DNA of 64,000 nucleotides from an uncultured bacterium (GCA_963705505.1 CAVPJU010000003.1:192001-256000); one strand, 5' to 3'; shown: positions 1 to 64,000, numbered from the stretch's first letter. Translations and numbers: made by a program. The notes: generated by a model from the sequence alone, not told the origin.

Positions 1-239
1 TCATTCTGCCTCGCCCTCTTCGATTCGTCGATAAGCTCTTTTACGGCTTCGTCCGTCATCCCGAACCTCGATTTCAATATTTCGATGACCTTTTTTTGCT
101 CCGTGTCCGAAAACGTATCGTCGGCGGTAGCGGCTTCGAGCAAAATAACGCACGTAGCCGTCCTCAATCTGGCCTCACTGTCCTGCCCTCTCTTGTCTTT
201 ATCAGAGCCTTCAAAAAACCTTTTAAATATACTAAGCAT
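1..239 (-). CDS. TerB-family (tellurite resistance-like) protein, runs off window start
   Basis: Manual translation from ATG at 239: MLSIFKRFFEGSDK...RLRTATCVILLEAATADDTFSDTEQKKVIEILKSRFGMTDEAVKELI; AxAD..F...E pattern typical of TerB; GAAGGT SD upstream; not in ORF track because truncated. Confidence 0.7.
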   Translation of the reverse strand, partial: MLSIFKRFFEGSDKDKRGQDSEARLRTATCVILLEAATADDTFSDTEQKKVIEILKSRFGMTDEAVKELIDESKRARQN

Positions 240-493
240 GGTCTATACCTTCTTCGCTCCCGCAAGAATTACGAGCTCTTGAAATCAGCCCTTTAATTTA
301 ACCTAGCTGCGCCGAATTTCCACCTTTTAAAATTCGAAGTCCTCCGCCGAGCAGGGGCAATGTCCCCATTCGAGGCGCGCTGCGCCGTCAAAGAAATCGA
401 ATGCCGAAAGGAGAATACCCCCGGAGACAGATTTATCTTGCGAAGAGGTTCAAACCATGTAACATTATCGGAGCGAATTTGGAGCAAGAAGAT

Positions 494-967
494 ATGCCGT
501 TTCCAGAATCCCTTAAAGAAAGAATCAATGCTATCGTCTCCGGGGCCGAAACAAAACAATCCGCGCTCATACCGGTACTCAGGGAAGTTCAGAACGAATT
601 CGGATACCTCTCGAACGAATCGATGGAAGAGGCGGCGGAGATACTGGGGATCCCCCCTTCCAGCGTCCAGAACGTGGCCACGTTCTATACGATGTTCTTC
701 AGAAAACCCGTGGGAGAGCATGTGATCTGGCTATGCCGCACACTCTCGTGCGCTCTCAGGGGAGCGGAGCATGTCGAGCATTATATGTGCGATCGTCTCG
801 GGGTAAAGACCGGGGAGACGACGCCCGACGGAAAAATCACTTTAATGGAGGCCGAATGTCTCGCTTCATGCGGCACGGCGCCGGTGATGCTGATCGATGA
901 GAAACTCGAAGAGAACCTGACCAAGGAGAAAGTTGACAGGCTGATAGAGGAGCTGAGAAAAGGCTGA
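494..967 (+). CDS. nuoE: NADH-quinone oxidoreductase subunit E (thioredoxin-like 2Fe-2S)
   Basis: VATFYTMF, CRTLSC...ECLASCGTAP four-Cys motif; start moved to ATG 494 behind GGAG. Confidence 0.85.
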   Translation: MPFPESLKERINAIVSGAETKQSALIPVLREVQNEFGYLSNESMEEAAEILGIPPSSVQNVATFYTMFFRKPVGEHVIWLCRTLSCALRGAEHVEHYMCDRLGVKTGETTPDGKITLMEAECLASCGTAPVMLIDEKLEENLTKEKVDRLIEELRKG

Positions 968-1021
968 ATTCGATTAAGAGGCGCCGGATCAGGAAAATCT
1001 GCATTCCCGGAATTAAATAAT

Positions 1022-2356
1022 ATGGATTTCAAGAAAGCGCGGGAAAATGCCCTTAAGATATTCCGGGAAGCGGTAGACGCCGCCAACCCCAAAAAATGCG
1101 TGCTCGACCACATGAGCCGGAAAGGCGATGTCCTTACCGTCGACGGCAGGAAATATAACCTTAAAGATTTCGGAGCTGTTTACGCCGTAGCATTCGGAAA
1201 AGCCGCAACGTCGATGGCCGACGCCGTCGAGGAAGTTCTGGGGGAAAGGCTCACGGGGGGTATCGTCGTATCCAACTCCCGGCCGCAGAACCCCTACAAA
1301 AGGCTCGGGTTCTATCTGTCGAGCCATCCCGTACCGGATGACAGGAGCCTTACCGCCGCCAAAGAAGTCGTCTCCATACTGGAGAAGGCGGGGGAAAAGG
1401 ACCTTGTGATATTCCTCATATCCGGCGGCGGAAGCGCCCTACTGGCATTGCCTTCGCCCGGGATATCGCTCGATGACAAGAGAAAGGCTACGGAAACGCT
1501 TCTACGGTCGGGTGTGGACAAATACGGGCTCAACGCCGTAAGAAAGCACATCTCCCAGATAAAAGGAGGGGGACTGCTGAAAAAAGCGCTTCCGGCAAGG
1601 GTTATCACACTCATTCTCTCAAATGTCGTGAGCGATAAGCTCGACGCTATCGCATCGGGCCCGACTGTGCCCGACCCCACCACGTTCGAGGATGCCTGGC
1701 GCGTGATAGAGGCCCTCGACCTGGAGCATAAACTCCCCCCTCAGGTCGTGGTTCATCTCGAGGAGGGGAGGAGCGGGAACTCTCCCGAAACACTCAAGGA
1801 AGGCGAATACGACCCGAAAAACGTTCAGACCCTGATCGTCGGGAACAACTTCAAATCCCTCATAGCAGCCGAGAAAAAGGCGGAGGAGCTCGGATACAAC
1901 ACGCTCATGCTCTCCTCACAGATAAGCGGCGAGGCGAGGGAAGTCGCAAAAGTGGTATCCGCGATAGCGTTCGATGTGGAGAGATTCGATATACCGGTGA
2001 AAAAACCGTCCTGCATAATCTTCGGAGGGGAGACCACGGTCACGCTCCAGAGCACCCTCGGGGCAGGGAAAGGGGGAAGGAGCACGGAAACCGCGCTTTC
2101 TTTCTGCATGGAGATCATCGGACACGACATCGTGGGCCTCTTCTGCGATACGGACGGCATAGACGGGCCTATCGACGCTGCCGGAGCGGTCTGCGACGGC
2201 CAGAGCAGGCTTCAGGCAAGGACCATAAACGTGAGCGCGAGGGAGCATCTGGCACAGAACAACTCCTACGATTTCTTCGACAAGCTGGGCGACCTCATCA
2301 TAACAGGACCAACCGGCACGAACGTAATGGACATAGGTATCGTCCTCATCGAATAG
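1022..2356 (+). CDS. Glycerate 2-kinase (MOFRL family)
   Basis: GKAA, HPVPD, LISGGGSAL, IKGGGL, GGETTV, TDGIDG, TGPTGTNVMD motifs. Confidence 0.9.
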   Translation: MDFKKARENALKIFREAVDAANPKKCVLDHMSRKGDVLTVDGRKYNLKDFGAVYAVAFGKAATSMADAVEEVLGERLTGGIVVSNSRPQNPYKRLGFYLSSHPVPDDRSLTAAKEVVSILEKAGEKDLVIFLISGGGSALLALPSPGISLDDKRKATETLLRSGVDKYGLNAVRKHISQIKGGGLLKKALPARVITLILSNVVSDKLDAIASGPTVPDPTTFEDAWRVIEALDLEHKLPPQVVVHLEEGRSGNSPETLKEGEYDPKNVQTLIVGNNFKSLIAAEKKAEELGYNTLMLSSQISGEAREVAKVVSAIAFDVERFDIPVKKPSCIIFGGETTVTLQSTLGAGKGGRSTETALSFCMEIIGHDIVGLFCDTDGIDGPIDAAGAVCDGQSRLQARTINVSAREHLAQNNSYDFFDKLGDLIITGPTGTNVMDIGIVLIE

Positions 2357-2379
2357 CCTGTCCCGATACAGGTGAATTA

Positions 2380-3099
2380 TTGAAATACGCGATAATCTCT
2401 GACATCCACGCAAACCTCGAGGCTTTCCTCTCGGTCCTCACCGCAATAGACGCCGCTGATACGGACAGGATTATTTGTTTGGGCGATATAGTAGGGTACG
2501 GGGCGGACCCGAACGAGTGCGTCGAGATTATAAGGACCCGCGGCATCACTTCACTGATAGGCAACCACGATGCGGCCGCATGCGGGCTTTACGAGCCTTT
2601 CGATTTTAACCCGGCCGCAAGCGAAGCCGTTTTGTGGACGAGGGAAAAACTGACTCGGGAGAACCGGGAATTCCTCACGGGCCTGCCGGAGAAGGAGATT
2701 ATAGACGGTTTTATGATAGTCCACGGCGCGGTCTCGGACCCTGATAAATACATACTGTCCTCCTACGACGCGGCCCCCGAATTCGAACTCCTCGAAAATA
2801 AGCGCCTTTGCTTTTTCGGCCACACTCATCTAAGCGTATCCTATTCCCTCGATAGAGGCCGGATAACCGAATCGAGAGCGGAGGGGTTTCAATTGCGCGA
2901 GGGCGCGAAGTACCTCGTTAACCCGGGCAGCGTCGGGCAGCCGCGCGACAGGGACCCGAGGGCGTCTTTCCTGATATACGACGATCGAGGGAAGGCCGAG
3001 TTCAGGAGAGTAGAGTACTTCATAGAAGGCGCGCAAAAAAAGATATTGAAGAGCGGGCTCAATAAATTCCTCGCCGAGAGACTGTCTTTCGGATATTAA
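2380..3099 (+). CDS. Calcineurin-like metallophosphoesterase
   Basis: SDIHAN, LGDIVGYG, GNHD, HG, GHTH, NPGSVGQPRD. Confidence 0.9.
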   Translation: MKYAIISDIHANLEAFLSVLTAIDAADTDRIICLGDIVGYGADPNECVEIIRTRGITSLIGNHDAAACGLYEPFDFNPAASEAVLWTREKLTRENREFLTGLPEKEIIDGFMIVHGAVSDPDKYILSSYDAAPEFELLENKRLCFFGHTHLSVSYSLDRGRITESRAEGFQLREGAKYLVNPGSVGQPRDRDPRASFLIYDDRGKAEFRRVEYFIEGAQKKILKSGLNKFLAERLSFGY

Positions 3100-3184
3100 A
3101 ATTAATCCGTAAGCCGCCCTTATGATTTCTTTTTGAACCCTCCGTGTTGAAAACACCGGAACAAGTGATTTAATATAGATAGTC

Positions 3185-4543
3185 ATGGAGATGCTCACCC
3201 GTACACTTCCGCAGAATTTAGAAGCGGAGCAGGCAGTGCTTGGCGCCATTCTCATAGAAAGCTCGGTCATAAATCAGGTCATGGAAATACTGATAGCCGA
3301 AGACTTCTACAAAGAGGCGCACAGGAAGATTTATAACGCGATGATCGATCTCGACCGGGATAACAAGCCCATAGACCTGCTTACGCTCTTCGATTACCTC
3401 AAGGGAAGCGGGAACCTGCTTGAGGAGGTAGGCGAGAGCAGCTACCTCACGTACCTCACCGAAATAGTGCCCGCGACTGAGAACGTCAGCTATTACGCGA
3501 AACTGGTCAAGGAAAAATCGATAATAAGAAACCTCGTGATGGCCGCGAGCGACATCGCTCACAGGGGTAATGAAGGGGTGTCGGATATCGACGAGTTCAT
3601 AGACAGGGCCGAGCACGCGATCCTCGACATAGCGCAGAATAAAATCAAGCCCAGCTTTTACGACTCGAGGGACCTCGCCGCCAAAGCCCTCGATATCATC
3701 GAGACGCTCCACGCAAGGAAGGAGCTTGTGACCGGAATACCGACGGGGTTTGAAAAGCTCGACTACATGACCTCGGGGCTCCAGCAGGCAGACCTCGTCA
3801 TTGTAGCCGCAAGACCGGGTCTGGGGAAGACCTCCCTCTGCCTGAACATTGCCGCACACGCGGCGATCGATTGCAACATGGCGGTAGGCATATTCTCCCT
3901 CGAAATGACTAAAGAGCAGCTCATGCTCAGGATGCTTTCGATGAAAGCCCTCGTCAGCTATTCGAATATAAGGAGCGGCTACATCAAGGACGAAGACCTC
4001 GAAAAGCTCGTAAGGGCGGCAGAGGAATACAGCCGGGCCAAAGTTTATATAGACGATACGCCCGCTATAAGCGTGCTCGAGATACGCGCCAAAGCCAGGA
4101 GGCAGAAGAGGGAAAAGGGTCTCGACTTAATCATCGTCGACTACCTCCAGCTCATGCGCGGTACGAGGAGGACCGAGACGAGGGAGCGTGAGATAGCCGA
4201 GATATCGGGCTCTCTCAAGGCACTCGCAAAAGAGCTGAGCTTGCCTGTAATAGCGGTATCCCAGCTTAGCAGACAGACGGAGGCGAGATCCGACAGGCGG
4301 CCCCAGCTAGCCGACCTCAGGGAGAGCGGCGCGATAGAGCAGGACGCCGACCTCGTGCTGTTCATACACAGGGCTGACGCCTACAGGAAAACCCCCGAGG
4401 AGAAGGACGGGATCGCGGAGCTGATTATAGGCAAGCAGAGAAACGGTCCCACGGGAACAGTAAAGCTCACGTTCCTCGACAGCTCGAGGGGCGTCCCCAC
4501 ATTTAAAGACCTTTCAGACGAATATGTAGACGATTTCGAATGA
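3185..4543 (+). CDS. dnaB: Replicative DNA helicase
   Basis: PQNLEAEQAVLG, AARPGLGKT, VDYLQLM, LRESGAIEQDAD, KQRNGPTG. Confidence 0.97.
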   Translation: MEMLTRTLPQNLEAEQAVLGAILIESSVINQVMEILIAEDFYKEAHRKIYNAMIDLDRDNKPIDLLTLFDYLKGSGNLLEEVGESSYLTYLTEIVPATENVSYYAKLVKEKSIIRNLVMAASDIAHRGNEGVSDIDEFIDRAEHAILDIAQNKIKPSFYDSRDLAAKALDIIETLHARKELVTGIPTGFEKLDYMTSGLQQADLVIVAARPGLGKTSLCLNIAAHAAIDCNMAVGIFSLEMTKEQLMLRMLSMKALVSYSNIRSGYIKDEDLEKLVRAAEEYSRAKVYIDDTPAISVLEIRAKARRQKREKGLDLIIVDYLQLMRGTRRTETREREIAEISGSLKALAKELSLPVIAVSQLSRQTEARSDRRPQLADLRESGAIEQDADLVLFIHRADAYRKTPEEKDGIAELIIGKQRNGPTGTVKLTFLDSSRGVPTFKDLSDEYVDDFE

Positions 4544-4603
4544 TTGATAATAGGGATACCGCGGGATAAAAAGAGACTCGCGGGAACCTTTCTGATGAAT
4601 CCC

Positions 4604-5242
4604 TCAGACCATCATCGGGATTACCACGGCCTTGGATTTTACTTCCTTATGAAACAGCTCCTCGTCTTCCTGCCATGCGCGGAACCTGTCGAATATCTCT
4701 TTGAGCCTGTCACTGACGGAGGTCCAGTAGAAGTCCCAGGCGTAGTCCTTCTTCCTGCCCCTGAAAAACATGTTGAAGAATATCTCCCTCTCGACCGGCA
4801 AACCCTTCTCGGCGACCCATCCGGTGCGGACGCTGCCGTACCCAGCCCCGAACCCCATGGCAAAAGTGCCGTGAAGTCCCAGCCTCTCCGAAGCCTTCGT
4901 CGCGAGCTCGATGAATACATAGAGCGCCTCGGACGTAGAGTATCCGCGCTCTTCCAATTTTTCTTCCATGGTAAGCAGGTTGTCTATAAAGTACATCGGA
5001 TAAAACGTCGGGGCGTAAACGGAAACCGACTTGGTGGGACTTACGAGAGGCGCCCTGATTATGACGTCCTCTTTAATTACCCCGATCATGAAGTCCTTCT
5101 TGTCGAACCCCCCTATATCCCCGCATCCTCCGAGCGATTGCCTGACCTTTTCCCATTCCCTCTCCGCGATCACGAGCGCCCTCTCGAGCCTCTTCTCGCC
5201 TTCTTCGTATTCCCTGTCTTTCAGCAGCTCTTCCAAATCCAT
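4604..5242 (-). CDS. Hypothetical protein (~212 aa)
   Basis: C-terminal, protein-like part of ORF 4604..6076; ATG at 5242 (MDLEELLKD) preceded by GAGAGG; the upstream extension is antisense to the epimerase. Confidence 0.7.
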   Translation of the reverse strand: MDLEELLKDREYEEGEKRLERALVIAEREWEKVRQSLGGCGDIGGFDKKDFMIGVIKEDVIIRAPLVSPTKSVSVYAPTFYPMYFIDNLLTMEEKLEERGYSTSEALYVFIELATKASERLGLHGTFAMGFGAGYGSVRTGWVAEKGLPVEREIFFNMFFRGRKKDYAWDFYWTSVSDRLKEIFDRFRAWQEDEELFHKEVKSKAVVIPMMV

Positions 5243-5440
5243 ATTGTCCTCTCTTATGCCCATGCTCACACGAACAGCCCGGTCGTAAAAATATACCCCG
5301 ATTAAAACGGTTCTCAATGTTTTGATACCCGAATTATAGATATCCGCCTCAAAAGACCGTATCGGAGCGCGTAAGTCCATTGTTTTTAGGCGGCGTGTGT
5401 TGTAATATGAGTTTCTCTGATGGCGCAAGGAGGCTCTCAA

Positions 5441-6424
5441 ATGGCTACACTGGTTACAGGGGCTACGGGTTTCTTGGGCTCCCACATCGCAAGGAAGCTC
5501 GCCGAGAGGGGAGACAAGGTAAGGATACTCCTCAGAAAAACCAGCAACACTATAAATATAGACAACATAAACGCCGAGAGGGTTTACGGCGATGTAACCG
5601 ATATAGACTCCATCAGGAAAGCCCTCGAGGGCTGCGACACACTCTACCATACGGCGGGGGTCGTATCGTTCAAGCAGGCCGATTATAAAAAGATGGATGA
5701 TATAAACGTAAAAGGCACCAATAACGTATTTACGGCCGCGATGGAAGCCGGTGTGAAAAAAGCCGTATATACGAGCAGCGTGGCGGCGATCGGGCTTAAA
5801 CCGGGGAGGGAGCCGGCTGACGAAGAGACACCGTTTGACCCCGCAAGCACGGATATCCGGTACATAAAATCCAAATACTACGCCGAGCAGGAAGCTCTTA
5901 AATTTTTCGAGAAGGGCCTTCCGCTGGTGATCGTTAACCCGTCGATCGTGATAGGGGCGGGAGATGTTTACGTCTCGACCTCGGGGATAATTCTCTGGTA
6001 CTGCAAGAGGAGGCTCCCCGGCTACACGGACGGAGGCATAAACCTTGTGGACGCCGAGGACGTGGCCCGGGGACACCTGTTGGCGGCCGAGAAAGGGAGA
6101 CTGGGGGAGCGCTACATACTGAGCAACCGGAATATAACCATAAAAGAGCTGTTCGAAGTGCTCGAGAAGGTCACGGGGATTCCGAGGCCTAAAATGAAGA
6201 TACCCTACACTCTCGCTTACATAGGCGCGTTTATCGCTGAGCGCATATTCGGCATATCCGCGCCCAACTATGTGGCAATGGACATAGACTCAATAAAGGG
6301 GTCAAAGCACTACTGGTATTTCGATAATTCAAAGGCGGTCAGGGAACTCGGCTTCTCTCCGAGGCCGCTTGAAGAAACGATAGAAAGCACAGTAAAGTGG
6401 TTCAAGGAAAACGGCTACCTCTGA
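5441..6424 (+). CDS. NAD(P)-dependent epimerase/dehydratase, extended SDR (HpnA/dihydroflavonol-reductase-like)
   Basis: LVTGATGFLG, HTAG, YTSS, YxxSK catalytic motif; AAGGAGG SD before ATG 5441. Confidence 0.9.
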   Translation: MATLVTGATGFLGSHIARKLAERGDKVRILLRKTSNTINIDNINAERVYGDVTDIDSIRKALEGCDTLYHTAGVVSFKQADYKKMDDINVKGTNNVFTAAMEAGVKKAVYTSSVAAIGLKPGREPADEETPFDPASTDIRYIKSKYYAEQEALKFFEKGLPLVIVNPSIVIGAGDVYVSTSGIILWYCKRRLPGYTDGGINLVDAEDVARGHLLAAEKGRLGERYILSNRNITIKELFEVLEKVTGIPRPKMKIPYTLAYIGAFIAERIFGISAPNYVAMDIDSIKGSKHYWYFDNSKAVRELGFSPRPLEETIESTVKWFKENGYL

Positions 6425-6479
6425 TTTTGGACGCACGCCTTTATTTGAAACGACTTTCCCGTTAATATAGAATCTTCCT

Positions 6480-7550
6480 ATGCCCGGAAACTCATTCGGA
6501 AATCTCTTTCGTATAACGACCTGGGGGGAATCCCACGGCCTGGCTCTCGGCGTCGTCATAGACGGGTGCCCCGCGGGGCTCGATATATCGCGTGACGATA
6601 TACAGTCGGAGCTCGACCGCAGGCGTCCCGGACAGAGCAAGATAACCACGCAGAGGAAAGAGTCGGACAGCGTCGAGATCCTATCGGGAATATTCGAGGG
6701 GAAGACTCTGGGGACTCCCATATCGCTCGTTGTCAGGAACGAGGACGTAATATCCAAATCGTACGAGGACATAAAAGACACGTACCGTCCGGGGCACGCC
6801 GATTACACCTACGACGCAAAATTCGGCATAAGGGATTACAGGGGCGGAGGCAGGTCCTCCGCAAGGGAAACCGTCGGAAGGGTGGCTGCGGGAGCGATCG
6901 CAAAGAAGATTCTGAATATGCAGGGCATTAAAACATACGGGTTTGTGAGACAGGTAGGGAAGATCGTCGCCCGGAAAATAGACCTCGACGAGATAGAGAA
7001 GAACATCGTAAGATGCCCCGACGCCGAGAAGGCGATTGAGATGATAGAGCTCATAGAAAAGGTGAGGCGTGAAGGAGATTCGGTAGGAGGCACGGTCGAA
7101 GTCGTATCGAAGGGTCTTCCGCCGGGACTCGGAAGCCCCGTATTCAATAAGCTCGACGCGGACCTCGCTTCGGCGCTCATGAGCCTGGGGGGCATCAGGG
7201 GGTTCGAGGTAGGCATGGGTTTCGAAGCGTCTAAAAGGAAAGGGTCTCAGGTCAATGACGTAATGTATAAGGACAAATCCGGAAAGCTCAGATACAAAAC
7301 CAATAACGCGGGCGGCCTCTTGGGCGGGATCACGAACGGCGAGGACCTCGTCGTGAGGATAGCCATCAAGCCGACGTCTTCGATCTCCAAGACTCAGCAC
7401 ACGGTCGATAAATACGGGAACCCGAAAGAGCTCAAGGTCAAGGGGAGGCACGATCCGTGTCTCTGCCCGAGAGCGGTGCCCATCGCCGAAGCGATGGTCA
7501 ACCTCGTTCTCGCGGACCACCTGCTAATGTCGAGAGTCGCGCGAATTTAA
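6480..7550 (+). CDS. aroC: Chorismate synthase
   Basis: GESHG, RRRPG, RPGHAD, RSSARET, GRHDPC. Confidence 0.97.
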   Translation: MPGNSFGNLFRITTWGESHGLALGVVIDGCPAGLDISRDDIQSELDRRRPGQSKITTQRKESDSVEILSGIFEGKTLGTPISLVVRNEDVISKSYEDIKDTYRPGHADYTYDAKFGIRDYRGGGRSSARETVGRVAAGAIAKKILNMQGIKTYGFVRQVGKIVARKIDLDEIEKNIVRCPDAEKAIEMIELIEKVRREGDSVGGTVEVVSKGLPPGLGSPVFNKLDADLASALMSLGGIRGFEVGMGFEASKRKGSQVNDVMYKDKSGKLRYKTNNAGGLLGGITNGEDLVVRIAIKPTSSISKTQHTVDKYGNPKELKVKGRHDPCLCPRAVPIAEAMVNLVLADHLLMSRVARI

Positions 7551-7901
7551 ACCCGCTCGCAACAGCCCGTCAGTTAAAATATATTCATATACAACTATCC
7601 AGTCCGCTCATCCGCGTGTAACACTTCTTAATAATCGTCGATATGCCCGGCCTGAAGTAAAGTCTTCTTTTTCCACGACTTGTAATATTCGGGTAAAATA
7701 TTTGCGGGGTTATTAACTGATTTAATTAGATATAATCAGCACCGGATAACTGGTTACGGCACGTACTTAATAAAGTACGATTGAGGTGAGCAGGATTATA
7801 TCTCATTATAGTTAATTATATTTTTCAATATTCTTCCCCCGGTTTTATATAACCTATTGAAACAAAAAACAAATTGCACTAAAATTGCAAAAAGGGGTAG
7901 T

Positions 7902-8000
7902 ATCCTTCCGAAATGGCAAACTATCCGAAAGGGTAGGACGCAAAGCCTCAAGCCTAAGGACTTGCCAAGTGCTGTCTATGGCGGTTGGGTTGCCGAAGAT
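7902..8000 (+). ncRNA. c-di-GMP-I (GEMM-I) riboswitch
   Basis: GGCAAA-CTATCC-GAAA-GGGTAG-GACGCAAAGCCTCAAGCCTAAG...TATGGCGGTTGGGTTGCCGAAG: P2 with GAAA tetraloop, GACGCAAAGC junction, CCTAAG/TATGG receptor in P3, P1 CTTC(C)G/CGAAG. Confidence 0.92.
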
Positions 8001-8114
8001 GAGTTACTTGCAATAATTCTAATATTCGAGGATAATTATAAATGAGCTGTAAACGATAACCTTAGCTATATTAAAGTATATTGCTAAAATTTGCTTTCAG
8101 GGAGGGGAACGATA

Positions 8115-10874
8115 ATGGGGATAATAATCAGGGAGAAGAAAGACCGGAGAGGACACGAAAGAATCCCCGTAAATTTTATCGTTTATTCCAGAAACACGGG
8201 AAAGGTGATGGGACAGGCAAGGGACCTTTCATCGAGAGGACTCTTTATACAAACGGAAGATGAATACGAACCGGGGACTAAACTCCTCCTCGAGTGCGAT
8301 CTCTCGGGCGCGCATCCGGTTAAAGCTTACTGCGAGGTCAGGAGATTCGAATCGAACGGAACCGGAGCGCACGGAATCGGGGTCGAATTCATAAACCTCT
8401 ACGAATCCGACAGGACCAAGCTGCTGAACTATATAGAGAGCAGTAAGAACAAACTCAATTCCGACGACTATTATTTATCCGATTTTAATGACATACCCGA
8501 CGATGACCTGTTTAAAAAGGCCGAGGTCTTCTGGCAATACAAACTGGACATGGAATCGAAGGGATACATAAGGTACAGAAGACCCCTTGCGTCGCCCTCC
8601 GCGCATAAAGTGATCATCGACGACGATTTCACGGGAAAGAAAAAAGAGATGATCATGATGGGGAGCAACAACTACCTTGGCCTCACTTCCCATCCGAAGG
8701 TAATCAAAATTGCAAAAGAAAAAATCGACAAATACGGCGCCGGAGCAGGGTCCGTCCCGCTCCTTGCCGGGACTTTCGACATACACAGACAGCTCGAGAT
8801 AAAACTCGCTGAGCTAAAAGGGTGTGAGGACGCGATCATATTCCCGAGCGGCTACGTAACTAATCTCGGATGCATACAGGCCCTCGTTAAGAACGAGGAC
8901 CTGGCCGTTATAGACAGGCTCGCCCACGCCAGCATCATCGACGGCTGTATGCTGTCCTCGGGGACGTTCAGGACGTTCAAGCATTCAGACGTCGACAGTC
9001 TCGAAAACGTGCTGAAGAGGAACCGTGACAACTTTAAAGGCAAGCTTGTAATCATAGACGGCGTCTATAGTATGGACGGGGACATAGCTCCCCTTCGTCA
9101 GATCACGGAGACCGCTCACAGGTACGGCGCCAAGATAATGGTCGATGAGGCTCACGCCACCGGTGTCATAGGGGATAAGGGAAGAGGAACGCCGAGCCAC
9201 TTCAAAATGAAGCCGGGCGAGGTAGATATAGTCATGGGGACACTGAGCAAATCCCTGGGCGGCATTGGCGGATTCATAGCCTCGACGAAAGAGGTCGTAA
9301 ACTATCTCAGGTACTATACGAGATCCTTCTTCTTTTCATCCAATTTCCCCCCTTCTGTCGCGGCCTCCGTGCTCGCCGCAATCGAGGTGATGGAGACGGA
9401 CAACTCGCTTCAGAAAAGCCTCTGGAGCAATATCAAATATATGAAGGAAAACCTGAAATCGATGGGATTTAAAACGGAACAGACAGAGTCCGCGATAATT
9501 CCCGTCATTATAGGGGACGAGCTCACTCAGAAAAAGATGAGCAGGAGATTCCACGAAGCCGGCATATATGTAAACGCGATCCCCCACCCCGCAGTGCCCA
9601 AAGGGCAGGAAAGGTTCAGGTTCAGCCTGATGGCTACTCACACGCGCGAGGACCTGGACAGGACGCTCGAAGTAGTCGAAAGCCTGGGAAGGGAATTCGG
9701 AATTATAGACAAGCCGGTTTCATTAAGCGTCCCCGAGGGTCAAAAATACACCGTGAAAGAGGTCTCCTCGAAGGAAGACATCGAAAATTCAGTCAGGTTC
9801 TCATGGAAAGTGTACAAGGACTATCCGGCATGGGTGCCCTATTTCCTGATAAAGGACCACGTAAAACTGATTTCGAACGATTACTTTTACTTCAGAAAGG
9901 TTTACGGAAAGAGGATCGTCGTCGAGGAGAACGGGGAGATAATCGGCACGGTAAGCGCATTCATAGATAATTATTACAACCGCTACCACGACACGAAAGT
10001 CGGATTCCTCGGGTTTTTCGAAGCCCTCCCGGACAAAGAAGAAGCAATAAGCCTTCTGCTGGATAGAGCCGAGGAATTTCTCGTAAGAGAGGGATGTACG
10101 GAACTGCAAGGGCCCGTGAACGGAATTTTCGGAATCTTCGGGGGCGGCCTGCTTTCGAGCAACTACGGCAAAATACCGTCATTCCTGCAGGTGTACACCC
10201 AGCCCTACTACCATGACTACTTCACGAATGCGGGATTCAGTCCGGTCAAAAAACTGCTCCATTACACCATAGACCTCAAATCACCCGACAACGTGAACGC
10301 GATAATGAAATACTCGCGGGAATCGTTGCCGCCGGATATAAAAATCAGGCAGATCAACAAATCCGATTGGGACAGAGAGGTACGGAGCGTCGTCAGAATT
10401 TTCAATGATTCCCTCGCTCATCTCTGGGGCAATGTTCCCTTCGATGCAGACGAATTCATAGAGTTCGCGGATGAGTTCAAGAGTCTGATCGTTCCCGACT
10501 ACTGGCTTATTGCAGAATCCGGCGGCGAAGCGATAGGCTTCATAGGGGGATTCCCGCAATACGCTTCCGTATTCAGGGGTTTAAACGGAGAGATCAAGCC
10601 ACACAAGCTGGTAACGCTGCCCCTCCAGTTGAGAGGCATCAAGGAAGGCGTTTTAATGATCATGGGTCTGCTGGACGAATATAAGGGAATGAGAATCGGC
10701 ACTATTCTCCTCAGCAAAGTCTGTGAGGCGATGATCGGGAACGGGTATGAAAAGGTGGCCGGCACATGGGTTCTGGAAGACAACTTAGGCTCGCGGCGTA
10801 TCGTGGAGAACCTGGGCGGAAAGGTCGACCTGCACTGGGAGATGTATTCAAAAATTCCGGCAATGAGTGAATAA
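8115..10874 (+). CDS. Fusion: PilZ + PLP alpha-oxoamine synthase (Spt/BioF/CqsA family) + YghO/bCerS-like GNAT region
   Basis: RGHER and DLSSRG PilZ motifs; GSNNYLGL, HASIIDG, DGVYSMDG, DEAH, GTLSKS (PLP Lys); C-terminal WKVYKDYPAWVP, GFLGFFE, GPVN, PYYHDY, WVLEDN; GGAGG SD before ATG 8115. Confidence 0.88.
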   Translation: MGIIIREKKDRRGHERIPVNFIVYSRNTGKVMGQARDLSSRGLFIQTEDEYEPGTKLLLECDLSGAHPVKAYCEVRRFESNGTGAHGIGVEFINLYESDRTKLLNYIESSKNKLNSDDYYLSDFNDIPDDDLFKKAEVFWQYKLDMESKGYIRYRRPLASPSAHKVIIDDDFTGKKKEMIMMGSNNYLGLTSHPKVIKIAKEKIDKYGAGAGSVPLLAGTFDIHRQLEIKLAELKGCEDAIIFPSGYVTNLGCIQALVKNEDLAVIDRLAHASIIDGCMLSSGTFRTFKHSDVDSLENVLKRNRDNFKGKLVIIDGVYSMDGDIAPLRQITETAHRYGAKIMVDEAHATGVIGDKGRGTPSHFKMKPGEVDIVMGTLSKSLGGIGGFIASTKEVVNYLRYYTRSFFFSSNFPPSVAASVLAAIEVMETDNSLQKSLWSNIKYMKENLKSMGFKTEQTESAIIPVIIGDELTQKKMSRRFHEAGIYVNAIPHPAVPKGQERFRFSLMATHTREDLDRTLEVVESLGREFGIIDKPVSLSVPEGQKYTVKEVSSKEDIENSVRFSWKVYKDYPAWVPYFLIKDHVKLISNDYFYFRKVYGKRIVVEENGEIIGTVSAFIDNYYNRYHDTKVGFLGFFEALPDKEEAISLLLDRAEEFLVREGCTELQGPVNGIFGIFGGGLLSSNYGKIPSFLQVYTQPYYHDYFTNAGFSPVKKLLHYTIDLKSPDNVNAIMKYSRESLPPDIKIRQINKSDWDREVRSVVRIFNDSLAHLWGNVPFDADEFIEFADEFKSLIVPDYWLIAESGGEAIGFIGGFPQYASVFRGLNGEIKPHKLVTLPLQLRGIKEGVLMIMGLLDEYKGMRIGTILLSKVCEAMIGNGYEKVAGTWVLEDNLGSRRIVENLGGKVDLHWEMYSKIPAMSE

Positions 10875-13452
10875 ACAAATGATTGACAGACAATTGTCCA
10901 TGTCGGAAGGGAACGGAACGAACATCCAGAAATCGATATTCAGTATTGTTGCGTTCGTTCTGCTCCTCTTCTGCATAGGGAATTTCCTATTAGGTCTCAA
11001 CAGGGTGAACAAACCCTACCCCGGATTTTTCTTCTATAAAAACCTCGTCATAACAGATATATCGCCGAAAACAGTCAACGGCGAGATGCTGAAAAGGTTT
11101 AAGGATAAATTAAAGGCAGTAAACGGTATACCTGTCAGAATCCCCGATGACGTATTTGAAATAATCGACAAAATCCCCGTGGGATCCCAAGTGGAATACA
11201 CGATACAGAGAAACAGTGATACATTCAGCGTTACCATCCCGATAGAGAAATTAGCACTAAAAGAGATGCTTCTCCTATTCGGAATCATATATGTGATAGG
11301 CATCGTGTTCCTTATCATCGGCGTGATGGTTCTTCAAAAGAAGCCTTACCTGAAGGCCAGTAAGGCGTTTTTCCTCTTCTGTGCTTCGATATGCGTATGG
11401 TTTGTCGGATCGTTCGACGCACAGGCTGTCTATTTATTCGACCAGCTGAGCTTCTTTTCCTGGATCTTCTGCCCGCTATTCGGAATATATCTGATGTTTA
11501 TTTTCCCGTCCGATACCAAACTGAAGGGAATGACGCACAATTTGGTGTCGATATTGTTTTTATTTATTTCAGCTATGCTTTTCGTTCTTCAGTTCATTTT
11601 CTTCTACAACTATGAAATATGGAAATACGTTAATACCGTAAGCTGGATTTACGTAGTCCTTAGCACCGTGATTTTCCCCATCTCTTCGCTCATGACCTAC
11701 ATGAATCCGTCGTCGGCGCTTGAAAAACAACGCGCGCAGATAATATTACTCGGCTGCATTTTCGGCTTGCTTGCCCCGGCTTCGGTGGTAGGCTGCATCA
11801 CGGTCTTTAAAATAAGCATGCCGTATAACCTGATGGCTCTCCCCGTGATAATTTTTCCCGTGTCCATCGCATACGCCATAGTAAAGCATAAGCTCTTCGA
11901 CATAGACGTAATCATAGAAAAGGCACTCACGTACGGACTCCTCACCGGAGCCGTGGGAGGCATCTTCGCACTCACGGTCCTGGGCTTCAACGTCGCCTTC
12001 GCCAAATACGGCGGATGGAAGAACCCGGCTTTCTTCGTTATCCTTAGCGGATTCCTAGTCATCGCCCTCAACCCCCTCAAGAACCGGATACAGGACCTAG
12101 TCGACCTGACATTTTTCAGAAAGAAGTACGATTACAGGGGGACGGTGGAGGAAGTGAGCTACGCCATGACGTCGCTCTTAAGCCTCGACAAGATAGTCGA
12201 TAAGATCATCGACATAGTCGAGAGCACCATGTTTTCAACTCCTGTCTCCGTATCCATATACAATCAGGACCTCGGAGCCTATGAGCAGTATTTGAAAGAA
12301 GGGGATATCCAAAGCCCGCCCGATATGACCGTCACTGAGGACAACATTCTGGTACAGCACCTTAATTATCACGGAAAGGAAATCTTCAGGGAAGACCTGA
12401 TTGCCGATGAGAGGTATATCCGCAACTCTCAGAAGCTTATGAGCGAGTTCGAGAGGTTCAATGCATCGCTTTTCATACCGCTCTTTTTCAAGAAGCAGCT
12501 GATAGGGTTCATCGCGCTCGGAGAAAAAAAGTCCGGGCTCTCCTACACGTCGCGCGACGTGATGCTGCTTAAGCTTCTTGCGAACCAGAGCGCGATAGCG
12601 ATCGAAAACGCCCTCGCATTCAAACTCGTCGAAGATTATGCGAAGAAGCTCGAAAAAACCAATAAGGAGCTCAAAGACGCGCAGACACAGCTCGTGCACG
12701 CGGAAAAGATGTCAGCGATCGGGCAGCTTGCCGCGGGCGTGGCCCACGAGATAAGGAACCCCTTAAACATAATCGAGGGGGCAAGGTACTACATATCCAC
12801 TTATATGATGGATAAAGAAAACACGGAGGTCGTCGGGGAATACCTCGATTATATAAAACACGAGGTGGACAGGACAAACAGGCTGATAGACAGCCTGCTC
12901 AAGTTCTCAAAAGCCGAACCGCCCTATTTCGAGAGTGTCAATATCAACAACGTACTCGAGAACGTCGTAATACTCGTACGGAAGCAGCTATCGGACAACA
13001 ATATAAATCTTGCTGTGAGGTTCGACGAAAACATCCCTCAGATCATGGCGGACCCGAACCAGCTCTGGCAGGTATTCATCAATATTATATTAAACGCCAT
13101 ACAGGCGATGCCAAAGGGCGGGGACATGACCATAGAGACTTCGACCAGGTGGGACGAATTCGCGAGCAGTGATAACCACCACATATACATACATTTCAAG
13201 GACACAGGCGTGGGAATAGACAAAAAAGATATCACGAAGATCTTCGATCCGTTTTTTACGAAAAAGGATATGGGAACCGGACTCGGACTCTCAATCGCCT
13301 ATAAGATTATAGAAAAACACCAAGGCAGAATAATAGTGGAGAGTGAGAAAGGGGCCGGGACAATATTTACGATTGAACTTCCATCAAATAACTATAATAT
13401 TACTGCGGGAGAGGAAGATGCCGAACACAAGGAAACGGGTGCTGGTTGTTGA
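10867..13452 (+). CDS. Membrane sensor histidine kinase (PDZ-like periplasmic domain, multi-TM bundle, GAF, HisKA-HATPase)
   Basis: DKLKAVNG..V...GSQVEYTIQR PDZ-like segment; many hydrophobic helices; PLFFKKQLIGFIALG..LANQSAIAIENA GAF; AHEIRNPL H-box; N/G1/F/G2 boxes; overlaps upstream stop; exact start uncertain. Confidence 0.9.
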   Translation: MNKQMIDRQLSMSEGNGTNIQKSIFSIVAFVLLLFCIGNFLLGLNRVNKPYPGFFFYKNLVITDISPKTVNGEMLKRFKDKLKAVNGIPVRIPDDVFEIIDKIPVGSQVEYTIQRNSDTFSVTIPIEKLALKEMLLLFGIIYVIGIVFLIIGVMVLQKKPYLKASKAFFLFCASICVWFVGSFDAQAVYLFDQLSFFSWIFCPLFGIYLMFIFPSDTKLKGMTHNLVSILFLFISAMLFVLQFIFFYNYEIWKYVNTVSWIYVVLSTVIFPISSLMTYMNPSSALEKQRAQIILLGCIFGLLAPASVVGCITVFKISMPYNLMALPVIIFPVSIAYAIVKHKLFDIDVIIEKALTYGLLTGAVGGIFALTVLGFNVAFAKYGGWKNPAFFVILSGFLVIALNPLKNRIQDLVDLTFFRKKYDYRGTVEEVSYAMTSLLSLDKIVDKIIDIVESTMFSTPVSVSIYNQDLGAYEQYLKEGDIQSPPDMTVTEDNILVQHLNYHGKEIFREDLIADERYIRNSQKLMSEFERFNASLFIPLFFKKQLIGFIALGEKKSGLSYTSRDVMLLKLLANQSAIAIENALAFKLVEDYAKKLEKTNKELKDAQTQLVHAEKMSAIGQLAAGVAHEIRNPLNIIEGARYYISTYMMDKENTEVVGEYLDYIKHEVDRTNRLIDSLLKFSKAEPPYFESVNINNVLENVVILVRKQLSDNNINLAVRFDENIPQIMADPNQLWQVFINIILNAIQAMPKGGDMTIETSTRWDEFASSDNHHIYIHFKDTGVGIDKKDITKIFDPFFTKKDMGTGLGLSIAYKIIEKHQGRIIVESEKGAGTIFTIELPSNNYNITAGEEDAEHKETGAGC

Positions 13453-15334
13453 CGACGAACAGCTCATACTCAAAATCATATCCGATATACTGACCAAGGA
13501 AGGATATGAGGTCATAGTCGCCAATAACTGCGAGAAGGCCGCAGAATACCTGAGGTCGTCTAATTTTAACGTGGTACTCTCGGATATAAAGATGCCCGTA
13601 AAAAGCGGCATAGACCTTCTTGAAGAAATCAAGAAGAAGGACCCAAATATCCCTGTCATCCTTATGACGGGTTTCGCCTCCCTCGAAACCGCCGTCGAGG
13701 CCGTCCAGAACGGAGCGTTCGATTATCTTATTAAACCGCTCGATTACGGCAAGCTCAAAAGCGTTATCGAACATGCCGCCGACAGGTACGAGCTCTACAG
13801 GGAGAACACGCGCCTGCTCAGCGATCTCAAAGAGCTGAACACCAACCTCGAGTTAAAGGTCAAAGAAAGGAACAGGCAGCTTGAGAACACCCTCAACAGC
13901 ACCATAGAAAGCATAATCACGACGGACAGGGACCTGACAATAGAGACTGCAAACCCGAAGTCTTCCGAAATATTCGGCAGGAACTGCGTAGGGGAGAAAC
14001 TGAGCCTTTTATTTCAAGGGATCAACTTCGATACAATAATTCCCAAAATCCTGAGTGATCCGTCGTATTCGACGAAACACGAAGTAAGGCACGACAATAA
14101 GTTCCTCGAAGTGACCCTTTCTCCTCTGATCGACTTCGAGACGAAAGAGATATTCGGAGTGATAGCCGCGACAGAAGATATAACGGAGAAGAAGAAACTC
14201 GAAGCTCAGCTCATACACTCCGCAAAGATGTCGGGCGTAGGCCAGCTGGCTGCGGGAGTCGCGCACGAATTCAACAACATTCTGTCGGGCATTATAGGCT
14301 ATACCAGCCTCGCGCTCACGAGACAGGACTTGGACAGCGCCAGGAAAGACCTGAAAGTCATCGAGAAGGCCTCGGACAGGGCGGTCGAAATAGTAAACAA
14401 GCTCCTTTCCTTCTCGAGGCAGAAAGGGGAGAAATTCCAGGTAGCGCAGATCGAGAGCGTCATAGACGACGCGCTCGGCCTGGTCGAACACACTTTCGAG
14501 ACCGAGGGCATAAGGATACTCAGGAGCTACGAGAAGGTCCCCGCTATAAGAATGAACCTGGGAGAGTTGCAGCAGGTTTTCCTCAATCTGGCGATAAATT
14601 CGAAACACGCCATGCCCCAGGGCGGCGCCATAGCCATCAGCACGAAGCTCGCCGGGAATTATGTAAGAATCGACTTCTCCGATACTGGAGTGGGCATCCC
14701 CCCTGAAAACCTGTCGAGGATATTCGAGCCGTTTTTTACGACAAAACTGAGCGAAGGCACAAAATCCGGCACGGGCCTCGGGCTATCGGTTATCTATGCG
14801 ATCATTGAAAGGCACGGCGGCCGCATCGATGTCTCAAGCGAGGTCAATAGAGGCACGACGTTCACGATCCTCCTCCCCAATATTCAGGCGGTTTCGAAGA
14901 CCCCGGAAGCGGAGCCGGCACAGAAAAGCCAGAACGGTAAAGTAATCGAGCTAAGGCGCAAAGGGAACGTCCTGATCGTCGACGACGAGGAATTCATCAG
15001 AGACATAGTGAGCGAATGCCTGTCGAGCACGGGGCACAATGTGATGACTGCAGGAAGCAGCGACCAGGCGATCGAGCTCATAAAAAAGAATCATTTCGAC
15101 ATCACGTTCCTTGATTTTTCCATGCCCAATAAAAGCGGCCTCGAGCTCCTCAGGGAAATAAAGGTCATAGACCCCAACTCCACAGTGGTCATTATCAGCT
15201 CAAGGCCCGAGGAGCAGCTCCCGGACGAGCTTTCGGACGAGGGTTCTTACAATATCATTAAGAAACCGTTCTCGGTGGACCAGATACAAAACGCGGTCTC
15301 CAGGGTTCTGGGGGCGGAGGCGATGAGCAGATAA
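13418..15334 (+). CDS. Hybrid kinase/response regulator REC-PAS-HisKA-HATPase-REC
   Basis: VLVVDDE..SDIKMP..KP; AHEFNNIL; DTGVG, GTGLGL; C-terminal LIVDDE..LDFSMP..KPF; ATG 13418 after GGAGAGG, overlaps upstream kinase. Confidence 0.92.
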   Translation: MPNTRKRVLVVDDEQLILKIISDILTKEGYEVIVANNCEKAAEYLRSSNFNVVLSDIKMPVKSGIDLLEEIKKKDPNIPVILMTGFASLETAVEAVQNGAFDYLIKPLDYGKLKSVIEHAADRYELYRENTRLLSDLKELNTNLELKVKERNRQLENTLNSTIESIITTDRDLTIETANPKSSEIFGRNCVGEKLSLLFQGINFDTIIPKILSDPSYSTKHEVRHDNKFLEVTLSPLIDFETKEIFGVIAATEDITEKKKLEAQLIHSAKMSGVGQLAAGVAHEFNNILSGIIGYTSLALTRQDLDSARKDLKVIEKASDRAVEIVNKLLSFSRQKGEKFQVAQIESVIDDALGLVEHTFETEGIRILRSYEKVPAIRMNLGELQQVFLNLAINSKHAMPQGGAIAISTKLAGNYVRIDFSDTGVGIPPENLSRIFEPFFTTKLSEGTKSGTGLGLSVIYAIIERHGGRIDVSSEVNRGTTFTILLPNIQAVSKTPEAEPAQKSQNGKVIELRRKGNVLIVDDEEFIRDIVSECLSSTGHNVMTAGSSDQAIELIKKNHFDITFLDFSMPNKSGLELLREIKVIDPNSTVVIISSRPEEQLPDELSDEGSYNIIKKPFSVDQIQNAVSRVLGAEAMSR

Positions 15335-15350
15335 ATTACCGCAGCCGGAC

Positions 15351-15713
15351 ATGGAAGAGTTTTCCCGTTTTTACTGTAAAATATTCGTGAATGAAAACGA
15401 GATATATTCCGGTGACCTCGGAGAGGTCCCCGAAAGGCTCAGGAAGGGAATGATCCGCGACTTAAGCGAATGGGCGGGCTCTCTCGGCAAGAGGGGCCTG
15501 AATGAACTAATTTATTCACACCTCGCCTGGTATGAGGAGAAAGGGACGTATTGCGAGACTTGCGGGGCATGGGCAAAGGACGATGACGGCGGGGAATGCG
15601 GGGAGTGCGGGCAAAAGTTCGGGGAGCGTTATATCCACGAGCGGAACAAGAGGCTCGATATGATTATTACATGCGTGGGAATGATTTCGAGCGTGCGAAT
15701 TTCGGAAATCTGA
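15351..15713 (+). CDS. Hypothetical protein with CxxC-x10-CxxC zinc ribbon
   Basis: CETC...CGEC; starts 16 nt after hybrid kinase stop. Confidence 0.65.
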   Translation: MEEFSRFYCKIFVNENEIYSGDLGEVPERLRKGMIRDLSEWAGSLGKRGLNELIYSHLAWYEEKGTYCETCGAWAKDDDGGECGECGQKFGERYIHERNKRLDMIITCVGMISSVRISEI

Positions 15714-15786
15714 ATAATAGAGACACCGGCTTCAGCCCGATAACGGCTGGGACGGAATGTCCGAATATCGAGGTAAGAGGTAAAAG

Positions 15787-16092
15787 ATGAAGCTGATTGT
15801 CAGAGGACAGATATTCCCGAAGGTATGGGAGATCGCAGAGGGCGTCAGGAAATTAAGAGAGGACAGAAAACCCGTTAACATAGGAGCGGGGACAGTCGGC
15901 TTCCCAGTCTATGAAGTCGAGCTTCCGGACGATACCAGAAAAGAGGGTTTATACTTTATTACTCCTCAGGGCATAAGACTCTATTTCTATCCCGGCGATC
16001 AGTATCAGATCGGATATCTGATCTCCGAGATCGACCGCGATCACTTGACCGAAAAACATTTTAAAGATACGGTCCATAACACGCCCTCCTGA
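15787..16092 (+). CDS. Hypothetical protein
   Basis: GAGGT SD, protein-like composition, fills the gap between genes. Confidence 0.6.
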   Translation: MKLIVRGQIFPKVWEIAEGVRKLREDRKPVNIGAGTVGFPVYEVELPDDTRKEGLYFITPQGIRLYFYPGDQYQIGYLISEIDRDHLTEKHFKDTVHNTPS

Positions 16093-16154
16093 GAATTCCG
16101 ACCCCGGCAAGCGGCTTTTGACTCCCAACCGGGGTGTATGTATTTTTATTTCAG

Positions 16155-17084
16155 ATGGAAAATCACGAACACGCTCACGAAATAAAAAACACGAAAGAAA
16201 AGAAAGCCCTGACGATAGTCCTGATACTCACCGCGTGCTTCATGATAGTGGAAGCGGTATCCGGATTCTACACCGGCAGTCTCGCCCTCCTCTCGGACGC
16301 GGCTCATATGCTGACGGACGTATTCGCGCTGTCCCTGGCTTATTTGGCTCTCTGGTTCTCCGTTAAACCGCCGACCCTCAGCAAAACCTTCGGGTTCTAC
16401 AGGGCGGAGATACTCGCCGCATTCATCAACGGAATCCTCCTCTTCGTAATCTCAGGAGGCATTATCGTAGAAGCGTACGAAAGGTTCAAGGTCCCTCAAG
16501 AGGTAAAAAGCCTCGAGATGACGGTTGTCGCAATCGTGGGGTTGATACTCAACATAGGCTCAGCCTATATACTGTCCGGGTATAAAAGCGGAAATCTAAA
16601 CATCAAGAGTGCGCTCTATCACGTCATAAGCGACGCCTTCGGCTCTGCGGGAGCCGTAGCCGCTGGCGTGGTGATGCTGATGACGGGCTGGTATTATGCG
16701 GACAGCATCATAAGCGTGCTCGTCTCGGTTCTTATATTGAGGAGCGCATGGGTTATTTTAAAGGAGTCGGTGCACATACTTCTCGAGGGTACACCGCGGG
16801 GAATAGACCTCAAAGCAGTTCAGAACACAATATGCGCCCACGAGGGAGTGCTTAGCGTGCACGACCTTCACGCATGGACGCTCACTCAGGGATTCGAAGC
16901 GCTGAGCGCTCACCTGGTCGTGGACGACATGCATAAAAGCGAAGCGCTAATAAGCGATATCAAAGACCAGCTGTCGGGGAAATTTCACATAACCCACGTA
17001 ACGCTTCAGCTGGAAACAAAAGAGTGCGGGTCCGCGAACAGCACCTGCTACGAAGACGCCTCGGAAGGAAAAGGAGCGGGATAG
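16155..17084 (+). CDS. czcD: Cation diffusion facilitator (CzcD/ZitB-like Zn/Co/Cd exporter)
   Basis: SLALLSDAAHMLTD, TFGFYRAEILAA, HVISD, HDLHAW, HVTLQLE. Confidence 0.9.
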   Translation: MENHEHAHEIKNTKEKKALTIVLILTACFMIVEAVSGFYTGSLALLSDAAHMLTDVFALSLAYLALWFSVKPPTLSKTFGFYRAEILAAFINGILLFVISGGIIVEAYERFKVPQEVKSLEMTVVAIVGLILNIGSAYILSGYKSGNLNIKSALYHVISDAFGSAGAVAAGVVMLMTGWYYADSIISVLVSVLILRSAWVILKESVHILLEGTPRGIDLKAVQNTICAHEGVLSVHDLHAWTLTQGFEALSAHLVVDDMHKSEALISDIKDQLSGKFHITHVTLQLETKECGSANSTCYEDASEGKGAG

Positions 17085-18320
17085 TCATTCATCCTCCCGG
17101 ATCAGCTTCTCGGCGTAGGATTTCATCTCGTCGCCTATCTTTTTAAGCTCGGGCCTGGATTGTACGTATTTCTCGAGCGCTTCAAGCACGTTCATAGTCT
17201 TTGAGAGCTCGGTCTGCCTCATCGTTTTCCTGGGTTTAGAGAATATTCTCTCGATCTTGAGAGTCTGAGCACCCGCGAATGCCGACCTTATCGCCTTTTC
17301 GTCGACTTCCTCCCCAGGACTCCCGACCTCGTACCTGACCCTGACTACGGCACCCTCCGTGTCACCGCGAAAAAACCGGCCGAGATCCGGATCTCTCCCT
17401 TGATCCGAGCCGATTTCACCGAGATCGATAGTGATAAATTTCCTCGCCGGGGTCTCCATGAATCGGTAGCTGCAGCTCCATCCCCCTTCCGCCTCTAAGA
17501 TTTCACCAAGTACGAAACCCTTTTTCTCCTTCTCCTCGGTGAAATCGATCCTCTCGATACTGCCCGAATAAACTACCGGTGGGGTGTCCGCTTCATTCAG
17601 GTCCTGAAACCTGTGTATGTGCCCGAGCGCTACATAATCAAACGCAGGGTCCGCAAGCACTGACACCGGGACGGACGGGTCAGAAGTCGTAAGAGTGTCC
17701 GTTTCCGTACCGGATAATTTAGCCCCTCGTGCCGACACATGTCCGAGTAATACCGCCGGGTGTTTCTTGTCGGTCTTCTCAGCGAGGCCATGGATTATCG
17801 TGATCAGCCTTCTTTCGATCTCCGTCTGTATCTCCGGGGAGGAAAGCGACTTGTATTCGTCCCTTGCGAGGAGGGCGCTTCTTCCCGCCCACGGAAGACA
17901 GGCCACCTGAACTATTCCGCTCTTCGTGTCCACGCTGACGACTCCGGGTTTTCTCGCTATGGTCACTCCCTCTATATCGAGGGCCGGGAAAATTTCGACT
18001 GCTGAGGCACCTAAGCCGGAAGACGAGTAGTCATGGTTTCCCAATACGATAACGACTCGGGCGCCGTTACTGCCGGCGACTTTCCCTATTCTGCGGGCAA
18101 ATTCTATTTCTTCCGCAGGAAGCGGGTTCTCCCTGTGGAACACATCGCCCGCGATGAGTATGAGGTCTACGGATTCCCTCGATGCCGCCTCTAATACGTG
18201 GTCGAGGCATTTCAGGATGTCTTCGAGTCTGGTGTTATATCCCGTTGACGGATTGAGCTTCCCGTGCGTCAGTAAGCCGATATGAATATCGGAAAGGTGG
18301 ATAAACCTTATCTTTCTCAA
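17085..18320 (-). CDS. sbcD: Exonuclease SbcD (Mre11-like)
   Basis: HLSDIHIG, AGDVF, GNHD, YVALGHIH, YSGSIERIDFTE. Confidence 0.9.
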   Translation of the reverse strand: MRKIRFIHLSDIHIGLLTHGKLNPSTGYNTRLEDILKCLDHVLEAASRESVDLILIAGDVFHRENPLPAEEIEFARRIGKVAGSNGARVVIVLGNHDYSSSGLGASAVEIFPALDIEGVTIARKPGVVSVDTKSGIVQVACLPWAGRSALLARDEYKSLSSPEIQTEIERRLITIIHGLAEKTDKKHPAVLLGHVSARGAKLSGTETDTLTTSDPSVPVSVLADPAFDYVALGHIHRFQDLNEADTPPVVYSGSIERIDFTEEKEKKGFVLGEILEAEGGWSCSYRFMETPARKFITIDLGEIGSDQGRDPDLGRFFRGDTEGAVVRVRYEVGSPGEEVDEKAIRSAFAGAQTLKIERIFSKPRKTMRQTELSKTMNVLEALEKYVQSRPELKKIGDEMKSYAEKLIREDE

Positions 18321-18372
18321 CTGCAGCCGGGCGTTACGGAGACTTGGCAGTCTCCATGAACGCCCCCTTTAT

Positions 18373-19512
18373 TTATTCTCCGAATAAAATTTCAGACGCC
18401 TTTTTCGTGCCGGCTCCGTAATTGAATTTGTAACCGAGCTTATGGAGCACGCTTTCTATCGCCGATATGAAGAATAATGTATCGGTCTTGTCTAGATCCC
18501 CGATGTGGGACACGCGGAATATTACTCCCTTGGCCTGATCCTGTCCGTCGGCAACCGTTATTCCGAATTCGCTGCTGAGGGCCTTGATAACCTTGCTCGA
18601 GCCTATCTCGGGCGGAGCTACAACCGTCGTGAGCGCCGGGCTCGGGACGTCCTTGACATATATATCCAAGCCTATCGCCTTCATCCCTTCCCTCATCGCG
18701 AGAGAGAGCTTGGCATGGCGCTTGTACATGTTCTCCCTGCCCTCTTCCTTAAACCTTCTGAGCACGGCTGCGAGACCGATAATCAGCGTGACGGCCGGGG
18801 TATAGGGGGTCGTGTTTTTCTCCGCATTCTTCAAAGCGGCTTTGAAATCGAAATAATATTTCGGCAGGTCCGAAGTCTTATTGAATTTCCATGCCTTCTC
18901 GCTCATAGCGGCAAACGACAGGCCGGGAGGCAGCATGAACGCCTTCTGCGAGCCGCCGACCATCACGTCTATGCCGATTTCGTCGAAAGGAAGCGGGAAC
19001 ACGCCCACACCGGTGATACCGTCCACTATCAGAATAACGTCGTCTCTGTGTCTGGTAATGTCAGCGATTTCCTTTGTCGGATGCATAACGCCCGTCGATG
19101 TTTCGCTCGCCTGTACCAGAACGGCGCGTATGGACGGGTCTTTCTCCAGCGCCTTTTCTATATCCGCCGGATTTACGGAATACCCCCATTCGACCATGAG
19201 CTCCTGCGTGTCGAGGCCGAAAGCCTTGCAAATCTTTCCCCACCTCTCGCCGAATTTACCGCCGTTGACGACAAGGACCTTGTCCCCCCGGGAAAGCGTA
19301 TTCACTACGGCAGCCTCCATTGCTCCCGTTCCGGAAGCCGCGAGAACAAAGACTTCCTGCTTCGTATCGTATATGTATTTAAGCCCCTCTCTCACCTCGG
19401 CGAATATAGCTTCGAATTCCTTCGTCCTGTGGTGCATGATGGGCTTTGCCATCTCTATGAGAATTTCGCTTGGGACTGCTACCGGCCCCGGAGTAAATAT
19501 GTAATTTTTCAC
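18373..19512 (-). CDS. Class V aminotransferase (serine-pyruvate/alanine-glyoxylate type)
   Basis: TPGP, SGTGAMEA, ETSTGV, GSQKAFMLPPGL, TPYTP. Confidence 0.92.
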   Translation of the reverse strand: MKNYIFTPGPVAVPSEILIEMAKPIMHHRTKEFEAIFAEVREGLKYIYDTKQEVFVLAASGTGAMEAAVVNTLSRGDKVLVVNGGKFGERWGKICKAFGLDTQELMVEWGYSVNPADIEKALEKDPSIRAVLVQASETSTGVMHPTKEIADITRHRDDVILIVDGITGVGVFPLPFDEIGIDVMVGGSQKAFMLPPGLSFAAMSEKAWKFNKTSDLPKYYFDFKAALKNAEKNTTPYTPAVTLIIGLAAVLRRFKEEGRENMYKRHAKLSLAMREGMKAIGLDIYVKDVPSPALTTVVAPPEIGSSKVIKALSSEFGITVADGQDQAKGVIFRVSHIGDLDKTDTLFFISAIESVLHKLGYKFNYGAGTKKASEILFGE

Positions 19513-19770
19513 TTTTTGAGTCTCCTCTGCATTGATGTTCTTTCGGTATCTGATAAAGCTGACTGTGAAATCTTTCTATGCCCCCGCAAACACCCTTAGC
19601 TCACCGGTCCCGCCGGACTAAAATTCGCTAATTTATCCCGTAACAAACTCTTGTGATACAAACAGGTTTAAAACCATAAGAATTTACCCAAAGCTGCGGA
19701 TAATTCAACTGTCCTTGCTTTTGAACCCTCAAACCTTATATTATTTGCATATCTATAACGGGAGTACGAC

Positions 19771-20881
19771 ATGTTCGGAGAAAATAAAGAGCAGATACAG
19801 GAGCTTAAGAAGAGACTGGTAGTACTCGGAGACTTTCTTTGACCTCCCCGGGAAAAAATCACGTCTTAAGGAACTCGAAGAGCTGACAGGCAAGCAGGGG
19901 TTCTGGGATAATGCCGACCGGGCGCAGGAAATCTTAAAGGAGCAGGCACGGATCAAAAGCGCTATCGACGGCTGGCAGAGGCTCTCCCGAGAGCTCGAGG
20001 ACGCGGAAGTCCTGGAGGAGCTGTCCCTCGAAGAAGAAAATGAGGAAGCCGCCCTGGAAGCCAGGGAAAAGCTGTCAGAAATACAGAACCAGGTCGAGAA
20101 CCTCGAATTCAAAAGGATTCTGGGGGAGCCCGATGACGAGAGAAACGCAATCGTATCGATAAACGCAGGCGCGGGCGGCACCGAGGCGCAGGACTGGGCG
20201 GAGATGCTCCTAAGGATGTATCTGAGGTACGCCGAGCTTAACGATTATACGACCGAGATGATCGAGTACTCGGAAGGGGACGAAGCCGGCATGAAGAGCG
20301 CAACGTTCCTCGTAAAAGGGGATTACGCGTTCGGCTATCTCAAGGGCGAGAGCGGAGTACACAGGCTGGTCAGGATTTCCCCGTTCGACGCCAATAAGAG
20401 AAGGCACACGTCGTTCGCATCCGTTTTCGTTTCTCCGGAAATCGACGAGAGCATAGAGGTCGATATTGAGGAAAAAGATTTGAGGGTGGATACCTACCGG
20501 GCGAGCGGGGCCGGCGGGCAGCACGTAAACAAGACCGATTCCGCGATAAGGATAACCCACTTCCCGACGGGGATAGTCGTAAGCTGTCAGAACGAACGCT
20601 CCCAGCATCAGAACCGGGCTACGGCGATGAAGGTACTGAAGGCAAGGCTCTACGAGCTCGAAAAGGAAAAACAGCAGGAAAAAATAGACGAGCTGCACTC
20701 GACGAAAAAGGAGATCGGATGGGGGAGCCAGATCCGTTCCTACGTGCTCCATCCGTACAGAATGATCAAGGACCACAGGACAGGGTACGAGACCGGAAAT
20801 GTCGAGCCCGTTTTGGACGGAGACCTGAGCGAATTCATAAAGAGCTATCTTCTTATGCACTCGGGTGAAAAAAAGGTATGA
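19771..20881 (+). CDS. prfB: Peptide chain release factor 2, programmed +1 frameshift at CTT-TGA-C (19837-19843)
   Basis: 23-codon leader MFGENKEQ...GDFL*; +1 frame DLPGKK..FWDN..GAGGTEAQDWAEM joins ORF 20204..20881 with SPF and GGQ motifs. Confidence 0.96.
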
Positions 20882-20998
20882 CGACCCGGCCGGATCATGC
20901 CCTATAATCCTTTGATTCCATACCCGGGGTGTTATATTTATCCATCGACAGCCTAGGAATTCAGTGAAGTCCGCGTCCCTCTCTGGAGGAAAGGAATT

Positions 20999-21868
20999 TT
21001 GAGAATCGGAATAATCGGGAAGACGGATATAGACAAGACATACGAGATCGCGAAAGACCTCTGCAAATGGTTTAAAAAAAGAGGGGTCGCGGTCATTCTT
21101 GAAAAAGAGCTCGCGAATAAAATCCGTCACAAAAATTCTGCCCGCGCTCCCGAAATCCCCAAGCTCGTCGATATAATACTCGTCTTCGGCGGGGACGGCT
21201 CATTCCTGGGCGTCGCCCGGGTTGCGTGCAGATACGGCACGCCGATCCTGGGAATAAACCTGGGAGGACTCGGGTTTCTTACTGAAATAACCGTTGACGA
21301 GATATACCCGATGATGGAGAGGATACTGAGCGGCGATTATGAAATAGAGGACCGCCGGATGCTCCGGACAACACTGCGGAGAGGCAAGACCAGGGCAAAG
21401 AACTACGATGTCCTGAACGACGTGGTAATTAACAAAGAGGCCGTCGCGAGGATAATCGATCTCGAAATCTACATTGAAGGCTCGCACGTTACGACGTATA
21501 AAGCAGACGGGATCATCCTTTCGACGCCCACGGGTTCGACCGCCTATTCCCTTTCCGCAGGAGGACCGATAGTCCAACCCACACTCCCCGTCACTATAAT
21601 CACGCCGATTTGTCCTCACACCCTCACGAACAGACCGCTCGTCGTGTCTAACGAGATGAAGGTCGAAATAAAGATAACCACCCAGGAGCCCGACACATAC
21701 CTTACGCTCGACGGGCAGATCGGAATCAGGCTCAAGACCGGAGACGTCGTAGAAGTCAGAAAATCCGATACTACCGTAAAACTGATAAAATCCCCTTTCA
21801 GAGATTACTTCACCATTCTCAAGACCAAACTTATGTGGGGAGAAAGATATGGCAAGATCAACGGATGA
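20999..21868 (+). CDS. nadK: NAD kinase
   Basis: GGDGSFL, GINLGGLGFL, LND, DGIILSTPTGSTAYSLSAGGP. Confidence 0.95.
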   Translation: MRIGIIGKTDIDKTYEIAKDLCKWFKKRGVAVILEKELANKIRHKNSARAPEIPKLVDIILVFGGDGSFLGVARVACRYGTPILGINLGGLGFLTEITVDEIYPMMERILSGDYEIEDRRMLRTTLRRGKTRAKNYDVLNDVVINKEAVARIIDLEIYIEGSHVTTYKADGIILSTPTGSTAYSLSAGGPIVQPTLPVTIITPICPHTLTNRPLVVSNEMKVEIKITTQEPDTYLTLDGQIGIRLKTGDVVEVRKSDTTVKLIKSPFRDYFTILKTKLMWGERYGKING

Positions 21869-22217
21869 ACAGTTTCTGCATGACTGGGTCATAAGGAAAA
21901 TACGTGAGAAATATTCGAGGCTCTACAGCGAGGTGCGCATAAATCCCGGTGAAGAGATAAATTTCGATTACAAAGGGAAACACCCGGACATAATCATAGT
22001 CAATTACGGGCAGGTCGTGCAGATAGTGGAGGTCGAGACACGGGAGACAATAAATAACGAAAGGGTCCCGAAATGGAAAGACCTCTCCGAGCTCGGTGTA
22101 AAATTAACCCTCATGGTGCCGAAGGAATTGCAGGGACCCGCAAGGGACATTTGCTGGAAGAACGGTCTCGCAGCCAAAGTGAACATCGGAAGCTTCGATG
22201 TCCTCCTGAACATTTAA
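21849..22217 (+). CDS. Hypothetical protein, possible PD-(D/E)xK-like fold
   Basis: HPDIII...IVEVET pattern; GGGAG SD; overlaps nadK end by 20 nt. Confidence 0.6.
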   Translation: MARSTDEQFLHDWVIRKIREKYSRLYSEVRINPGEEINFDYKGKHPDIIIVNYGQVVQIVEVETRETINNERVPKWKDLSELGVKLTLMVPKELQGPARDICWKNGLAAKVNIGSFDVLLNI

Positions 22218-22242
22218 CCCATGCCCGACAGGGACCGGGTCT

Positions 22243-24273
22243 TTATGTCCTGGTGCCGGATATGGGGAAAACAATATAGAATCCCGCCCCGCTTTGATTC
22301 CGAAGCTCTATGGTCCCGCTTAACTGGTCGGTCAGCGCGCAGACAAGCTGAAGCCCGAGTGTGGCCGTATTCCTGAAATCAATATTCTCGGGAAAGCCGG
22401 CCCCGTTATCTTTCACCGAAAGAACGAGACTGCCGTCGCTGTCCGAGTATAGTTCAACCAATATCTTGGCCTTCGACTTGCCGGTTCTTTCACCGCCGTT
22501 TTTATTTAAAAAAGCGTGCTTGACACAGTTGGAAAAGAGCTCGTTTATGATGAGCCCGCAGGGGATAGCGATGTCTACGTTGACGGAGATATCATACGCA
22601 TTGATCTGGACATCGATAGGACTCCCTGCTGTATCGTACATTCTGAGGAGGTTCCTCGTCAGGTCTGTAATGTAGTCGAGCATTTTTATTTCGGCTAAAT
22701 TTTTTGACTGATACAGCTTCTCATGAATCAGAGCTATGGTGGATATCCTGTTCTGACTTTCATAAAAAAGGCTCAGTGACTCCTTGTCCTTTGTGTAATC
22801 GGACTGAAGACTGAGAAGGCTCGATATGACTTGAAGGTTATTTTTCACCCTGTGGTGTATCTCTCTCAGGAGCGATTCCTTCTCTTTAAGCGACTTCTGA
22901 ATCTGCTCCTCGGTCTTTTTGCGCTCGGTAATTTCACGGGTATCGATTATCGCCCGTATCTCGCCCGTGGATGTCCTGAACGGCTTCCCGGTGCTCTCGA
23001 ACCACCGCCATTCACCGTTCTTATGCCTGTACCTGTGAACGACCCTTGCCGTAGACTCGGTTTTTAAACCCTGAATAAATTGCGACAGCATGGCAGCGCG
23101 GTCGTCCGGATGTACGAATTCGAATACATTCCTGCCTAAAAGCTCTTCAGGCTCGTATCCCATGATCTCTTTATGGTTGGAGCTCGCATACATAAACCGG
23201 CCGTCATAGGATATCTCCAGTATGAGGTCGTGCGCGTTTTCAACGAGCGTGCGATAGAGCTCTTCTTTTTCTTTGAGCAGGTCCTCGGCTTTCTTGCGCT
23301 CTATCATTGTGCTGATCCAACGCCCCATAAGCCTTATAAAATCCTTGTCCGCCGTTGTGAAAGGCTCCTTCCTGGGACCCTGGCTTGCAAAATTAAGTGT
23401 CCCGAAAACTATGCCGTTAATTCGTAAAGGAACAGCTATATAGGACTCGAAACCGAAGCTCCTGTAGGACTCATCATTTCTATACTCGGACTCACCCACA
23501 TGTTCCAGGGCGACAACTTCATCGTTGGCAAGCGTAATTTTGCAGTATGTCTTTGAAAGTTCGAATTCGAACCCCTGCTTAAACCTTCCCAGCTCGTCAT
23601 GGCAGTACAACACGGTACAATTCTGACCGGAAACCTCGCCGATGCCGGCAATTTCCATGCAGAGCATCCGGGCGCCTGTCTTTAGAGTCTCGGCAAGCTG
23701 TGTATCGATTCCCACTCCCGGCTCGGCCGAAATCTCATAAAGGGACCTGATCCGTCTCTCCTGAAGGGCATGCACCTCCTCGGAGTGCTTGCTGTATGTG
23801 TTATCCCTGAGAGAGCCGATGATGCTTAGAACCTTTCCGTTCCTCAACCTGAACGCCACGGATATTTCGGCGCTTATAGAACCGCCTCCGCTTAAAAGAA
23901 CCTTAGATTCGAATACCTTTTTCGGCTGTCCGTTCTCAAACTTTAAGAGATTGCCCGCAGTATCCGTTCCCGGGTCGGTATCGAGCAAGTCGAAGAACGG
24001 TCTGCCTATCCAATTCTCACGCGCCCATCCCGTAAGCACGCTGAATGCAGGGTTTAAGTAGGTCAGAATCCCTTCCGGTGTAAGGCTGAAAATAACCTCC
24101 GGGGCATCCTCGAGGATGCCGGAGTAAAATTCAGCGCCGCTTTCCCCATCGCCGCTATAAGGAGCTTCTGAGATCTCGTCGGAACGAAAAGACGTGACGG
24201 CTTCCATGAGATCGAGCGTTCCGGGCTCGATCCCGTCTTCCGGTCCGATTTCATGCTTCAATTTATCATTCAT
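22243..24273 (-). CDS. Soluble PAS-GAF-PAS histidine kinase (HisKA_2 type)
   Basis: Two PAS domains (YLNPAF; FVHPDD), GAF (YIAVPL..FGTLNF), EIHHRVKNNLQ H-box, DNGAG, LGLQLV. Confidence 0.92.
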   Translation of the reverse strand: MNDKLKHEIGPEDGIEPGTLDLMEAVTSFRSDEISEAPYSGDGESGAEFYSGILEDAPEVIFSLTPEGILTYLNPAFSVLTGWARENWIGRPFFDLLDTDPGTDTAGNLLKFENGQPKKVFESKVLLSGGGSISAEISVAFRLRNGKVLSIIGSLRDNTYSKHSEEVHALQERRIRSLYEISAEPGVGIDTQLAETLKTGARMLCMEIAGIGEVSGQNCTVLYCHDELGRFKQGFEFELSKTYCKITLANDEVVALEHVGESEYRNDESYRSFGFESYIAVPLRINGIVFGTLNFASQGPRKEPFTTADKDFIRLMGRWISTMIERKKAEDLLKEKEELYRTLVENAHDLILEISYDGRFMYASSNHKEIMGYEPEELLGRNVFEFVHPDDRAAMLSQFIQGLKTESTARVVHRYRHKNGEWRWFESTGKPFRTSTGEIRAIIDTREITERKKTEEQIQKSLKEKESLLREIHHRVKNNLQVISSLLSLQSDYTKDKESLSLFYESQNRISTIALIHEKLYQSKNLAEIKMLDYITDLTRNLLRMYDTAGSPIDVQINAYDISVNVDIAIPCGLIINELFSNCVKHAFLNKNGGERTGKSKAKILVELYSDSDGSLVLSVKDNGAGFPENIDFRNTATLGLQLVCALTDQLSGTIELRNQSGAGFYIVFPISGTRT

Positions 24274-24591
24274 GCAAAAAGAACCCGTCGGCCGAATCTG
24301 TTGTAAGTAAGTTTTACGGACTCCCCCCGAGTCCGGCCGCTATATGTATATATTTTCCCGAACTTGCCCCAGGCCGCATCTAATTTTAATAAAATCTGTA
24401 GATACATGCAATGCGGGGAGGACCGAACAGGAGCAGACAATAATTTTATTATGTTGTTACAGCACGTTACCCAATCCGCAGGACTTAAATCATGAACGCA
24501 GCGGACTTCGCGCCGACATATACTCCGTACATCCCCTCCGTGCTTGCCAACTCATTTAATCTTGGATAGGCTTTTCTTGAATGGAGGGGGT

Positions 24592-25848
24592 ATGCATCAG
24601 ATGTCCAAGCTCGAAATAGTTGATCCGGAAATTTACCGCGCTATCAGGTCCGAAGTCGAACGGCAGGAATACAAGCTCGAACTCATCGCTTCTGAAAATT
24701 ATGTAAGCGAAGCGGTGCTCGAGGCGTTGGGCTCGGTGCTGACAAATAAGTACGCAGAGGGCCTTCCGGGAAAGAGGTACTACGGAGGGTGCGAATTCGT
24801 GGATATTGCGGAAAATCTGGCCCGGGACAGGGCTAAGATGCTCTTTGGCTGCGATGCGGTCAACGTACAGCCCCACTCGGGCGCACAGGCTAACATGTCG
24901 GTTTATTTCTCCTGTCTTGAGCCCGGGGATACCATACTCGGAATGAACCTCGCCCACGGCGGACACCTGACACACGGAAGCCCCGTCAATTTCTCGGGCA
25001 AGCTATATAATATAGTGCCGTACGGAGTCACGGAGGACACGAACCTCATCGACTACACGGAGGTCAGAAGGCTCGCGCTCGAGCACAAGCCCAAGCTCAT
25101 CGTCGCGGGCTGGAGCGCATACCCGAGGGATATCGACTTTGCGAAGTTCAGGGAAATTGCGGACGAAGCCGGCGCGCTCCTCATGGCGGATATCGCGCAC
25201 CCCGCGGGACTCGTAGTCGCGGGACTCTATTCCAATCCGATACCGCACTGCGATTTCGTGACGACGACCACTCATAAAACGCTCCGGGGGCCGAGGGGCG
25301 GAATGGTTATGATGAAACAAAGCCAGGAAAAGCAGGTCAACAGCAGGGTATTCCCCGGCACGCAGGGAGGGCCGCTTATGCACGTGATCGCCGCAAAGGC
25401 GGTTGCGTTCAAGGAAGCTCTCGATCCTTCTTTCAAAGACTACCAGAGGCAGATCGTGAAGAACTCCAAAAAGCTCGGTGAATGTCTGATCAAGATGGGG
25501 CTTAAACTCGTCTCGGGCGGGACTGACACACACCTGGTGCTCGTCGACCTCAGGGAGACAGAGCTCACGGGAAAGATAGCGGAGGAGACACTCGAGCAGG
25601 CAGGCATAACGGTAAACAAAAATGCCATACCCTTTGACCCGCGTCCGCCGGCAGTAACGAGCGGGATAAGGATAGGGACCCCCGCAGTCACCACGAGAGG
25701 AATGAAAGAAAAAGAAATCGAAATAATCGCGGATTTTATAAAAGAGGCTTTAAATAACCCGGGCAACGAGAAAGTGCTTTCAACGATAAAGGACGATGTC
25801 CGGGGGCTTTGCAGCCAATTCCCCGTATACAGACACAGACTAATTTAG
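24592..25848 (+). CDS. glyA: Serine hydroxymethyltransferase
   Basis: [33 protein letters not shown]; start 24592 or 24601. Confidence 0.97.
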
Positions 25849-26382
25849 ATGAAATGTCCATTCTGTTCCAGTCTAGAAAGTAAGGTAATAGACTCGCGCC
25901 TCGCGAAGGAAGATACGTCGATCAGGAGGCGGAGGGAATGCCTCAGCTGCAAGAGCCGCTTCACAACCTATGAAAGGGTGGAGGAAGTCGAGCTCCTCGT
26001 TATCAAGAAGGGCGGCGTCAGGGAACCGTTTGACCGCAGCAAAATAATCGCAGGCATGATTAAGGCGTGCGAGAAAAGGCCCATAAGCATGGAGGTCATC
26101 GAAAACTTCGTCTCCGATCTGGAAAGGGAGTTCCAGGAGAGGGGAGACAGGGAAGTGGAAAGCAGTGAGATAGGCGAGAGGGTGATAAATAAACTTTACG
26201 AGATAGATGAGGTCGCATATGTCAGGTTCGCATCTGTCTATCGGTCGTTTAAGGACGTTAATCAGTTTTTGAGCGAGCTGACGGATCTGCTCAAGGAGAA
26301 GGGCGGACAGATGAAATTAAGCGGAAAGAAAGATTCTCCGATTCACGCTTTATCGCTCATAAAGGATAAGACCAAGAAGTAA
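25849..26382 (+). CDS. nrdR: Transcriptional repressor NrdR
   Basis: MKCPFC, IRRRREC, RFTTYE, ATP cone, [10 protein letters not shown]. Confidence 0.97.
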
Positions 26383-27144
26383 TGCTCATCGACACTCATG
26401 CGCACCTCGATTCGCTAGATGACGTCCCCGGCTCTATTGCGAGGGCTCAGGAGAACGGAATAGAGAAAATAATAGCCATATCCTCGGACCTGATATCCTC
26501 CCGGAACACAATCTCGATTTCAGAAAAATATCGGAAACGTATTCGCTGCGGTGGGCGTTCACCCGCATGCGGCAAGGACCGCGGACGATACCGCCCTCGG
26601 GGAAATTGAGCGGCTTGCGGGAACGGATAAGGTCGTCGCGATCGGAGAGACGGGGCTCGACTATCACTACCTGAATTCCGAAAAGGACGCACAGATACAA
26701 TCACTCAAAGAGCATATCGGTATTGCGTGTCGTGTCCGGCTGCCGATTGTCATCCATGTCAGGGACGCCGACCCGGATCTCATACAGATCCTCAAGACAG
26801 AGAAGGTCTCGGACAGGACGGGCGTGATTCACTGTTTTACGGGGAATTTCGAGACTGCGAAAAATTATCTCGACCTCGGGTTCTACATTTCATTCTCCGG
26901 CATAGTGACATTCAAGAAGTCCGAAGAGGTCCGCGATGCGGCAAAAAGAATCCCCGGAGACAGGATTTTGATCGAAACCGATTCGCCTTACCTCGCACCC
27001 GTGCCGCTGAGAGGTAAAACAAACGAGCCAGCCTACGTGAAATACGTAGCGGAGACGATTGCCGAGACCAGGGGCGTTTCTCTCGATGAGATAGCCGACC
27101 TGACGACCGGGAATGCGGAGAGGCTGTTTAAGCTCGGGCAATGA
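26382..27144 (+). pseudogene. tatD: TatD-family DNase split by a +1 frameshift near 26525-26540 (pseudogene or sequence error)
   Basis: N-part IDTHAHL in ORF 26382..26609; C-part GVHPH, IGETGLDY, IHCF, ETDSPYL in the +1 frame. Confidence 0.85.
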
Positions 27145-27204
27145 TTACACGGCCCATGTAAAATAATATCTATAAAAAGTTTTTTTATTTAAAATCATCC
27201 TGCC

Positions 27205-28179
27205 ATGAGCAAAAAACCTAAAATCGGCATATCCATGGGCGACCCGAACGGCATAAGCCCGGAGATAATAGTAAAAGCCGTCAACTCACCCGAGGTGAGC
27301 GGAGCCTGTACGCCGGTAATATTCGGAAGCGGTGAGATTCTGGAATCCGCGGCGAAGCTCACGGGCCTGAAAATAAACTGCGGGATATTCGACCCCTCCG
27401 ATTTCAAAACAGCCGACCTCAAGCCCTGCAGAGTCGACAAAAAGGCGGGAGAGGCCAGCCTGTCATACATACGCCAGGCAGTGAAAGCCGCGATGTCGGG
27501 CGAGATCGACGCAATCGTCACGGCGCCCATCAGTAAAGAATCCACTCACCTCGCGGGATCGAAGTTCCCGGGGCATACGGAGATGCTCAAGGAACTCACG
27601 GGCGCAAAAGAGGCAGTGATGATGTTCGAAGGCGGAAAGTTCCGCGTGGTGCTCGTCACGATTCACAATGCGTTAAGAGAAGTCCCGAAACTCGTCACGA
27701 AAGAAAGGGTGCTTTCAGTAATAAATATCACACACCGCGCACTTATAAGTCAATTCAAGATCCCCGAACCCAAGATCGTCGTCTGCGGCTTGAACCCGCA
27801 CGCCGGGGAGTCGGGGGCTTTCGGCGACGAGGAGATTAAATATATAGCCCCCGCCGTAGCGGAAGCGAGAAGAATGGGGATCACCGTTACCGGTCCTCTC
27901 CCGGCAGACACTCTCTTCTACTATGCCAACGAGGGGAAATGGGACGCGGTCGTCGCGATGTACCACGACCAGGGTCTGATACCGTTTAAAATGCTCAACT
28001 TCAACGTGGGAGTGAACCTTACCCTCGGCCTTCCTATAATCAGAACCTCTCCCGACCACGGAACGGCTTTCAATATCGCGTGGAAGGGGGTCGCCGACCC
28101 GTCCAGCATGATCGCAGCCGTCAGCGTCGCGGCCAGGCTCGCGGCGCGCCCGGAACCAGCCGCCGGACGAAAGCGGTAA
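27205..28179 (+). CDS. pdxA: 4-hydroxythreonine-4-phosphate dehydrogenase
   Basis: MGDPNGI, TAPISK, GHTE, NPHAGE, MYHDQG, RTSPDHGTA. Confidence 0.95.
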   Translation: MSKKPKIGISMGDPNGISPEIIVKAVNSPEVSGACTPVIFGSGEILESAAKLTGLKINCGIFDPSDFKTADLKPCRVDKKAGEASLSYIRQAVKAAMSGEIDAIVTAPISKESTHLAGSKFPGHTEMLKELTGAKEAVMMFEGGKFRVVLVTIHNALREVPKLVTKERVLSVINITHRALISQFKIPEPKIVVCGLNPHAGESGAFGDEEIKYIAPAVAEARRMGITVTGPLPADTLFYYANEGKWDAVVAMYHDQGLIPFKMLNFNVGVNLTLGLPIIRTSPDHGTAFNIAWKGVADPSSMIAAVSVAARLAARPEPAAGRKR

Positions 28180-28184
28180 TAACC

Positions 28185-28937
28185 TCAACTGTAGACTTTA
28201 TGGGAGGTATAGAGGAGTGGAAGCACCTCACCCGATTTGCCGAGTATCGTCAGGTCGAAGAGCCCCGAGTTAGGCGTATATTCAAGATTTACCTCGATCA
28301 CTGTCTTACCCGCCTGCTTCGCGACAAGTCCCATGGAGGCTGCGGGTTCGACGATTCCTGAAGTGCCCACTATAAGCATGACCTCGCATTCTTCAATCGC
28401 CTTCAGGGAGATGTCTATGACCTGCATCGGAATTATCTCGCCGAACCACACCACGTTGGGCCTCCCGATCTCATTACAAAGACCGCATCTGGGCGGTATC
28501 TCTTCGAGAGGGACCTTGTGGTTAGGTTGCATGTCTCCGCATTTTGTGCACCTGACCTGCCATATATTTCCGTGCATCTCTATTATGTTCCTGCTGCCCG
28601 CCATCTGATGGAGCCCGTCTATGTTCTGAGTAATGAGCGTGAATTTTTTCTTCTGGCTTTCAAGCTCCGCAAGAGCGAAGTGTCCCGGGTTCGGCCTCGC
28701 GTCCTTTATGGCGTTTCTTCTCCAGTCATACCATTCCCAAACGAGCTTCGGGTTATCCCAGAACGCTTCGGGTGTTGCCAGGTCCTCGGACCTGAAGTTC
28801 CGCCAGAGCCCTTCTTTTCCCCTGAACGTCGGCACCCCGCTCTCGGCTGAAATACCCGCGCCCGTCAGCACGGTGAGCGAGGAACAGTTCTCTATAATGT
28901 CCTTCGCCGCATTTATCTTTTCGTACATCTCGTTCAT
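28185..28937 (-). CDS. cobB: NAD-dependent protein deacylase (class III sirtuin)
   Basis: GAGISAESGVPTFRG, WYDWRR, TQNIDGLH, HG, RPNVVWFGE, VGTSG. Confidence 0.93.
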   Translation of the reverse strand: MNEMYEKINAAKDIIENCSSLTVLTGAGISAESGVPTFRGKEGLWRNFRSEDLATPEAFWDNPKLVWEWYDWRRNAIKDARPNPGHFALAELESQKKKFTLITQNIDGLHQMAGSRNIIEMHGNIWQVRCTKCGDMQPNHKVPLEEIPPRCGLCNEIGRPNVVWFGEIIPMQVIDISLKAIEECEVMLIVGTSGIVEPAASMGLVAKQAGKTVIEVNLEYTPNSGLFDLTILGKSGEVLPLLYTSHKVYS

Positions 28938-29081
28938 CAGATAAGTGTACAGCACATAATCACAATGCTGTCTCTTTTTTTCATCCGGATGCTCCCGGAA
29001 ACCGCTCAGCTAATGTTAACGTTGTGTAAAAGTAATAATTCTATATTTTCAAAATCGATGCAATCATTTTTCGAGAGATTC

Positions 29082-30215
29082 TCAATAGGCGTGCCTCATC
29101 GGATAGAGAACTCGGGCCTCCGAATAGTGCTCGGGGTGGACAATCACCTTCTTCCCGTTTTGCCATTGTACGACGACCATTTCATGCCCTGTCTGAGATC
29201 CCTTGCGGTCTACACTGAAGCGCCCGTAAAAGGTCTTGAACTCCGCATCCTTAGCTCGCTCCCTTAACGCTGTGTCATCGAGGGTCCCAGTCTCTTCGAT
29301 GCATTTGTGTACGATCAATCCGATATTGTAACCCTGGGCAGCTACGTAATCGGGCTCGACTCCGTATGCCGATTTAAATCTCGCAAGAAACTCCGGAGGC
29401 TTCGGCCCGAAGTCGGGCGTTATCTTTATTCCGCACTCCCATTGACTGCCGGAGATAAAACCTTCAGCGCTCTGCCGGAACGTATCCTTAAAAAGCTTTA
29501 TAGAGGCTACGACGAGGGCTATCGCTTTCGCTCTGACCCTCCTTTCCATAATTTGCCGTGCGAGGGCGAGATCGTCATGGGCGCGCCCCATGCCCAGAAT
29601 CAGATCGGGGGAAAAATCCGCAGCTTCCTCTAAAAGTCGAGAAAAGTCTTCGTTCCCGGTTGCGAATTTAAATTCCCTTACCAAAAACCCGCTCTCCTCC
29701 CCGTAAAGCCTCGCGCCGCGGGCGACATTCCTCGAAAAACCGCTGTTCTCGGCGCTGAATGCCGCGATCTTTCCCGCATCAGGATCCTGTGCCCTGAGTA
29801 GTTTTATTATGCCCTCGGCATATCTGCTCGCGGGCGTAATTGCGCTCACGAGACAGGTAAACCCCTTTTCCTCAATCTCGTCCGTAGACCCCCCGTGGTT
29901 CCAGAGTGTTACGCCGCGCTCCTCCGCTACCTCTGCCGAAGCAAGCGAAAGTGAGCTCGAATAGGGGCCGAGAAGTATATCGACTTTTTCCCCGGAAATT
30001 AGCCTCTCTGTGTTAGCCCGGCAAATGTCAGGAGAGCTTGCGTCGTCGAAGTAAATAAGCTCGACGGGAATTTTCTTCCCGCATTCACGTACGAATATAC
30101 CGCCTTCTTTATTTACATCCGCGACCCAGAGGCTCACACCCTGGAGACTCTCTTTGCCCTGGACCGAATAGATTCCCGTAAGCGAAACGGATAAGCCGAT
30201 TTTTATTTTTCCCAT
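29082..30215 (-). CDS. LivJ/LivK-like ligand-binding protein (ABC substrate-binding fold)
   Basis: IKIGLSVSLTG, VNKEGGI, DDASSP, LGPYSS, TFYGRF, VVQWQNGK. Confidence 0.85.
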   Translation of the reverse strand: MGKIKIGLSVSLTGIYSVQGKESLQGVSLWVADVNKEGGIFVRECGKKIPVELIYFDDASSPDICRANTERLISGEKVDILLGPYSSSLSLASAEVAEERGVTLWNHGGSTDEIEEKGFTCLVSAITPASRYAEGIIKLLRAQDPDAGKIAAFSAENSGFSRNVARGARLYGEESGFLVREFKFATGNEDFSRLLEEAADFSPDLILGMGRAHDDLALARQIMERRVRAKAIALVVASIKLFKDTFRQSAEGFISGSQWECGIKITPDFGPKPPEFLARFKSAYGVEPDYVAAQGYNIGLIVHKCIEETGTLDDTALRERAKDAEFKTFYGRFSVDRKGSQTGHEMVVVQWQNGKKVIVHPEHYSEARVLYPMRHAY

Positions 30216-30329
30216 GATAAGCCGCTGCTTTTGAAGAGCCCTCGAACGGAGCGGCTCCGCTGCATATATAATATGCTTTTTTTACAGCCGAATATACCGG
30301 AAAAATTCGGGAGGGGCGAGACAGTTCCG

Positions 30330-31523
30330 TCAGCTCAGTTTCTTGACCGCTTCCTCTATCCTGTCCATTCCCTTGACTATATTTTCCATAGATGTGGCGA
30401 AAGAAATCCTTACGTGGTCGTCCGACCCGAAGGAATCCCCCGGAACGACCGCGACCTTCGCTTCATCGAGCAGGAATTCGGTAAAACTCATCGAGCTTTT
30501 GATCTCTTTGCCGTTATACCGTTTACCGAAGAAGGACGAAATGTTGGGGAACGCATAGAAAGCGCCTTGCGGGCTGAAGCATTTTATACCGGGGATCGAA
30601 TTCAGCCTTTCGACGATATAATTCTTCCGCCTTTCGAACTCCCGCGTCCTCTCTTCAATTATTTCGTGAGGGCCCCTGTACGCCTCGAGTGCCGCCCATT
30701 GCGAAATAGAGGTAGGGTTCGATGTGGATTGTCCCTGGAGCTTACCCATGGCGTTTATCACTTCCTTATCCCCGGCTGCGTAGCCGATTCTCCAGCCTGT
30801 CATCGCATACGTCTTTGAGACGCCGTTTACGAGTATGGTCGATTTCTTTATGTCCTCGCCGAGAGTAGCCACAGGCGTGTGCTTGATACCGTCGTATATA
30901 ATCTTGTCGTATATCTCGTCGGAGATGATTATGAGCCCCGCGTCCATCGCCACGTCCACTATCCGCCTGAGCTCTTCTTCGTTATAGGTGGCTCCCGTCG
31001 GGTTTGAAGGGTAATTGAGAATGAGCGCCCTCGTCCTCGGAGTGATGAGCTTTCTCAGCTCATACGGGTCTATCTTGAAACCCTCATCCTCCCTCGTATT
31101 GAGAATAACAGGGGTCGCTCCGGCGAGCGTTATCTGCTCGGGATAGGACACCCAGTAGGGAGCCGGTATTATCACCTCGTCTCCTTCTTCGAAGAGAGCC
31201 TGGGTCAGGTTGTAAAGAGTATGTTTCGCGCCGTTCGATACTATGATCTCGGACTTCTGATATTCGAGCCCGTAGTCCTGCTTCATTCTATTGATTATGG
31301 CCTCTTTGAGCTCATCCATTCCGCCAACCGCAGTATATTTTGTAAACCCGGCCTTGATCGCCTTTATGGCTTCTTCCTTTATATTGTCCGGACTGTCGAA
31401 ATCAGGTTCTCCCGCTCCGAACCCTATTACGTCCACGCCTTGAGATTTGAGGGCCTTCTCCTTTGCTGTAATAGCGAGAGTCGCCGAAGGCTGCAGCTTT
31501 TTCGCGCGAGCAGAGAGTTTCAT
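30330..31523 (-). CDS. aspC: Aspartate aminotransferase, class I/II
   Basis: GAGEPDF, PYWVSY, NYPSNPTG, DEIY, SKTYAMTGWRIG. Confidence 0.93.
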   Translation of the reverse strand: MKLSARAKKLQPSATLAITAKEKALKSQGVDVIGFGAGEPDFDSPDNIKEEAIKAIKAGFTKYTAVGGMDELKEAIINRMKQDYGLEYQKSEIIVSNGAKHTLYNLTQALFEEGDEVIIPAPYWVSYPEQITLAGATPVILNTREDEGFKIDPYELRKLITPRTRALILNYPSNPTGATYNEEELRRIVDVAMDAGLIIISDEIYDKIIYDGIKHTPVATLGEDIKKSTILVNGVSKTYAMTGWRIGYAAGDKEVINAMGKLQGQSTSNPTSISQWAALEAYRGPHEIIEERTREFERRKNYIVERLNSIPGIKCFSPQGAFYAFPNISSFFGKRYNGKEIKSSMSFTEFLLDEAKVAVVPGDSFGSDDHVRISFATSMENIVKGMDRIEEAVKKLS

Positions 31524-31528
31524 TTAAT

Positions 31529-32026
31529 CTACTTCCTCCTACCTTTTTTTGAAAGTTTGTCCTTTAGCTTCATTTCAACGATTTGGGGAACCATGTGAGT
31601 GGCCGACCCGCCCAGGGATACCACTTCCCGTATCACGGACGAACTGATATGCGAAAACTCGCTGTCGGTGACCATAAACACCGTCTCGAGCTCCGGGCTG
31701 AGCGTCTTATTCGCGAGAGCCATCTGAAGCTCGTACTCGAAATCGGAGACGGTCCTCATTCCCCTCAACACAATATTCGTACCCATTTTCTTCGCATAAT
31801 CCACAAGGAGTCCCTCGAAATAATCCACCCTCACGTCTTTACGTCCGCGGAATATTTTATTCAATAACCGGACTCTCTCATCCAGTGTAAATATCGTTTT
31901 CTTTGAAGTATTATGCGCGACCGCCACGACGACCTGACCGAACACCCTGACACCGCGCTCGATTATGTTCTGATGGCCTTTCGTAAAAGGATCGAATGAA
32001 CCCGGGTATATGGCTACTTTACACAT
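31529..32026 (-). CDS. coaD: Phosphopantetheine adenylyltransferase
   Basis: YPGSFDPFTKGH, RGMR..SDFEYE, ISSS. Confidence 0.96.
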   Translation of the reverse strand: MCKVAIYPGSFDPFTKGHQNIIERGVRVFGQVVVAVAHNTSKKTIFTLDERVRLLNKIFRGRKDVRVDYFEGLLVDYAKKMGTNIVLRGMRTVSDFEYELQMALANKTLSPELETVFMVTDSEFSHISSSVIREVVSLGGSATHMVPQIVEMKLKDKLSKKGRRK

Positions 32027-32574
32027 TCATCGCTCCTTCTGAAAAAACTGAGATGGGTCCCGCCGAATGGCTTCGTAAACCTTTTAAAGCCGGGCGGAGT
32101 TTCGTCTATCTTGTGGTCATGCTCTATTACCATCAGTCCCTCGCTGCTCAGAACAGGGGCCGCACTGTTTATGAAATCCGCGACCTCAAGAACCTCGTAG
32201 AGCTTGTAAGGCGGGTCGATAAAAATTATGTCGAAAGATTCATTGTCCCTAATCAGGTTTTTCAGCGCATGTTCGTAACCGGCACATATCAGAGTCGCCC
32301 GGTCCGCAAATCCGCAGGCGCTTACATTCTGACAGAGGATCTTAAACGCGGAAGGGTCTTTCTCGATAAATGTCACATGAGACGCTCCGCAGCTCAAGGA
32401 CTCTATGCCGAGCCCTCCCGAGCCCGCAAATATATCGAGCACCTTCCGGCCGGAAATGTCCCCCAGCCTGTCGAATATCGATTTCTTGACCCTGCTCGTC
32501 GTGGGGCGGACCTTTTGTCCCTTCGGGACCTTGAGCTTCCTCCCCTTGTGAGAGCCTGTAAGCACATGCAACAT
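32014..32574 (-). CDS. rsmD: 16S rRNA m2G966 methyltransferase
   Basis: KGRKL, RPTT, LDIFAGSGGLGIE, DPPY; classic rsmD-coaD pairing. Confidence 0.92.
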   Translation of the reverse strand: MLHVLTGSHKGRKLKVPKGQKVRPTTSRVKKSIFDRLGDISGRKVLDIFAGSGGLGIESLSCGASHVTFIEKDPSAFKILCQNVSACGFADRATLICAGYEHALKNLIRDNESFDIIFIDPPYKLYEVLEVADFINSAAPVLSSEGLMVIEHDHKIDETPPGFKRFTKPFGGTHLSFFRRSDECVK

Positions 32575-32834
32575 AAGGGTTGATATAGTACCATAGCGGC
32601 CTTTTTTGGCAAAGAATCAGTCACTTGAACAACCTGATCCATATATGTCTTTAACATATAGCTTATTTTAACCAAGATCGGCTCAATCGATTGATAACTG
32701 CGGAGACCAGTTTCGAAACGATATCGCCGATTGGATAATCGTACCTGCAAACTGAAAATATCGCTTTGTTCCGGGATATTATAAGATAAAATTGTAATCG
32801 CCGGTCGTTATTCAGCATCCGGGGAGGATAATCT

Positions 32835-33236
32835 ATGAACCGTTTCGATGGTAAGTTTAAGATCTCCATATTGATTTTAATTCTGATGACCTTCACCCCG
32901 GTCTCGCTTATCTCGGCAAGCGTCAAAGCGGCCACTGCCGATTCACAGATGATAGCGCCCGGGAAGAATGCGTCCACGTTGAGGGAAATAGACGAGCTCA
33001 AGGTCAGGAGGGCGCTTGAAAACAAGATCGTAGCCGGGCAGCTCATGAGTCACGGCTTAACGAAAGAAGAGGTCTCCGCAAAGCTGAATCAAATGAGCGA
33101 CGAGCAGGTCCACCAGATGGCGTCCCTTGCAGACAGAATTCCGGCTGGCGGCGACGCCGTCCTCGGAGTTGTGATAGCAGTACTTGTAATCTTTGCACTG
33201 GTGCTTCTGATAATATTCCTTTACAAGAGGGTATAA
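32835..33236 (+). CDS. PA2779-family exported membrane protein
   Basis: Signal peptide, L..HGL...E...L..MSDEQVHQMA, PAGGD followed by C-terminal TM helix; GGAGG SD. Confidence 0.75.
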   Translation: MNRFDGKFKISILILILMTFTPVSLISASVKAATADSQMIAPGKNASTLREIDELKVRRALENKIVAGQLMSHGLTKEEVSAKLNQMSDEQVHQMASLADRIPAGGDAVLGVVIAVLVIFALVLLIIFLYKRV

Positions 33237-33270
33237 ATGAACGGAAGCGGGAATTATAAATAAATTCCGA

Positions 33271-33825
33271 ATGTCCAAAATATCAGCTTTCGTAATCATT
33301 CCGCTCATAATCCTGATCTCCAACGCGGGCTGTGCTCAGAAGAGCGCCGGCGCCGGGAAAATACCGGAGGTGCAAAACGGCAAGGTCATAGATGGGGTGC
33401 CTTTCGTTAAGCAGAAGGATAATTTTTGCGGACCTGCCGCAATGGCATCGGTGCTCGAATATTACGGCGACGACATTTCCCAGGAAGAGATAGCCGGGAA
33501 GGTCTATACTCCAAAGCTCGAAGGGGCGCTTATATCGGACATGGAGAACTTCGCCAGGGATAACGGCTATCGAGCCGAGACAATTAACGGGAATATAGAC
33601 GCACTCGAAGAAGAGATAAATGAGGGGATTCCGGTCATTCTCCTGGTCGACAAGGGGAAGTGGAAAGTCAGCGTTCCGCACTATTATGTTGTTTACGGTT
33701 ATGACAAGGACAAAGAGGTTTTCATACTCCACACGGGAGACGAAAGCGGCCAGGAGGTCAAGTTCGACAAGCTCGACAGCGAATGGGAAAAAATGAACCG
33801 CCTGATGCTCATAGTGAGAAAGTGA
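33271..33825 (+). CDS. C39-family cysteine peptidase, probable lipoprotein
   Basis: VPFVKQ...CGPAAMASV (Q, C), HYYVVYGYD (H); lipobox-like NAGC. Confidence 0.85.
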   Translation: MSKISAFVIIPLIILISNAGCAQKSAGAGKIPEVQNGKVIDGVPFVKQKDNFCGPAAMASVLEYYGDDISQEEIAGKVYTPKLEGALISDMENFARDNGYRAETINGNIDALEEEINEGIPVILLVDKGKWKVSVPHYYVVYGYDKDKEVFILHTGDESGQEVKFDKLDSEWEKMNRLMLIVRK

Positions 33826-34409
33826 AAAATTCGCCGATTATATTTTCCGTATTATTAATTGCCTCCTCTCTCATATTCTCCGGATGCGCAGCCATTTACG
33901 GCTCATATTTCACAGATGACCCCCTCACCGCGGAAGAGCACAATAACCTGGGCGTAATTTACGAAAGGGAGGGTAAATATGACCTCGCCCTCAGGGAGTA
34001 TAAAAGGGCTATTTCCCTGGACGGAAAGCTCATAGTCCCTCTCGTCAATGTAGGGAACGTTTACGTAAAGGAGGGAGAGTATGATGAAGCGGAGAAGTAT
34101 TACAAGAAAGCCCTCGGGAAGGACAAGCATAATACGGAAGCTGCAAATAACCTCGCGTCCGTCTACATCAAGACCGGGGGGGATTATGAAGAAGGGATAG
34201 AAACCCTCCTCGCTGCGACGGAATCCCAAAAACCTGTCCCCGCATACGCGCTCGACACGCTGGGTGTTTTGTACTTCAAGACCGGAAACCGCGAGAAGGC
34301 GGGAGAGCTATTGAACGAAGCTTGCACGAGCGCCTCCGGTGATGATAAATTAAAGAGCGAAATAAGCGCACACCTCAGAGAGATCGGAGATAGTAAGGGA
34401 TGTAAATAA
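33822..34409 (+). CDS. TPR-repeat lipoprotein
   Basis: GTGA overlap with C39 gene; FSGC lipobox; HNNLGVIY, NVGNVY, NNLA, DTLG TPR motifs. Confidence 0.85.
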   Translation: MKNSPIIFSVLLIASSLIFSGCAAIYGSYFTDDPLTAEEHNNLGVIYEREGKYDLALREYKRAISLDGKLIVPLVNVGNVYVKEGEYDEAEKYYKKALGKDKHNTEAANNLASVYIKTGGDYEEGIETLLAATESQKPVPAYALDTLGVLYFKTGNREKAGELLNEACTSASGDDKLKSEISAHLREIGDSKGCK

Positions 34410-34444
34410 TGTGTGCGGTCTCCACAGCAAGAATCGGAGACAAT

Positions 34445-35374
34445 CTAACCAAGAACAGTACCCGGTTCGATCTTCCTTCCCGCAAGAAATGCCCTCGAGT
34501 CGAGCCTCCTGCCTCCTTCAAGCTGAAGCTCGAGGATATCGAGCGCGCGCTCGCCGGTCACAATGCGCAAAACACCTTGCCCGGCAATGACCGCCTCTCC
34601 GGGCTTCCCCTCCCCCACCCCTTCAGAAACGGCTGCCCTGTATATCTTGAGCAGCTTCCCGTGAAGGTATGTGTATGCGCCGGGCCAGGGGAGCATGCCC
34701 CTGATAAGATTCCTTATCTCCTCAGCCGGTCTCGTCCAGTCTATCCTGCCGTCCTCTTTTTTCAGCATAGGCGCGTAGGTCGCAAGCGAATCATCCTGTT
34801 TCACCGGACGGAGAGTTCCTTTCTTCAGCTCGGCGATCGCTTCTATAAGAAGCCGGGCCCCTATGACAGAGAGCTTTCCGGACAACGTCTGCCCCGTGTC
34901 GCCGGGATCGATCGGGACTTCTCGTTTCAGCAGCATGTCCCCCGTGTCCATACCCTCATCCATTTGCATAACAGTAATGCCCGTCACCTCTTCGCCGCGC
35001 GCTATGGCCCAATTTATAGGCGCCGCTCCGCGGTATTTCGGAAGCAGGGACGCATGGACATTAATGCAGCCGAATGGCGGAAGGTCGAGTATCGTTTTCG
35101 GAAGGATTTTTCCGTAAGCCGCCACACAAATCAGGTCGGGGTTTATATTCCCGAGCTCATTTAAGAACTCTCCGGTCCTGATTTTAGAAGGCTGAAGTAC
35201 GAGGATACCGTGCTCTTCCGCGATTATCTTCGTCGGTGGCGCTGAGGCTTTGAGCCCCCTCCCCTTCGGTTTATCAGGCTGCGCAACGAGAGCCGCGACC
35301 TGGTCTTCGGACTCTATCAGTGCTATTAGCGACGGTACAGCGAATTCGGGGGTCCCCATGAAGACGATTCTCAT
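34445..35374 (-). CDS. fmt: Methionyl-tRNA formyltransferase
   Basis: FMGTPEFA, QPDKP.GRG, NVHASLLPKYRGAAPI, MDEGMDTG. Confidence 0.97.
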   Translation of the reverse strand: MRIVFMGTPEFAVPSLIALIESEDQVAALVAQPDKPKGRGLKASAPPTKIIAEEHGILVLQPSKIRTGEFLNELGNINPDLICVAAYGKILPKTILDLPPFGCINVHASLLPKYRGAAPINWAIARGEEVTGITVMQMDEGMDTGDMLLKREVPIDPGDTGQTLSGKLSVIGARLLIEAIAELKKGTLRPVKQDDSLATYAPMLKKEDGRIDWTRPAEEIRNLIRGMLPWPGAYTYLHGKLLKIYRAAVSEGVGEGKPGEAVIAGQGVLRIVTGERALDILELQLEGGRRLDSRAFLAGRKIEPGTVLG

Positions 35375-35518
35375 ATCTCTGGATTATATTCAGAAGCCTC
35401 CCGCTATTCAAACCGTGCCGGATAGATTTAATCAGGAGAAGTCAGTCGGGACGATTCGAATTGAAATTCGGATGATTGAGAAACAAATTACGGTTGGATT
35501 CCAAGAAGGAAGGGAAGC

Positions 35519-36847
35519 TTACTGGCCGTTCTCATCGGGTTTCTCCGAGACAGCCCTGCTAAATTCATCAGTAATCCATTTTTTTATCTGCTCCTGAGAG
35601 CCCTTGCCTATTATATTCCTGACCTTCTTTAAAGATATAACCGCCTTGGCAGCCGATCTGTGTCCGCCAGCGCTGCCGATATCCTTAAACAATTCCCTCA
35701 CGAGCCTGCCCGCGCTTTTTACATACCCCACGTTCCTTACCGAGATGATAAGGTGCGAATTCGCCAGTATGCCGAATGCTACGGACCACTCGATACCCTT
35801 TACCTGAATGCCGAAATCGGCCATTTTCGGTATCAGGTATTCCCTGTCCACCCTCCCGACATTGACGAAGAATATCTGACCCTCGATCCAGTGGTCCGCG
35901 AGTGCCTGCCCGAAGGACTTGATTTCCGAAGGCGGCACTTCGGCGCGCTCTATGCGTCTCAATAACCCGAGGTTCGCGAGGGGATAGAGGAAAGTAAAAG
36001 CTTCGACGTCATCAGAATCTGCGTCCCTGTTGAGCGTGACGGTATCCGTTTTGATCCCGTAGAGGAGCGCTGTAGCAAGCCTCTCCGATATATCCGTCTG
36101 CGACGCTCTCAGATACTTGGTAAGGATCGTGGAAGTCGCTCCCTCCTCGGCCCTTATTTCCTTGAACCTCGCATCGTAGGAACCGACGAGGGGGTGGTGA
36201 TCGATCACGGTGTCCACAGGCGGAAGCTCGGGGCCGAAAAACGGGGGCTGCACATCGAGCAGCGCTATGGAGTCGAACTCCTTGAGATCTTTTAAATGGA
36301 GCTCCTGCAAATCGATTTCGAGAAGCTCTATCATCGCGACGTTTTCCGGACGCGAAATCTTGTCTCCGAGATGTCCTATAGTAGCAGTCTGTTTATTCCT
36401 TTTCAGAAGGACCCTCAGAGCGAGCGCGCTCGCGATCGAATCGGGATCGGGGTGGTCATGGAGCAGGATCAGCATCTTCTTTGCGTTCGCATGTATCTTC
36501 CTCAGCTCATCGACCCTGAGATCGGCCCTGGCGAGCTTTTCCTCACGCGCTATCTCTTCGGACAGCAGCTTATGAAACGCGACGAACCTTACCGACGGCG
36601 GCGGCTCCTCTTTCTGCTCTCCGTTGCTTACGATCATCGGCGTCTGGGGATAATGCGCCGACAGCTCCTTCGTAATCTCCGGAGCAAAGCACCTGCTTTC
36701 AATCATGATTATGGAAAAGTTGCCTGTCTGGTTGAGTGCTTCCTCCAGAGAGCTGACCCAGATGACCTCACCCCTCTTCGAGAAAAGCCCGAGAAGAAAT
36801 GAATCGAAATCCCCGATAAATAAATATCTTCTCAGTTCCTTCTGCAT
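35519..36847 (-). CDS. DHH/DHHA1 phosphoesterase with N-terminal extension
   Basis: HDHPDPDSIAS, LLD, IDHH, GIKTDT, SAGGH..AA. Confidence 0.88.
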   Translation of the reverse strand: MQKELRRYLFIGDFDSFLLGLFSKRGEVIWVSSLEEALNQTGNFSIIMIESRCFAPEITKELSAHYPQTPMIVSNGEQKEEPPPSVRFVAFHKLLSEEIAREEKLARADLRVDELRKIHANAKKMLILLHDHPDPDSIASALALRVLLKRNKQTATIGHLGDKISRPENVAMIELLEIDLQELHLKDLKEFDSIALLDVQPPFFGPELPPVDTVIDHHPLVGSYDARFKEIRAEEGATSTILTKYLRASQTDISERLATALLYGIKTDTVTLNRDADSDDVEAFTFLYPLANLGLLRRIERAEVPPSEIKSFGQALADHWIEGQIFFVNVGRVDREYLIPKMADFGIQVKGIEWSVAFGILANSHLIISVRNVGYVKSAGRLVRELFKDIGSAGGHRSAAKAVISLKKVRNIIGKGSQEQIKKWITDEFSRAVSEKPDENGQ

Positions 36848-36849
36848 TA

Positions 36850-37680
36850 TTATTTAGCCCTGCTCAGTGATTTCTCACCTGAGCTTTCGCACGCCCTGCT
36901 TAAACCGCTCACGAATCCGGAGAGTTCGTCAAAGAGCTCTTTCTTCTTCCCCCCGTGTTTTTCGATTATACGTACTATCGCGCTCCCCACTATAACGGCG
37001 TCCGCATAACGGGCGATTTTGGCAACCTGTTCCGGCGAGGATATACCGAAGCCTACGCCCACAGGGAGCTTGGTCACACGTTTTATCTCGCCCGTAAGAT
37101 CGGCGAGTGAATAATCCATATCGGGCCTCACGCCGGTAATACCGGTCACGGAAACGAGGTACACGAAACCGCTTGCATTTTTCGCGACGAGGCTGATCCT
37201 TTCACCCGTACTCGTGGGAGCCAGCAGGAAGATGAAATCGAGTCCCGCCTTATCGGTATGGACTTTGAATTCGCCCGCTTCTTCGGGAGGCAGGTCTACC
37301 GCGAGGACCGCGTCAGCGCCGGCTTTTGCCGCGTCTTTGGCGAATCTTTCGAGGCCGTATTTGAAATAAGGATTAAAGTAGCCGAAAAGGATTATGGGTA
37401 TCTCGGATTTTTCCCTGATGCGTTTGACTATCTCGAGAACCTTTTTTAGCGTTGTCCCCTTGGCGAGCGCTCTTTCCGAGGCAAGCTGTATGGCCGGACC
37501 GTCGGCCATCGGGTCGGAAAACGGGACGCCCAGCTCGATTATGTCCGCTCCGCTTTCTTCAAGCTTAAGCACGAGCTCAGCGGTTAAATCCGGAGACGGG
37601 TCCCCGGCTGTAACGTAATTGACGAGAGCTGTCCTGTTCTTTTTTTTAAGCTCCCTGAACTTATCGGCTATTCTGCTCAT
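36850..37680 (-). CDS. trpA: Tryptophan synthase alpha chain
   Basis: TAGDP, ELGVPFSDPMADGP, DLPPEE, GFGIS, VGSA. Confidence 0.97.
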   Translation of the reverse strand: MSRIADKFRELKKKNRTALVNYVTAGDPSPDLTAELVLKLEESGADIIELGVPFSDPMADGPAIQLASERALAKGTTLKKVLEIVKRIREKSEIPIILFGYFNPYFKYGLERFAKDAAKAGADAVLAVDLPPEEAGEFKVHTDKAGLDFIFLLAPTSTGERISLVAKNASGFVYLVSVTGITGVRPDMDYSLADLTGEIKRVTKLPVGVGFGISSPEQVAKIARYADAVIVGSAIVRIIEKHGGKKKELFDELSGFVSGLSRACESSGEKSLSRAK

Positions 37681-37929
37681 ATGATTTTAGAATTGGATTT
37701 AAATGGATGAAATCAACCGACAGTCATTTGTTCCCAAACCACTGCTCTTATTGATGGTCATTTTAAAGGGATATTAAACTATTAAAAGCTAAAGAACCCG
37801 CCCCATAACTTGATTACACCGGACAATCTAACACCTCCGGGACTAAAGTCAAGATTGAGACCAGGCGGCACGCAGGGAATGAGGCAAAGGGATTTCCGTC
37901 GCCCGCAATGATAAAACTTGCAATAAACT

Positions 37930-39138
37930 TCACTGTTTTAGACCCTTTATGAGAATATCGGAAACGGCGTTTATGTCCTTATCGCCCCTTCCCGAGAGGC
38001 ATATAATAATTACAGAATCCCTGGGCATACCAGGCGCGATTTTTCTCGTGTATGCGACGGCATGGGAAGACTCGAGCGCCGGGATTATGCCTTCCACCCG
38101 GGAGAGGTACCTGAACCCTTCGAGCGCCTCCGAATCCGTAACATTCGTGTACGAAACCCTCCCCGTATCGTTGAGATATGAATGCTCCGGCCCAACGCCC
38201 GGGTAATCGAGGCCGGGAGCTATGGAGTGAGTGCCCTGCACCTGACCGTCCTCATCCTGAAGTAGATAGGTTTTACTGCCGTGGAGCACGCCGACTGTTC
38301 CGCTTGAGATGCTCGCCGCGTGGTGACCGGTCTTTATACCGCTGCCCGCCGCCTCGACGCCTGTCATTCTTACGGTTTCATCCCCGAGGAAGGGATAGAA
38401 GAGCCCCATTGCATTAGAACCTCCGCCTACACACGCCACGAGCAGATCGGGGAGACGCTTTTCCTTCTCCAGTATCTGCTCCCTAGCTTCCCTGCCTATG
38501 ACGGATTGGAAATCCCTCACCATCATCGGATAGGGATGCGGCCCCGCGACGCTTCCTATGATATAAAAAGTATTCCTGACGTTCGTTATCCAGTCTCTCA
38601 TAGCCTCGTTCATCGCGTCTTTCAGCGTCTGAGTCCCCTGAGTCACCTCCCTTACGGTTGCGCCCAGGAGTTTCATGCGTGTTACATTGAGCGCCTGCCG
38701 CCTCGTATCCTCAATGCCCATGAATATCTCGCATTCCATATCGAGGAGCGCCGCTACGGTTGCGGTTGCCACTCCGTGCTGTCCCGCCCCTGTTTCCGCG
38801 ATGATCCTCTTTTTCCCCATACGCGAAGCCAGAAGAACTTGCCCCATAGTGTTATTGATCTTGTGAGCGCCTGTGTGCGCGAGGTCCTCTCGTTTAAGGT
38901 AAATCTTCGCCCCCCCGAGGTCTTTCGTCATCCTCTCGGCGAAGTAAAGCGGGGTCGGTCGTCCGACATATTCCTTCAAATAGTATTCGAGCTCCTGTCT
39001 GAACTGGGGGTCGTCCTTGATTTCGAGATACGCCTTTTCGAGCTGCAATATAGCAGGCATAAGGGTCTCCGAGACATACCTGCCCCCGAATATGCCGAAA
39101 TGTCCCAATTCGTCCGGCATTACAGGTCTAGTCGCCAT
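37930..39138 (-). CDS. trpB: Tryptophan synthase beta chain
   Basis: [37 protein letters not shown]. Confidence 0.98.
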
Positions 39139-39742
39139 TTTTCACCGCCTCGATAAATTTTCTCATCTTGATATGATTTTTTCTGCCGGGCGAGTCTTCG
39201 ACGCCCGTGCTTACATCAACGCCGTAGGGCCTGACTAACTTAATGGCCCGGGACACATTATCGGGAGTTAACCCGCCGGATAAAATAACTTTTTTTGATG
39301 TTTTTATACCCTTTAAGACTCCCCAGTCAAAGCTCGACCCGGTCCCCCCGTAGAGTTCGTCAGAATGCTTATCAAAGAGGATAGCCCGAACCGGATAAAG
39401 TTCAACTTCATCTATATCAACTCCGTCTTTCACTCTCACCGCCTTTATCACTTTATAGGGCAGCATTGCGCAGAACTCGGGACTCTCGTCCCCGTGGAGC
39501 TGTACCGTATCTATTCCCGACATCTCGGCCGCCTCATTAATCTCATCTATGCCCTGATTGACGAAGACCCCGACGGCAGAGACAAAAGGGGGGAGAACGG
39601 AAATGATTTCAGAGGCGTCGCGGGGATCTATGTATCTTCGACTGCCTTTGTAAAATATAAAACCCAGCGCGTCCGCGCCCAGCTCGACCGCGCGCAGTGC
39701 GTCTTCAGAATTGGTAATTCCGCATACCTTGACCCTTGTCAT
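39128..39742 (-). CDS. trpF: Phosphoribosylanthranilate isomerase
   Basis: VKVCGIT, QLHGDE, GGTG..FDW, LSGGL, DVSTGVE. Confidence 0.96.
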
Positions 39743-39809
39743 CGGAAAGGAAAATTATAAAATCACATTCCGCCTATGTAAACCGGAACCGCCCTCCCGG
39801 TATTACCCG

Positions 39810-40922
39810 TTAACGGTTATCCAGATAATCTCTGACGGATTCGGCTATGATCCTGTACCCGTTCTTATTCTCATGCCCGCCGAAGTTGTTCGGGTATATC
39901 TGCTCCGTGCCGGCGCTCCGGCTAAGCGGGCCGAGCACATCGATATATTCGATGCCGTGCTCCCCGAAATATGTTTTGACCGCGGTATCGACCCGCCTCT
40001 CGTTCTCAATAAGGTAATCGATTTTGTTCGATGCGGGAAGCGCCGTATTCCCCTCGATATACTTTGCGAATACACTTTCCTTCGTAGGTATGATGACCAC
40101 GAGGAATTCGATATTGTTCTTTCTCGCAAGCTCGTTCATACGGTTAAAAAATTCGAGGCTCAGCCGAAGCCCTTCCTTTATTCGTGCATTCTCCAGGTCG
40201 AGTCCCCTGAGCCTCTGGCCGGGGGTAAACCCCGTGTCGATGCCCGTTTTTTCATCCTTGAGCATGACGATCTCCTCCCCCCTCTTCATCCTCCTCATCT
40301 GCCTCAGATTATCTCCGACGAACGAAGAGCTCACGAGCCTGTATAACACGCTGTGTCCGGACAGCCAGTCGCCTATACCGTATGAGAAATCTTCTTCATC
40401 GTCGTCATCTCCGCTTTCAGGCGCCCGAGAAAATTCGGGCTTCCTCAGCTCTTTCCATTGCGAGACATTATACACAGCAGTGAAAGAGTCCTTGAGATCG
40501 TTCCCCAGGTAAAACCCCGCAATTATAATTTTCGGATGAAGCGAGAGAGCCTCGTTTTCCATAAGATAGAGATACTCCGGAGGTCCATAGCCCCCGAGTG
40601 ACATGTTATATACAGTTTTACCTGTCATCCTCCCGAGCGCGGAGGGCCAGGAATCCCTCGCTCTCGCGCTTATACCGTATGTGTGCGAGTCGCCTATGGC
40701 AACTATATCGGCTGTACCCGCAACCGACCTGTTTCTGAAGCCGCGGGAATCGTGGGCTCCTGTGCCGGGCTCTATCCTGTACCTGAGCACATCGTCGGGG
40801 ACCCTCCTCGGCTTCAAAAAATCTATCGGGTCGAATACGGTTCTGGAAACTCCCTCGGCTATCAGGAGCGATATTACCAATGAAAACAGGGTCAATAAAA
40901 AGTATTTGATGTATCTATTCAA
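39810..40922 (-). CDS. Membrane-anchored SGNH/GDSL hydrolase-fold protein
   Basis: N-terminal TM, GFR, IGDSHTYG, NMSLGGYG, GND, C-terminal GH.N..G. Confidence 0.8.
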   Translation of the reverse strand: MNRYIKYFLLTLFSLVISLLIAEGVSRTVFDPIDFLKPRRVPDDVLRYRIEPGTGAHDSRGFRNRSVAGTADIVAIGDSHTYGISARARDSWPSALGRMTGKTVYNMSLGGYGPPEYLYLMENEALSLHPKIIIAGFYLGNDLKDSFTAVYNVSQWKELRKPEFSRAPESGDDDDEEDFSYGIGDWLSGHSVLYRLVSSSFVGDNLRQMRRMKRGEEIVMLKDEKTGIDTGFTPGQRLRGLDLENARIKEGLRLSLEFFNRMNELARKNNIEFLVVIIPTKESVFAKYIEGNTALPASNKIDYLIENERRVDTAVKTYFGEHGIEYIDVLGPLSRSAGTEQIYPNNFGGHENKNGYRIIAESVRDYLDNR

Positions 40923-41188
40923 CGGAAATCGATTCCTCTATATATGAAGGGGGATCCGCTTTGCCGGTCAGCAGTTTTCATGAAGGTGCATATTTTCTCC
41001 GAAACTGTCCTCCGGCATTTATATATTTTAAATTTCCAGTAATATAATCGAGGAAAAAGTCCGAGACAATAAGCGCCCCGGACACGAAACATCCGTACGA
41101 CATGTGTTATAATATTTACCCGAGCCGAATTCAAATTATCCGAAAATCTTGAATATCCCAGCACACTGCCCGTAAACAGAGAGACTAT

Positions 41189-42289
41189 ATGAACGAAACA
41201 GAAACAAAGCCGTCCTTTAAAAAAAAGCTCTGCCTTGTGCTCATAAGCGTTTTTTTTACACTCGTCGTCCTCGAAAGCGCGACCCGTATCTGGCTCGACT
41301 TCATAGCTCCTGAAGATGTGAGCTTAGAGTATTCGCTCTATTCATATCTCAGTCCCGACAATCAGAGGTACGCGCGCCACCACTATCTGAACTATTACCC
41401 GAACCCGAAATATAAAAGAGAGAAAACCCACCATAACTCCCTCGGCTACAGGAACAACGAATTCCCCGCAAAAAAGCCGGAAGGAGTTTTCAGGATAGTG
41501 ATATTGGGCGGATCGACGACCTACAACATCGGAATCGATGACAACGACAAAACTGTCACCGCGCAGCTCGAGAGGATACTGAGGGAGGAATACGGGTATA
41601 AGAACGTGGAGGTCATAAATGCGGGCGTCGGAGGATATAATTCCTGGGAAACCCTTATAAACCTCGAGTTCCGCGTTCTCGACATCGACCCCGACCTTAT
41701 AATAGAATACGAAGGCACGAACGACGTACATGCGCGGTTTGTCGATCCCGCCTCTTATAAGGGGGACGATTCGGGACGGAGGAAGCAGTGGGACCCCCCT
41801 TCGATCTTCTTCCTCGAGCACAGCGCTCTTTTCCGTGTGATACTGAGAAAATTGGGCGTTACGCAGCAGGTCGGAATCGGAAACTTCATCACCCCGAAGA
41901 CAGCGTACGGCCCGGTGTCGGTAGCCAAACACAACCCTATGGAGCTCTTGAAAAAAAACCCGCCCATATATTACAGAAGGAACCTGAACAATATGGTAGC
42001 CATAGCAAAGGCCAACGACGTGGACATCATGTTCGTGACGTGGGCCTATTCCCCGTATCTCGACGACTACGCGTCAACCCCGTATTATCAGAAGGGTTTC
42101 GAAGAGAACAACGAGGTCATGAAGGAAGTCGCCGCGAGCAACGGCATCCCGTTATTCGATTTTGCATCTGTTATGCCCAAAGACAAGAAATACTGGCACG
42201 ACGGTCGGCATGTCAACGAGCTTGGGGCTGAAAAGCAGGCCGAGCTAATCGCCGAGTTCATCGAGAAAAACAGCCTTATAAAGAAATAG
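41189..42289 (+). CDS. Membrane-anchored SGNH/GDSL hydrolase-fold protein
   Basis: N-terminal TM, NSLGYR, LGGSTT, INAGVGGY, GTND, DGRH. Confidence 0.85.
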   Translation: MNETETKPSFKKKLCLVLISVFFTLVVLESATRIWLDFIAPEDVSLEYSLYSYLSPDNQRYARHHYLNYYPNPKYKREKTHHNSLGYRNNEFPAKKPEGVFRIVILGGSTTYNIGIDDNDKTVTAQLERILREEYGYKNVEVINAGVGGYNSWETLINLEFRVLDIDPDLIIEYEGTNDVHARFVDPASYKGDDSGRRKQWDPPSIFFLEHSALFRVILRKLGVTQQVGIGNFITPKTAYGPVSVAKHNPMELLKKNPPIYYRRNLNNMVAIAKANDVDIMFVTWAYSPYLDDYASTPYYQKGFEENNEVMKEVAASNGIPLFDFASVMPKDKKYWHDGRHVNELGAEKQAELIAEFIEKNSLIKK

Positions 42290-42309
42290 AACGGGCTGAT
42301 ACACCAGTA

Positions 42310-43629
42310 TCAGAGACTTTGCTCCCCCGCTTTTTTCATAAGATATCCGAATACGACGAAGGATAGCGCGGACTTTATCACTGCAAACCCCAGAAACGCG
42401 AGCGCGGCGCCGACATAAGAGTAAGGGGGAACAAGAATCAACATAAGCGCCAGATAAACTACTGTGGTAACAACATAAAATGCAGTCCTTATACCGGGCT
42501 TCCCCATGGAAAGAAGCGCCGGATTAATCCAGTATGTATACCTCGCTATGAGCACTCCCAAGGCGAGTATTCTGAGCGCGTTCGTAGCGGGCACGTACTC
42601 CTCACCGAAAACTATCCGGACTATAGGCCCCGCGAATACGATAATTAAGAGCGTTATCGGCACGATAAGCTTCATCAGGTTCTTCGTCGATTCTTTTATG
42701 AAACTCTTGAACTCCTCCATAGCATTCATAGTAGTAAATTTAATAAGCTCCGGGAAGATAGCCTCGTAAAGCGTATCCACGATACGGTTTACTATCTGGG
42801 AAACCGAATTCGCTATTCTATAAAAACCCACTGCGTCCTTCCCGGCAAAAAAGCCGAGCACCATTATCCCCAGGTACTTGTCGCTGCCTGTCTTGAGAGT
42901 CGCCATGATACTCGTATTGCCCAGGAACCACACGATCTCCTTCCACTGACCCTTTATCAGGAAGATATCGGCAGTAAGCCAGTTCCCGAGGTTTTTTTCG
43001 CGGAGCGTACTCCCGACGGCCCACATCCTCACCGCGACGGCAATAAAGTTCGACAGGATCAAGCCGTACAAGGCCCCTTTTATTCCCAATCCCATAAGGA
43101 GCAGGACAGCTACAAGTACAAGCTGCGTCAGGTTCTCGAGTGAATTTATTACGGCAATCTTCTTATACTTTTCAAACACCCTCAGTATTGCGTCGGATGT
43201 CAGTTTGGCAGTTTCTATAAACAGACCCAGGGCATAGATCCAGATATAGATATAGGCCTCGGGCGAGTGAATCACGTATTTGCTTATTAGCTTTGCGGTC
43301 ACAATCGCGATGACGAAAGAAACAGCGCCGCTCGCCACATCGAGGAAATACGAGAGCTTAATCATCGAGAGGGTTTTGTCCGTCTCCCCCTGCTCCCAGT
43401 ATGACCCTATATACTTGACAGCCGTTTCCCAGACCCTGACGTCGAAGAATTGATTCATCATTGCTATATATGCAATGACGAGCTGAAGCAAACCGTAGTC
43501 GGTCACCCCCAGGAACCTTGCCAGAATAACCGTCTGGAGCGCCGCAAAACCCCCGGCCGCCGCCTTGCCGCTGAAGAGCCAGGAAGCGTTTAAAAATAGT
43601 TTTTTCTGAATGCTGCGAGATTCAGTCAT
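42310..43629 (-). CDS. Wzx-type polysaccharide flippase
   Basis: ~12 TM helices, LARFLG..DYG, VGFYRIA, FGEEY..A..AL.IL, GAALA. Confidence 0.85.
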   Translation of the reverse strand: MTESRSIQKKLFLNASWLFSGKAAAGGFAALQTVILARFLGVTDYGLLQLVIAYIAMMNQFFDVRVWETAVKYIGSYWEQGETDKTLSMIKLSYFLDVASGAVSFVIAIVTAKLISKYVIHSPEAYIYIWIYALGLFIETAKLTSDAILRVFEKYKKIAVINSLENLTQLVLVAVLLLMGLGIKGALYGLILSNFIAVAVRMWAVGSTLREKNLGNWLTADIFLIKGQWKEIVWFLGNTSIMATLKTGSDKYLGIMVLGFFAGKDAVGFYRIANSVSQIVNRIVDTLYEAIFPELIKFTTMNAMEEFKSFIKESTKNLMKLIVPITLLIIVFAGPIVRIVFGEEYVPATNALRILALGVLIARYTYWINPALLSMGKPGIRTAFYVVTTVVYLALMLILVPPYSYVGAALAFLGFAVIKSALSFVVFGYLMKKAGEQSL

Positions 43630-43649
43630 GAGGCGCGACGTGAGACCGG

Positions 43650-44843
43650 CTAGTGTGATTTCCCCTTAACCGCATTCTTCAATGCATTGACATAATTATT
43701 TATCATCCCGTCTTCCGTATGAAATTCCCTCACCATTTCCCTGCCGCTTTCTCCAATCATGCGGGCTTTTTCCGGGTCCCTCAGGAGAGACTTCACGGCA
43801 TCCGCAATATCCGCCACGCTTTCAGGGTCGACAAGGATACCGGTCACGCCGTTTTTCACTGCTTCAGCCGACCCTCCGTGATTACCGGCTACCACCGGCT
43901 TCCCCCTCGCGCTCGCCTCGAGGAGCGCGTTGGGAAGACCCTCTATCTTATTATCCCAGTACCTGCTCGGCATTACGAATACGTCCGAGAGGTCTATGTA
44001 ATCGATTATTTCGTCGTGATTAACGCCCCCCGTAAATATAACGGAATCACCTACGCCCGTATCCTCGGCGAGCTCCCCGAACTTCTCTTTGAACCTCCCC
44101 TCCCCCACGACCAGATAGACGACGTCGGGGAATTCTTCTTTTATCATTGGGAGGGCCCTTATCACCATATCCTGACCCTTCCTCGGGAGCACTCTCGCAA
44201 CAGTAAGAATGACCTTCGCCCCGTCGTGTATTCCGTACTTCGCTCTGAGACCGCGTAATTTTTCCTTGTCCGGCCCTTTAGACAGCAGTTCCTCACCGAC
44301 TCCGTTATATATGACCGTTATCCTGCCGCCGGGAACGCCGACGCTCTCCAGGAGCTGCTTGGTATTTTTGCTGACCGCAATGATGACGCCTGCATGTCCG
44401 TAGAGCCTCCTCATCGGGAACCTCATCATCCTTTTCAGTAATCTACTTCCGTAAAAACACGTGGTGATACCCGAGCCCGCAACGCGGACCGCCGGCATGA
44501 ACGAAATACCGGGAACAAGACCCCCGGCGGCTTCGGCCTCTTCGGTTATAAACAGTACGACATCCGGTTTTTCATTGCGGAGAGCCAGCATCAGGAAAAG
44601 CCATCCGAGCAGAATGTCGGCGTGCGGGAGAGCCTTTATCCATTTACTGCCGAGACCCGGGATCCTGATCACACGGCATCCGAGCCGCCGGTCAACCTCA
44701 ACGTCGTCCCGGCCGTAACCGGGCGCAAGCACGACCGCCTCGATTCCCGAGCCGGAAATACCCTTCGCAAGCTTTAAGCTCGTAGTCGCCAGACCTCCCA
44801 GATAGGGGGGAAACTCATGGGTATAAATAAGGACTTTCATCAA
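43650..44843 (-). CDS. Glycosyltransferase family 4
   Basis: FPPYLGG, VARVLPRKG, EGLPNALLEA (EX7E). Confidence 0.92.
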   Translation of the reverse strand: MMKVLIYTHEFPPYLGGLATTSLKLAKGISGSGIEAVVLAPGYGRDDVEVDRRLGCRVIRIPGLGSKWIKALPHADILLGWLFLMLALRNEKPDVVLFITEEAEAAGGLVPGISFMPAVRVAGSGITTCFYGSRLLKRMMRFPMRRLYGHAGVIIAVSKNTKQLLESVGVPGGRITVIYNGVGEELLSKGPDKEKLRGLRAKYGIHDGAKVILTVARVLPRKGQDMVIRALPMIKEEFPDVVYLVVGEGRFKEKFGELAEDTGVGDSVIFTGGVNHDEIIDYIDLSDVFVMPSRYWDNKIEGLPNALLEASARGKPVVAGNHGGSAEAVKNGVTGILVDPESVADIADAVKSLLRDPEKARMIGESGREMVREFHTEDGMINNYVNALKNAVKGKSH

Positions 44844-45017
44844 ACGCCGTCATGCATAATCTGTTATAGCGATATCGAATATTATGAGCATGTATTATTG
44901 CACTTTATTTTATAATACACTATATTTCGTTTTAGATTTTCCGTTAGAGACAGCGTTCGAACGACGGGGGGAGTAGAATAAATAACTCGTCCGAAAGTCT
45001 AAACCCGGGAGGGTGTT

Positions 45018-45263
45018 ATGAATGAGCTTGAAACCCAGTTGATCGATATCCTTTGCAGGGGCACCGGCCAGGGGAACACCAACACAGATAGACTCACGCA
45101 GACAATCATGGAATTAAACCCCGGCCTCGACTATAATCAGGCGAAGATAAAAGTAGTCGAGGCGTTGAACGACCTCAAGGACAAGGGCCAGATTCAGATA
45201 ATAACCATCAACTGGGAACTCGGGGATGAATTCCTATATATCTGTACCAACATAATCGAATAA
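45018..45263 (+). CDS. Small hypothetical protein (possible winged helix)
   Basis: GGAGAGGG SD; V.EAL..L..KG.I pattern. Confidence 0.6.
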   Translation: MNELETQLIDILCRGTGQGNTNTDRLTQTIMELNPGLDYNQAKIKVVEALNDLKDKGQIQIITINWELGDEFLYICTNIIE

Positions 45264-45314
45264 ATCCGGCCCCACACTTGCAGTGAGCCTTTTTAGTTAT
45301 AGACGGAGATCTTA

Positions 45315-45641
45315 ATGCCGACACTCGACTATATAAGGATCGTGGGGATATCGGATATAACGTCCGGCGGTCACGCCCCTTGCGACGTAACCTTCAATAT
45401 AGAGTACTCCGGGGATGCGGAATTCAGCGTCCCGATGATGGGGACTATAACGATAAGGCTTACCGAGCTTGTCGATACGACTGGGCTCGGATACGGGGAG
45501 ATAGAAAAAATCGCTTCACGCCTCGTAAGACAGGTGCTGGTCAGGGAAAAGGACAAGGACGGATCGATAATCATACTGCATATTCTCGGACTGCCTCTCG
45601 ATGAATGGCTGAGGATGAATATACCCTTCTTAAGGCAGTGA
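45315..45641 (+). CDS. Hypothetical protein
   Basis: GGAG SD, protein-like ORF downstream of 45018..45263. Confidence 0.6.
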   Translation: MPTLDYIRIVGISDITSGGHAPCDVTFNIEYSGDAEFSVPMMGTITIRLTELVDTTGLGYGEIEKIASRLVRQVLVREKDKDGSIIILHILGLPLDEWLRMNIPFLRQ

Positions 45642-45714
45642 AATTTAAAAAAACAAGAAACTAAGCGGAATTCTTAACCCCGCAAATACCAATTATCCAT
45701 AAACACATAATCCC

Positions 45715-45744
45715 TTTACAAATCCTAAATTAATCGTGTATAAT
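45715..45744 (+). promoter_or_regulatory. Putative sigma70 promoter for LysM/NlpC gene
   Basis: TTTACA (45715-45720), 18-nt spacer, TATAAT (45739-45744). Confidence 0.5.
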
Positions 45745-45775
45745 CTCTCCCAGCTAATTTTAAGTAGTTTACTTA

Positions 45776-45788
45776 GTTCTTTGAAAAC
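45776..45788 (+). promoter_or_regulatory. boxA-like Nus antitermination element
   Basis: GTTCTTTGAAAAC, matching the rrn-type boxA consensus, in the leader between promoter and start codon. Confidence 0.5.
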
Positions 45789-45869
45789 CTAGACCAAAAA
45801 GCATGACCGGATCTCGGGGCTTAATTCCGGGATTGATGTTCTATTAGGATTTTTGTCTCTGCAGGAGGT

Positions 45870-48605
45870 ATGGGTATGGTACTTAGGAATTCCTTAATTA
45901 TACTTATCGCTCTTCTCCTTCCGGCAACTTCTCTAGCGGCCAAAAAATACGTGGTGAAGAAAGGAGATAACCTTTATGATTTATCCACGAAGCTCGGGGT
46001 TTCAGTAGATGAATTAAAATCAACAAACAATCTGGAAAACGACAGGCTCGATATAGGCGATGTGTTAACAATCGATGACTCTGTTAGTACAGAGAAAACA
46101 GACGAGAACATCGCTCGCAGCACTAATAAAGAATATTTCGTAAGGAACGGTGATACGCTAGGTGAGATAGCGGGAAAATACGGCGTATCCGCCGAAGACT
46201 TACAAGAAGCAAACGATTTAAAAACCACAAACTTACAAATCGGACAAAAACTCTTAATCCCTCCTTTAAATTCCGAATCCGTCGCAGTCAAGGCTGCTGA
46301 AGTTCCGACGAAAGCCGAAACAAGCGTTGAGGCCGCCGGCAAAGAGCCTGACTCCGTAAAAAGTCCTTCCGCAGTTCCGGCTGAATACGCAGTCCAAAAG
46401 GGCGATACACTTGGGCATATTGCGCTCAAATTCAACGTATCGAGCGGGGACATTAAGAAGGCCAACGGACTCAAAAACGACAAGCTGCAGATAGGTCAAA
46501 CACTCAGAATCCCCGCACCCGATGAAACCGCAGAGGCCGGGCAGGCTCAGGCGGTCAAGGTTGCAGCCGCCGATACATCAGTACGGACGGAAAGCGGTTA
46601 TTACCTCGTCCAAAAAGGCGATACGCCGGGCGAGATCGCCGAGAAACTCGGCGTCGGAACCGATGAATTAATAAAATTAAACAACCTCAACAGCAAGACC
46701 CTCCGGATAGGGCAGAGACTTATTGTTCCCGGGTCTCAACCGCAAGCAGCGGCACGCGATACCGTAAAAACCGCCGCCGCGGAATCCCAAGATAACATCC
46801 AGGAAACAAAAGAGGTGCGGAACCCCGGAACGGCAAAAGTCACGCAGGCGCAATACGTCGTCCAAAAGGGCGATACGCCCGGCGAGATCGCCGGAAAACT
46901 CGGCGTGAGCACGGATGAATTAATAACGCTCAACAACCTCGACAGCAATAAACTCCGGATCGGCCAAGTACTCACGGTTCCGGGAGCTCAATCAGAAAAC
47001 AGCAAAGAAGCCGTCTCCCCTGATACGGGGACTGAAGCCGCAAACCGGGACGAAGCTGCGGACAGACCGGAAATCCGGGAAGAAATACCTTCGGAATATA
47101 CCGTAAAGAAGGGCGACACGCTCTGCGACCTCGCTAAAAAATTCGGGGTATCCGTAGGTAGCATTAAGAAGAGCAACGATCTCAGAACCGACAACCTGAG
47201 GATCGGACAAAAACTCGCCCTGAATGTATCGGGGACTCCGGTAGCCGCGCAAGAGACAGGACAGGATACGGACAAAAAGGCCCGGTCCGTGCCGGAAGCT
47301 GAAAAAACGACGACAGCGAAATATACCCAGCAATACACAGTGAGAAGAGGCGACACTATAGGGCATCTCGCTATCAAATTCGGGGTTTCGCAGGGCGACC
47401 TGAAAAAAGCGAACGGACTCAGGAGCAACAGCTTGAGGGCGGGCCAGGTGCTGATGGTCCCCGGAACGGAAGCCACCGCAGAAACCGAAGATATCGTCGT
47501 CAGGGAAACCGCGCCCGAACCCGTGAGCGAGAAGATATATATTAAGAAAAGATACGTCGTTAAGGCGGGCGACTCTCTGAGCAGCATCGCAAACGGCTTC
47601 GGCGTCACCGTCGCGGAAATCAAAAAAGCAAGCGCTCTCAAAAACGACATAATAAACAAGGGCGACATACTATTGATACCTGTCCCGCAGGGAAAGGTCG
47701 CTTCTTCGAATTATAAATACACTGTCGCTACGGGTGACTCACTCGGCAAAATCAGCAAGAAATTCGGCGTTTCCCTAAGAGAGCTCAGGGACATAAACGG
47801 ACTTGCCGCCGATAATATCCGTGTCGGCATGAAACTGAATATTCCCGGACTGTATTCCCCCGAGGCCTCGGAAAGCCCGGCGGAGAACATAGGAGCGGCT
47901 TCTTCCCAGAAAGCAGAGTATGTTGTAAAGCAGGGAGATTCTCTCGGCCGTGTAGCCCGACGCTTCGGAGTTACGATTAAAGCACTCAAGCGAGAGAACA
48001 ACATCAAGGGGAATTCAATAAATGCCGGACAGGTTCTTTATATCCCCGGCTCCAGCCGCCAGGAAACCGAATACCTAGCCGTAACGAAAGCAAATATAGT
48101 TCAAGATTCTAACGGCCGTCTGAACACCGCAAACGGCCAGTCCCAATACTCGGAGCCGCAGGTTCAAAACGGAAGGTTCTCAAAAGAGAGCATCATACAG
48201 GTGGCAAAGAGGTACCTTGGGGCGCCCTACAAGTTCGGAGGTTATGACCTCACGACGGGAATTGACTGTTCGGGATACGTGAAAAAAATATTCAGCAGAT
48301 TTAACGTCTACCTGCCCAGGACGGCAAGAGACATTTATTACAGCGCCGGCTCGAGTGTAACAAAAAGCAATCTCGATACCGGTGACCTGGTATTCTTCCA
48401 CACATATGCGAAATACCCTTCACACGTCGGGATATACATAGGGAACGACGAGTTCATCCATGCTTCCTCCGCGTCCCGCATGGTAACCATAGACAGCATG
48501 AACAAGGAGTATTACAGAGCGCGCTACATTGGCGCAAAGAGGATTGCGCTGTCAGGCTTATTTTATGACGAGCTGTCCAAGGATTATGCGGGGTTCGAGA
48601 ATTAG
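45870..48605 (+). CDS. Exported peptidoglycan endopeptidase: 10 LysM domains + NlpC/P60
   Basis: Signal peptide; ten Y.V..GD(T/S/N) repeats; YLGAPYKFGG, DCSG, HVGIY, FIHAS. Confidence 0.93.
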   Translation: MGMVLRNSLIILIALLLPATSLAAKKYVVKKGDNLYDLSTKLGVSVDELKSTNNLENDRLDIGDVLTIDDSVSTEKTDENIARSTNKEYFVRNGDTLGEIAGKYGVSAEDLQEANDLKTTNLQIGQKLLIPPLNSESVAVKAAEVPTKAETSVEAAGKEPDSVKSPSAVPAEYAVQKGDTLGHIALKFNVSSGDIKKANGLKNDKLQIGQTLRIPAPDETAEAGQAQAVKVAAADTSVRTESGYYLVQKGDTPGEIAEKLGVGTDELIKLNNLNSKTLRIGQRLIVPGSQPQAAARDTVKTAAAESQDNIQETKEVRNPGTAKVTQAQYVVQKGDTPGEIAGKLGVSTDELITLNNLDSNKLRIGQVLTVPGAQSENSKEAVSPDTGTEAANRDEAADRPEIREEIPSEYTVKKGDTLCDLAKKFGVSVGSIKKSNDLRTDNLRIGQKLALNVSGTPVAAQETGQDTDKKARSVPEAEKTTTAKYTQQYTVRRGDTIGHLAIKFGVSQGDLKKANGLRSNSLRAGQVLMVPGTEATAETEDIVVRETAPEPVSEKIYIKKRYVVKAGDSLSSIANGFGVTVAEIKKASALKNDIINKGDILLIPVPQGKVASSNYKYTVATGDSLGKISKKFGVSLRELRDINGLAADNIRVGMKLNIPGLYSPEASESPAENIGAASSQKAEYVVKQGDSLGRVARRFGVTIKALKRENNIKGNSINAGQVLYIPGSSRQETEYLAVTKANIVQDSNGRLNTANGQSQYSEPQVQNGRFSKESIIQVAKRYLGAPYKFGGYDLTTGIDCSGYVKKIFSRFNVYLPRTARDIYYSAGSSVTKSNLDTGDLVFFHTYAKYPSHVGIYIGNDEFIHASSASRMVTIDSMNKEYYRARYIGAKRIALSGLFYDELSKDYAGFEN

Positions 48606-48673
48606 GCCATGTCAAGTTAAACATTATAAGGCATCCTCGTTGCATAAAATTAGCTGAGGACAGCAATTATTAT

Positions 48674-48698
48674 AAGCCGGGAACCGCGTTCCGGCTTT
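48674..48698 (+). terminator. Possible intrinsic terminator hairpin after LysM gene
   Basis: AAGCCGG-g-AAC/cgc/GTT-CCGGCTT stem; U-tract short. Confidence 0.35.
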
Positions 48699-48764
48699 GC
48701 TACCCTAAATAACACCGTCCATTGAAAGATAAGAAGTGCTGTTTATATTATAGAGATTAATATC

Positions 48765-49661
48765 ATGGACCAGCTCGTTCAAAATTTCAGGGATTATTTA
48801 AGTTCCGAAAGAAACTATTCAAAACACACAGTTAAGGCGTACATAACCGACATCGGCGAGTTCTGCCGCTTGATAAAAGAAAAAAAGTTGATCGACGATA
48901 AAGAAGGCCGTATAGATCTCGAAAAGCTCGACGAAACCCCGGTGAGGGCGTACATAAGCTGGCTCTATACCAGAAACTCGAGGACATCCATATCGAGGAA
49001 GCTGGCATCTGTGAGGACTTTCTTCGAGTTTTTAATAAGGAAAGGGGCGGTTAAAAATAACCTCGCAAAGCTCGTGCCCACGCCTCACGGAGAAAAGAGG
49101 CTCCCGACATTCCTCACTGTAGACGAAGTCGTCAAGCTTCTCGATATAGAGGGTTCGGGAGGAGCGCTTACCTTACGCGATATCGCAATACTCGAGCTCC
49201 TTTACTCAAGCGGCCTCCGGGTGAGCGAGCTCGTGGGGATCAATTTAAACGACCTCGATCTCGACAACCTTACGGTCAAGGTCCTGGGGAAGGGGAACAA
49301 GGAAAGGATCGTCCCCGTAGGCTCCAAGGCGGCCCAGGCGCTCAGGGAATATTTACACGCCAGGCTCGGCATGAATCCCGCAGCAGAACATTTATTCGTC
49401 AATTCCAGGGGCGGCAGGCTCAATGTCAGGAGTGTGGACAGAATAATCAAAAAATACGCCGTGCTTGCCGGGATACCTAAAAACGTGAGCCCTCACGTGC
49501 TCAGACATACGTTCGCGACACACCTTCTGGGGGGAGGCGCAGACCTCAGGGCAATACAGGAGATGCTCGGTCATAAGAGCCTCTCGACCACACAGAGATA
49601 CACGCATACGTCGATTGAAAAATTAATGGAAATTTACGATAAGACACACCCGAGAGCATAA
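48765..49661 (+). CDS. xerC: Tyrosine recombinase XerC
   Basis: [39 protein letters not shown]; xerC-hslV-hslU synteny. Confidence 0.9.
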
Positions 49662-49663
49662 TT

Positions 49664-50200
49664 ATGGAAAACTTCCACGGAACAACAATACTTTGCGTAA
49701 AGATCGGAGACAAGGTCGCGATGGCCGGGGACGGTCAGGTAACGCTCGGTCATGCCGCCGTTAAGCACTCCGCCAAAAAGGTAAGAAAGATATTCGAGGG
49801 GAAGGTGCTTGTGGGGTTCTCAGGGGCTACGGCAGACGCCATGACCCTCTTTGACAAGTTCGAGGCCAAACTAGAGGAGTTCAGAGGGAACCTCAAGAGG
49901 GCTGCCGTAGAGCTCGCAAGGGACTGGAGGACCGACCGGATACTGAGGAGGCTCGAAGCGCTACTGGCTGTAGCCGATAAAGAGAGCATGTTCCTCATAT
50001 CAGGGAGCGGGGACGTGCTCGAGCCCGACGATAACGTCGTTGCGGTCGGCTCGGGGGGCTCTTACGCCCAGGCAGCCGCAAAAGCGCTTTCCAGACACTC
50101 ACAGCTGAGCGCAAGGGAAATCGCGGAGGAGTCCCTGAAAATCGCGTCCGAAATATGCATTTACACTAACGACAAAATCACCGTAGAGGAACTTCAATAA
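49664..50200 (+). CDS. hslV: ATP-dependent protease subunit HslV
   Basis: GTTIL, GDGQVT, WRTDR.LRRLEA, GSGG, ICIYTN. Confidence 0.97.
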
Positions 50201-50201
50201 A

Positions 50202-51533
50202 ATGAGCAGCGAAACATTTTTCACTCCGAGAGAGATCGTCTCAGAGCTCGACAGGTACATCATCGGTCAGAATAAGGCAAAGCGAGCAGTGTCGATCGCT
50301 CTCCGCAACAGGTGGAGGCGCCAGCGCGTATCCCCCGAGCTAAAGGATGAAATCGCGCCCAAGAACATACTCATGATAGGCCCTACGGGAGTAGGTAAAA
50401 CCGAGATCGCAAGAAGGCTCGCAAAGCTCGCCCAAGCCCCGTTCCTTAAGGTCGAGGCGTCGAAATTCACGGAAGTAGGCTACGTGGGCAGGGACGTCGA
50501 GTCGATGATAAGAGACCTCGCCGACATAGCCATAAAAATGGTAACCGACGAAGAGAAGCATACGGTCAGGGCGAAAGCCGAAGACCAGGCCGAAGAAAGG
50601 ATGCTCGACCTCCTGTTCCCGACGGGGACGGGCTCGGAGACGCCGTCCGATACGAGCGGCGAGACGAGAGAGAAATTACGGAAGCTGCTCAGGGAAGGCA
50701 GGCTCGACGAAAGGTTCGTCGACATAGAGGTCACTTCAAAGAATTTCCCCATACAGGTGTTCTCCCCGACGGGTCTTGAGGAGATGGACGTAAACATCTC
50801 GGATATGCTCGGGAATCTTTTCCCGAAAAAAACAAAGAAGAGAAAGGTCAAGGTTCCCGATGCTATGGAAGTGCTCATCCAGGAAGAAGCGCAGAAGCTC
50901 ATCGATATGGACAACGTCGTCAAAATGGCGATCGACCGGGTCGAGCAGTCGGGGATAATATTCATAGACGAGATCGACAAGGTCGCGGGGCGGGAGAGCA
51001 CGGCAGGGCCGGACGTCTCGCGTGAAGGTGTGCAGAGGGACCTGCTTCCGATAATAGAAGGCTGCACCGTGAACACGAAGCACGGAATGGTGAGGACCGA
51101 TCACATATTATTCATCGGCGCGGGCGCATTCCACGTATCGAAGCCTTCGGACCTGATTCCCGAGCTCCAGGGCAGATTCCCTATAAGGGTCGAGCTTGAG
51201 CCCCTTACGACAGAGGACTTTGTAAATATCTTGACTCAGCCCAAGAACGCCCTCATAAAGCAGTACACGGAGCTCCTGAACACCGAAAAGATAGAACTCA
51301 CTTTCAAGGAAGACGCTATCCGGGAAATAGCCGAGACCGCTCAGACCGTCAACGAATCCACCGAGAACATAGGGGCGAGGAGGCTCCATACCATAATGGA
51401 GAGAATGCTCGACGATATTTCGTTCAACGCGCCAGACATGGCCGAGCAGAGTATAGTGATCGACGCGGCATACGTGAGGGAAAAGATCGCCGATATAGTC
51501 AAAGACAGAGACCTGAGCAGATATATCTTATAA
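50202..51533 (+). CDS. hslU: ATP-dependent protease ATPase subunit HslU
   Basis: [37 protein letters not shown]. Confidence 0.97.
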
Positions 51534-51630
51534 GATCGCCCGTTAGCTCAATCGATTTGAGTACGAGTGAGCGTTATAGCCCGGACCTAAAGCTAAAGAA
51601 ATAGAATCGAACGATCACTTCACTGCAAAG

Positions 51631-52353
51631 CTATATTTTCTTCTGCCAGAGCGCTTTCCCGATGAAAAAAGGCCCCAGGCTCTCAAGGTACATCGATGTC
51701 TGCTTTGTCTTCCGCATCGATTGAATGAGGATCGAGAGAGGGTAAAGCTCCTTACCCAGAACCCCTATTACGAAGTCGTTATCGTTCTTGTCGAGACCGT
51801 GACAGGCAAGGCGGATGTCCTTTCCGTACCCAGCGTCCCCGAATTTAAAGCCGAGCTTCCCGTGCTCGCCGAGAACAGAACGCTGCTCTTCTGAGGACAG
51901 GGTTTCGAATAGCTTATTCCTCCTCAACGGATACCATATCACCCACGGAAGCCCGGGGTCGAGCACCCTTTCCCTGGGCCTGTCGATCAACACCTTTTCC
52001 AGGTCCGGCTCGTACCCGAACGAATAAGTCCTCCCCAGCATCGTGTATTCCGGTTTCGGTGTCAGCTCCGTGAAGGCCGAGCCATTTAGAAAGTCCCTCA
52101 GCTCTCCCACGAAGAAATCGGGGGCCTCGCTCACTGCCAGAAGGCCTATCCCGTAGGGGTCGTTTATGTCCGCATAAAGCGCGAAATCCAGGCCGGACTT
52201 CTTCAATTCTTCTATTAGTTTCAAGGTGTTATGGCAATTCCCGAAAGCGAGAAGCTGCATGAGCAGCCTCCTGTCCGAGGAAAGCACCGTACCGTCCTTC
52301 GCCCTCCCCTTCTCGCTTATATCCAGATCTGTGTGTTCCGTATCCGTAGACAT
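51631..52353 (-). CDS. Chlorite dismutase/coproheme decarboxylase (HemQ/ChdC)-family heme protein
   Basis: WYPLRR, EHGKLG, HGLD..DNDFV, MRKT..TS.Y...GPFFIG. Confidence 0.75.
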   Translation of the reverse strand: MSTDTEHTDLDISEKGRAKDGTVLSSDRRLLMQLLAFGNCHNTLKLIEELKKSGLDFALYADINDPYGIGLLAVSEAPDFFVGELRDFLNGSAFTELTPKPEYTMLGRTYSFGYEPDLEKVLIDRPRERVLDPGLPWVIWYPLRRNKLFETLSSEEQRSVLGEHGKLGFKFGDAGYGKDIRLACHGLDKNDNDFVIGVLGKELYPLSILIQSMRKTKQTSMYLESLGPFFIGKALWQKKI

Positions 52354-52646
52354 TTCAATACCTCCGAGATCATAAAATATAACAGGGAAACCGTGTATTG
52401 GCGATTGAGGAATTTCATCTCTCTCCCCGCTGAAAGACCGTTAAGACTGATATCAATATCCGCCTAACGGTCCCTCCGGGGAAATATTCTGTCCGTTTCA
52501 GCGGCTCTCGATTAAACCGTATCCGGCGATTACGGAAGCTCCGCAACTGTTGGCAATTATTATGCGCACACCAAAAGAATTTATTGGCATAAATACATAT
52601 TTACTTTATAATAATCAGCTTTCTTTTCCGGCGGAAAAAGAGGGAG

Positions 52647-53528
52647 ATGAAAAACCTAATACAGAAGGCAAAAACACTCGTAGAAGCCCTTCCCTACATT
52701 AAGGAATTCTACGGGCAGACGATAGTCATCAAATACGGCGGGAGCATAGGGGACGACGACCTTTCCAACTTCGCGCGCGACATAGTGCTCATGAAATATG
52801 TGGGCATCCACCCGGTCGTCGTTCACGGGGGCGGTCCCCAGATAGGGAGCCACCTCAAGAGACTGGGGATAGAGTCGAAATTTATCGCCGGACTCAGGGT
52901 GACGGACGAGGAGACGATGGAAGTCGTCGAGATGGTCCTCGTAGGGAAAGTCAACCAGAAGATAATAGAAACCATACATTCGATGGGCGGAAAAGCGGTC
53001 GGCACGTCGGGCAAGGAAGGGAAAATGATACTCGCGAGGAAGCTCGACGTGAAAAAGTTCGCGCTCGAGAACGGGCTCGACATACCGGAGGATGCCGATC
53101 TGGGTATGGTCGGAGAGGTCGAGTGCGTAAACCCACAGCTGATAAAGGTGCTCGAAAGCTCGGGCTTCATACCGATAATCGCGCCGATAGGGTTCGACGA
53201 AGAAGGGAAGACCTACAATATAAACGCGGACCACGTGGCCGGAAAGATCGCGGGGGCTCTCAAAGCCGCCAAATTGATACTCATGACGAATGTCCCCGGC
53301 ATAATGGACAAGGAAAAAAATCTCCTCTCGAGCATCACCGAATCACAGGCCAGGCACCTTATTAAAAAAGAGATCATCTCAAGCGGCATGATACCAAAAG
53401 TCATGTGCGCGATCGAAGCGCTCCACGACGGCGTGCAGAAGGTCCACATCATCGACGGAACTATCGAGCACTCGCTCATACTCGAAATATTCACCGACGC
53501 GGGAATCGGGACGGAGATACTGCTTTGA
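52647..53528 (+). CDS. argB: Acetylglutamate kinase
   Basis: EALPYI, KYGG, VHGGGPQI, GLRVTD, NINAD, GMIPK. Confidence 0.96.
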   Translation: MKNLIQKAKTLVEALPYIKEFYGQTIVIKYGGSIGDDDLSNFARDIVLMKYVGIHPVVVHGGGPQIGSHLKRLGIESKFIAGLRVTDEETMEVVEMVLVGKVNQKIIETIHSMGGKAVGTSGKEGKMILARKLDVKKFALENGLDIPEDADLGMVGEVECVNPQLIKVLESSGFIPIIAPIGFDEEGKTYNINADHVAGKIAGALKAAKLILMTNVPGIMDKEKNLLSSITESQARHLIKKEIISSGMIPKVMCAIEALHDGVQKVHIIDGTIEHSLILEIFTDAGIGTEILL

Positions 53529-54727
53529 GAACGGACGAGATAATTTCCGGAACTTCCGAATACATCATGAACACGTACGGCAGGTACCCGATCGCGATGG
53601 TCAGGGGAAAGGGCTGCTGGGTATGGGACGCCGACGGGAAAAAATACCTGGATTTCGTGACCGGCATAGCGGTAAACAACCTGGGCCACTGCCACCCGAA
53701 CGTAGTCCGGGCGATCTCCGAGCAGTCGAGAAAGCTCGTGCAGGTGTGCAACCTCTACCATATAGAGAAACAGGTCGAGTTCGCAAAGATGCTCGTCGAG
53801 AACTCGTTTGCGGACAAGGTGTTCTTCTGCAACAGCGGAGCCGAGGCGAACGAAGGGGCGATAAAGCTCGCAAGGAAGTGGGGGGGAGCCAACGGGGGGA
53901 GATATAAAATAGTACATGCCACCGATTCATTCCACGGAAGGACACTCGGCGCGCTGAGCGCTACGAACAAAAAATATCAGAAGGGCTTCAAACCCCTCGT
54001 GCCGGGATTCAAGGCCGTCCCGTACGGAAAGATAGAGCCTCTCGAAAAAGCTCTCGACGACGAAAAGGTCTGCGCCGTCATACTGGAGCCTATACAGGGC
54101 GAAAACGGCGTGATCATACCGTATAAAAATTTTCTAAGGGACGCGAGGAGACTCTGCAAGCGTAAAAACGTGCTCCTTATACTCGATGAAATACAGGTGG
54201 GGCTCGGCAGGACGGGGAGGCTCTTCGCCTACGAGCACCACGGGATAAAGCCCGATATCATGACCCTTGCAAAGGCACTGGGCGGCGGGATACCCTGCGG
54301 GGCGGTCCTCGCCACGGATGAAGTCGCGAGACATTTCTCGCCCGGAAATCACGGTACGACACTCGGCGGGAACCCCCTTGCGATGAGCGCGGGTATTGCC
54401 GTAATGAAGACAATTGTAGAGGACGGACTGCTCGACAATGCGGAGGGGACGGGGGAGTATTTTCTGAGCGGGCTCCGGTCGGTTAAAGAGGAGTACGGGG
54501 AGCTTATAAGGGACGTAAGGGGGAAAGGGCTGATACTGGGTATCGAATTCAGGAGCCCTGAAATCGCTAAGGAAGCGGTCGGGAAATGCACGAATAACGG
54601 ACTTATCACCATTCTCACCGAGCAGAAGGTGATGAGAATGCTCCCGCCTCTTATCGTGGGCAGGAAAGAGATAGATCACGCGATTAAAATAATCCGCAGG
54701 TCGCTTAAAGAGGTCCCTATTGCCTAG
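53525..54727 (+). CDS. argD: Acetylornithine aminotransferase
   Basis: TTG start overlapping argB stop; MNTYGR, NSGAEANE, FHGRT, DEIQ, LAKALGGG. Confidence 0.93.
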   Translation: MRTDEIISGTSEYIMNTYGRYPIAMVRGKGCWVWDADGKKYLDFVTGIAVNNLGHCHPNVVRAISEQSRKLVQVCNLYHIEKQVEFAKMLVENSFADKVFFCNSGAEANEGAIKLARKWGGANGGRYKIVHATDSFHGRTLGALSATNKKYQKGFKPLVPGFKAVPYGKIEPLEKALDDEKVCAVILEPIQGENGVIIPYKNFLRDARRLCKRKNVLLILDEIQVGLGRTGRLFAYEHHGIKPDIMTLAKALGGGIPCGAVLATDEVARHFSPGNHGTTLGGNPLAMSAGIAVMKTIVEDGLLDNAEGTGEYFLSGLRSVKEEYGELIRDVRGKGLILGIEFRSPEIAKEAVGKCTNNGLITILTEQKVMRMLPPLIVGRKEIDHAIKIIRRSLKEVPIA

Positions 54728-55634
54728 ACACTTCCTCAGTATATCGGACCTTTCAAAGAAGGAGCTCGAATCCCTTTTTAAAAGGGCCGCCAAGCTCAAG
54801 GCCGAAAAGAAATCGGGCAAGGCCCACACTACCCTTAAAGGTAAATCGATCGGGCTTATTTTCGAGAAGCTCTCGACGAGAACGAGGGTATCGTTCGAGG
54901 TCGCGATAAACGACCTCGGAGCAAACTCGCTCTATCTGAATCCGAACGATATGCAGCTTGGGAGGGGGGAAACTATTGCCGACACTGCAAAGATCCTTTC
55001 CTCCTACCTCGACGGCGTAATCCTGAGAACATATCAACAGGAGAGGCTCGAAGAATTTGCAAGGGCGGCAACCGTCCCCGTGATAAACGCGCTTACGGAC
55101 CTCGAGCACCCGACGCAGATAGTGTCCGACCTCTTTACAATTAAAGAAAAGGGCATCGACCTCGGAAAAATGAAGTTCGCATACATAGGCGACGGAAACA
55201 ACATAGTGAATTCGCTCATCGGAGCCGCTGCATTAATGGGCTTTCGACTCTCAATCGCGGCGCCCAAGGGATACGAGCCGGATTTGAGTGCGCGTGATAA
55301 AAAGGGGGGTATCGATGCCTCCAATATCGAGGTCGTAATCGACCCGGTAAAAGCTGCGGCCCATGCAGACGTTTTATACACGGACGTTTGGGTCAGCATG
55401 GGTCAGGAGAAAGATACCGGGAAGAGAAAGAAAGTCTTCAAGCCTTACCAATTAAATAAAAAGCTGCTTTCCTACGCGAAACCAGATGCTCTCGTAATGC
55501 ACTGCCTGCCTGCGCACAGGGGGGAGGAAATTACCGACGACGTCGCGGACGGACCCAACTCGATAATTTTCGAGCAGGCTGAGAACAAATTACACGCAGG
55601 CAAAGCCGTGCTCGAAATGTTTATGAAAAGCTGA
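54720..55634 (+). CDS. argF: Ornithine carbamoyltransferase
   Basis: STRTR, HPTQ, DVWVSMG, HCLPAHRG. Confidence 0.96.
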   Translation: MPRHFLSISDLSKKELESLFKRAAKLKAEKKSGKAHTTLKGKSIGLIFEKLSTRTRVSFEVAINDLGANSLYLNPNDMQLGRGETIADTAKILSSYLDGVILRTYQQERLEEFARAATVPVINALTDLEHPTQIVSDLFTIKEKGIDLGKMKFAYIGDGNNIVNSLIGAAALMGFRLSIAAPKGYEPDLSARDKKGGIDASNIEVVIDPVKAAAHADVLYTDVWVSMGQEKDTGKRKKVFKPYQLNKKLLSYAKPDALVMHCLPAHRGEEITDDVADGPNSIIFEQAENKLHAGKAVLEMFMKS

Positions 55635-55700
55635 GCATTCCAAGATTAAATCAGCCCCCTCGATACCAAAACCGGCAGGATCACCAAAACAGATAAGTAA

Positions 55701-55964
55701 TCAATAATCCTCGTCTATATTTATCGTGGGGTTGTACTCGATATTGAACGCCCTTCTTATGGGGTCGGAATTAAACACCCAGTAAGTACCCCTGACGAAT
55801 ACGCTCGTCAAAGCCAGAGGCGGTCTCAACGCCAGGCTCATGAGCTTGAAAGGATGAAGCGCGTCGCCCGGGTTGTATTTGTAGTCCGTTATCTGCGGAG
55901 CCTGGGCTCCGGCGGAAGAAGCGAAAAGCATAAGACCCAGTATTAAAACCGCAAAATATTTCAT
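55701..55964 (-). CDS. Small exported hypothetical protein
   Basis: AGGGGAG SD; MKYFAVLILGLMLFASSAGA signal peptide. Confidence 0.6.
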   Translation of the reverse strand: MKYFAVLILGLMLFASSAGAQAPQITDYKYNPGDALHPFKLMSLALRPPLALTSVFVRGTYWVFNSDPIRRAFNIEYNPTINIDEDY

Positions 55965-56226
55965 ATCCATCTCCCCTTTAAAGTAATTTATTAACTTCTT
56001 ATGCCAAATTATAAGTTCCATGCCGGAATTAGTCAATGGGGTAGAATCGCTGTACCAAACGGTTAAATTACATAGTTAAAGCAGAAAGTTACATCCTCCC
56101 TGTAAATCCGGCGGCCCGCCTTCCGGAAAAATGATCGTAATTTGTGCGGGCTGGTATAATATGAAAGACCACTTGCAAATAAATTGTAAAATTTATAGAA
56201 TTATAATCTTTGAGGTCAGCTATTAG

Positions 56227-57345
56227 ATGAGAAGGGGAGAAAAAGTTTATTACGTCAAGGATTTCATTCAAACCGTCCCTCTTCCCTCGCCCAAAAAGAT
56301 ATTCACCGAACTCGAGAAGCTTGGCTACAGGGGTCAGCCTCAGGCCAGAAAGGCAGTGTCGCTGGCCTCGTACAGGCACGTAAAAAGGTTGAAGCTCCTC
56401 CACATGAAAAATACGCCGAGGACCAGCCTGCCGCCGCGACCGAACACCATCCTGATGGGGCCTACCGGATGCGGCAAAACCTACCTCATCGAGCTTCTAT
56501 TCGGCGAGATATTCAAGCTCCCATTCGTTATCATAGACATGACTAAATTCACGGAATCGGGTTATGTAGGCGACGACGTCGTAAATATACTCGTGCAGCT
56601 CGTATATGCGGCCAACGAAAGCATAGACATAGCGGAATGCGGGGTTATAGTGCTCGATGAATTCGATAAGATAGCCGGCGCCTACAGCAGCGCCAGGTTT
56701 GCGGGGCAGGGCACAACGAAAGACGTCTCGGGGTACGGCGTTCAAAGGGAGCTCCTTAAAATCCTCGAAGGCACGGACGTCCAGATACCGCTTGACTTCG
56801 GGTTCTCGAGCAGGGGACCCCGCGCGCTCATCTCGACGCGTGATATCACCTTCTTTTCCGTAGGAGCATTTTCCGGCATAAGGGGCCTCCTTGAAAAAAG
56901 GGGATTGGGGTTCCTGCAGACGCTCGAGGAAAACAGGGGGGACGAGGACTCCATAGCGTATAATCTCACGGAGGAGGAAGCGGACGACATAACGAAGTTT
57001 CATCTGTTCGGGTTCCTCCCGGAGCTCATTTCGAGATTCAACAGGATCGTGCCGTTCACCCCGCTCCACAGAAACACGCTCAAGGAGATTATCCAGATCA
57101 AGATACAGAACTATCAGAGGGAATTCGAGGAAGAGGGGTTCAAGCTGCATATAGAACCCATGGTGATCGATTTCATAATCGAGGAAGCGCTCAGGAGACA
57201 GACGGGCGCAAGGGGCCTCGACGTCATCATATCGAAATACCTGGAAGAAGTGGCTTTCGAAACATTCGGCAAGAGCGACGAGGGAGAAGTCATACTTACA
57301 CTCGATTCGGGCGGGGTTTCGCACATAGTTAAGAGACGCGCATGA
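56227..57345 (+). CDS. ClpX-like AAA+ ATPase lacking the N-terminal zinc-binding domain
   Basis: GQ..A.K, GPTGCGKT, TESGYVGDDV, DEFDK, DVSG.GVQ..LLK, LGF, PELI.RF, TGARGL. Confidence 0.88.
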   Translation: MRRGEKVYYVKDFIQTVPLPSPKKIFTELEKLGYRGQPQARKAVSLASYRHVKRLKLLHMKNTPRTSLPPRPNTILMGPTGCGKTYLIELLFGEIFKLPFVIIDMTKFTESGYVGDDVVNILVQLVYAANESIDIAECGVIVLDEFDKIAGAYSSARFAGQGTTKDVSGYGVQRELLKILEGTDVQIPLDFGFSSRGPRALISTRDITFFSVGAFSGIRGLLEKRGLGFLQTLEENRGDEDSIAYNLTEEEADDITKFHLFGFLPELISRFNRIVPFTPLHRNTLKEIIQIKIQNYQREFEEEGFKLHIEPMVIDFIIEEALRRQTGARGLDVIISKYLEEVAFETFGKSDEGEVILTLDSGGVSHIVKRRA

Positions 57346-58649
57346 AGATATCGATTGTAAGCCTCGGCTGCTCCAAAAACCTTGTTGACAGCGAGATCAT
57401 CACGGGGGCGTTAAAAGCTGCCGGACACGAGATCTCGACTGAAGAAGACTCCGAAGTAATAATCGTCAATACATGCGGCTTCATCGGCGATGCAAAAAAG
57501 GAATCCGTCGATACCATACTCGAACTCTCGAAGAGGAAAGAGAACGGAAGCTGCCGGAAGCTGATCGTTACGGGGTGCCTTGTCGAAAGGTATTCAAAGG
57601 AGTTAAGCCGCGAGCTGCCGGAAGTGGACGCGTTCTGGGGCACGGGAAACCTGCTCAAGATCAATGAGGCCTTAAAGGATCTACCGGGTGAAAAAATACA
57701 CCTTAACCCGCCCGGGACTCTCTACGACCCCGATACGCCGAGAGTGCTCCTCACCCCGCCTCACTATGCTTATGTCAAGGTTTCCGAAGGATGCTCGAGG
57801 ACGTGCTCATTCTGCATAATCCCGAAAATGCGGGGCATAATGAAAAGCAGGACCGTCGAATCAATCGCCGGGGAAGTCAACAGCCTCGCGCTGCGCGGCG
57901 TAAGGGAGATAAACCTCATAGCCCAGGACATGACGAGCTACGGAAGGGACATCGGGACTAGCCTCGAGAATATGCTGAGAGCGCTCGCCGAAACAGACGG
58001 CATAAAGTGGATCAGGATTCATTACTGCTACCCGTGGGGGTTATCGGATTCGCTCATCGATCTCATTGCAGGGGAAGAAAAGATACTGCCGTACATCGAT
58101 ATGCCGCTTCAGCACATAAACGACAGGATACTGAGCCTGATGGACAGGAAGACACCCGCCAAGCGGATCAGGGATATAATTCGCAGGCTCAGAAGCCGTA
58201 TAGACGATTTGACCCTCCGCACGACTTTCATAGTGGGATTCCCCGGAGAGACCGATGAGGAATTCGAAGAGCTCCTGGATTTCGTCGAGGAAACCGGGTT
58301 CGACAGGGCGGGCGCATTCAAATACTCTCAGGAAGAAGGGACTCCCGCAGGCGGGATGCATCATCAGATACCCGACGAGGTAAAAGAAGAAAGATACGAG
58401 AGGCTCATGCAAGTCCAATCGGAAGTGTCACTGAGAAAAAATAATTCCCTTATCGGCTCGATACACGAAGGATTCATCGAGGGTAGAGAGAACGGGAACT
58501 ATATTGCAAGAATTCCCTCTCAGGCCCCTGAAGTGGACGGGCATACATATATTAAGCGAACTGACGTTTTAAGAACAGGCGACCTTGTGAAGTTAAGGAT
58601 TACCAAGGCGGATATATACGATCTTTACGCTGAAATCGTCCCGGTATAA
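57342..58649 (+). CDS. rimO: Ribosomal protein S12 methylthiotransferase
   Basis: SLGCSKNLVDSE, NTCGFI, CSRTCSFC, LIAQD, GFPGET, APEVDG. Confidence 0.95.
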   Translation: MKISIVSLGCSKNLVDSEIITGALKAAGHEISTEEDSEVIIVNTCGFIGDAKKESVDTILELSKRKENGSCRKLIVTGCLVERYSKELSRELPEVDAFWGTGNLLKINEALKDLPGEKIHLNPPGTLYDPDTPRVLLTPPHYAYVKVSEGCSRTCSFCIIPKMRGIMKSRTVESIAGEVNSLALRGVREINLIAQDMTSYGRDIGTSLENMLRALAETDGIKWIRIHYCYPWGLSDSLIDLIAGEEKILPYIDMPLQHINDRILSLMDRKTPAKRIRDIIRRLRSRIDDLTLRTTFIVGFPGETDEEFEELLDFVEETGFDRAGAFKYSQEEGTPAGGMHHQIPDEVKEERYERLMQVQSEVSLRKNNSLIGSIHEGFIEGRENGNYIARIPSQAPEVDGHTYIKRTDVLRTGDLVKLRITKADIYDLYAEIVPV

Positions 58650-58661
58650 AAGAATAAACCA

Positions 58662-59867
58662 CTAGCTGCGAGCGTCGTTTTCATCAAAGACCTGCCGGAT
58701 GCCGTAGGTCGTCGTCCTTTCGGCTGGTATCCTGCCTATCTCCCACGTAAGCCTTCTGAACTCCTCGGGCGGGAAGTACTGCCCGTAGCTCGCCCCGGCG
58801 GAGCGCGAAATCTGCTCTTCCATGAGCGTGCCGCCGAAATCGTTTGCGCCCGCGGTAAGGGAGAACTGTGCAAATTCGGGACCCTGTTTGACCCAGGAGA
58901 CCTGGATGTTGTTTATCCAGCCCCTGAGCATGAGCCTCGAAACTCCGTACATCTTGAGCTGGTTGAGATCGCCCGGACCCTCCTGCACCTTGCCCTTCGA
59001 ATGCTTATAGAGCCTCGTGTTCCAGGGTATGAATCTAAGGGGGACGAACTCCGTAAACCCTCCCGTTTCTTTCTGGATATCCCTTAAAATACCGATGTGC
59101 TCCGCCCAGTGGTGAGGCTTGTCCACATGGCCGTACATTATGGTGGAAGTCGTACGCATGCCAGCCCTATGGGCTTTCTTGACTATCCTTATCCATGCTT
59201 CGGTCGGCATCTTCCTCGGGGCGATTATCTTCCTTACCTCTTCGACGAGTATTTCGGCTGCAGTACCGGGGAAGGTATTGTGGCCGACGTCTTTTAATCT
59301 GTCGATGAACTCCTCTTCGCTGATACCGAGGGTCTCCGCGCCGTAATAAATCTCAAACGGCGAGAAGGCGTGCGTGTGCATTTCGGGGACAGCCCTCTTA
59401 ACAGCCTTAATAAGCTCTATATAGAAATTACCGTCGATATCAGGATGCATACCGCCCTGCATGCAGACCTCTGTCGCACCTATATCCCAGGCCTCCTTCA
59501 CCTTGTCTGCTATCTCGTCCATAGAAAGAAAGTACGCCCTCTCGTCCCCCTCCGGGGCCATGAAATTGCAGAAGCCGCAATAGGTGTTGCAAATATTCGT
59601 GAAGTTTATATTCCTGTTTACCACATAAGTAACGACGTCCCCCACGTCCTCCTTCCTTATCTCGTCTGCGGTTATAGCGAGAGCGGAGAGCTCGTCAGGA
59701 TCGGTTATGTTAAACAGATCCTCCGCCTCCCGGACGGAAATCTCCTCGCCTGACAGTGATTTGTTCAATATCCTGCCGGTGGTTCCGTTGACCTTTCCCA
59801 GAATGCCGTCAAGCCCCAGGCTCCTGTTCTCTTCAATCCGTTCGACTGCCTCTTTAATATGCTCCAT
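58662..59867 (-). CDS. cofH: FO synthase subunit CofH (radical SAM)
   Basis: NRNINFTNIC...CGFC, HAFSPFEI, GTAAEIL, GGFTEFVPL, NIQVSWVK; overlaps cofG. Confidence 0.9.
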   Translation of the reverse strand: MEHIKEAVERIEENRSLGLDGILGKVNGTTGRILNKSLSGEEISVREAEDLFNITDPDELSALAITADEIRKEDVGDVVTYVVNRNINFTNICNTYCGFCNFMAPEGDERAYFLSMDEIADKVKEAWDIGATEVCMQGGMHPDIDGNFYIELIKAVKRAVPEMHTHAFSPFEIYYGAETLGISEEEFIDRLKDVGHNTFPGTAAEILVEEVRKIIAPRKMPTEAWIRIVKKAHRAGMRTTSTIMYGHVDKPHHWAEHIGILRDIQKETGGFTEFVPLRFIPWNTRLYKHSKGKVQEGPGDLNQLKMYGVSRLMLRGWINNIQVSWVKQGPEFAQFSLTAGANDFGGTLMEEQISRSAGASYGQYFPPEEFRRLTWEIGRIPAERTTTYGIRQVFDENDARS

Positions 59868-61134
59868 AGGATGCCTCCTCAAGCGGAACGTAACCCTGCT
59901 CGTCTACGGAATCTCCAACCAGCTTGAGCAGATCGTCGTTTATGTGTTTATGGTCTATGAATTCGGGGTACACGGGAAGCCTTTCCCTCAAAGTGAAACC
60001 CATTTCCTCTATAACATTCTTCATTCTTTCGAGCTTTGGCCATGGGGCTTCCGGGTTGACGTAATCTATAGTAAGCGGAGAAACACCTCCGAGGTCGTTA
60101 ACGCCCGCGTGTATGAACAGGGGATAAGTATCGGGGTTAAGGTTGGGCGGTATCTGTATGTTCATACCCTCGCCGAAAATTAGCCTGGCGATGGCCACTA
60201 TCTTTAACATATCTATAAAGTCAGGCGGCGGGTACTTCTCCATAAGAATTCCCTGCTTGGGGCTGAAATTCTGTATGATTATTTCCTGGATATGACCGAA
60301 CCCGTCGTTAAGCTCCTTAAGGGCATAGAGGGAGTCAATCCTCTCCTCCCATGTCTCGCCTATACCGACGAGTATCCCAGAAGTCCATGGAATCCGGAGC
60401 TCCCCGGCGATCTCCATAGTCTTCATCCTCTGCCTGGGCACCTTGTCGGGGCACCCGTAGTGGGCCTCCCCCCTTTTGAGCAGCCGGGGGCTTATGTTCT
60501 CGAGCATCAAGCCCATGCTCGGATTCGTTTCCCTGAAGGCCTGAAGCTCATCCCTCGTAGCCAGTCCGAGATTGGTATGAGGGAATATATTCTCCCTGAG
60601 CCCCGCCTCCCCCATCGCAATCAGGTATTCGGCAGTACTCCTGTAGCCAAGCTTCCCGAGCGCCTCGCGGTATTCGGGGTATATAAGCTCGGGTTTATCC
60701 CCCGTAACAAATAATAATTCGGTGCAGCCGAGACTTGCCCCTTTTTTCGCCATTTCCACGACTTCCCCGGGCATAAGAAATAAAGGGCCCTCCCCGGGCT
60801 CGTATTTAAAGGTGCAGTACCCGCAGCGGTTACGGCAGAGCTGCGTAAGCGGAACAAATACATTCCTCGAGAAAGTAAGCGTTCTCCCCTTCCCCCTGTC
60901 CCTGATCCCGGATGCGGCAAGAAGGAGGAACGGGATCTCTTTCCTATCCAGTCTTGAGAGCGAAATAGCGTCTTCCCGTCTCAGGGGACCGCCGTTCTCA
61001 GCCTTGAGGAGTATTTCTTCGACCCCTCCCGAAGGTTTTCTCAGGAGTTCCGACACGCCGCCAAGCATCCCGGATAAATAATCCGCGGGAGCTTTCCCCG
61101 AATAACAATCCGATTTTTTATCAAGAGAAGCCAT
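59854..61134 (-). CDS. cofG: FO synthase subunit CofG (radical SAM)
   Basis: FSRNVFVPLTQLCRNRCGYC, PHTN, SMGLMLE, QIPPNL, GGVSP..DYVNPE.PWP. Confidence 0.9.
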   Translation of the reverse strand: MASLDKKSDCYSGKAPADYLSGMLGGVSELLRKPSGGVEEILLKAENGGPLRREDAISLSRLDRKEIPFLLLAASGIRDRGKGRTLTFSRNVFVPLTQLCRNRCGYCTFKYEPGEGPLFLMPGEVVEMAKKGASLGCTELLFVTGDKPELIYPEYREALGKLGYRSTAEYLIAMGEAGLRENIFPHTNLGLATRDELQAFRETNPSMGLMLENISPRLLKRGEAHYGCPDKVPRQRMKTMEIAGELRIPWTSGILVGIGETWEERIDSLYALKELNDGFGHIQEIIIQNFSPKQGILMEKYPPPDFIDMLKIVAIARLIFGEGMNIQIPPNLNPDTYPLFIHAGVNDLGGVSPLTIDYVNPEAPWPKLERMKNVIEEMGFTLRERLPVYPEFIDHKHINDDLLKLVGDSVDEQGYVPLEEASYGAY

Positions 61135-61278
61135 TTTTCTCCCAACCAGATACATGACCGAGTACATATTTAGATTAAAGTCTTAATGAAAACGATGCCT
61201 CTGACCGATATCACCCCGGATTAAGCTATTAATGATTGCATAAACAGGCAAAACTTGTCAAGCAGAACCGGTTGACCG

Positions 61279-62205
61279 TCAGGCCTCCGAGAGCACGGCG
61301 GAAGCAAGCTTGGCCGCCTTAGCCGGGTCCGACATCAGGGTATCCATAACCAGGGGCTTAATGCCCATTTCGCTTATTCGTCCCGCCTCCCGGGCGTCTT
61401 CCCTGTCTATCACCATCACGTCGAGGAAGTCCAGATAAAGCCTCGCAATCTGTGCCGATGAAACCTCAAGCCCCAAACCCCTCATCAGCTTATCCGCGGG
61501 CCCCTTGAGGGGCATTCCCCCTATAAGGGGGCTTATGGCGATAATCTTTGCGTGAGTGTTCCTGAGGGCTTCCCCGATGCCCTTTATATTAAGTATCGGG
61601 CCTATGCTTATTATAGGGTTACTGGGACAAAGAATAATTAACCCTGCGTCCCTGATCGCCTCGATTACGCCGGGAGAGGGTTTCGCCCTTTCGATGTTTT
61701 TAAAGACCACCTTAATGACATCGGGCCTCATCCTTTGTTTAACGAGATATTCCTGAAAATGCATCTCTCCTTCGTTCGTAACTATCCATGTCTCCACATC
61801 CTCATCGGTCATGGGCATGACCCTGATATTTCCCTTTACTCCGAACGAGCTCGCTAATTTCGACGTGATTTCCGAAGGAGGGCAGCCCGACTGTCTCATA
61901 TGTGTGCGGAAAATATGGGTCGCAAAATCGACGTCCCCTATATTAAACCAGGTCTCACCGCCGAATCTCGCGAGCGCCGTGAGGCTGTTAAACGTATCAT
62001 CAACTATTCCCCACCCTTTCTGCTTATCTATATGGCCGGAAAGCCTGTATATTACGGTATCGACGTCGGGGGAAATCCTGAGTCCGTGCAAAACTATGTC
62101 GTCGCCGGTATTTACGATTATAGAAAGCGATTCATCGCCTATTACTCCAGATAGACCTTCGAGGAATTTAGCGGCCCCGACTCCTCCGCCAAGGGCAGTA
62201 ATCAT
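61279..62205 (-). CDS. cofD: 2-phospho-L-lactate transferase (F420 biosynthesis)
   Basis: GGGVGAAKF, NTGDD, SPD.D, WF.IGD.D, HFQEY, PSNP..SIGPIL, KGPA. Confidence 0.92.
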   Translation of the reverse strand: MITALGGGVGAAKFLEGLSGVIGDESLSIIVNTGDDIVLHGLRISPDVDTVIYRLSGHIDKQKGWGIVDDTFNSLTALARFGGETWFNIGDVDFATHIFRTHMRQSGCPPSEITSKLASSFGVKGNIRVMPMTDEDVETWIVTNEGEMHFQEYLVKQRMRPDVIKVVFKNIERAKPSPGVIEAIRDAGLIILCPSNPIISIGPILNIKGIGEALRNTHAKIIAISPLIGGMPLKGPADKLMRGLGLEVSSAQIARLYLDFLDVMVIDREDAREAGRISEMGIKPLVMDTLMSDPAKAAKLASAVLSEA

Positions 62206-62484
62206 TCGGGCAAACCTTCAAGAAAAGAGAAAATGAAAAGCCATTTTTTAATGGTAATTACTCCGTCTTTAGGAAGGGGTTAAGAATATTTGAGCGTGCC
62301 TGAACTGTCAAGTCAATCCGCCCCCCGATCGTCCTCTCCATAAGCGAGAGGCACGGGATAATCGGAAGATTAACAAGGATTACCGGGCGTATATGACCGG
62401 CACAAATCCCGGCTTGTTGAAACTGAAGAGGAAGTGATATAGATTTTTATAAGAATTTAGCACACAAAAGGGGAAAACTATCAC

Positions 62485-64000
62485 ATGAGTCTCAATTTTA
62501 TAAGGAACCGGAACAGCTGGTTTATAAGAGGCATTTTAATTCTTATAGCTTTTACCTTTATCATAGGCATCGGATACAGACTGAGCAATATCGGCAATCT
62601 AACGAGTGTCCCGAAGAGGGTCGCGGCAGAGGTCAACGGGGAACAAGTTAGCCTAATTAATTTCTACCTTCTCAGGGATAACCTGAAAAGGCAATTCAGC
62701 CAGAAAGGCGAAATCCCGCAGGAATACCTCAACCAAATCAACATAATCGCTCTGAATAACCTGATCAACCTAAAGCTTCTCGCTCAGAAGGCAAGGGAGC
62801 TCGGGTTCAAAGTAACGGATCAGGAGCTGGACAACGCCATTAAGTCAGACCCGAATTTCCAGATCGACGGAAAGTTCGTGGGCAGGGAGAGGTACAAGCA
62901 ATTCATCCAGCAGGCTCTCAAGCAGGACGTGGGCGAATTCGAGAATTCCTACAGAGAAAATCTGCTCGCCCAGAAACTCGCAAATTTTATAGACGAAACG
63001 ACTATTATTACAGACGAGAATTTGTTTAACGTCTACAAGAGGCAGAACGAGAAGGTAAACCTCTATTATATATCCTTCTCGGGGAAAGAGTTTATCGACT
63101 CCTACACACCGTCCGAAGAAGAGATAAAGCAGTACTATCAGGGACACAAGGCCGAATTCAAAACACCCGAGACCAGGACAATCAGGTATTTCACGCTGAG
63201 CCCCGGATCGTTTGAAAAGAATATCAAAATTCCGGACGATGAAATCAGCTCTTACTACAAGGCCTATCCGGAAGAATTCCAGTCCCCGGAAGGAAAACCG
63301 TTACCGCTTGAGGATGTAAAAAAGGACATCGAATCGAAGCTCAAGGCACAGAAGGGAGAAGCCCTCCGCCAGCAGTTCATGTCCAAGGTTGAAAATCCGG
63401 ACAAGGGAAATAGCAATATCGACGCCCTTGCGAAAGAGTACTCGGCAGATTCGATTGCCGAGAGTAAGCCGTTCTCTTCAAAGGATAACATGACAGACAT
63501 ACCGCCATCGATCACGCGTCAGGCTTTCGGGATGGAAAAAGGCAAAGTGTCGATAGTGCCGGTCGGGACCACCGTATGGGTCATGGAGGTAAAGCAGATT
63601 ATCCCTCCCCGCGAGAAACCCTTCGAGGAGTCCAAGGAGGAAGCGGCGCAATCCGTAAAACTTGAAAAATCTACTCTGCAGGCAAGGAAAAAAGCCGAGG
63701 AGACGCTAGGGAAATTAAAGACGGTCAAAAAAGAAAACCTGACGGCCGAAGCAAAAAAGCTCGGTTTGGACCTTAAGGAGACGGGCTTTTTCTCACGCAC
63801 GGAGACTGTGCCGCAGATCGATTCTCAGGAGCTGACCGTGGATGCTTTTGAGATGGGCGATAAATCGGGCGTTTCAAACAAGATTTATAATAACGGGGAC
63901 AACTTCTACATAGTTTCAATCAAAGAAATAAAAAGCGCAGACCCTGAGGATTTTAAGGGAGTTAAGGATGCACTGATGGAACAGGAGCTGCAGAACCAAC
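62485..64000 (+). CDS. ppiD: PpiD/SurA-N-type membrane-anchored periplasmic chaperone, runs off window end
   Basis: Manual translation MSLNFIRNRNSWFIRGILILIAFTFIIG (TM)...AAEVNGE...ARELGFKVTDQEL...FQIDGKF...EEEIKQYY...FKTPE...TGFFSR; not in ORF track because truncated. Confidence 0.82.
   Translation, partial: MSLNFIRNRNSWFIRGILILIAFTFIIGIGYRLSNIGNLTSVPKRVAAEVNGEQVSLINFYLLRDNLKRQFSQKGEIPQEYLNQINIIALNNLINLKLLAQKARELGFKVTDQELDNAIKSDPNFQIDGKFVGRERYKQFIQQALKQDVGEFENSYRENLLAQKLANFIDETTIITDENLFNVYKRQNEKVNLYYISFSGKEFIDSYTPSEEEIKQYYQGHKAEFKTPETRTIRYFTLSPGSFEKNIKIPDDEISSYYKAYPEEFQSPEGKPLPLEDVKKDIESKLKAQKGEALRQQFMSKVENPDKGNSNIDALAKEYSADSIAESKPFSSKDNMTDIPPSITRQAFGMEKGKVSIVPVGTTVWVMEVKQIIPPREKPFEESKEEAAQSVKLEKSTLQARKKAEETLGKLKTVKKENLTAEAKKLGLDLKETGFFSRTETVPQIDSQELTVDAFEMGDKSGVSNKIYNNGDNFYIVSIKEIKSADPEDFKGVKDALMEQELQNQ

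Follow-up and report, generated by a model that had tools for sequence, protein, structure and literature searches.

A locus in an uncultured bacterium joins a c-di-GMP riboswitch, a fused oxoamine synthase and two histidine kinases, and raises the question of whether c-di-GMP there controls a lipid that is itself a signal. The locus lies in a 64,000-nucleotide stretch of DNA, hereafter the window. The phylum is little studied and uncultured; the names of close homologs indicate that it is probably Candidatus Dadabacteria. We confirmed that the three-gene unit, with its riboswitch and PilZ motifs, is real, and the gene overlaps fall where an initial annotation had put them (10867/10874 and 13418/13452).

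All three genes are on the + strand. Gene 1 (8115..10874; 919 aa) encodes a PilZ domain (residues 10-108), a PLP-dependent alpha-oxoamine synthase (AOS) domain (about 145-531) and a tandem GNAT domain assigned to the bCerS/YghO family (538-919). Gene 2 (10867..13452; 861 aa) encodes a sensor histidine kinase, and its GTG start codon at 10867 gives an 8-nt overlap with gene 1. Gene 3 (13418..15334; 638 aa) encodes a hybrid kinase with the order REC-PAS-HisKA-HATPase-REC and opens with ATG at 13418, so that its first 35 nt are shared with gene 2. A full-text literature search, whose reach excluded Stankeviciute et al. 2022 with its supplements and the supplements of PMC11334938, yielded no prior description of this architecture.

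Two predicted c-di-GMP inputs on one gene

The c-di-GMP-I (GEMM-I) aptamer (RF01051; 7905..7997, + strand) matches the full Rfam model (1-87 of 87) with an E value of 8.1e-14 and 78.8 bits, the gathering score being 35, and c-di-GMP-I is the sole Rfam family detected by cmscan in the whole 64-kb window. The riboswitch had been placed ~115 nt before gene 1, and the spacing is 117 nt to ATG 8115, the best start, which lies behind the Shine-Dalgarno sequence GGGAGGGG; the mechanical ORF opens at TTG 8091 and has its stop end at 10874. In 16 of 18 fusion loci a homologous aptamer precedes gene 1; contig ends truncate the remaining two. Folding of a nine-sequence alignment, composed of close kin, reveals compensatory changes at six predicted pairs, all within the aptamer helices. 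The unpaired G preceding the first helix agrees with the consensus G, which we take to be a mark of selectivity for c-di-GMP over 3'3'-cGAMP variants.

A candidate sigma-70-type promoter (TTGAAA-17 nt-TAAAAT; 7857..7885, + strand) is located just 5' of the aptamer. It matches 10 of the 12 consensus bases, the best score in positions 7500-16200, and the T, A, A and T of its second hexamer are invariant in an 11-sequence leader alignment. Transcripts from this promoter would carry the aptamer. The leader, or expression platform (7998..8114, + strand), contains a conserved block and the Shine-Dalgarno sequence at 8100-8107. No terminator-like hairpin occurs on the + strand in 7998-8114, and a transcription terminator was accordingly rejected as the expression platform. 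Because no terminator follows the aptamer, it probably controls translation initiation. The aptamer's 5' flank, UCCUUCC (7903-7909), is predicted by the alignment fold to pair with the Shine-Dalgarno sequence, and might thereby sequester it; the same pairing appears in the single-sequence minimum free energy structure, with a z score of -1.39 that is not significant. A conserved promoter-like site (TTGCAA-17-GATAAT, 8008-8036) inside the leader block could allow the riboswitch to be bypassed.

The second input would act on the protein. The PilZ domain (PF07238; 8142..8438, + strand) scores 53.5 bits against a cut-off of 22.5. PilZ domains bind c-di-GMP through the motifs RxxxR and D/NxSxxG. 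In gene 1 these read RxxxR (R12, R16) and DxSxxG (D37-L-S39-S-R-G42), and R12, R16, S39 and G42 are invariant across 25 aligned fusions. The gene 1 protein would bind c-di-GMP a second time through its N terminus. Among 27 loci examined, every one with its upstream region available has a c-di-GMP input, whether riboswitch, PilZ or both.

The aptamer is a typical one of the GEMM-I class, and the genome's other nine such aptamers precede envelope genes of the pilus, polysaccharide-export and cell-wall kinds, including genes for a lytic transglycosylase, a Wza-like exporter, PilM/PilN and a CBM96 protein. Fusion of PilZ to an enzyme is likewise known: cellulose synthase BcsA is an example, in which PilZ serves as an allosteric input. 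Unlike these cases, the present locus appears to combine RNA-level and protein-level inputs on one gene, and the presumed target is a PLP-dependent lipid-forming enzyme. The full-text search produced no precedent for a riboswitch and PilZ paired on such an enzyme.

Family assignment of the fused enzyme

Pfam matches to all three domains, together with the intact PilZ motifs, agree with the earlier description of gene 1 as a fusion of PilZ, oxoamine synthase and GNAT. The AOS domain (8547..9707, + strand) contains Aminotran_1_2 (PF00155; residues 178-520, 195.5 bits), and its PDB sequence matches are AOS, Spt and Kbl structures with E values of 1e-74 to 3e-87. S378 and K379 are invariant in the 25 aligned fusions; from its position, K379 is presumably the PLP-binding lysine.

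We describe the domain as Spt-like, and not as an Spt equivalog. Its top NCBIfam scores (TIGR01825, 418 bits; Kbl, 402.5; BioF, 396.8; Spt-CFB, 385.2) are all under the respective cut-offs. The Spt equivalog models NF047600, NF047599 and NF047603 give 385.2 versus 640, 344.6 versus 500 and 298.8 versus 670, and the controls E. coli Spt and Sphingomonas Spt reach 558.9 versus 500 and 833.4 versus 670. Because none of the curated equivalog cut-offs is reached, the amino-acid substrate of the AOS domain is not fixed by family. Membership in the CqsA/LqsA type was not sustained: the domain scores 201.9 bits with the model NF005526, far below the cut-off of 428.

The scores for Kbl and BioF, as high as those of Spt models, raise the alternative of ordinary metabolism, in which a Kbl- or BioF-type enzyme (threonine degradation, biotin synthesis) is fused to an acetyltransferase and the kinases are unrelated neighbours. 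We regard this as very improbable. Both cut-offs are missed (460 for Kbl, NF005394; 426.45 for BioF, TIGR00858). In a quick IQ-TREE phylogeny of 101 rows, compiled without the Sphingomonas Spt row, the PilZ-AOS sequences form a clade of 25 rows with support 97. A branch with support 99 parts this clade, E. coli Spt and all 13 bCerS-adjacent AOS from E. coli Kbl and BioF, and the genome's separate 398-aa AOS paralog (contig C6) groups on the Kbl/BioF side. The PilZ-AOS clade falls outside the Spt group, its nearest neighbours being uncharacterised AOS of Bacillota and Bacteroidota. Moreover, a housekeeping role leaves the c-di-GMP riboswitch and PilZ domain unexplained, and the domain fused to the enzyme belongs by homology to a ceramide-synthase family.

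This C-terminal domain (9726..10871, + strand) was assigned by AlphaFold2, Foldseek and homology as a tandem-GNAT N-acyltransferase of the YghO/CC_1154 (bCerS) family. Pfam detects Acetyltransf_1 (GNAT) at residues 781-901 with 49.8 bits. The AlphaFold2 model has a pLDDT of 94.8, and its best Foldseek matches are the tandem GNATs 5kf1, 7q3a, 2wpw and MshD (E 6e-18 to 4e-13, TM about 0.6). The C-terminal repeat conserves Y-x-G-R/M-G/R-I-G, presumably the acyl-CoA-binding motif. The domain is 25% identical to E. coli YghO over 96% coverage (E 2e-29), and yghO adjoins AOS, ACP, epimerase and acyl-AMP ligase genes. It also matches an N-acetyltransferase in the spt-acp-lptFG cluster of Sphingomonas parapaucimobilis (E 4e-43; hhalign probability 100, E 2.3e-81). 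The Figure 9 legend of PMC9386255 groups yghO with CC_1154, an N-acyltransferase required for dihydroceramide; assignment to the CC_1154 family runs via YghO and this legend, not via alignment of the Caulobacter sequence. By homology we place the domain in the bacterial ceramide synthase (YghO/CC_1154) family, and N-acylation itself is predicted. A profile search identifies it as the only strong bCerS-family member in the genome. Relatives of the domain adjoin AOS genes; of seven such AOS tested, six match Spt best in NCBIfam. Annotation resources are less specific: the PDB sequence search gave no match below E 0.3, NCBIfam holds no model for the domain or its separate relatives, the ESM Atlas gave generic GNAT cluster names only, and a cluster look-up of 10 separate relatives returned 'GNAT family N-acetyltransferase' in all cases.

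The initial annotation had anticipated an N-acylated aminoketone or ceramide-like lipid. The acyltransferase family and the Spt-like AOS beside its relatives fit this product; the AOS domain itself is not established as an Spt. From an acyl thioester and a small amino acid, which may be serine, glycine or alanine, the AOS domain would form a long-chain alpha-aminoketone by condensation, and the fused domain would N-acylate this directly to give an oxidised (3-keto) ceramide-like lipid. That the two domains are naturally fused argues, as gene fusions do, that condensation and acylation are consecutive. The order corresponds to the first two steps of the acylation-before-reduction model, as outlined in excerpts of PMC11087976.

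An extended-SDR gene (epimerase/3-beta-HSD family; 5420..6424, + strand) two genes upstream is a weak keto-reductase candidate, because the extended-SDR family is common. By BLASTP its product resembles an SDR beside an Spt-like/bCerS pair (E 3e-35) and the epimerase of the E. coli yghO cluster (E 4e-17), and in one related genome an SDR of this kind lies between PilZ-AOS and kinase. It is HpnA-like (346 bits, cut-off 367.65); a hopanoid reading was rejected, as squalene-hopene cyclase was not found in the 93.6% complete genome.

The locus shares with the Spt-bCerS-CerR pathway of Caulobacter, Sphingomonas and E. coli B an AOS, a tandem GNAT of the YghO family and a nearby extended-SDR gene. 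This likeness introduces the main rival to a signalling role, namely that a ceramide-type lipid is made for the outer membrane during a c-di-GMP switch to a sessile, matrix-producing state, and that the kinases monitor the envelope or other cues. We consider this structural role possible and rather doubtful. It is favored by the envelope genes behind the other nine aptamers, and excerpts of PMC9386255, PMC11087976 and PMC11324152 attribute membrane ceramides in these three bacteria to the bCerS/YghO family and the Spt-bCerS pathway. Unlike the described clusters, the present one fuses both enzymes, adds PilZ, has an AOS that is no Spt equivalog, and includes two kinases and a riboswitch. Against a structural role, no PAP2 or other head-group transferase, dedicated ACP, acyl-ACP synthetase or second LptFG adjoins the operon, in contrast to the yghO and Sphingomonas clusters.

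Linkage and joint replacement of enzyme and sensor

The gene 2 protein consists of TM1, a periplasmic PDZ-like domain, about nine further TM helices, GAF, HisKA and HATPase, with an N-terminal hydrophobic region of about 400 residues. Pfam scores are 49.6 bits for HisKA, 89.6 for HATPase and 43.5 for GAF; those of gene 3 are 187.7 for REC (two stretches), 51.2 for HisKA and 92.5 for HATPase. The H-boxes of gene 2 and gene 3 read AHEIRNPL and AHEFNNIL. The variable sensor module (10867..11886, + strand; residues 1 to about 340) comprises TM1, the PDZ-like domain and a seven-helix bundle, modelled with a moderate pLDDT of 71 and a low-pLDDT hinge at residues 341-347. Foldseek against the PDB returned nothing for the sensor at E <= 0.001; the best rows were generic seven-helix receptors (TM about 0.3) and a DegS PDZ (E 0.016). 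Near the operon there is no gene for a response regulator with an output domain. Two small ORFs (15351..16092, + strand), of 120 aa with CxxC...CxxC and of 101 aa, match no Pfam family; they travel with the kinases and are kept 3' of gene 3 in most related loci.

A first genome-wide locus scan was dominated by generic AOS motifs, and the tri-domain fusion was present in one of its 80 loci. Within the phylum the association is consistent. A gene 2 homolog follows the PilZ-AOS gene in all 25 related loci, so the kinases are not unlinked from the enzyme elsewhere, and a gene 3 homolog follows in 23, the remaining two being truncated by contig ends. Of 120 genomes, 37 have PilZ-AOS and 42 have the sensor module, the 42 including all 37; at genus level the two occupy an identical set of 17 out of 32. 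One genome has in-frame stops in genes 1 and 2 and another has split matches; we do not take these as pseudogenes, as they may be assembly errors. The flanking aroC, orf120, orf101 and CDF transporter genes are also syntenic across relatives, so gene order is conserved in general. This lends the housekeeping alternative some support.

What accompanies the enzyme is less constant. None of five tested genomes with PilZ-AOS plus kinases contains a bCerS-family match, and the same profile finds the G000 domain at 1.8e-121. On these searches, the GNAT domain appears dispensable for the enzyme-kinase association. The slot that gene 1 occupies may contain a fused or separate bCerS, a methyltransferase or a reductase. 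These observations count against a structural lipid, since the conserved pair is AOS and kinase rather than AOS and bCerS, and varying tailoring enzymes are unusual for a bulk membrane lipid. On the other side, no kinases of the gene 2 or gene 3 type occur at 12 separate Spt-like/bCerS loci of other phyla, so the lipid pathway alone is not a signalling pathway, as a structural role would have it.

In three genera, all of one phylum and with related genomes that are not independent, near kin are ~90% identical in flanks, kinase core and hybrid kinase and only 12-60% identical in the slot plus kinase residues 1 to about 330. Within genus g1, the genome G006 and the window share 93% identity in aroC, 94% in gene 3 and 94% in the kinase core, as opposed to 51% in PilZ, 53% in AOS, 42% in GNAT and 31% in sensor residues 1-200. 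Along gene 2, identity to G006 stays at 0.17-0.50 as far as residue about 315 and reaches 0.88-0.97 beyond about 320. In genus g18 (G046 versus G054) the values are 95% for gene 3 and 91% for the kinase core, against 51% for AOS and 40-53% for the sensor. In genus g19 (G048 versus G052) they are 93% for aroC and 87% for gene 3, against 12-57% for sensor residues 1-320. The g19 slot holds AOS, an unknown gene and bCerS in one genome and a methyltransferase-domain protein in the other, G048; because this slot is without AOS, an AOS product cannot be a requirement of the kinase in all lineages. The breakpoint recurs in all three genera at kinase residue about 320-340, at the predicted hinge. An AU test rejects monophyly of g1 for the AOS domain (p 2.7e-6), and the gene 3 tree keeps g1 together (SH-aLRT 99.8).

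The enzyme-kinase circuit first proposed is partly supported, by linkage in 25 of 25 loci and by joint swapping of slot and sensor in three genera, and weakened by the separate Spt-like/bCerS pairs of other phyla that have no such kinases. Joint replacement also argues against a housekeeping enzyme beside unrelated kinases. For a structural envelope lipid, the kinases would adjoin for regulatory convenience, and rapid sensor evolution driven by phages or predators would drag the adjacent gene along, which again strikes us as doubtful. The fastest-evolving segment is indeed the N-terminal 200 residues of the kinase, which include the periplasmic PDZ-like domain. However, the cytoplasmic PilZ and AOS domains are replaced too, not just the exposed part of the sensor. 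Joint replacement could stem simply from position, with the leader and the kinase core as conserved arms for recombination on either side; selection would then act only on the exposed periplasmic sensor part. Genes can be linked physically without being coupled in function.

The same linkage and cassette data would be expected if the kinase sensed its own cell's membrane product or a precursor, and the phosphorelay tuned synthesis or c-di-GMP. Such feedback would be homeostasis without communication. The sensor is modelled as a membrane-embedded helix bundle, and because both the enzyme and the transmitter part of the kinase lie in the cytoplasm, the lipid would appear first in the producer's own inner membrane. 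Sequence data alone do not distinguish feedback from signalling. Divergent cassette types within a genus are typical of strain-discriminating systems such as agr and ComQXP, and the deeply divergent cassettes seen here would fit strain discrimination and are unexpected for simple homeostasis. We judge feedback control to be unlikely.

A candidate lipid signal and its relatives

The conserved linkage and joint replacement, seen together with the aptamer, the intact PilZ motifs and the assignment of the domains to families, lead us to favor, with a probability of about 0.45, a c-di-GMP-licensed aminoketone or keto-ceramide signal that is sensed by a co-inherited kinase module in the manner of CqsA/CqsS. 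The nature of the product, the binding of c-di-GMP, the sense in which regulation runs and recognition of the product by the kinase are all inferred from this evidence. The lipid or a derivative would be the ligand of the sensor module (TM1, PDZ and seven-helix bundle) of the translationally coupled gene 2 kinase, which would pass the signal to the hybrid kinase and on to a further output. A more specific version seems rather unlikely as it stands: strain-specific lipid quorum sensing, on only at high c-di-GMP, in which exchangeable synthase-tailoring-sensor cassettes define 'pherotypes' and a constant transmitter and hybrid kinase relay the signal.

The CqsA/CqsS system of Vibrio and the LqsA/LqsS system of Legionella pair an AOS-family autoinducer synthase with a membrane sensor kinase. 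The locus resembles them in encoding a PLP-dependent AOS-family enzyme beside a multi-TM sensor histidine kinase, in the hydrophobic aminoketone-derived product that is expected, and in having the enzyme-kinase pair as its conserved core. It differs in its enzyme, which is joined to PilZ and, in this lineage, to an N-acyltransferase; in the c-di-GMP riboswitch that precedes the operon; and in its kinase, where PDZ and GAF accompany a seven-helix sensor and after which a hybrid kinase is encoded. The enzyme itself is also more distant from CqsA: the PDB entry for CqsA ('CAI-1 autoinducer synthase') matches at E 5e-34, compared with about 1e-74 to 1e-87 for Spt and Kbl. To our knowledge, cassette polymorphism is not a feature of Cqs or Lqs. 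It is found in ComQXP of Bacillus and agr of staphylococci, where a hypervariable biosynthetic gene and the membrane part of the sensor are co-inherited, and the transmitter and downstream partner are conserved. Slot and sensor are similarly hypervariable and co-inherited here, and the transmitter part and downstream partner are similarly conserved. Unlike the ribosomal peptides of those systems, the presumed signal would be an AOS-made lipid.

Excerpts of PMC11087976 and PMC11324152 indicate that the order of steps in bacterial ceramide synthesis is still disputed. If our reading is true, the fusion of Spt-like and bCerS-family domains would give independent support for acylation directly after condensation. 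The swapping of slot and sensor as a single unit, with a constant hinge as its boundary in three genera, predicts cognate specificity between signal and receptor, and all parts are open to heterologous expression even though the organisms are uncultured. The direct targets of c-di-GMP would gain a lipid-forming PLP enzyme, and the locus would offer a clean natural case of one messenger acting on one gene at both RNA and protein levels. If the strain-specific version is true, c-di-GMP would for the first time be wired directly to sphingolipid-like chemistry, and polymorphic signalling of the agr/ComQXP type would have its first lipid-based analogue.

The riboswitch leader and the three-gene unit

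A c-di-GMP-I aptamer at positions 7905 to 7997 (78.8 bits against a gathering score of 35, E 8.1e-14, complete Rfam model) bears out the GEMM-I riboswitch proposed in the initial annotation. It lies 117 nt 5' of the likeliest start of gene 1, the ATG at 8115 that follows GGGAGGGG. Across the 64 kb of the window, Rfam reported no other family above its threshold.

The overlapping three-gene unit read from the sequence (10867/10874 and 13418/13452) was recovered by ORF and Pfam analysis, with all genes on the plus strand. Gene 1 (8115-10874) matches PilZ, Aminotran_1_2 and GNAT, and encodes a fusion of PilZ, alpha-oxoamine synthase (AOS) and tandem-GNAT domains. Gene 2 (10867-13452), a sensor histidine kinase, carries GAF, HisKA and HATPase domains behind ~400 hydrophobic residues. 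It starts at a GTG, giving an 8-nt overlap with gene 1, and its N-terminal residues are conserved as coding in relatives. Gene 3, a hybrid kinase (REC, PAS, HisKA, HATPase, REC), runs from ATG 13418 to 15334 and overlaps the end of gene 2 by 35 nt. Both c-di-GMP-binding PilZ motifs ascribed earlier to gene 1 are present, R12xxxR16 and D37xS39xxG42. Across 25 fusions, with identity as low as 45%, residues R12, R16, S39 and G42 do not vary.

Directly 5' of the aptamer is a promoter-like site (7857-7885; TTGAAA, 17 nt, TAAAAT) with 10 of 12 consensus matches; an alignment of 11 sequences shows no variation at four positions of the second hexamer. A terminator-like hairpin was sought in the leader 3' of the aptamer, and none was found. 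Whether folded from the alignment or as a single sequence, the leader pairs its pyrimidine-rich 5' flank UCCUUCC (7903-7909) with the Shine-Dalgarno sequence; the flank can alternatively pair with GAAG (7995-7998), closing the aptamer. Because the flank can take either partner, c-di-GMP would be an ON signal for translation, with the flank taken up by aptamer closure and not by the Shine-Dalgarno sequence. The predicted folds lend this model thin support; changes in the flank/Shine-Dalgarno pairing are one-sided only, and the z-score of the single-sequence fold is -1.39, which is not significant. A second promoter-like site within the leader (8008-8036; TTGCAA-17-GATAAT), situated in a conserved block that different genera of the family share, also weakens the model, since it could, if active, yield operon transcripts without the aptamer.

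Two other features of the window deserve mention. An extended-SDR gene two genes 5' of gene 1 (5420-6424) is HpnA-like (346 bits, cut-off 367.65), and squalene-hopene cyclase was not found in the genome that carries it. This gene is a weak candidate for a keto-step reductase. At 20204-20881, a release-factor ORF (RF-1 domain) opens in the middle of its PCRF domain (profile positions 121-194), a pattern expected for a prfB programmed +1 frameshift.

Joint replacement of enzyme slot and sensor module

A genome search detected PilZ-AOS, either within the fusion or as a two-domain protein, in 37 of the 120 genomes searched from this phylum. Co-conservation of fusion and kinases, which the initial annotation had suggested examining, held in the 25 loci examined: a gene 2 homolog follows PilZ-AOS in all 25 and a gene 3 homolog comes next in 23, the other two stopping at a contig edge. 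The kinase sensor region occurs in 42 of the 120 genomes, including all 37 with PilZ-AOS, and in the same 17 of 32 genera. Adjacency alone is nevertheless weak evidence, because these genomes are related and not independent, and because the flanking genes (aroC, orf120, orf101 and a CDF transporter gene) are syntenic across related loci as well.

A mosaic pattern recurs in three pairs of genomes, each pair from a single genus (g1, g18 and g19). Flanks and kinase core are conserved, and both the enzyme slot (the coding segment before the kinase) and the sensor module (the N-terminal part of gene 2) are divergent. In g1, the window and genome G006 share 93% identity in aroC, 94% in gene 3, 94% in the kinase core and 81% in GAF, versus 51% in PilZ, 53% in AOS, 42% in GNAT, and 31% and 59% in kinase sensor residues 1-200 and 200-400. 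DNA identity in this pair falls from ~0.85 to 0.51-0.63 between ~8100 and 12000 and returns to 0.82-0.97; the leader, including the aptamer, remains conserved while the cassette of slot and sensor module diverges. The g18 pair (G046 and G054) shows 95% identity in gene 3, 91% in the kinase core and 75% in GAF, versus 29% in PilZ, 51% in AOS and 40-53% in the kinase sensor. For g19 (G048 and G052), values are 93% in aroC, 87% in gene 3 and 85-97% in the kinase core from residue 340, versus 12-57% in sensor residues 1-320, and the slots differ in kind. Behind its riboswitch, G052 carries a PilZ-less AOS, a 554-aa uncharacterised protein and a separate homolog of bacterial ceramide synthase (bCerS), whereas G048 carries a riboswitch and a methyltransferase-domain protein and lacks an AOS.

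In all three pairs the protein-level breakpoint falls at kinase residue ~320-340, at an invariant K340/L343-F344-D345-I346 motif (KHKLFDIDVII in the window). It coincides with a hinge predicted at residues 341-347 in a model of moderate confidence (pLDDT 71). Before the hinge the model places TM1, a beta-rich periplasmic domain and seven helices, and after it two more helices, GAF and the kinase. The periplasmic domain is called PDZ in several homologs and is matched weakly in the window.

An AU test on the AOS domain, with the group set by genus labels and the identity tables already known, rejected g1 monophyly (log-likelihood difference 207.8, p 2.7e-6); the gene 3 tree holds the genus together with support 99.8. 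The G006 AOS is 69% identical to that of G011, from another genus, versus 53% within its own genus.

Several peculiarities of individual loci were also seen. In G046 (L123, about 400-2500), ~2 kb between aroC and PilZ-AOS is missing from that place in its congener G054. Genes 1 and 2 of G009 (L112, L001) are interrupted at several points by in-frame stops or shifts of frame, with gene 3 intact, and in G023 (L110) matches to gene 2 and aroC are split; these disruptions may be assembly errors or locus decay. Behind the hybrid kinase, most related loci carry two small ORFs without a Pfam family, even where the enzyme slot differs: orf120 (15351-15713; 120 aa, with a CxxC...CxxC zinc-ribbon-like motif) and orf101 (15787-16092; 101 aa). 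Their products are candidates for the output of the phosphorelay or for partners in it.

Relationship of the fusion to ceramide-synthesis enzymes

The middle domain of gene 1 is a PLP-dependent AOS that falls below all curated NCBIfam equivalog cut-offs: TIGR01825 (418 bits, cut-off 535), Kbl (402.5, 460), BioF (396.8, 426), Spt-CFB (385.2, 640), Spt-beta (344.6, 500), Spt-alpha (298.8, 670) and CqsA-type (201.9, 428), Spt being serine palmitoyltransferase. In a quick maximum-likelihood tree of 101 sequences, the 25 PilZ-linked AOS domains form a single clade (support 97). A branch with support 99 separates E. coli Kbl and BioF (identities verified) and this genome's 398-aa AOS paralog from the side that holds this clade, E. 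coli Spt and every one of the 13 AOS that have a bCerS homolog beside them. Ordinary Kbl/BioF metabolism, to which the Kbl and BioF scores might point, is a very improbable role. The PilZ-AOS clade lies outside the verified Spt group, its closest neighbors being uncharacterised Bacillota and Bacteroidota enzymes.

The C-terminal 382 residues are predicted to form a tandem GNAT (pLDDT 94.8, pTM 0.91), closest among solved structures to glucosamine N-acetyltransferase, MAB_4324, the clavulanate tandem GNAT and MshD (E 6e-18 to 4e-13, TM ~0.6). Its separate relatives, of ~370 aa, form a large family, with 3708 representatives when the cut-off is E <= 0.001 and 201 when it is 1e-30. Two named homologs decide the assignment of the domain: E. 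coli YghO, 25% identical at 96% coverage (E 2e-29), and an N-acetyltransferase encoded in a cluster of Sphingomonas parapaucimobilis (E 4e-43 by BLASTP; a profile comparison gave probability 100). The Figure 9 legend of PMC9386255 groups yghO (ECD_02850) with CC_1154, an acyl-CoA N-acyltransferase needed for dihydroceramide synthesis, and passages by other authors name the same type of enzyme bCerS or CerS (PMC11087976, PMC11324152). Because of both homologies and the equivalence drawn in that legend, the domain is assigned by sequence to the bacterial ceramide-synthase family, of which it is the sole strong member in this genome.

The E. coli yghO neighborhood (L135, 4519-10116) encodes an AOS, ACP, an epimerase/dehydratase, a fatty acyl-AMP ligase and lptF/lptG; the Sphingomonas cluster (L136, 437-10161) encodes an NAD(P)H-binding protein, ACP, a verified Spt (833 bits, cut-off 670) and lptF/lptG. 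The two have a gene set in common, and in both PGAP annotates the Spt genes just as "aminotransferase class I/II-fold", and their bCerS homologs as "N-acetyltransferase" or "YghO".

Relatives of the domain in Elusimicrobiota, Methylomirabilota, Bacteroidota and other phyla are separate genes immediately 3' of an AOS, for which Spt is the best NCBIfam match in six of seven tested (510-537 bits, below 640). Neighbors of these pairs include PAP2_3 enzymes, extended SDRs, a fatty-acid hydroxylase and a sulfotransferase; kinases like those of genes 2 and 3 are absent from all 12 separate Spt-like/bCerS loci examined. Gene 1 fuses the condensing and N-acylating steps, matching the order of the acylation-before-reduction model as described in a passage of PMC11087976, in which N-acylation directly follows condensation.

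The conserved core and its possible function

Slot contents vary further. Between PilZ-AOS and the kinase, G054 has a SAM methyltransferase, G036 a 3-beta-HSD/epimerase with an uncharacterised protein, and G035 uncharacterised small proteins. No bCerS-family match at E <= 1e-5 was found in five genomes with PilZ-AOS and both kinases; the same profile recovers the domain in the window's genome at 1.8e-121. Therefore the core is defined without bCerS. As judged from gene content, it combines a c-di-GMP input, two variable parts (the slot, which usually holds an AOS, and the sensor module) and a constant transmitter with the hybrid kinase.

The input takes several forms among 27 loci surveyed. 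Sixteen fusion loci combine riboswitch and PilZ (the aptamer of L115, from G056, is weak at 40 bits), two more (L111, L114) have PilZ and an upstream region cut by a contig end, G052 and G048 have the riboswitch only, and six loci (L121-L125, L142) have PilZ only. In G059 (L120), PilZ is accompanied by a c-di-GMP-I aptamer (5874-5960, minus strand, 59 bits) between PilZ-AOS and the sensor kinase. Other sensor-AOS fusions in metagenomes (P0072, P0085, P0093, P0096) join PilZ-AOS to a FemAB-like domain in place of GNAT (P0072, 933 aa) or equip an AOS with a receiver (REC) domain, from MAGs labeled Candidatus Eremiobacterota and Armatimonadetes. AOS enzymes seem to have been put repeatedly under second-messenger or phosphorylation control.

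The full-text literature searched, which omits most subscription journals, contained no description of a PilZ-oxoamine synthase/Spt pairing or of a c-di-GMP riboswitch tied to sphingolipid or AOS-type enzymes; YghO is treated as a CC_1154 homolog in PMC9386255. The main new result is the joint replacement of enzyme slot and sensor module; also new are the connection to YghO and a core that does not depend on bCerS.

The family assignments of the parts are solid, and we hold them with high confidence. Their joint purpose is more tentative. The 2.9-Mb genome carries 10 c-di-GMP-I aptamers, nine of them outside the window (L126-L134, on contigs C1, C3, C6, C7, C8 and C10), a large riboswitch regulon for so small a genome. 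Several of the nine precede proteins without a family. Those with a recognisable downstream gene precede envelope or surface functions; genes found there encode a CBM96 protein, an SLT-SPOR transglycosylase, a Wza-like exporter (with an uncharacterised protein), PilM/PilN, a 1421-aa TPR protein and a glucose/sorbosone dehydrogenase. The product might likewise be a structural envelope lipid and the kinases envelope sensors, with the joint variation of slot and sensor arising from linkage between two recombination arms; we regard this main alternative as possible but doubtful. That c-di-GMP input, enzyme and kinases form a homeostatic feedback loop is less probable still; such a loop would leave the same traces in the sequence as a signal-receptor pair.

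Ranked first, at a probability of roughly 45%, is a signal-receptor pair. In this reading of the sequences, c-di-GMP would license synthesis of an aminoketone-derived lipid, in this lineage N-acylated to a keto-ceramide-like molecule, and the co-inherited sensor module of the gene 2 kinase would detect it. Such a locus would work like CqsA/CqsS and LqsA/LqsS, yet is not a member of their family. Its cassette polymorphism resembles that of the polymorphic signaling loci agr and ComQXP.

Follow-up and report, generated by a model that had tools for sequence, protein, structure and literature searches.

A PilZ-alpha-oxoamine synthase-tandem-GNAT fusion protein of Dadabacteria, encoded between a c-di-GMP-I riboswitch and a histidine kinase pair: a putative two-step lipid synthase

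Bacterial ceramide synthesis has been defined only recently. In other fields, the cellulose synthase BcsA is a PilZ-regulated enzyme, c-di-GMP binding by PilZ domains being associated with the motifs RxxxR and (D/N)xSxxG, and the CqsA/CqsS and LqsA/LqsS systems serve in alpha-hydroxyketone signalling. The bacterial ceramide pathway (Spt, bCerS and CerR), described for Caulobacter crescentus and for E. coli B (PMC9386255, PMC11087976, PMC11324152), combines a PLP-dependent alpha-oxoamine synthase (AOS) with a soluble N-acyltransferase of the YghO family. In Caulobacter, the order proposed in PMC11087976 is the AOS step followed by N-acylation, and PMC9386255 lists 'aca: CC_1154, yghO ECD_02850' for the acyl-CoA N-acyltransferase encoded in the sphingolipid gene cluster. 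The order of the intact E. coli cluster is yghO / acyl-AMP ligase / epimerase / ACP / spt.

The locus described here lies in a window of 64,000 nucleotides (GCA_963705505.1, CAVPJU010000003.1:192001-256000; the window is the whole stretch of DNA that was analysed) from an uncultured bacterium of the phylum Dadabacteria. It resembles the ceramide pathway in its pairing of enzymes and departs from it in several respects: a single polypeptide, headed by a PilZ domain, contains both enzymes, the AOS falls outside the known Spt clades and under their curated cut-offs, there is no dedicated ACP, acyl-ACP synthetase or operonic CerR, and the gene has a riboswitch for its control and is linked to two kinases. 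The features of the locus are as follows.

7857-7885 (+), promoter-like site TTGAAA-17-TAAAAT directly upstream of the riboswitch, 10/12 consensus matches
7905-7997 (+), c-di-GMP-I (GEMM-I) riboswitch aptamer, Rfam RF01051
7998-8114 (+), leader from aptamer to start codon, with a conserved block and the Shine-Dalgarno sequence GGGAGGGG (~8100-8107), from the 5' flanks of related loci
8115-10874 (+), coding sequence of the PilZ-AOS-tandem-GNAT fusion protein (P0001), 919 aa, from translation, Pfam, homologues and bridging contigs
8142-8438 (+), PilZ domain, residues 10-108, with RxxxR (R12..R16) and D/NxSxxG (D37-L-S-S-R-G42), PF07238
8646-9674 (+), alpha-oxoamine synthase domain, residues 178-520, with PLP lysine K379 (codon 9249-9251) in GTLSKS, from PF00155, NCBIfam, PDB neighbours and trees
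9735-10871 (+), predicted YghO/bCerS-family tandem-GNAT N-acyltransferase domain, residues 541-919 (379 aa), from BLASTP, hhalign, AF2 and Foldseek
10867-13452 (+), histidine kinase 1, an N-terminal multi-pass membrane sensor region followed by GAF-HisKA-HATPase, from domain search and synteny
13343-15334 (+), histidine kinase 2, hybrid REC-PAS-HisKA-HATPase-REC, from domain search and synteny
15351-15713 (+), conserved small protein of 120 aa, Cys-rich (CxxC...CxxC), of no family, in 13/19 mapped loci
15787-16092 (+), conserved small protein of 101 aa, of no family, in 11/19 mapped loci

Translation of 8115-10874 (+) gives 919 residues with no stop in frame, in which Pfam finds PilZ (residues 10-108), Aminotran_1_2 (178-520) and GNAT (781-901, E 4.8e-13). 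An earlier note on this DNA had described one uninterrupted frame with three domains, and the description was borne out for all three identities and for the exact positions of the motifs, with RGHER at residues 12-16 (8148-8162), DLSSRG at residues 37-42 (8223-8240) and the PLP lysine of GTLSKS at residue 379. The ORF list places the start at TTG 8091, with ATG 8115 as the alternative; the latter is preceded by the Shine-Dalgarno sequence and agrees with the N-termini of homologues. As the source is a metagenome-assembled genome, assembly or annotation could have wrongly joined three separate genes. Against this, the fused form is present in 26 of the 120 genomes of the phylum, the same frame being open from end to end in 21 genomes, single-contig genomes included, and interrupted by contig ends only in 5 more. 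The C-terminal part matches 31 protein clusters from several sources, with PilZ, AOS and GNAT in nearly all of them. Moreover, a 2573-base contig (record 14) from a run of another study covers 7932-10504, two contigs (records 3 and 5) of a further run bridge one junction each, and linker residues are conserved among 28 aligned full-length fusions. Independent contigs across both domain junctions rule out the mis-assembly that had been a concern there; an artefact is so improbable that it hardly deserves mention, and the fusion is real.

The PilZ domain matches PF07238 over residues 10-108 (E 3.3e-14), its score of 53.5 bits exceeding the cut-off of 22.5. Among the 28 fusions, R12, R16 and G42 never vary and S39 is retained in at least 90%, and with both motifs in place the domain would be expected to bind c-di-GMP. 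A weak TIGR03030 (CelA) match of the fusion covers the PilZ part. Like BcsA, the protein has a canonical PilZ domain (RxxxR, D/NxSxxG) fused to what may be the biosynthetic enzyme of an envelope component; unlike BcsA, that enzyme would be a cytoplasmic PLP/GNAT synthase of lipid type and not a membrane glycosyltransferase, and the PilZ domain is N-terminal.

At the other end of the protein, the assignment of the C-terminal region to a YghO-type GNAT was upheld. The motifs W..Y....WVP, GFLGFFE, PYY and WVLEDN are all present, and the domain aligns from end to end with E. coli K-12 YghO in BLASTP (E 1e-39, 25% identity over 376 aligned positions, query 7-373 of 379) and with a probability of 100 over 364 columns in hhalign. 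Within WVLEDN (domain numbering), L347, D349 and N350 are invariant and V346 and E348 at least 90% conserved among 33 family members. The AF2 model of the domain (pLDDT 89.9, pTM 0.87) has tandem GNATs as its best Foldseek matches, namely 5kf1 (E 2.7e-16), 7q3a, 2wpw and MshD 1ozp; a sequence search of the PDB found no YghO family member. The C-terminus of the fusion is the sole member of this family in the genome. On sequence and modelled fold it is a predicted N-acyltransferase of the YghO/bCerS family, whose tie to Caulobacter bCerS (CC_1154 / CCNA_01212) comes through the E. coli cluster and the list of PMC9386255 mentioned above.

The middle domain matches PF00155 (Aminotran_1_2) at E 2e-57 and every AOS family of NCBIfam at E < 1e-59, and K379, H271, D344 and H347, the Schiff-base lysine and PLP contacts, are invariant in the 28 fusions. 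In NCBIfam it scores highest with TIGR01825, the BioF/Kbl subfamily (418 bits), and with Kbl (402.5 bits, the cut-off being 460), and all these scores stay below their cut-offs; BioF scored 396.8 bits against 426.45 and CqsA (NF005526) 201.9 against 428. The earlier note had likened this domain to serine palmitoyltransferase, but its score is below every curated Spt cut-off (385.2 bits against 640 for Spt-CFB NF047600, 344.6 against 500 for Spt-beta NF047599 and 298.8 against 670 for Spt-alpha NF047603), the E. coli Spt used as a positive control reaching 599.2 bits against 500. The domain is 35% identical to the Spt of the E. coli cluster (E 9e-76), and its PLP motif GTLSKS is the GTFSKS called characteristic of SPT (PMC10196870) with F replaced by L. 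Against the PDB the domain scores 296 bits with the Thermus AOS, 288.5 with S. multivorum SPT and 280.6 with E. coli KBL, compared with 121 bits for CqsA (2wk8/3kki). As the nearest solved relatives spread over three activities, the amino-acid substrate may be serine or another; the serine contacts of SmSPT are largely water-mediated (PMC10196870), so that sequence does not discriminate here.

A quick tree made with IQ-TREE from 66 rows, in a set that lacks HemA, CqsA and the Spt of alphaproteobacteria and eukaryotes, sets a BioF/Kbl group, 18 proteins of which were confirmed through curated cut-offs or best hits, apart from the AOS of the window by a 98* branch. The latter belongs to a 34-row 97* clade together with FAAL-ACP-AOS, ACP-AOS and AOS-YghO fusions, outside the Spt-like group, whose 14 rows, including E. 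coli Spt and Spt-CFB-like proteins, form a separate 99* clade. An assignment to BioF or Kbl, which had been weighed beforehand, is thus opposed by scores below the cut-offs and by this branch. By these scores and this tree, the AOS is placed in a separate uncharacterised clade in which fusions with FAAL/ACP and acyltransferases abound, and not with curated Spt, BioF or Kbl; given such clade-mates, long-chain acyl substrates are indicated for it. A housekeeping BioF role was rejected: the true BioF of the genome (457.9 bits against 426.45) sits elsewhere, inside a bioB-bioA-bioF cluster.

These data also bear on a route to a small molecule, in which an AOS of Kbl/ALAS type would use a short acyl-CoA and the GNAT domain would acetylate the product, giving a soluble N-acetyl amino-ketone of alaremycin type and not a lipid. 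Such a route would agree with TIGR01825 and Kbl as best matches, with the loop GAGSVPLLAGT, which aligns without gap with the Thermus AOS/KBL type, and with the precedent of a pathway of AOS plus N-acetyltransferase mentioned in PMC12006855. It is nevertheless improbable in our judgement: the scores in question all lie under their cut-offs, the tree separates the domain from true BioF/Kbl, no tdh partner was found adjoining the fusion gene, the sole role assigned to the YghO family is in a sphingolipid cluster, FAAL and ACP are fused to clade-mates, and the SDRs found in operons of this kind are OleD-like.

Other arrangements of the same parts are consistent with consecutive steps. AOS-YghO fusions devoid of PilZ account for 6 of 150 representatives, an Ignavibacteriales MAG has separate AOS and YghO genes side by side, and there are swapped variants (PilZ-AOS-FemAB_like and FemAB_like-AOS-PilZ) as well as split AOS/GNAT loci. 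Several lineages have thus separately brought the two activities into one protein or into neighbouring genes, as would fit an AOS and an N-acyltransferase that act one after the other. Related AOS bear REC, STAS or PilZ signalling domains (e.g., REC-AOS and AOS-STAS), and so many related architectures hint that the gating of alpha-oxoamine synthases by signals is a broader theme, as yet undescribed. The fusion did not turn up in literature searches, and, judged by titles and abstracts, no work on sphingolipids and Dadabacteria deals with the gene.

Altogether, the reading that we favour, with moderate confidence, is that of an enzyme under double control by c-di-GMP which would make, in two steps, an N-acyl long-chain amino-ketone, an oxo-ceramide-like lipid. 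The AOS domain would condense an amino acid, for which serine is the obvious candidate and alanine or glycine are possible, with a long-chain acyl thioester, CO2 being lost, to yield a long-chain alpha-amino-ketone similar to 3-oxo-sphinganine. The YghO/bCerS-type tandem GNAT would then acylate the amine of this intermediate, in the order proposed for Caulobacter, and the ketone of the resulting N-acyl amino-ketone might be reduced afterwards by a separate reductase. Whereas fused-type loci were found to hold no reductase within the operon, that of split-type loci includes an OleD-like 3-oxo-lipid reductase, of which a 47% identical copy lies elsewhere in genome G000 (C10:65674-66699) among unrelated neighbours. 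Searches with tblastn for AcpR- or AasR-type partners returned no ACP match and AMP-ligase matches merely 22-27% identical. Channelling of the intermediate, which had also been proposed, finds no structural support in the full-length AF2 model (pTM 0.48), which does not pack the domains confidently. If the two-step reaction is correct, the protein would be a natural single-chain combination of Spt-like and bCerS-like enzymes, handy for biochemistry and for testing whether acylation precedes reduction or follows it, which is a matter of dispute.

The control region begins with a promoter-like site whose -10-like TAAAAT/TAGAAT is retained in related loci. The aptamer matches RF01051 over the full model (1-87; E 8.1e-14) and scores 78.8 bits, where the gathering score is 35; as in other c-di-GMP-I riboswitches this full-length match, well over the gathering score, is upstream and on the strand of the gene. 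A difference is that the product of the controlled gene also bears a PilZ domain. The position that we take to correspond to G20 of Vc2 is a G here, as in c-di-GMP-selective members. The riboswitch is found upstream and on the same strand in all eight full-fusion loci examined, and in further loci too; none was detected in 8 of 18 loci looked at, one of those eight having the 5' end of the gene cut off. Searches of the leader found no terminator-like site between aptamer and start codon, and a second promoter-like site (TTGCAA-17-GATAAT) occurs inside its conserved block at 8008-8036. In the minimum free energy fold, CCUUCC at the 5' edge of the leader pairs with the Shine-Dalgarno sequence, in a fold no better than that of shuffles (z -0.86), and an orthologous leader (L036) displays, by eye, a hairpin with a U-run. 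Nine leaders compared by eye do not clearly favour an ON or an OFF switch, and regulation may run in either direction.

According to the favoured reading, c-di-GMP would thus act at two levels, sensed by the riboswitch in the mRNA and by the PilZ domain in the protein. Genome G000 has 10 c-di-GMP-I riboswitches, several of them 5' of signal-peptide proteins and of a pilus-like operon, and the product would most likely be a lipid of the envelope, made as part of the surface or sessile programme under these other riboswitches. The data suggest an undescribed link between c-di-GMP and a lipid or lipid signal. Literature searches found no regulation of bacterial ceramide synthesis by a nucleotide second messenger, and no lipid-synthesis enzyme under c-di-GMP through riboswitch and PilZ on one gene. 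If the proposal is right, c-di-GMP would have a new class of output, either the remodelling of envelope lipids or signalling by lipids, and the 10 riboswitches in 2.9 Mb would offer a handle on the physiology of uncultivated Dadabacteria.

The picture of a lone enzyme given in the earlier note has to be extended not only by the riboswitch but also by an invariably linked pair of histidine kinases. Kinase 1 starts within the 3' end of the fusion gene, overlapping its stop codon by 8 bases, and kinase 2 probably has its true start downstream of 13343. In the window, and likewise in 17 of 18 mapped loci, both kinase genes lie 3' of the AOS gene, and in the 18th (G016) a kinase match 1.6 kb downstream runs off the contig. 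With riboswitch and linked kinases together, the locus is therefore regarded as a c-di-GMP-responsive module and not as a lone enzyme, and the presumably co-transcribed kinases would be part of the synthase module. In the loci of G009 and G004 (L041/L028 and L030) and in contig records L065 and L066, the riboswitch stands 3' of PilZ-AOS and 5' of the kinases, so the kinases may be its constant target. No AOS-acyltransferase plus kinase gene set was found in literature searches as a target of c-di-GMP-I riboswitches.

Such linkage is also what would be expected of a signal circuit, in which the product of the AOS, with or without the GNAT step, would be a hydrophobic amino-ketone-derived signal instead of a bulk membrane lipid, its production gated by c-di-GMP, and the adjoining membrane/GAF kinase would sense it and relay through the hybrid kinase, with a logic like that of CqsA/CqsS or LqsA/LqsS. 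As in those systems, the AOS gene adjoins a membrane histidine kinase; unlike them, the AOS is distantly related, there is an extra N-acyltransferase domain, the kinases are two and c-di-GMP provides inputs. Beyond its position 3' of the AOS gene, the kinase pair remains linked whether the partner is a GNAT, fused or separate, or an SDR or outer-membrane barrel. Of the 120 genomes of the phylum, 42 encode the kinase-1 sensor region, among them all 37 with the special AOS and only five without it, counts in which related genomes are not independent. The signalling domains on related AOS, the riboswitch immediately 5' of the kinases in several split loci and REC-HD-GYP-type genes close by in 3 loci point in the same direction. 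On the other hand, both the NF005526 score and the PDB comparison place the AOS far from CqsA, a two-chain N-acyl product would be very hydrophobic for a diffusible signal, Pfam detected nothing above noise in the kinase-1 sensor region (nor in the two small proteins), which is devoid of a recognisable ligand-binding family, and linkage within one small phylum may partly reflect inherited gene order. We consider a signal circuit of this kind rather unlikely, though it is a serious competitor of the lipid synthase. Slightly more tentative still is a second-messenger-gated lipid circuit, in which c-di-GMP, through riboswitch and PilZ, would turn on an N-acyl amino-ketone that is the ligand of the multi-pass/GAF kinase, and the kinase would feed back on c-di-GMP turnover; if true, it would define a new class of AOS-based signal synthase-receptor pairs, distinct from Cqs and Lqs.

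Some neighbouring genes complete the description. Homologues of the barrel protein have unrelated neighbours, and a search of G000 (93.6% complete) revealed no squalene-hopene cyclase domain. The SDR gene at 5420-6424 was considered as a CerR and rejected: its product is HpnA/SdmB-like (346 bits against 367.65) and shares with E. coli epi an identity of only 31% across 218 residues, and the gene is part of conserved synteny.

The fusion of PilZ, AOS (alpha-oxoamine synthase) and GNAT domains is genuine. As the earlier note had claimed, its frame is uninterrupted, and the note placed RGHER, DLSSRG and the Lys codon at 9249 exactly. Mechanically the ORF starts at TTG 8091, but ATG 8115 agrees with the N-termini of homologues and is preceded by the Shine-Dalgarno sequence GGGAGGGG.

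8115-10874 (+), fusion coding sequence, 919 residues, stop-free
Residues 10-108 (+), PilZ, Pfam E 3.3e-14
Residues 178-520 (+), Aminotran_1_2, Pfam E 2e-57
Residues 781-901 (+), GNAT, Pfam E 4.8e-13

An alignment of 28 full-length fusions shows no variation at R12, R16, G42 or K379 and at least 90% conservation at S39, and the C-terminal part is matched by 31 protein clusters, nearly all PilZ+AOS+GNAT. Mis-assembly at the domain junctions, a concern raised earlier, is contradicted by contigs from other runs: one of 2573 bases, from another study, covers 7932-10504, and two more, both from one further run, cross the junctions separately. The genome holding the window comprises 2.88 Mb in 10 contigs (93.6% complete). 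Among 120 genomes of the phylum, 37 carry an AOS of the fusion's own type (best E 1e-155 or lower), the three-domain frame running end to end in 21 (one of them, G076, with internal stops) and being cut only by contig ends in 5 more; the remaining 11 hold split forms. At the G076 locus (L016, G076:C30:59820-65519, same genus) the gene ends after 748 aa, several in-frame stops fall in the GNAT part and the following kinase, and the riboswitch is intact, so that this module looks like a decaying one.

Every AOS family matches the middle domain, each below its cut-off (bits):

TIGR01825, 418 vs 535
Kbl, 402.5 vs 460
BioF, 396.8 vs 426
Spt-CFB, 385 vs 640
Spt-beta, 345 vs 500
Spt-alpha, 299 vs 670
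ALAS, 288 vs 339
CqsA, 202 vs 428

By bit score the nearest solved relatives are Thermus AOS (296), S. multivorum SPT (288.5) and E. coli KBL (280.6), which represent three activities, and solved CqsA reaches only 121. In its PLP motif, GTLSKS, the domain comes close to the GTFSKS of serine palmitoyltransferase (PMC10196870); its loop GAGSVPLLAGT seems nearer to the Thermus/KBL type. Besides this AOS the genome encodes one other, a true BioF, within a bioB-bioA-bioF cluster. Trees were built from the AOS domains of the top 150 among 25,710 representative matches, together with E. coli Spt, BioF and Kbl and other loci; FastTree (160 rows) and an IQ-TREE quick tree (66 chosen rows, the other 94 left out for speed) agree on the groups. 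BioF and Kbl form one (branch support 98), E. coli Spt, the Ignavibacteriales AOS adjoining a YghO gene and Spt-CFB-best proteins a second (99), and the window's AOS belongs to a third clade of 34 rows (97). Among 71 single-domain rows, curated labels give 18 as BioF/Kbl-type and 6 as Spt-CFB-best, while the remaining 47 match no family with an E of 1e-125 or below. The domain had been read earlier as Spt: its AOS identity holds, but it misses all three Spt cut-offs and lies outside the Spt-like group, as it does outside BioF/Kbl, the identity weighed against Spt.

The window's clade includes FAAL-ACP-AOS, ACP-AOS, REC-AOS, AOS-FemAB_like and PilZ-less AOS-YghO fusions, which argues for long-chain acyl donors as the probable substrates of this AOS; the amino-acid substrate is not fixed by the clade. 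Seven AOS relatives (P0077, P0090, P0135, P0184, P0218, P0083, P0161) have other partners, namely PilZ-AOS-FemAB_like (AOS 62% identical to the fusion's), a permuted FemAB_like-AOS-PilZ, FemAB_like-AOS, REC-AOS and AOS-STAS; both the signalling domain and the kind of acyltransferase have been exchanged repeatedly.

Residues 541-919 matched no curated family beyond generic GNAT and, by sequence, no solved structure; stand-alone homologues have about 375 aa and 25-30% identity. E. coli K-12 YghO aligns end to end (E 1e-39; hhalign probability 100), a gene listing in PMC9386255 gives the sphingolipid-cluster acyl-CoA N-acyltransferase as 'aca: CC_1154, yghO ECD_02850...', and the intact cluster of E. 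coli strain G8 reads yghO / fatty acyl-AMP ligase / NAD epimerase / ACP / spt / lptG-lptF; the YghO/bCerS-like identity first recognised from the sequence is thereby supported. The AF2 model has the GNAT fold foreseen, in tandem (pLDDT 89.9), its best Foldseek matches being glucosamine N-acetyltransferase 5kf1 (E 2.7e-16), MAB_4324, a clavulanate-pathway tandem GNAT and MshD. A short-chain route fits poorly with both the AOS tree and the YghO domain and is very improbable. Channelling between the two enzyme domains, also proposed, found no structural support in the full-length model (pTM 0.48).

Upstream of the gene, 118 bases ahead of its start codon, lies a riboswitch:

7905-7997 (+), full-length c-di-GMP-I aptamer, Rfam 78.8 bits vs gathering 35

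It is found upstream on the same strand in all 8 full-fusion loci fetched with flanks, and also in G013, L016 and the contig records L053 and L058. In G009 (L041/L028), G004 (L030) and contig records L065 and L066 it follows PilZ-AOS, directly before the kinases. Of 10 loci examined beyond those eight full fusions, eight showed none, among them L049 (G011), itself a full fusion, and L048, where the 5' end of the gene is cut off. Between aptamer and start codon, the block ACTTGCAATAATTCTAATATTCGAGGATAATT at 8008-8036, conserved in at least 6 related leaders, reads as a sigma-70-like promoter (TTGCAA-17-GATAAT) and may belong to the expression platform or else serve as a second promoter independent of the riboswitch. 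The genome has 10 c-di-GMP-I aptamers but only 2 PilZ, 5 GGDEF and 2 HD_5 domains, the nine further riboswitches being at:

C10:837174
C6:571506
C7:3817
C8:109836
C6:69646
C3:80338
C10:581058
C6:287118
C1:152752

Judged by N-terminal sequences, most of the nine stand ahead of genes for proteins that seem to begin with a signal peptide, and one lies before a series of small genes resembling pilM/N/O/P/Q, a putative pilus-like operon.

In a gene map of ORFs and clusters (the window plus 18 loci), two histidine kinases follow the AOS gene in 17 of the 18, the last (G016) having a kinase match 1.6 kb downstream that runs off the contig. Kinase 1 joins a multi-pass membrane sensor without family to GAF-HisKA-HATPase, and kinase 2 is REC-PAS-HisKA-HATPase-REC. 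Of the 120 genomes, 42 have the kinase-1 sensor: all 37 that carry the special AOS, and five others (G002, G003, G014, G015, G030). This co-occurrence is to be taken as a pattern rather than a statistic because the genomes are kin.

Best supported is a mechanism in two steps: an amino acid would condense with a long acyl thioester to an amino-ketone, which would then be N-acylated. c-di-GMP would switch the module at both the RNA and protein levels, and the kinases would be part of it. The product is preferably read as an envelope lipid, which we consider fairly probable; that it would serve as a ligand of the adjacent kinases seems rather unlikely. Literature searches brought up no account of PilZ or riboswitch control over an AOS or a ceramide-type enzyme, and neither 'fused' nor 'fusion' occurs in the main text of the Black Sea paper PMC11334938.

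Among split forms, a signal-peptide, barrel-like protein with a weak Alginate_exp match stands beside the AOS in 8 loci. An OleD-like reductase lies between AOS and kinases in L042 and L047 and beside the barrel gene in L044; the window's genome has a copy elsewhere, 47% identical, in unrelated surroundings. G013 has the order riboswitch / AOS without PilZ / barrel / separate YghO gene / kinases. In L042, L043 and L049 (G005, G007, G011) the AOS operon has a REC-HD_5 (HD-GYP-type) gene a few genes upstream; the counterpart of that gene here is outside the window (C3:119844-120908, 56.6% identical by tblastn).

Within the window, an SDR gene (5420-6424, +), which in most related loci likewise neighbours chorismate synthase, scores 346 bits against the HpnA cut-off of 367.65 and also 246.6 bits with the sterol demethylase SdmB; the genome yielded no squalene-hopene cyclase domain. 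Further downstream, the 225-aa ORF at 20204-20881 (+) starts mid-PCRF (profile positions 121-194) and runs on into RF-1, as a candidate release factor 2 gene with a programmed +1 frameshift would look.
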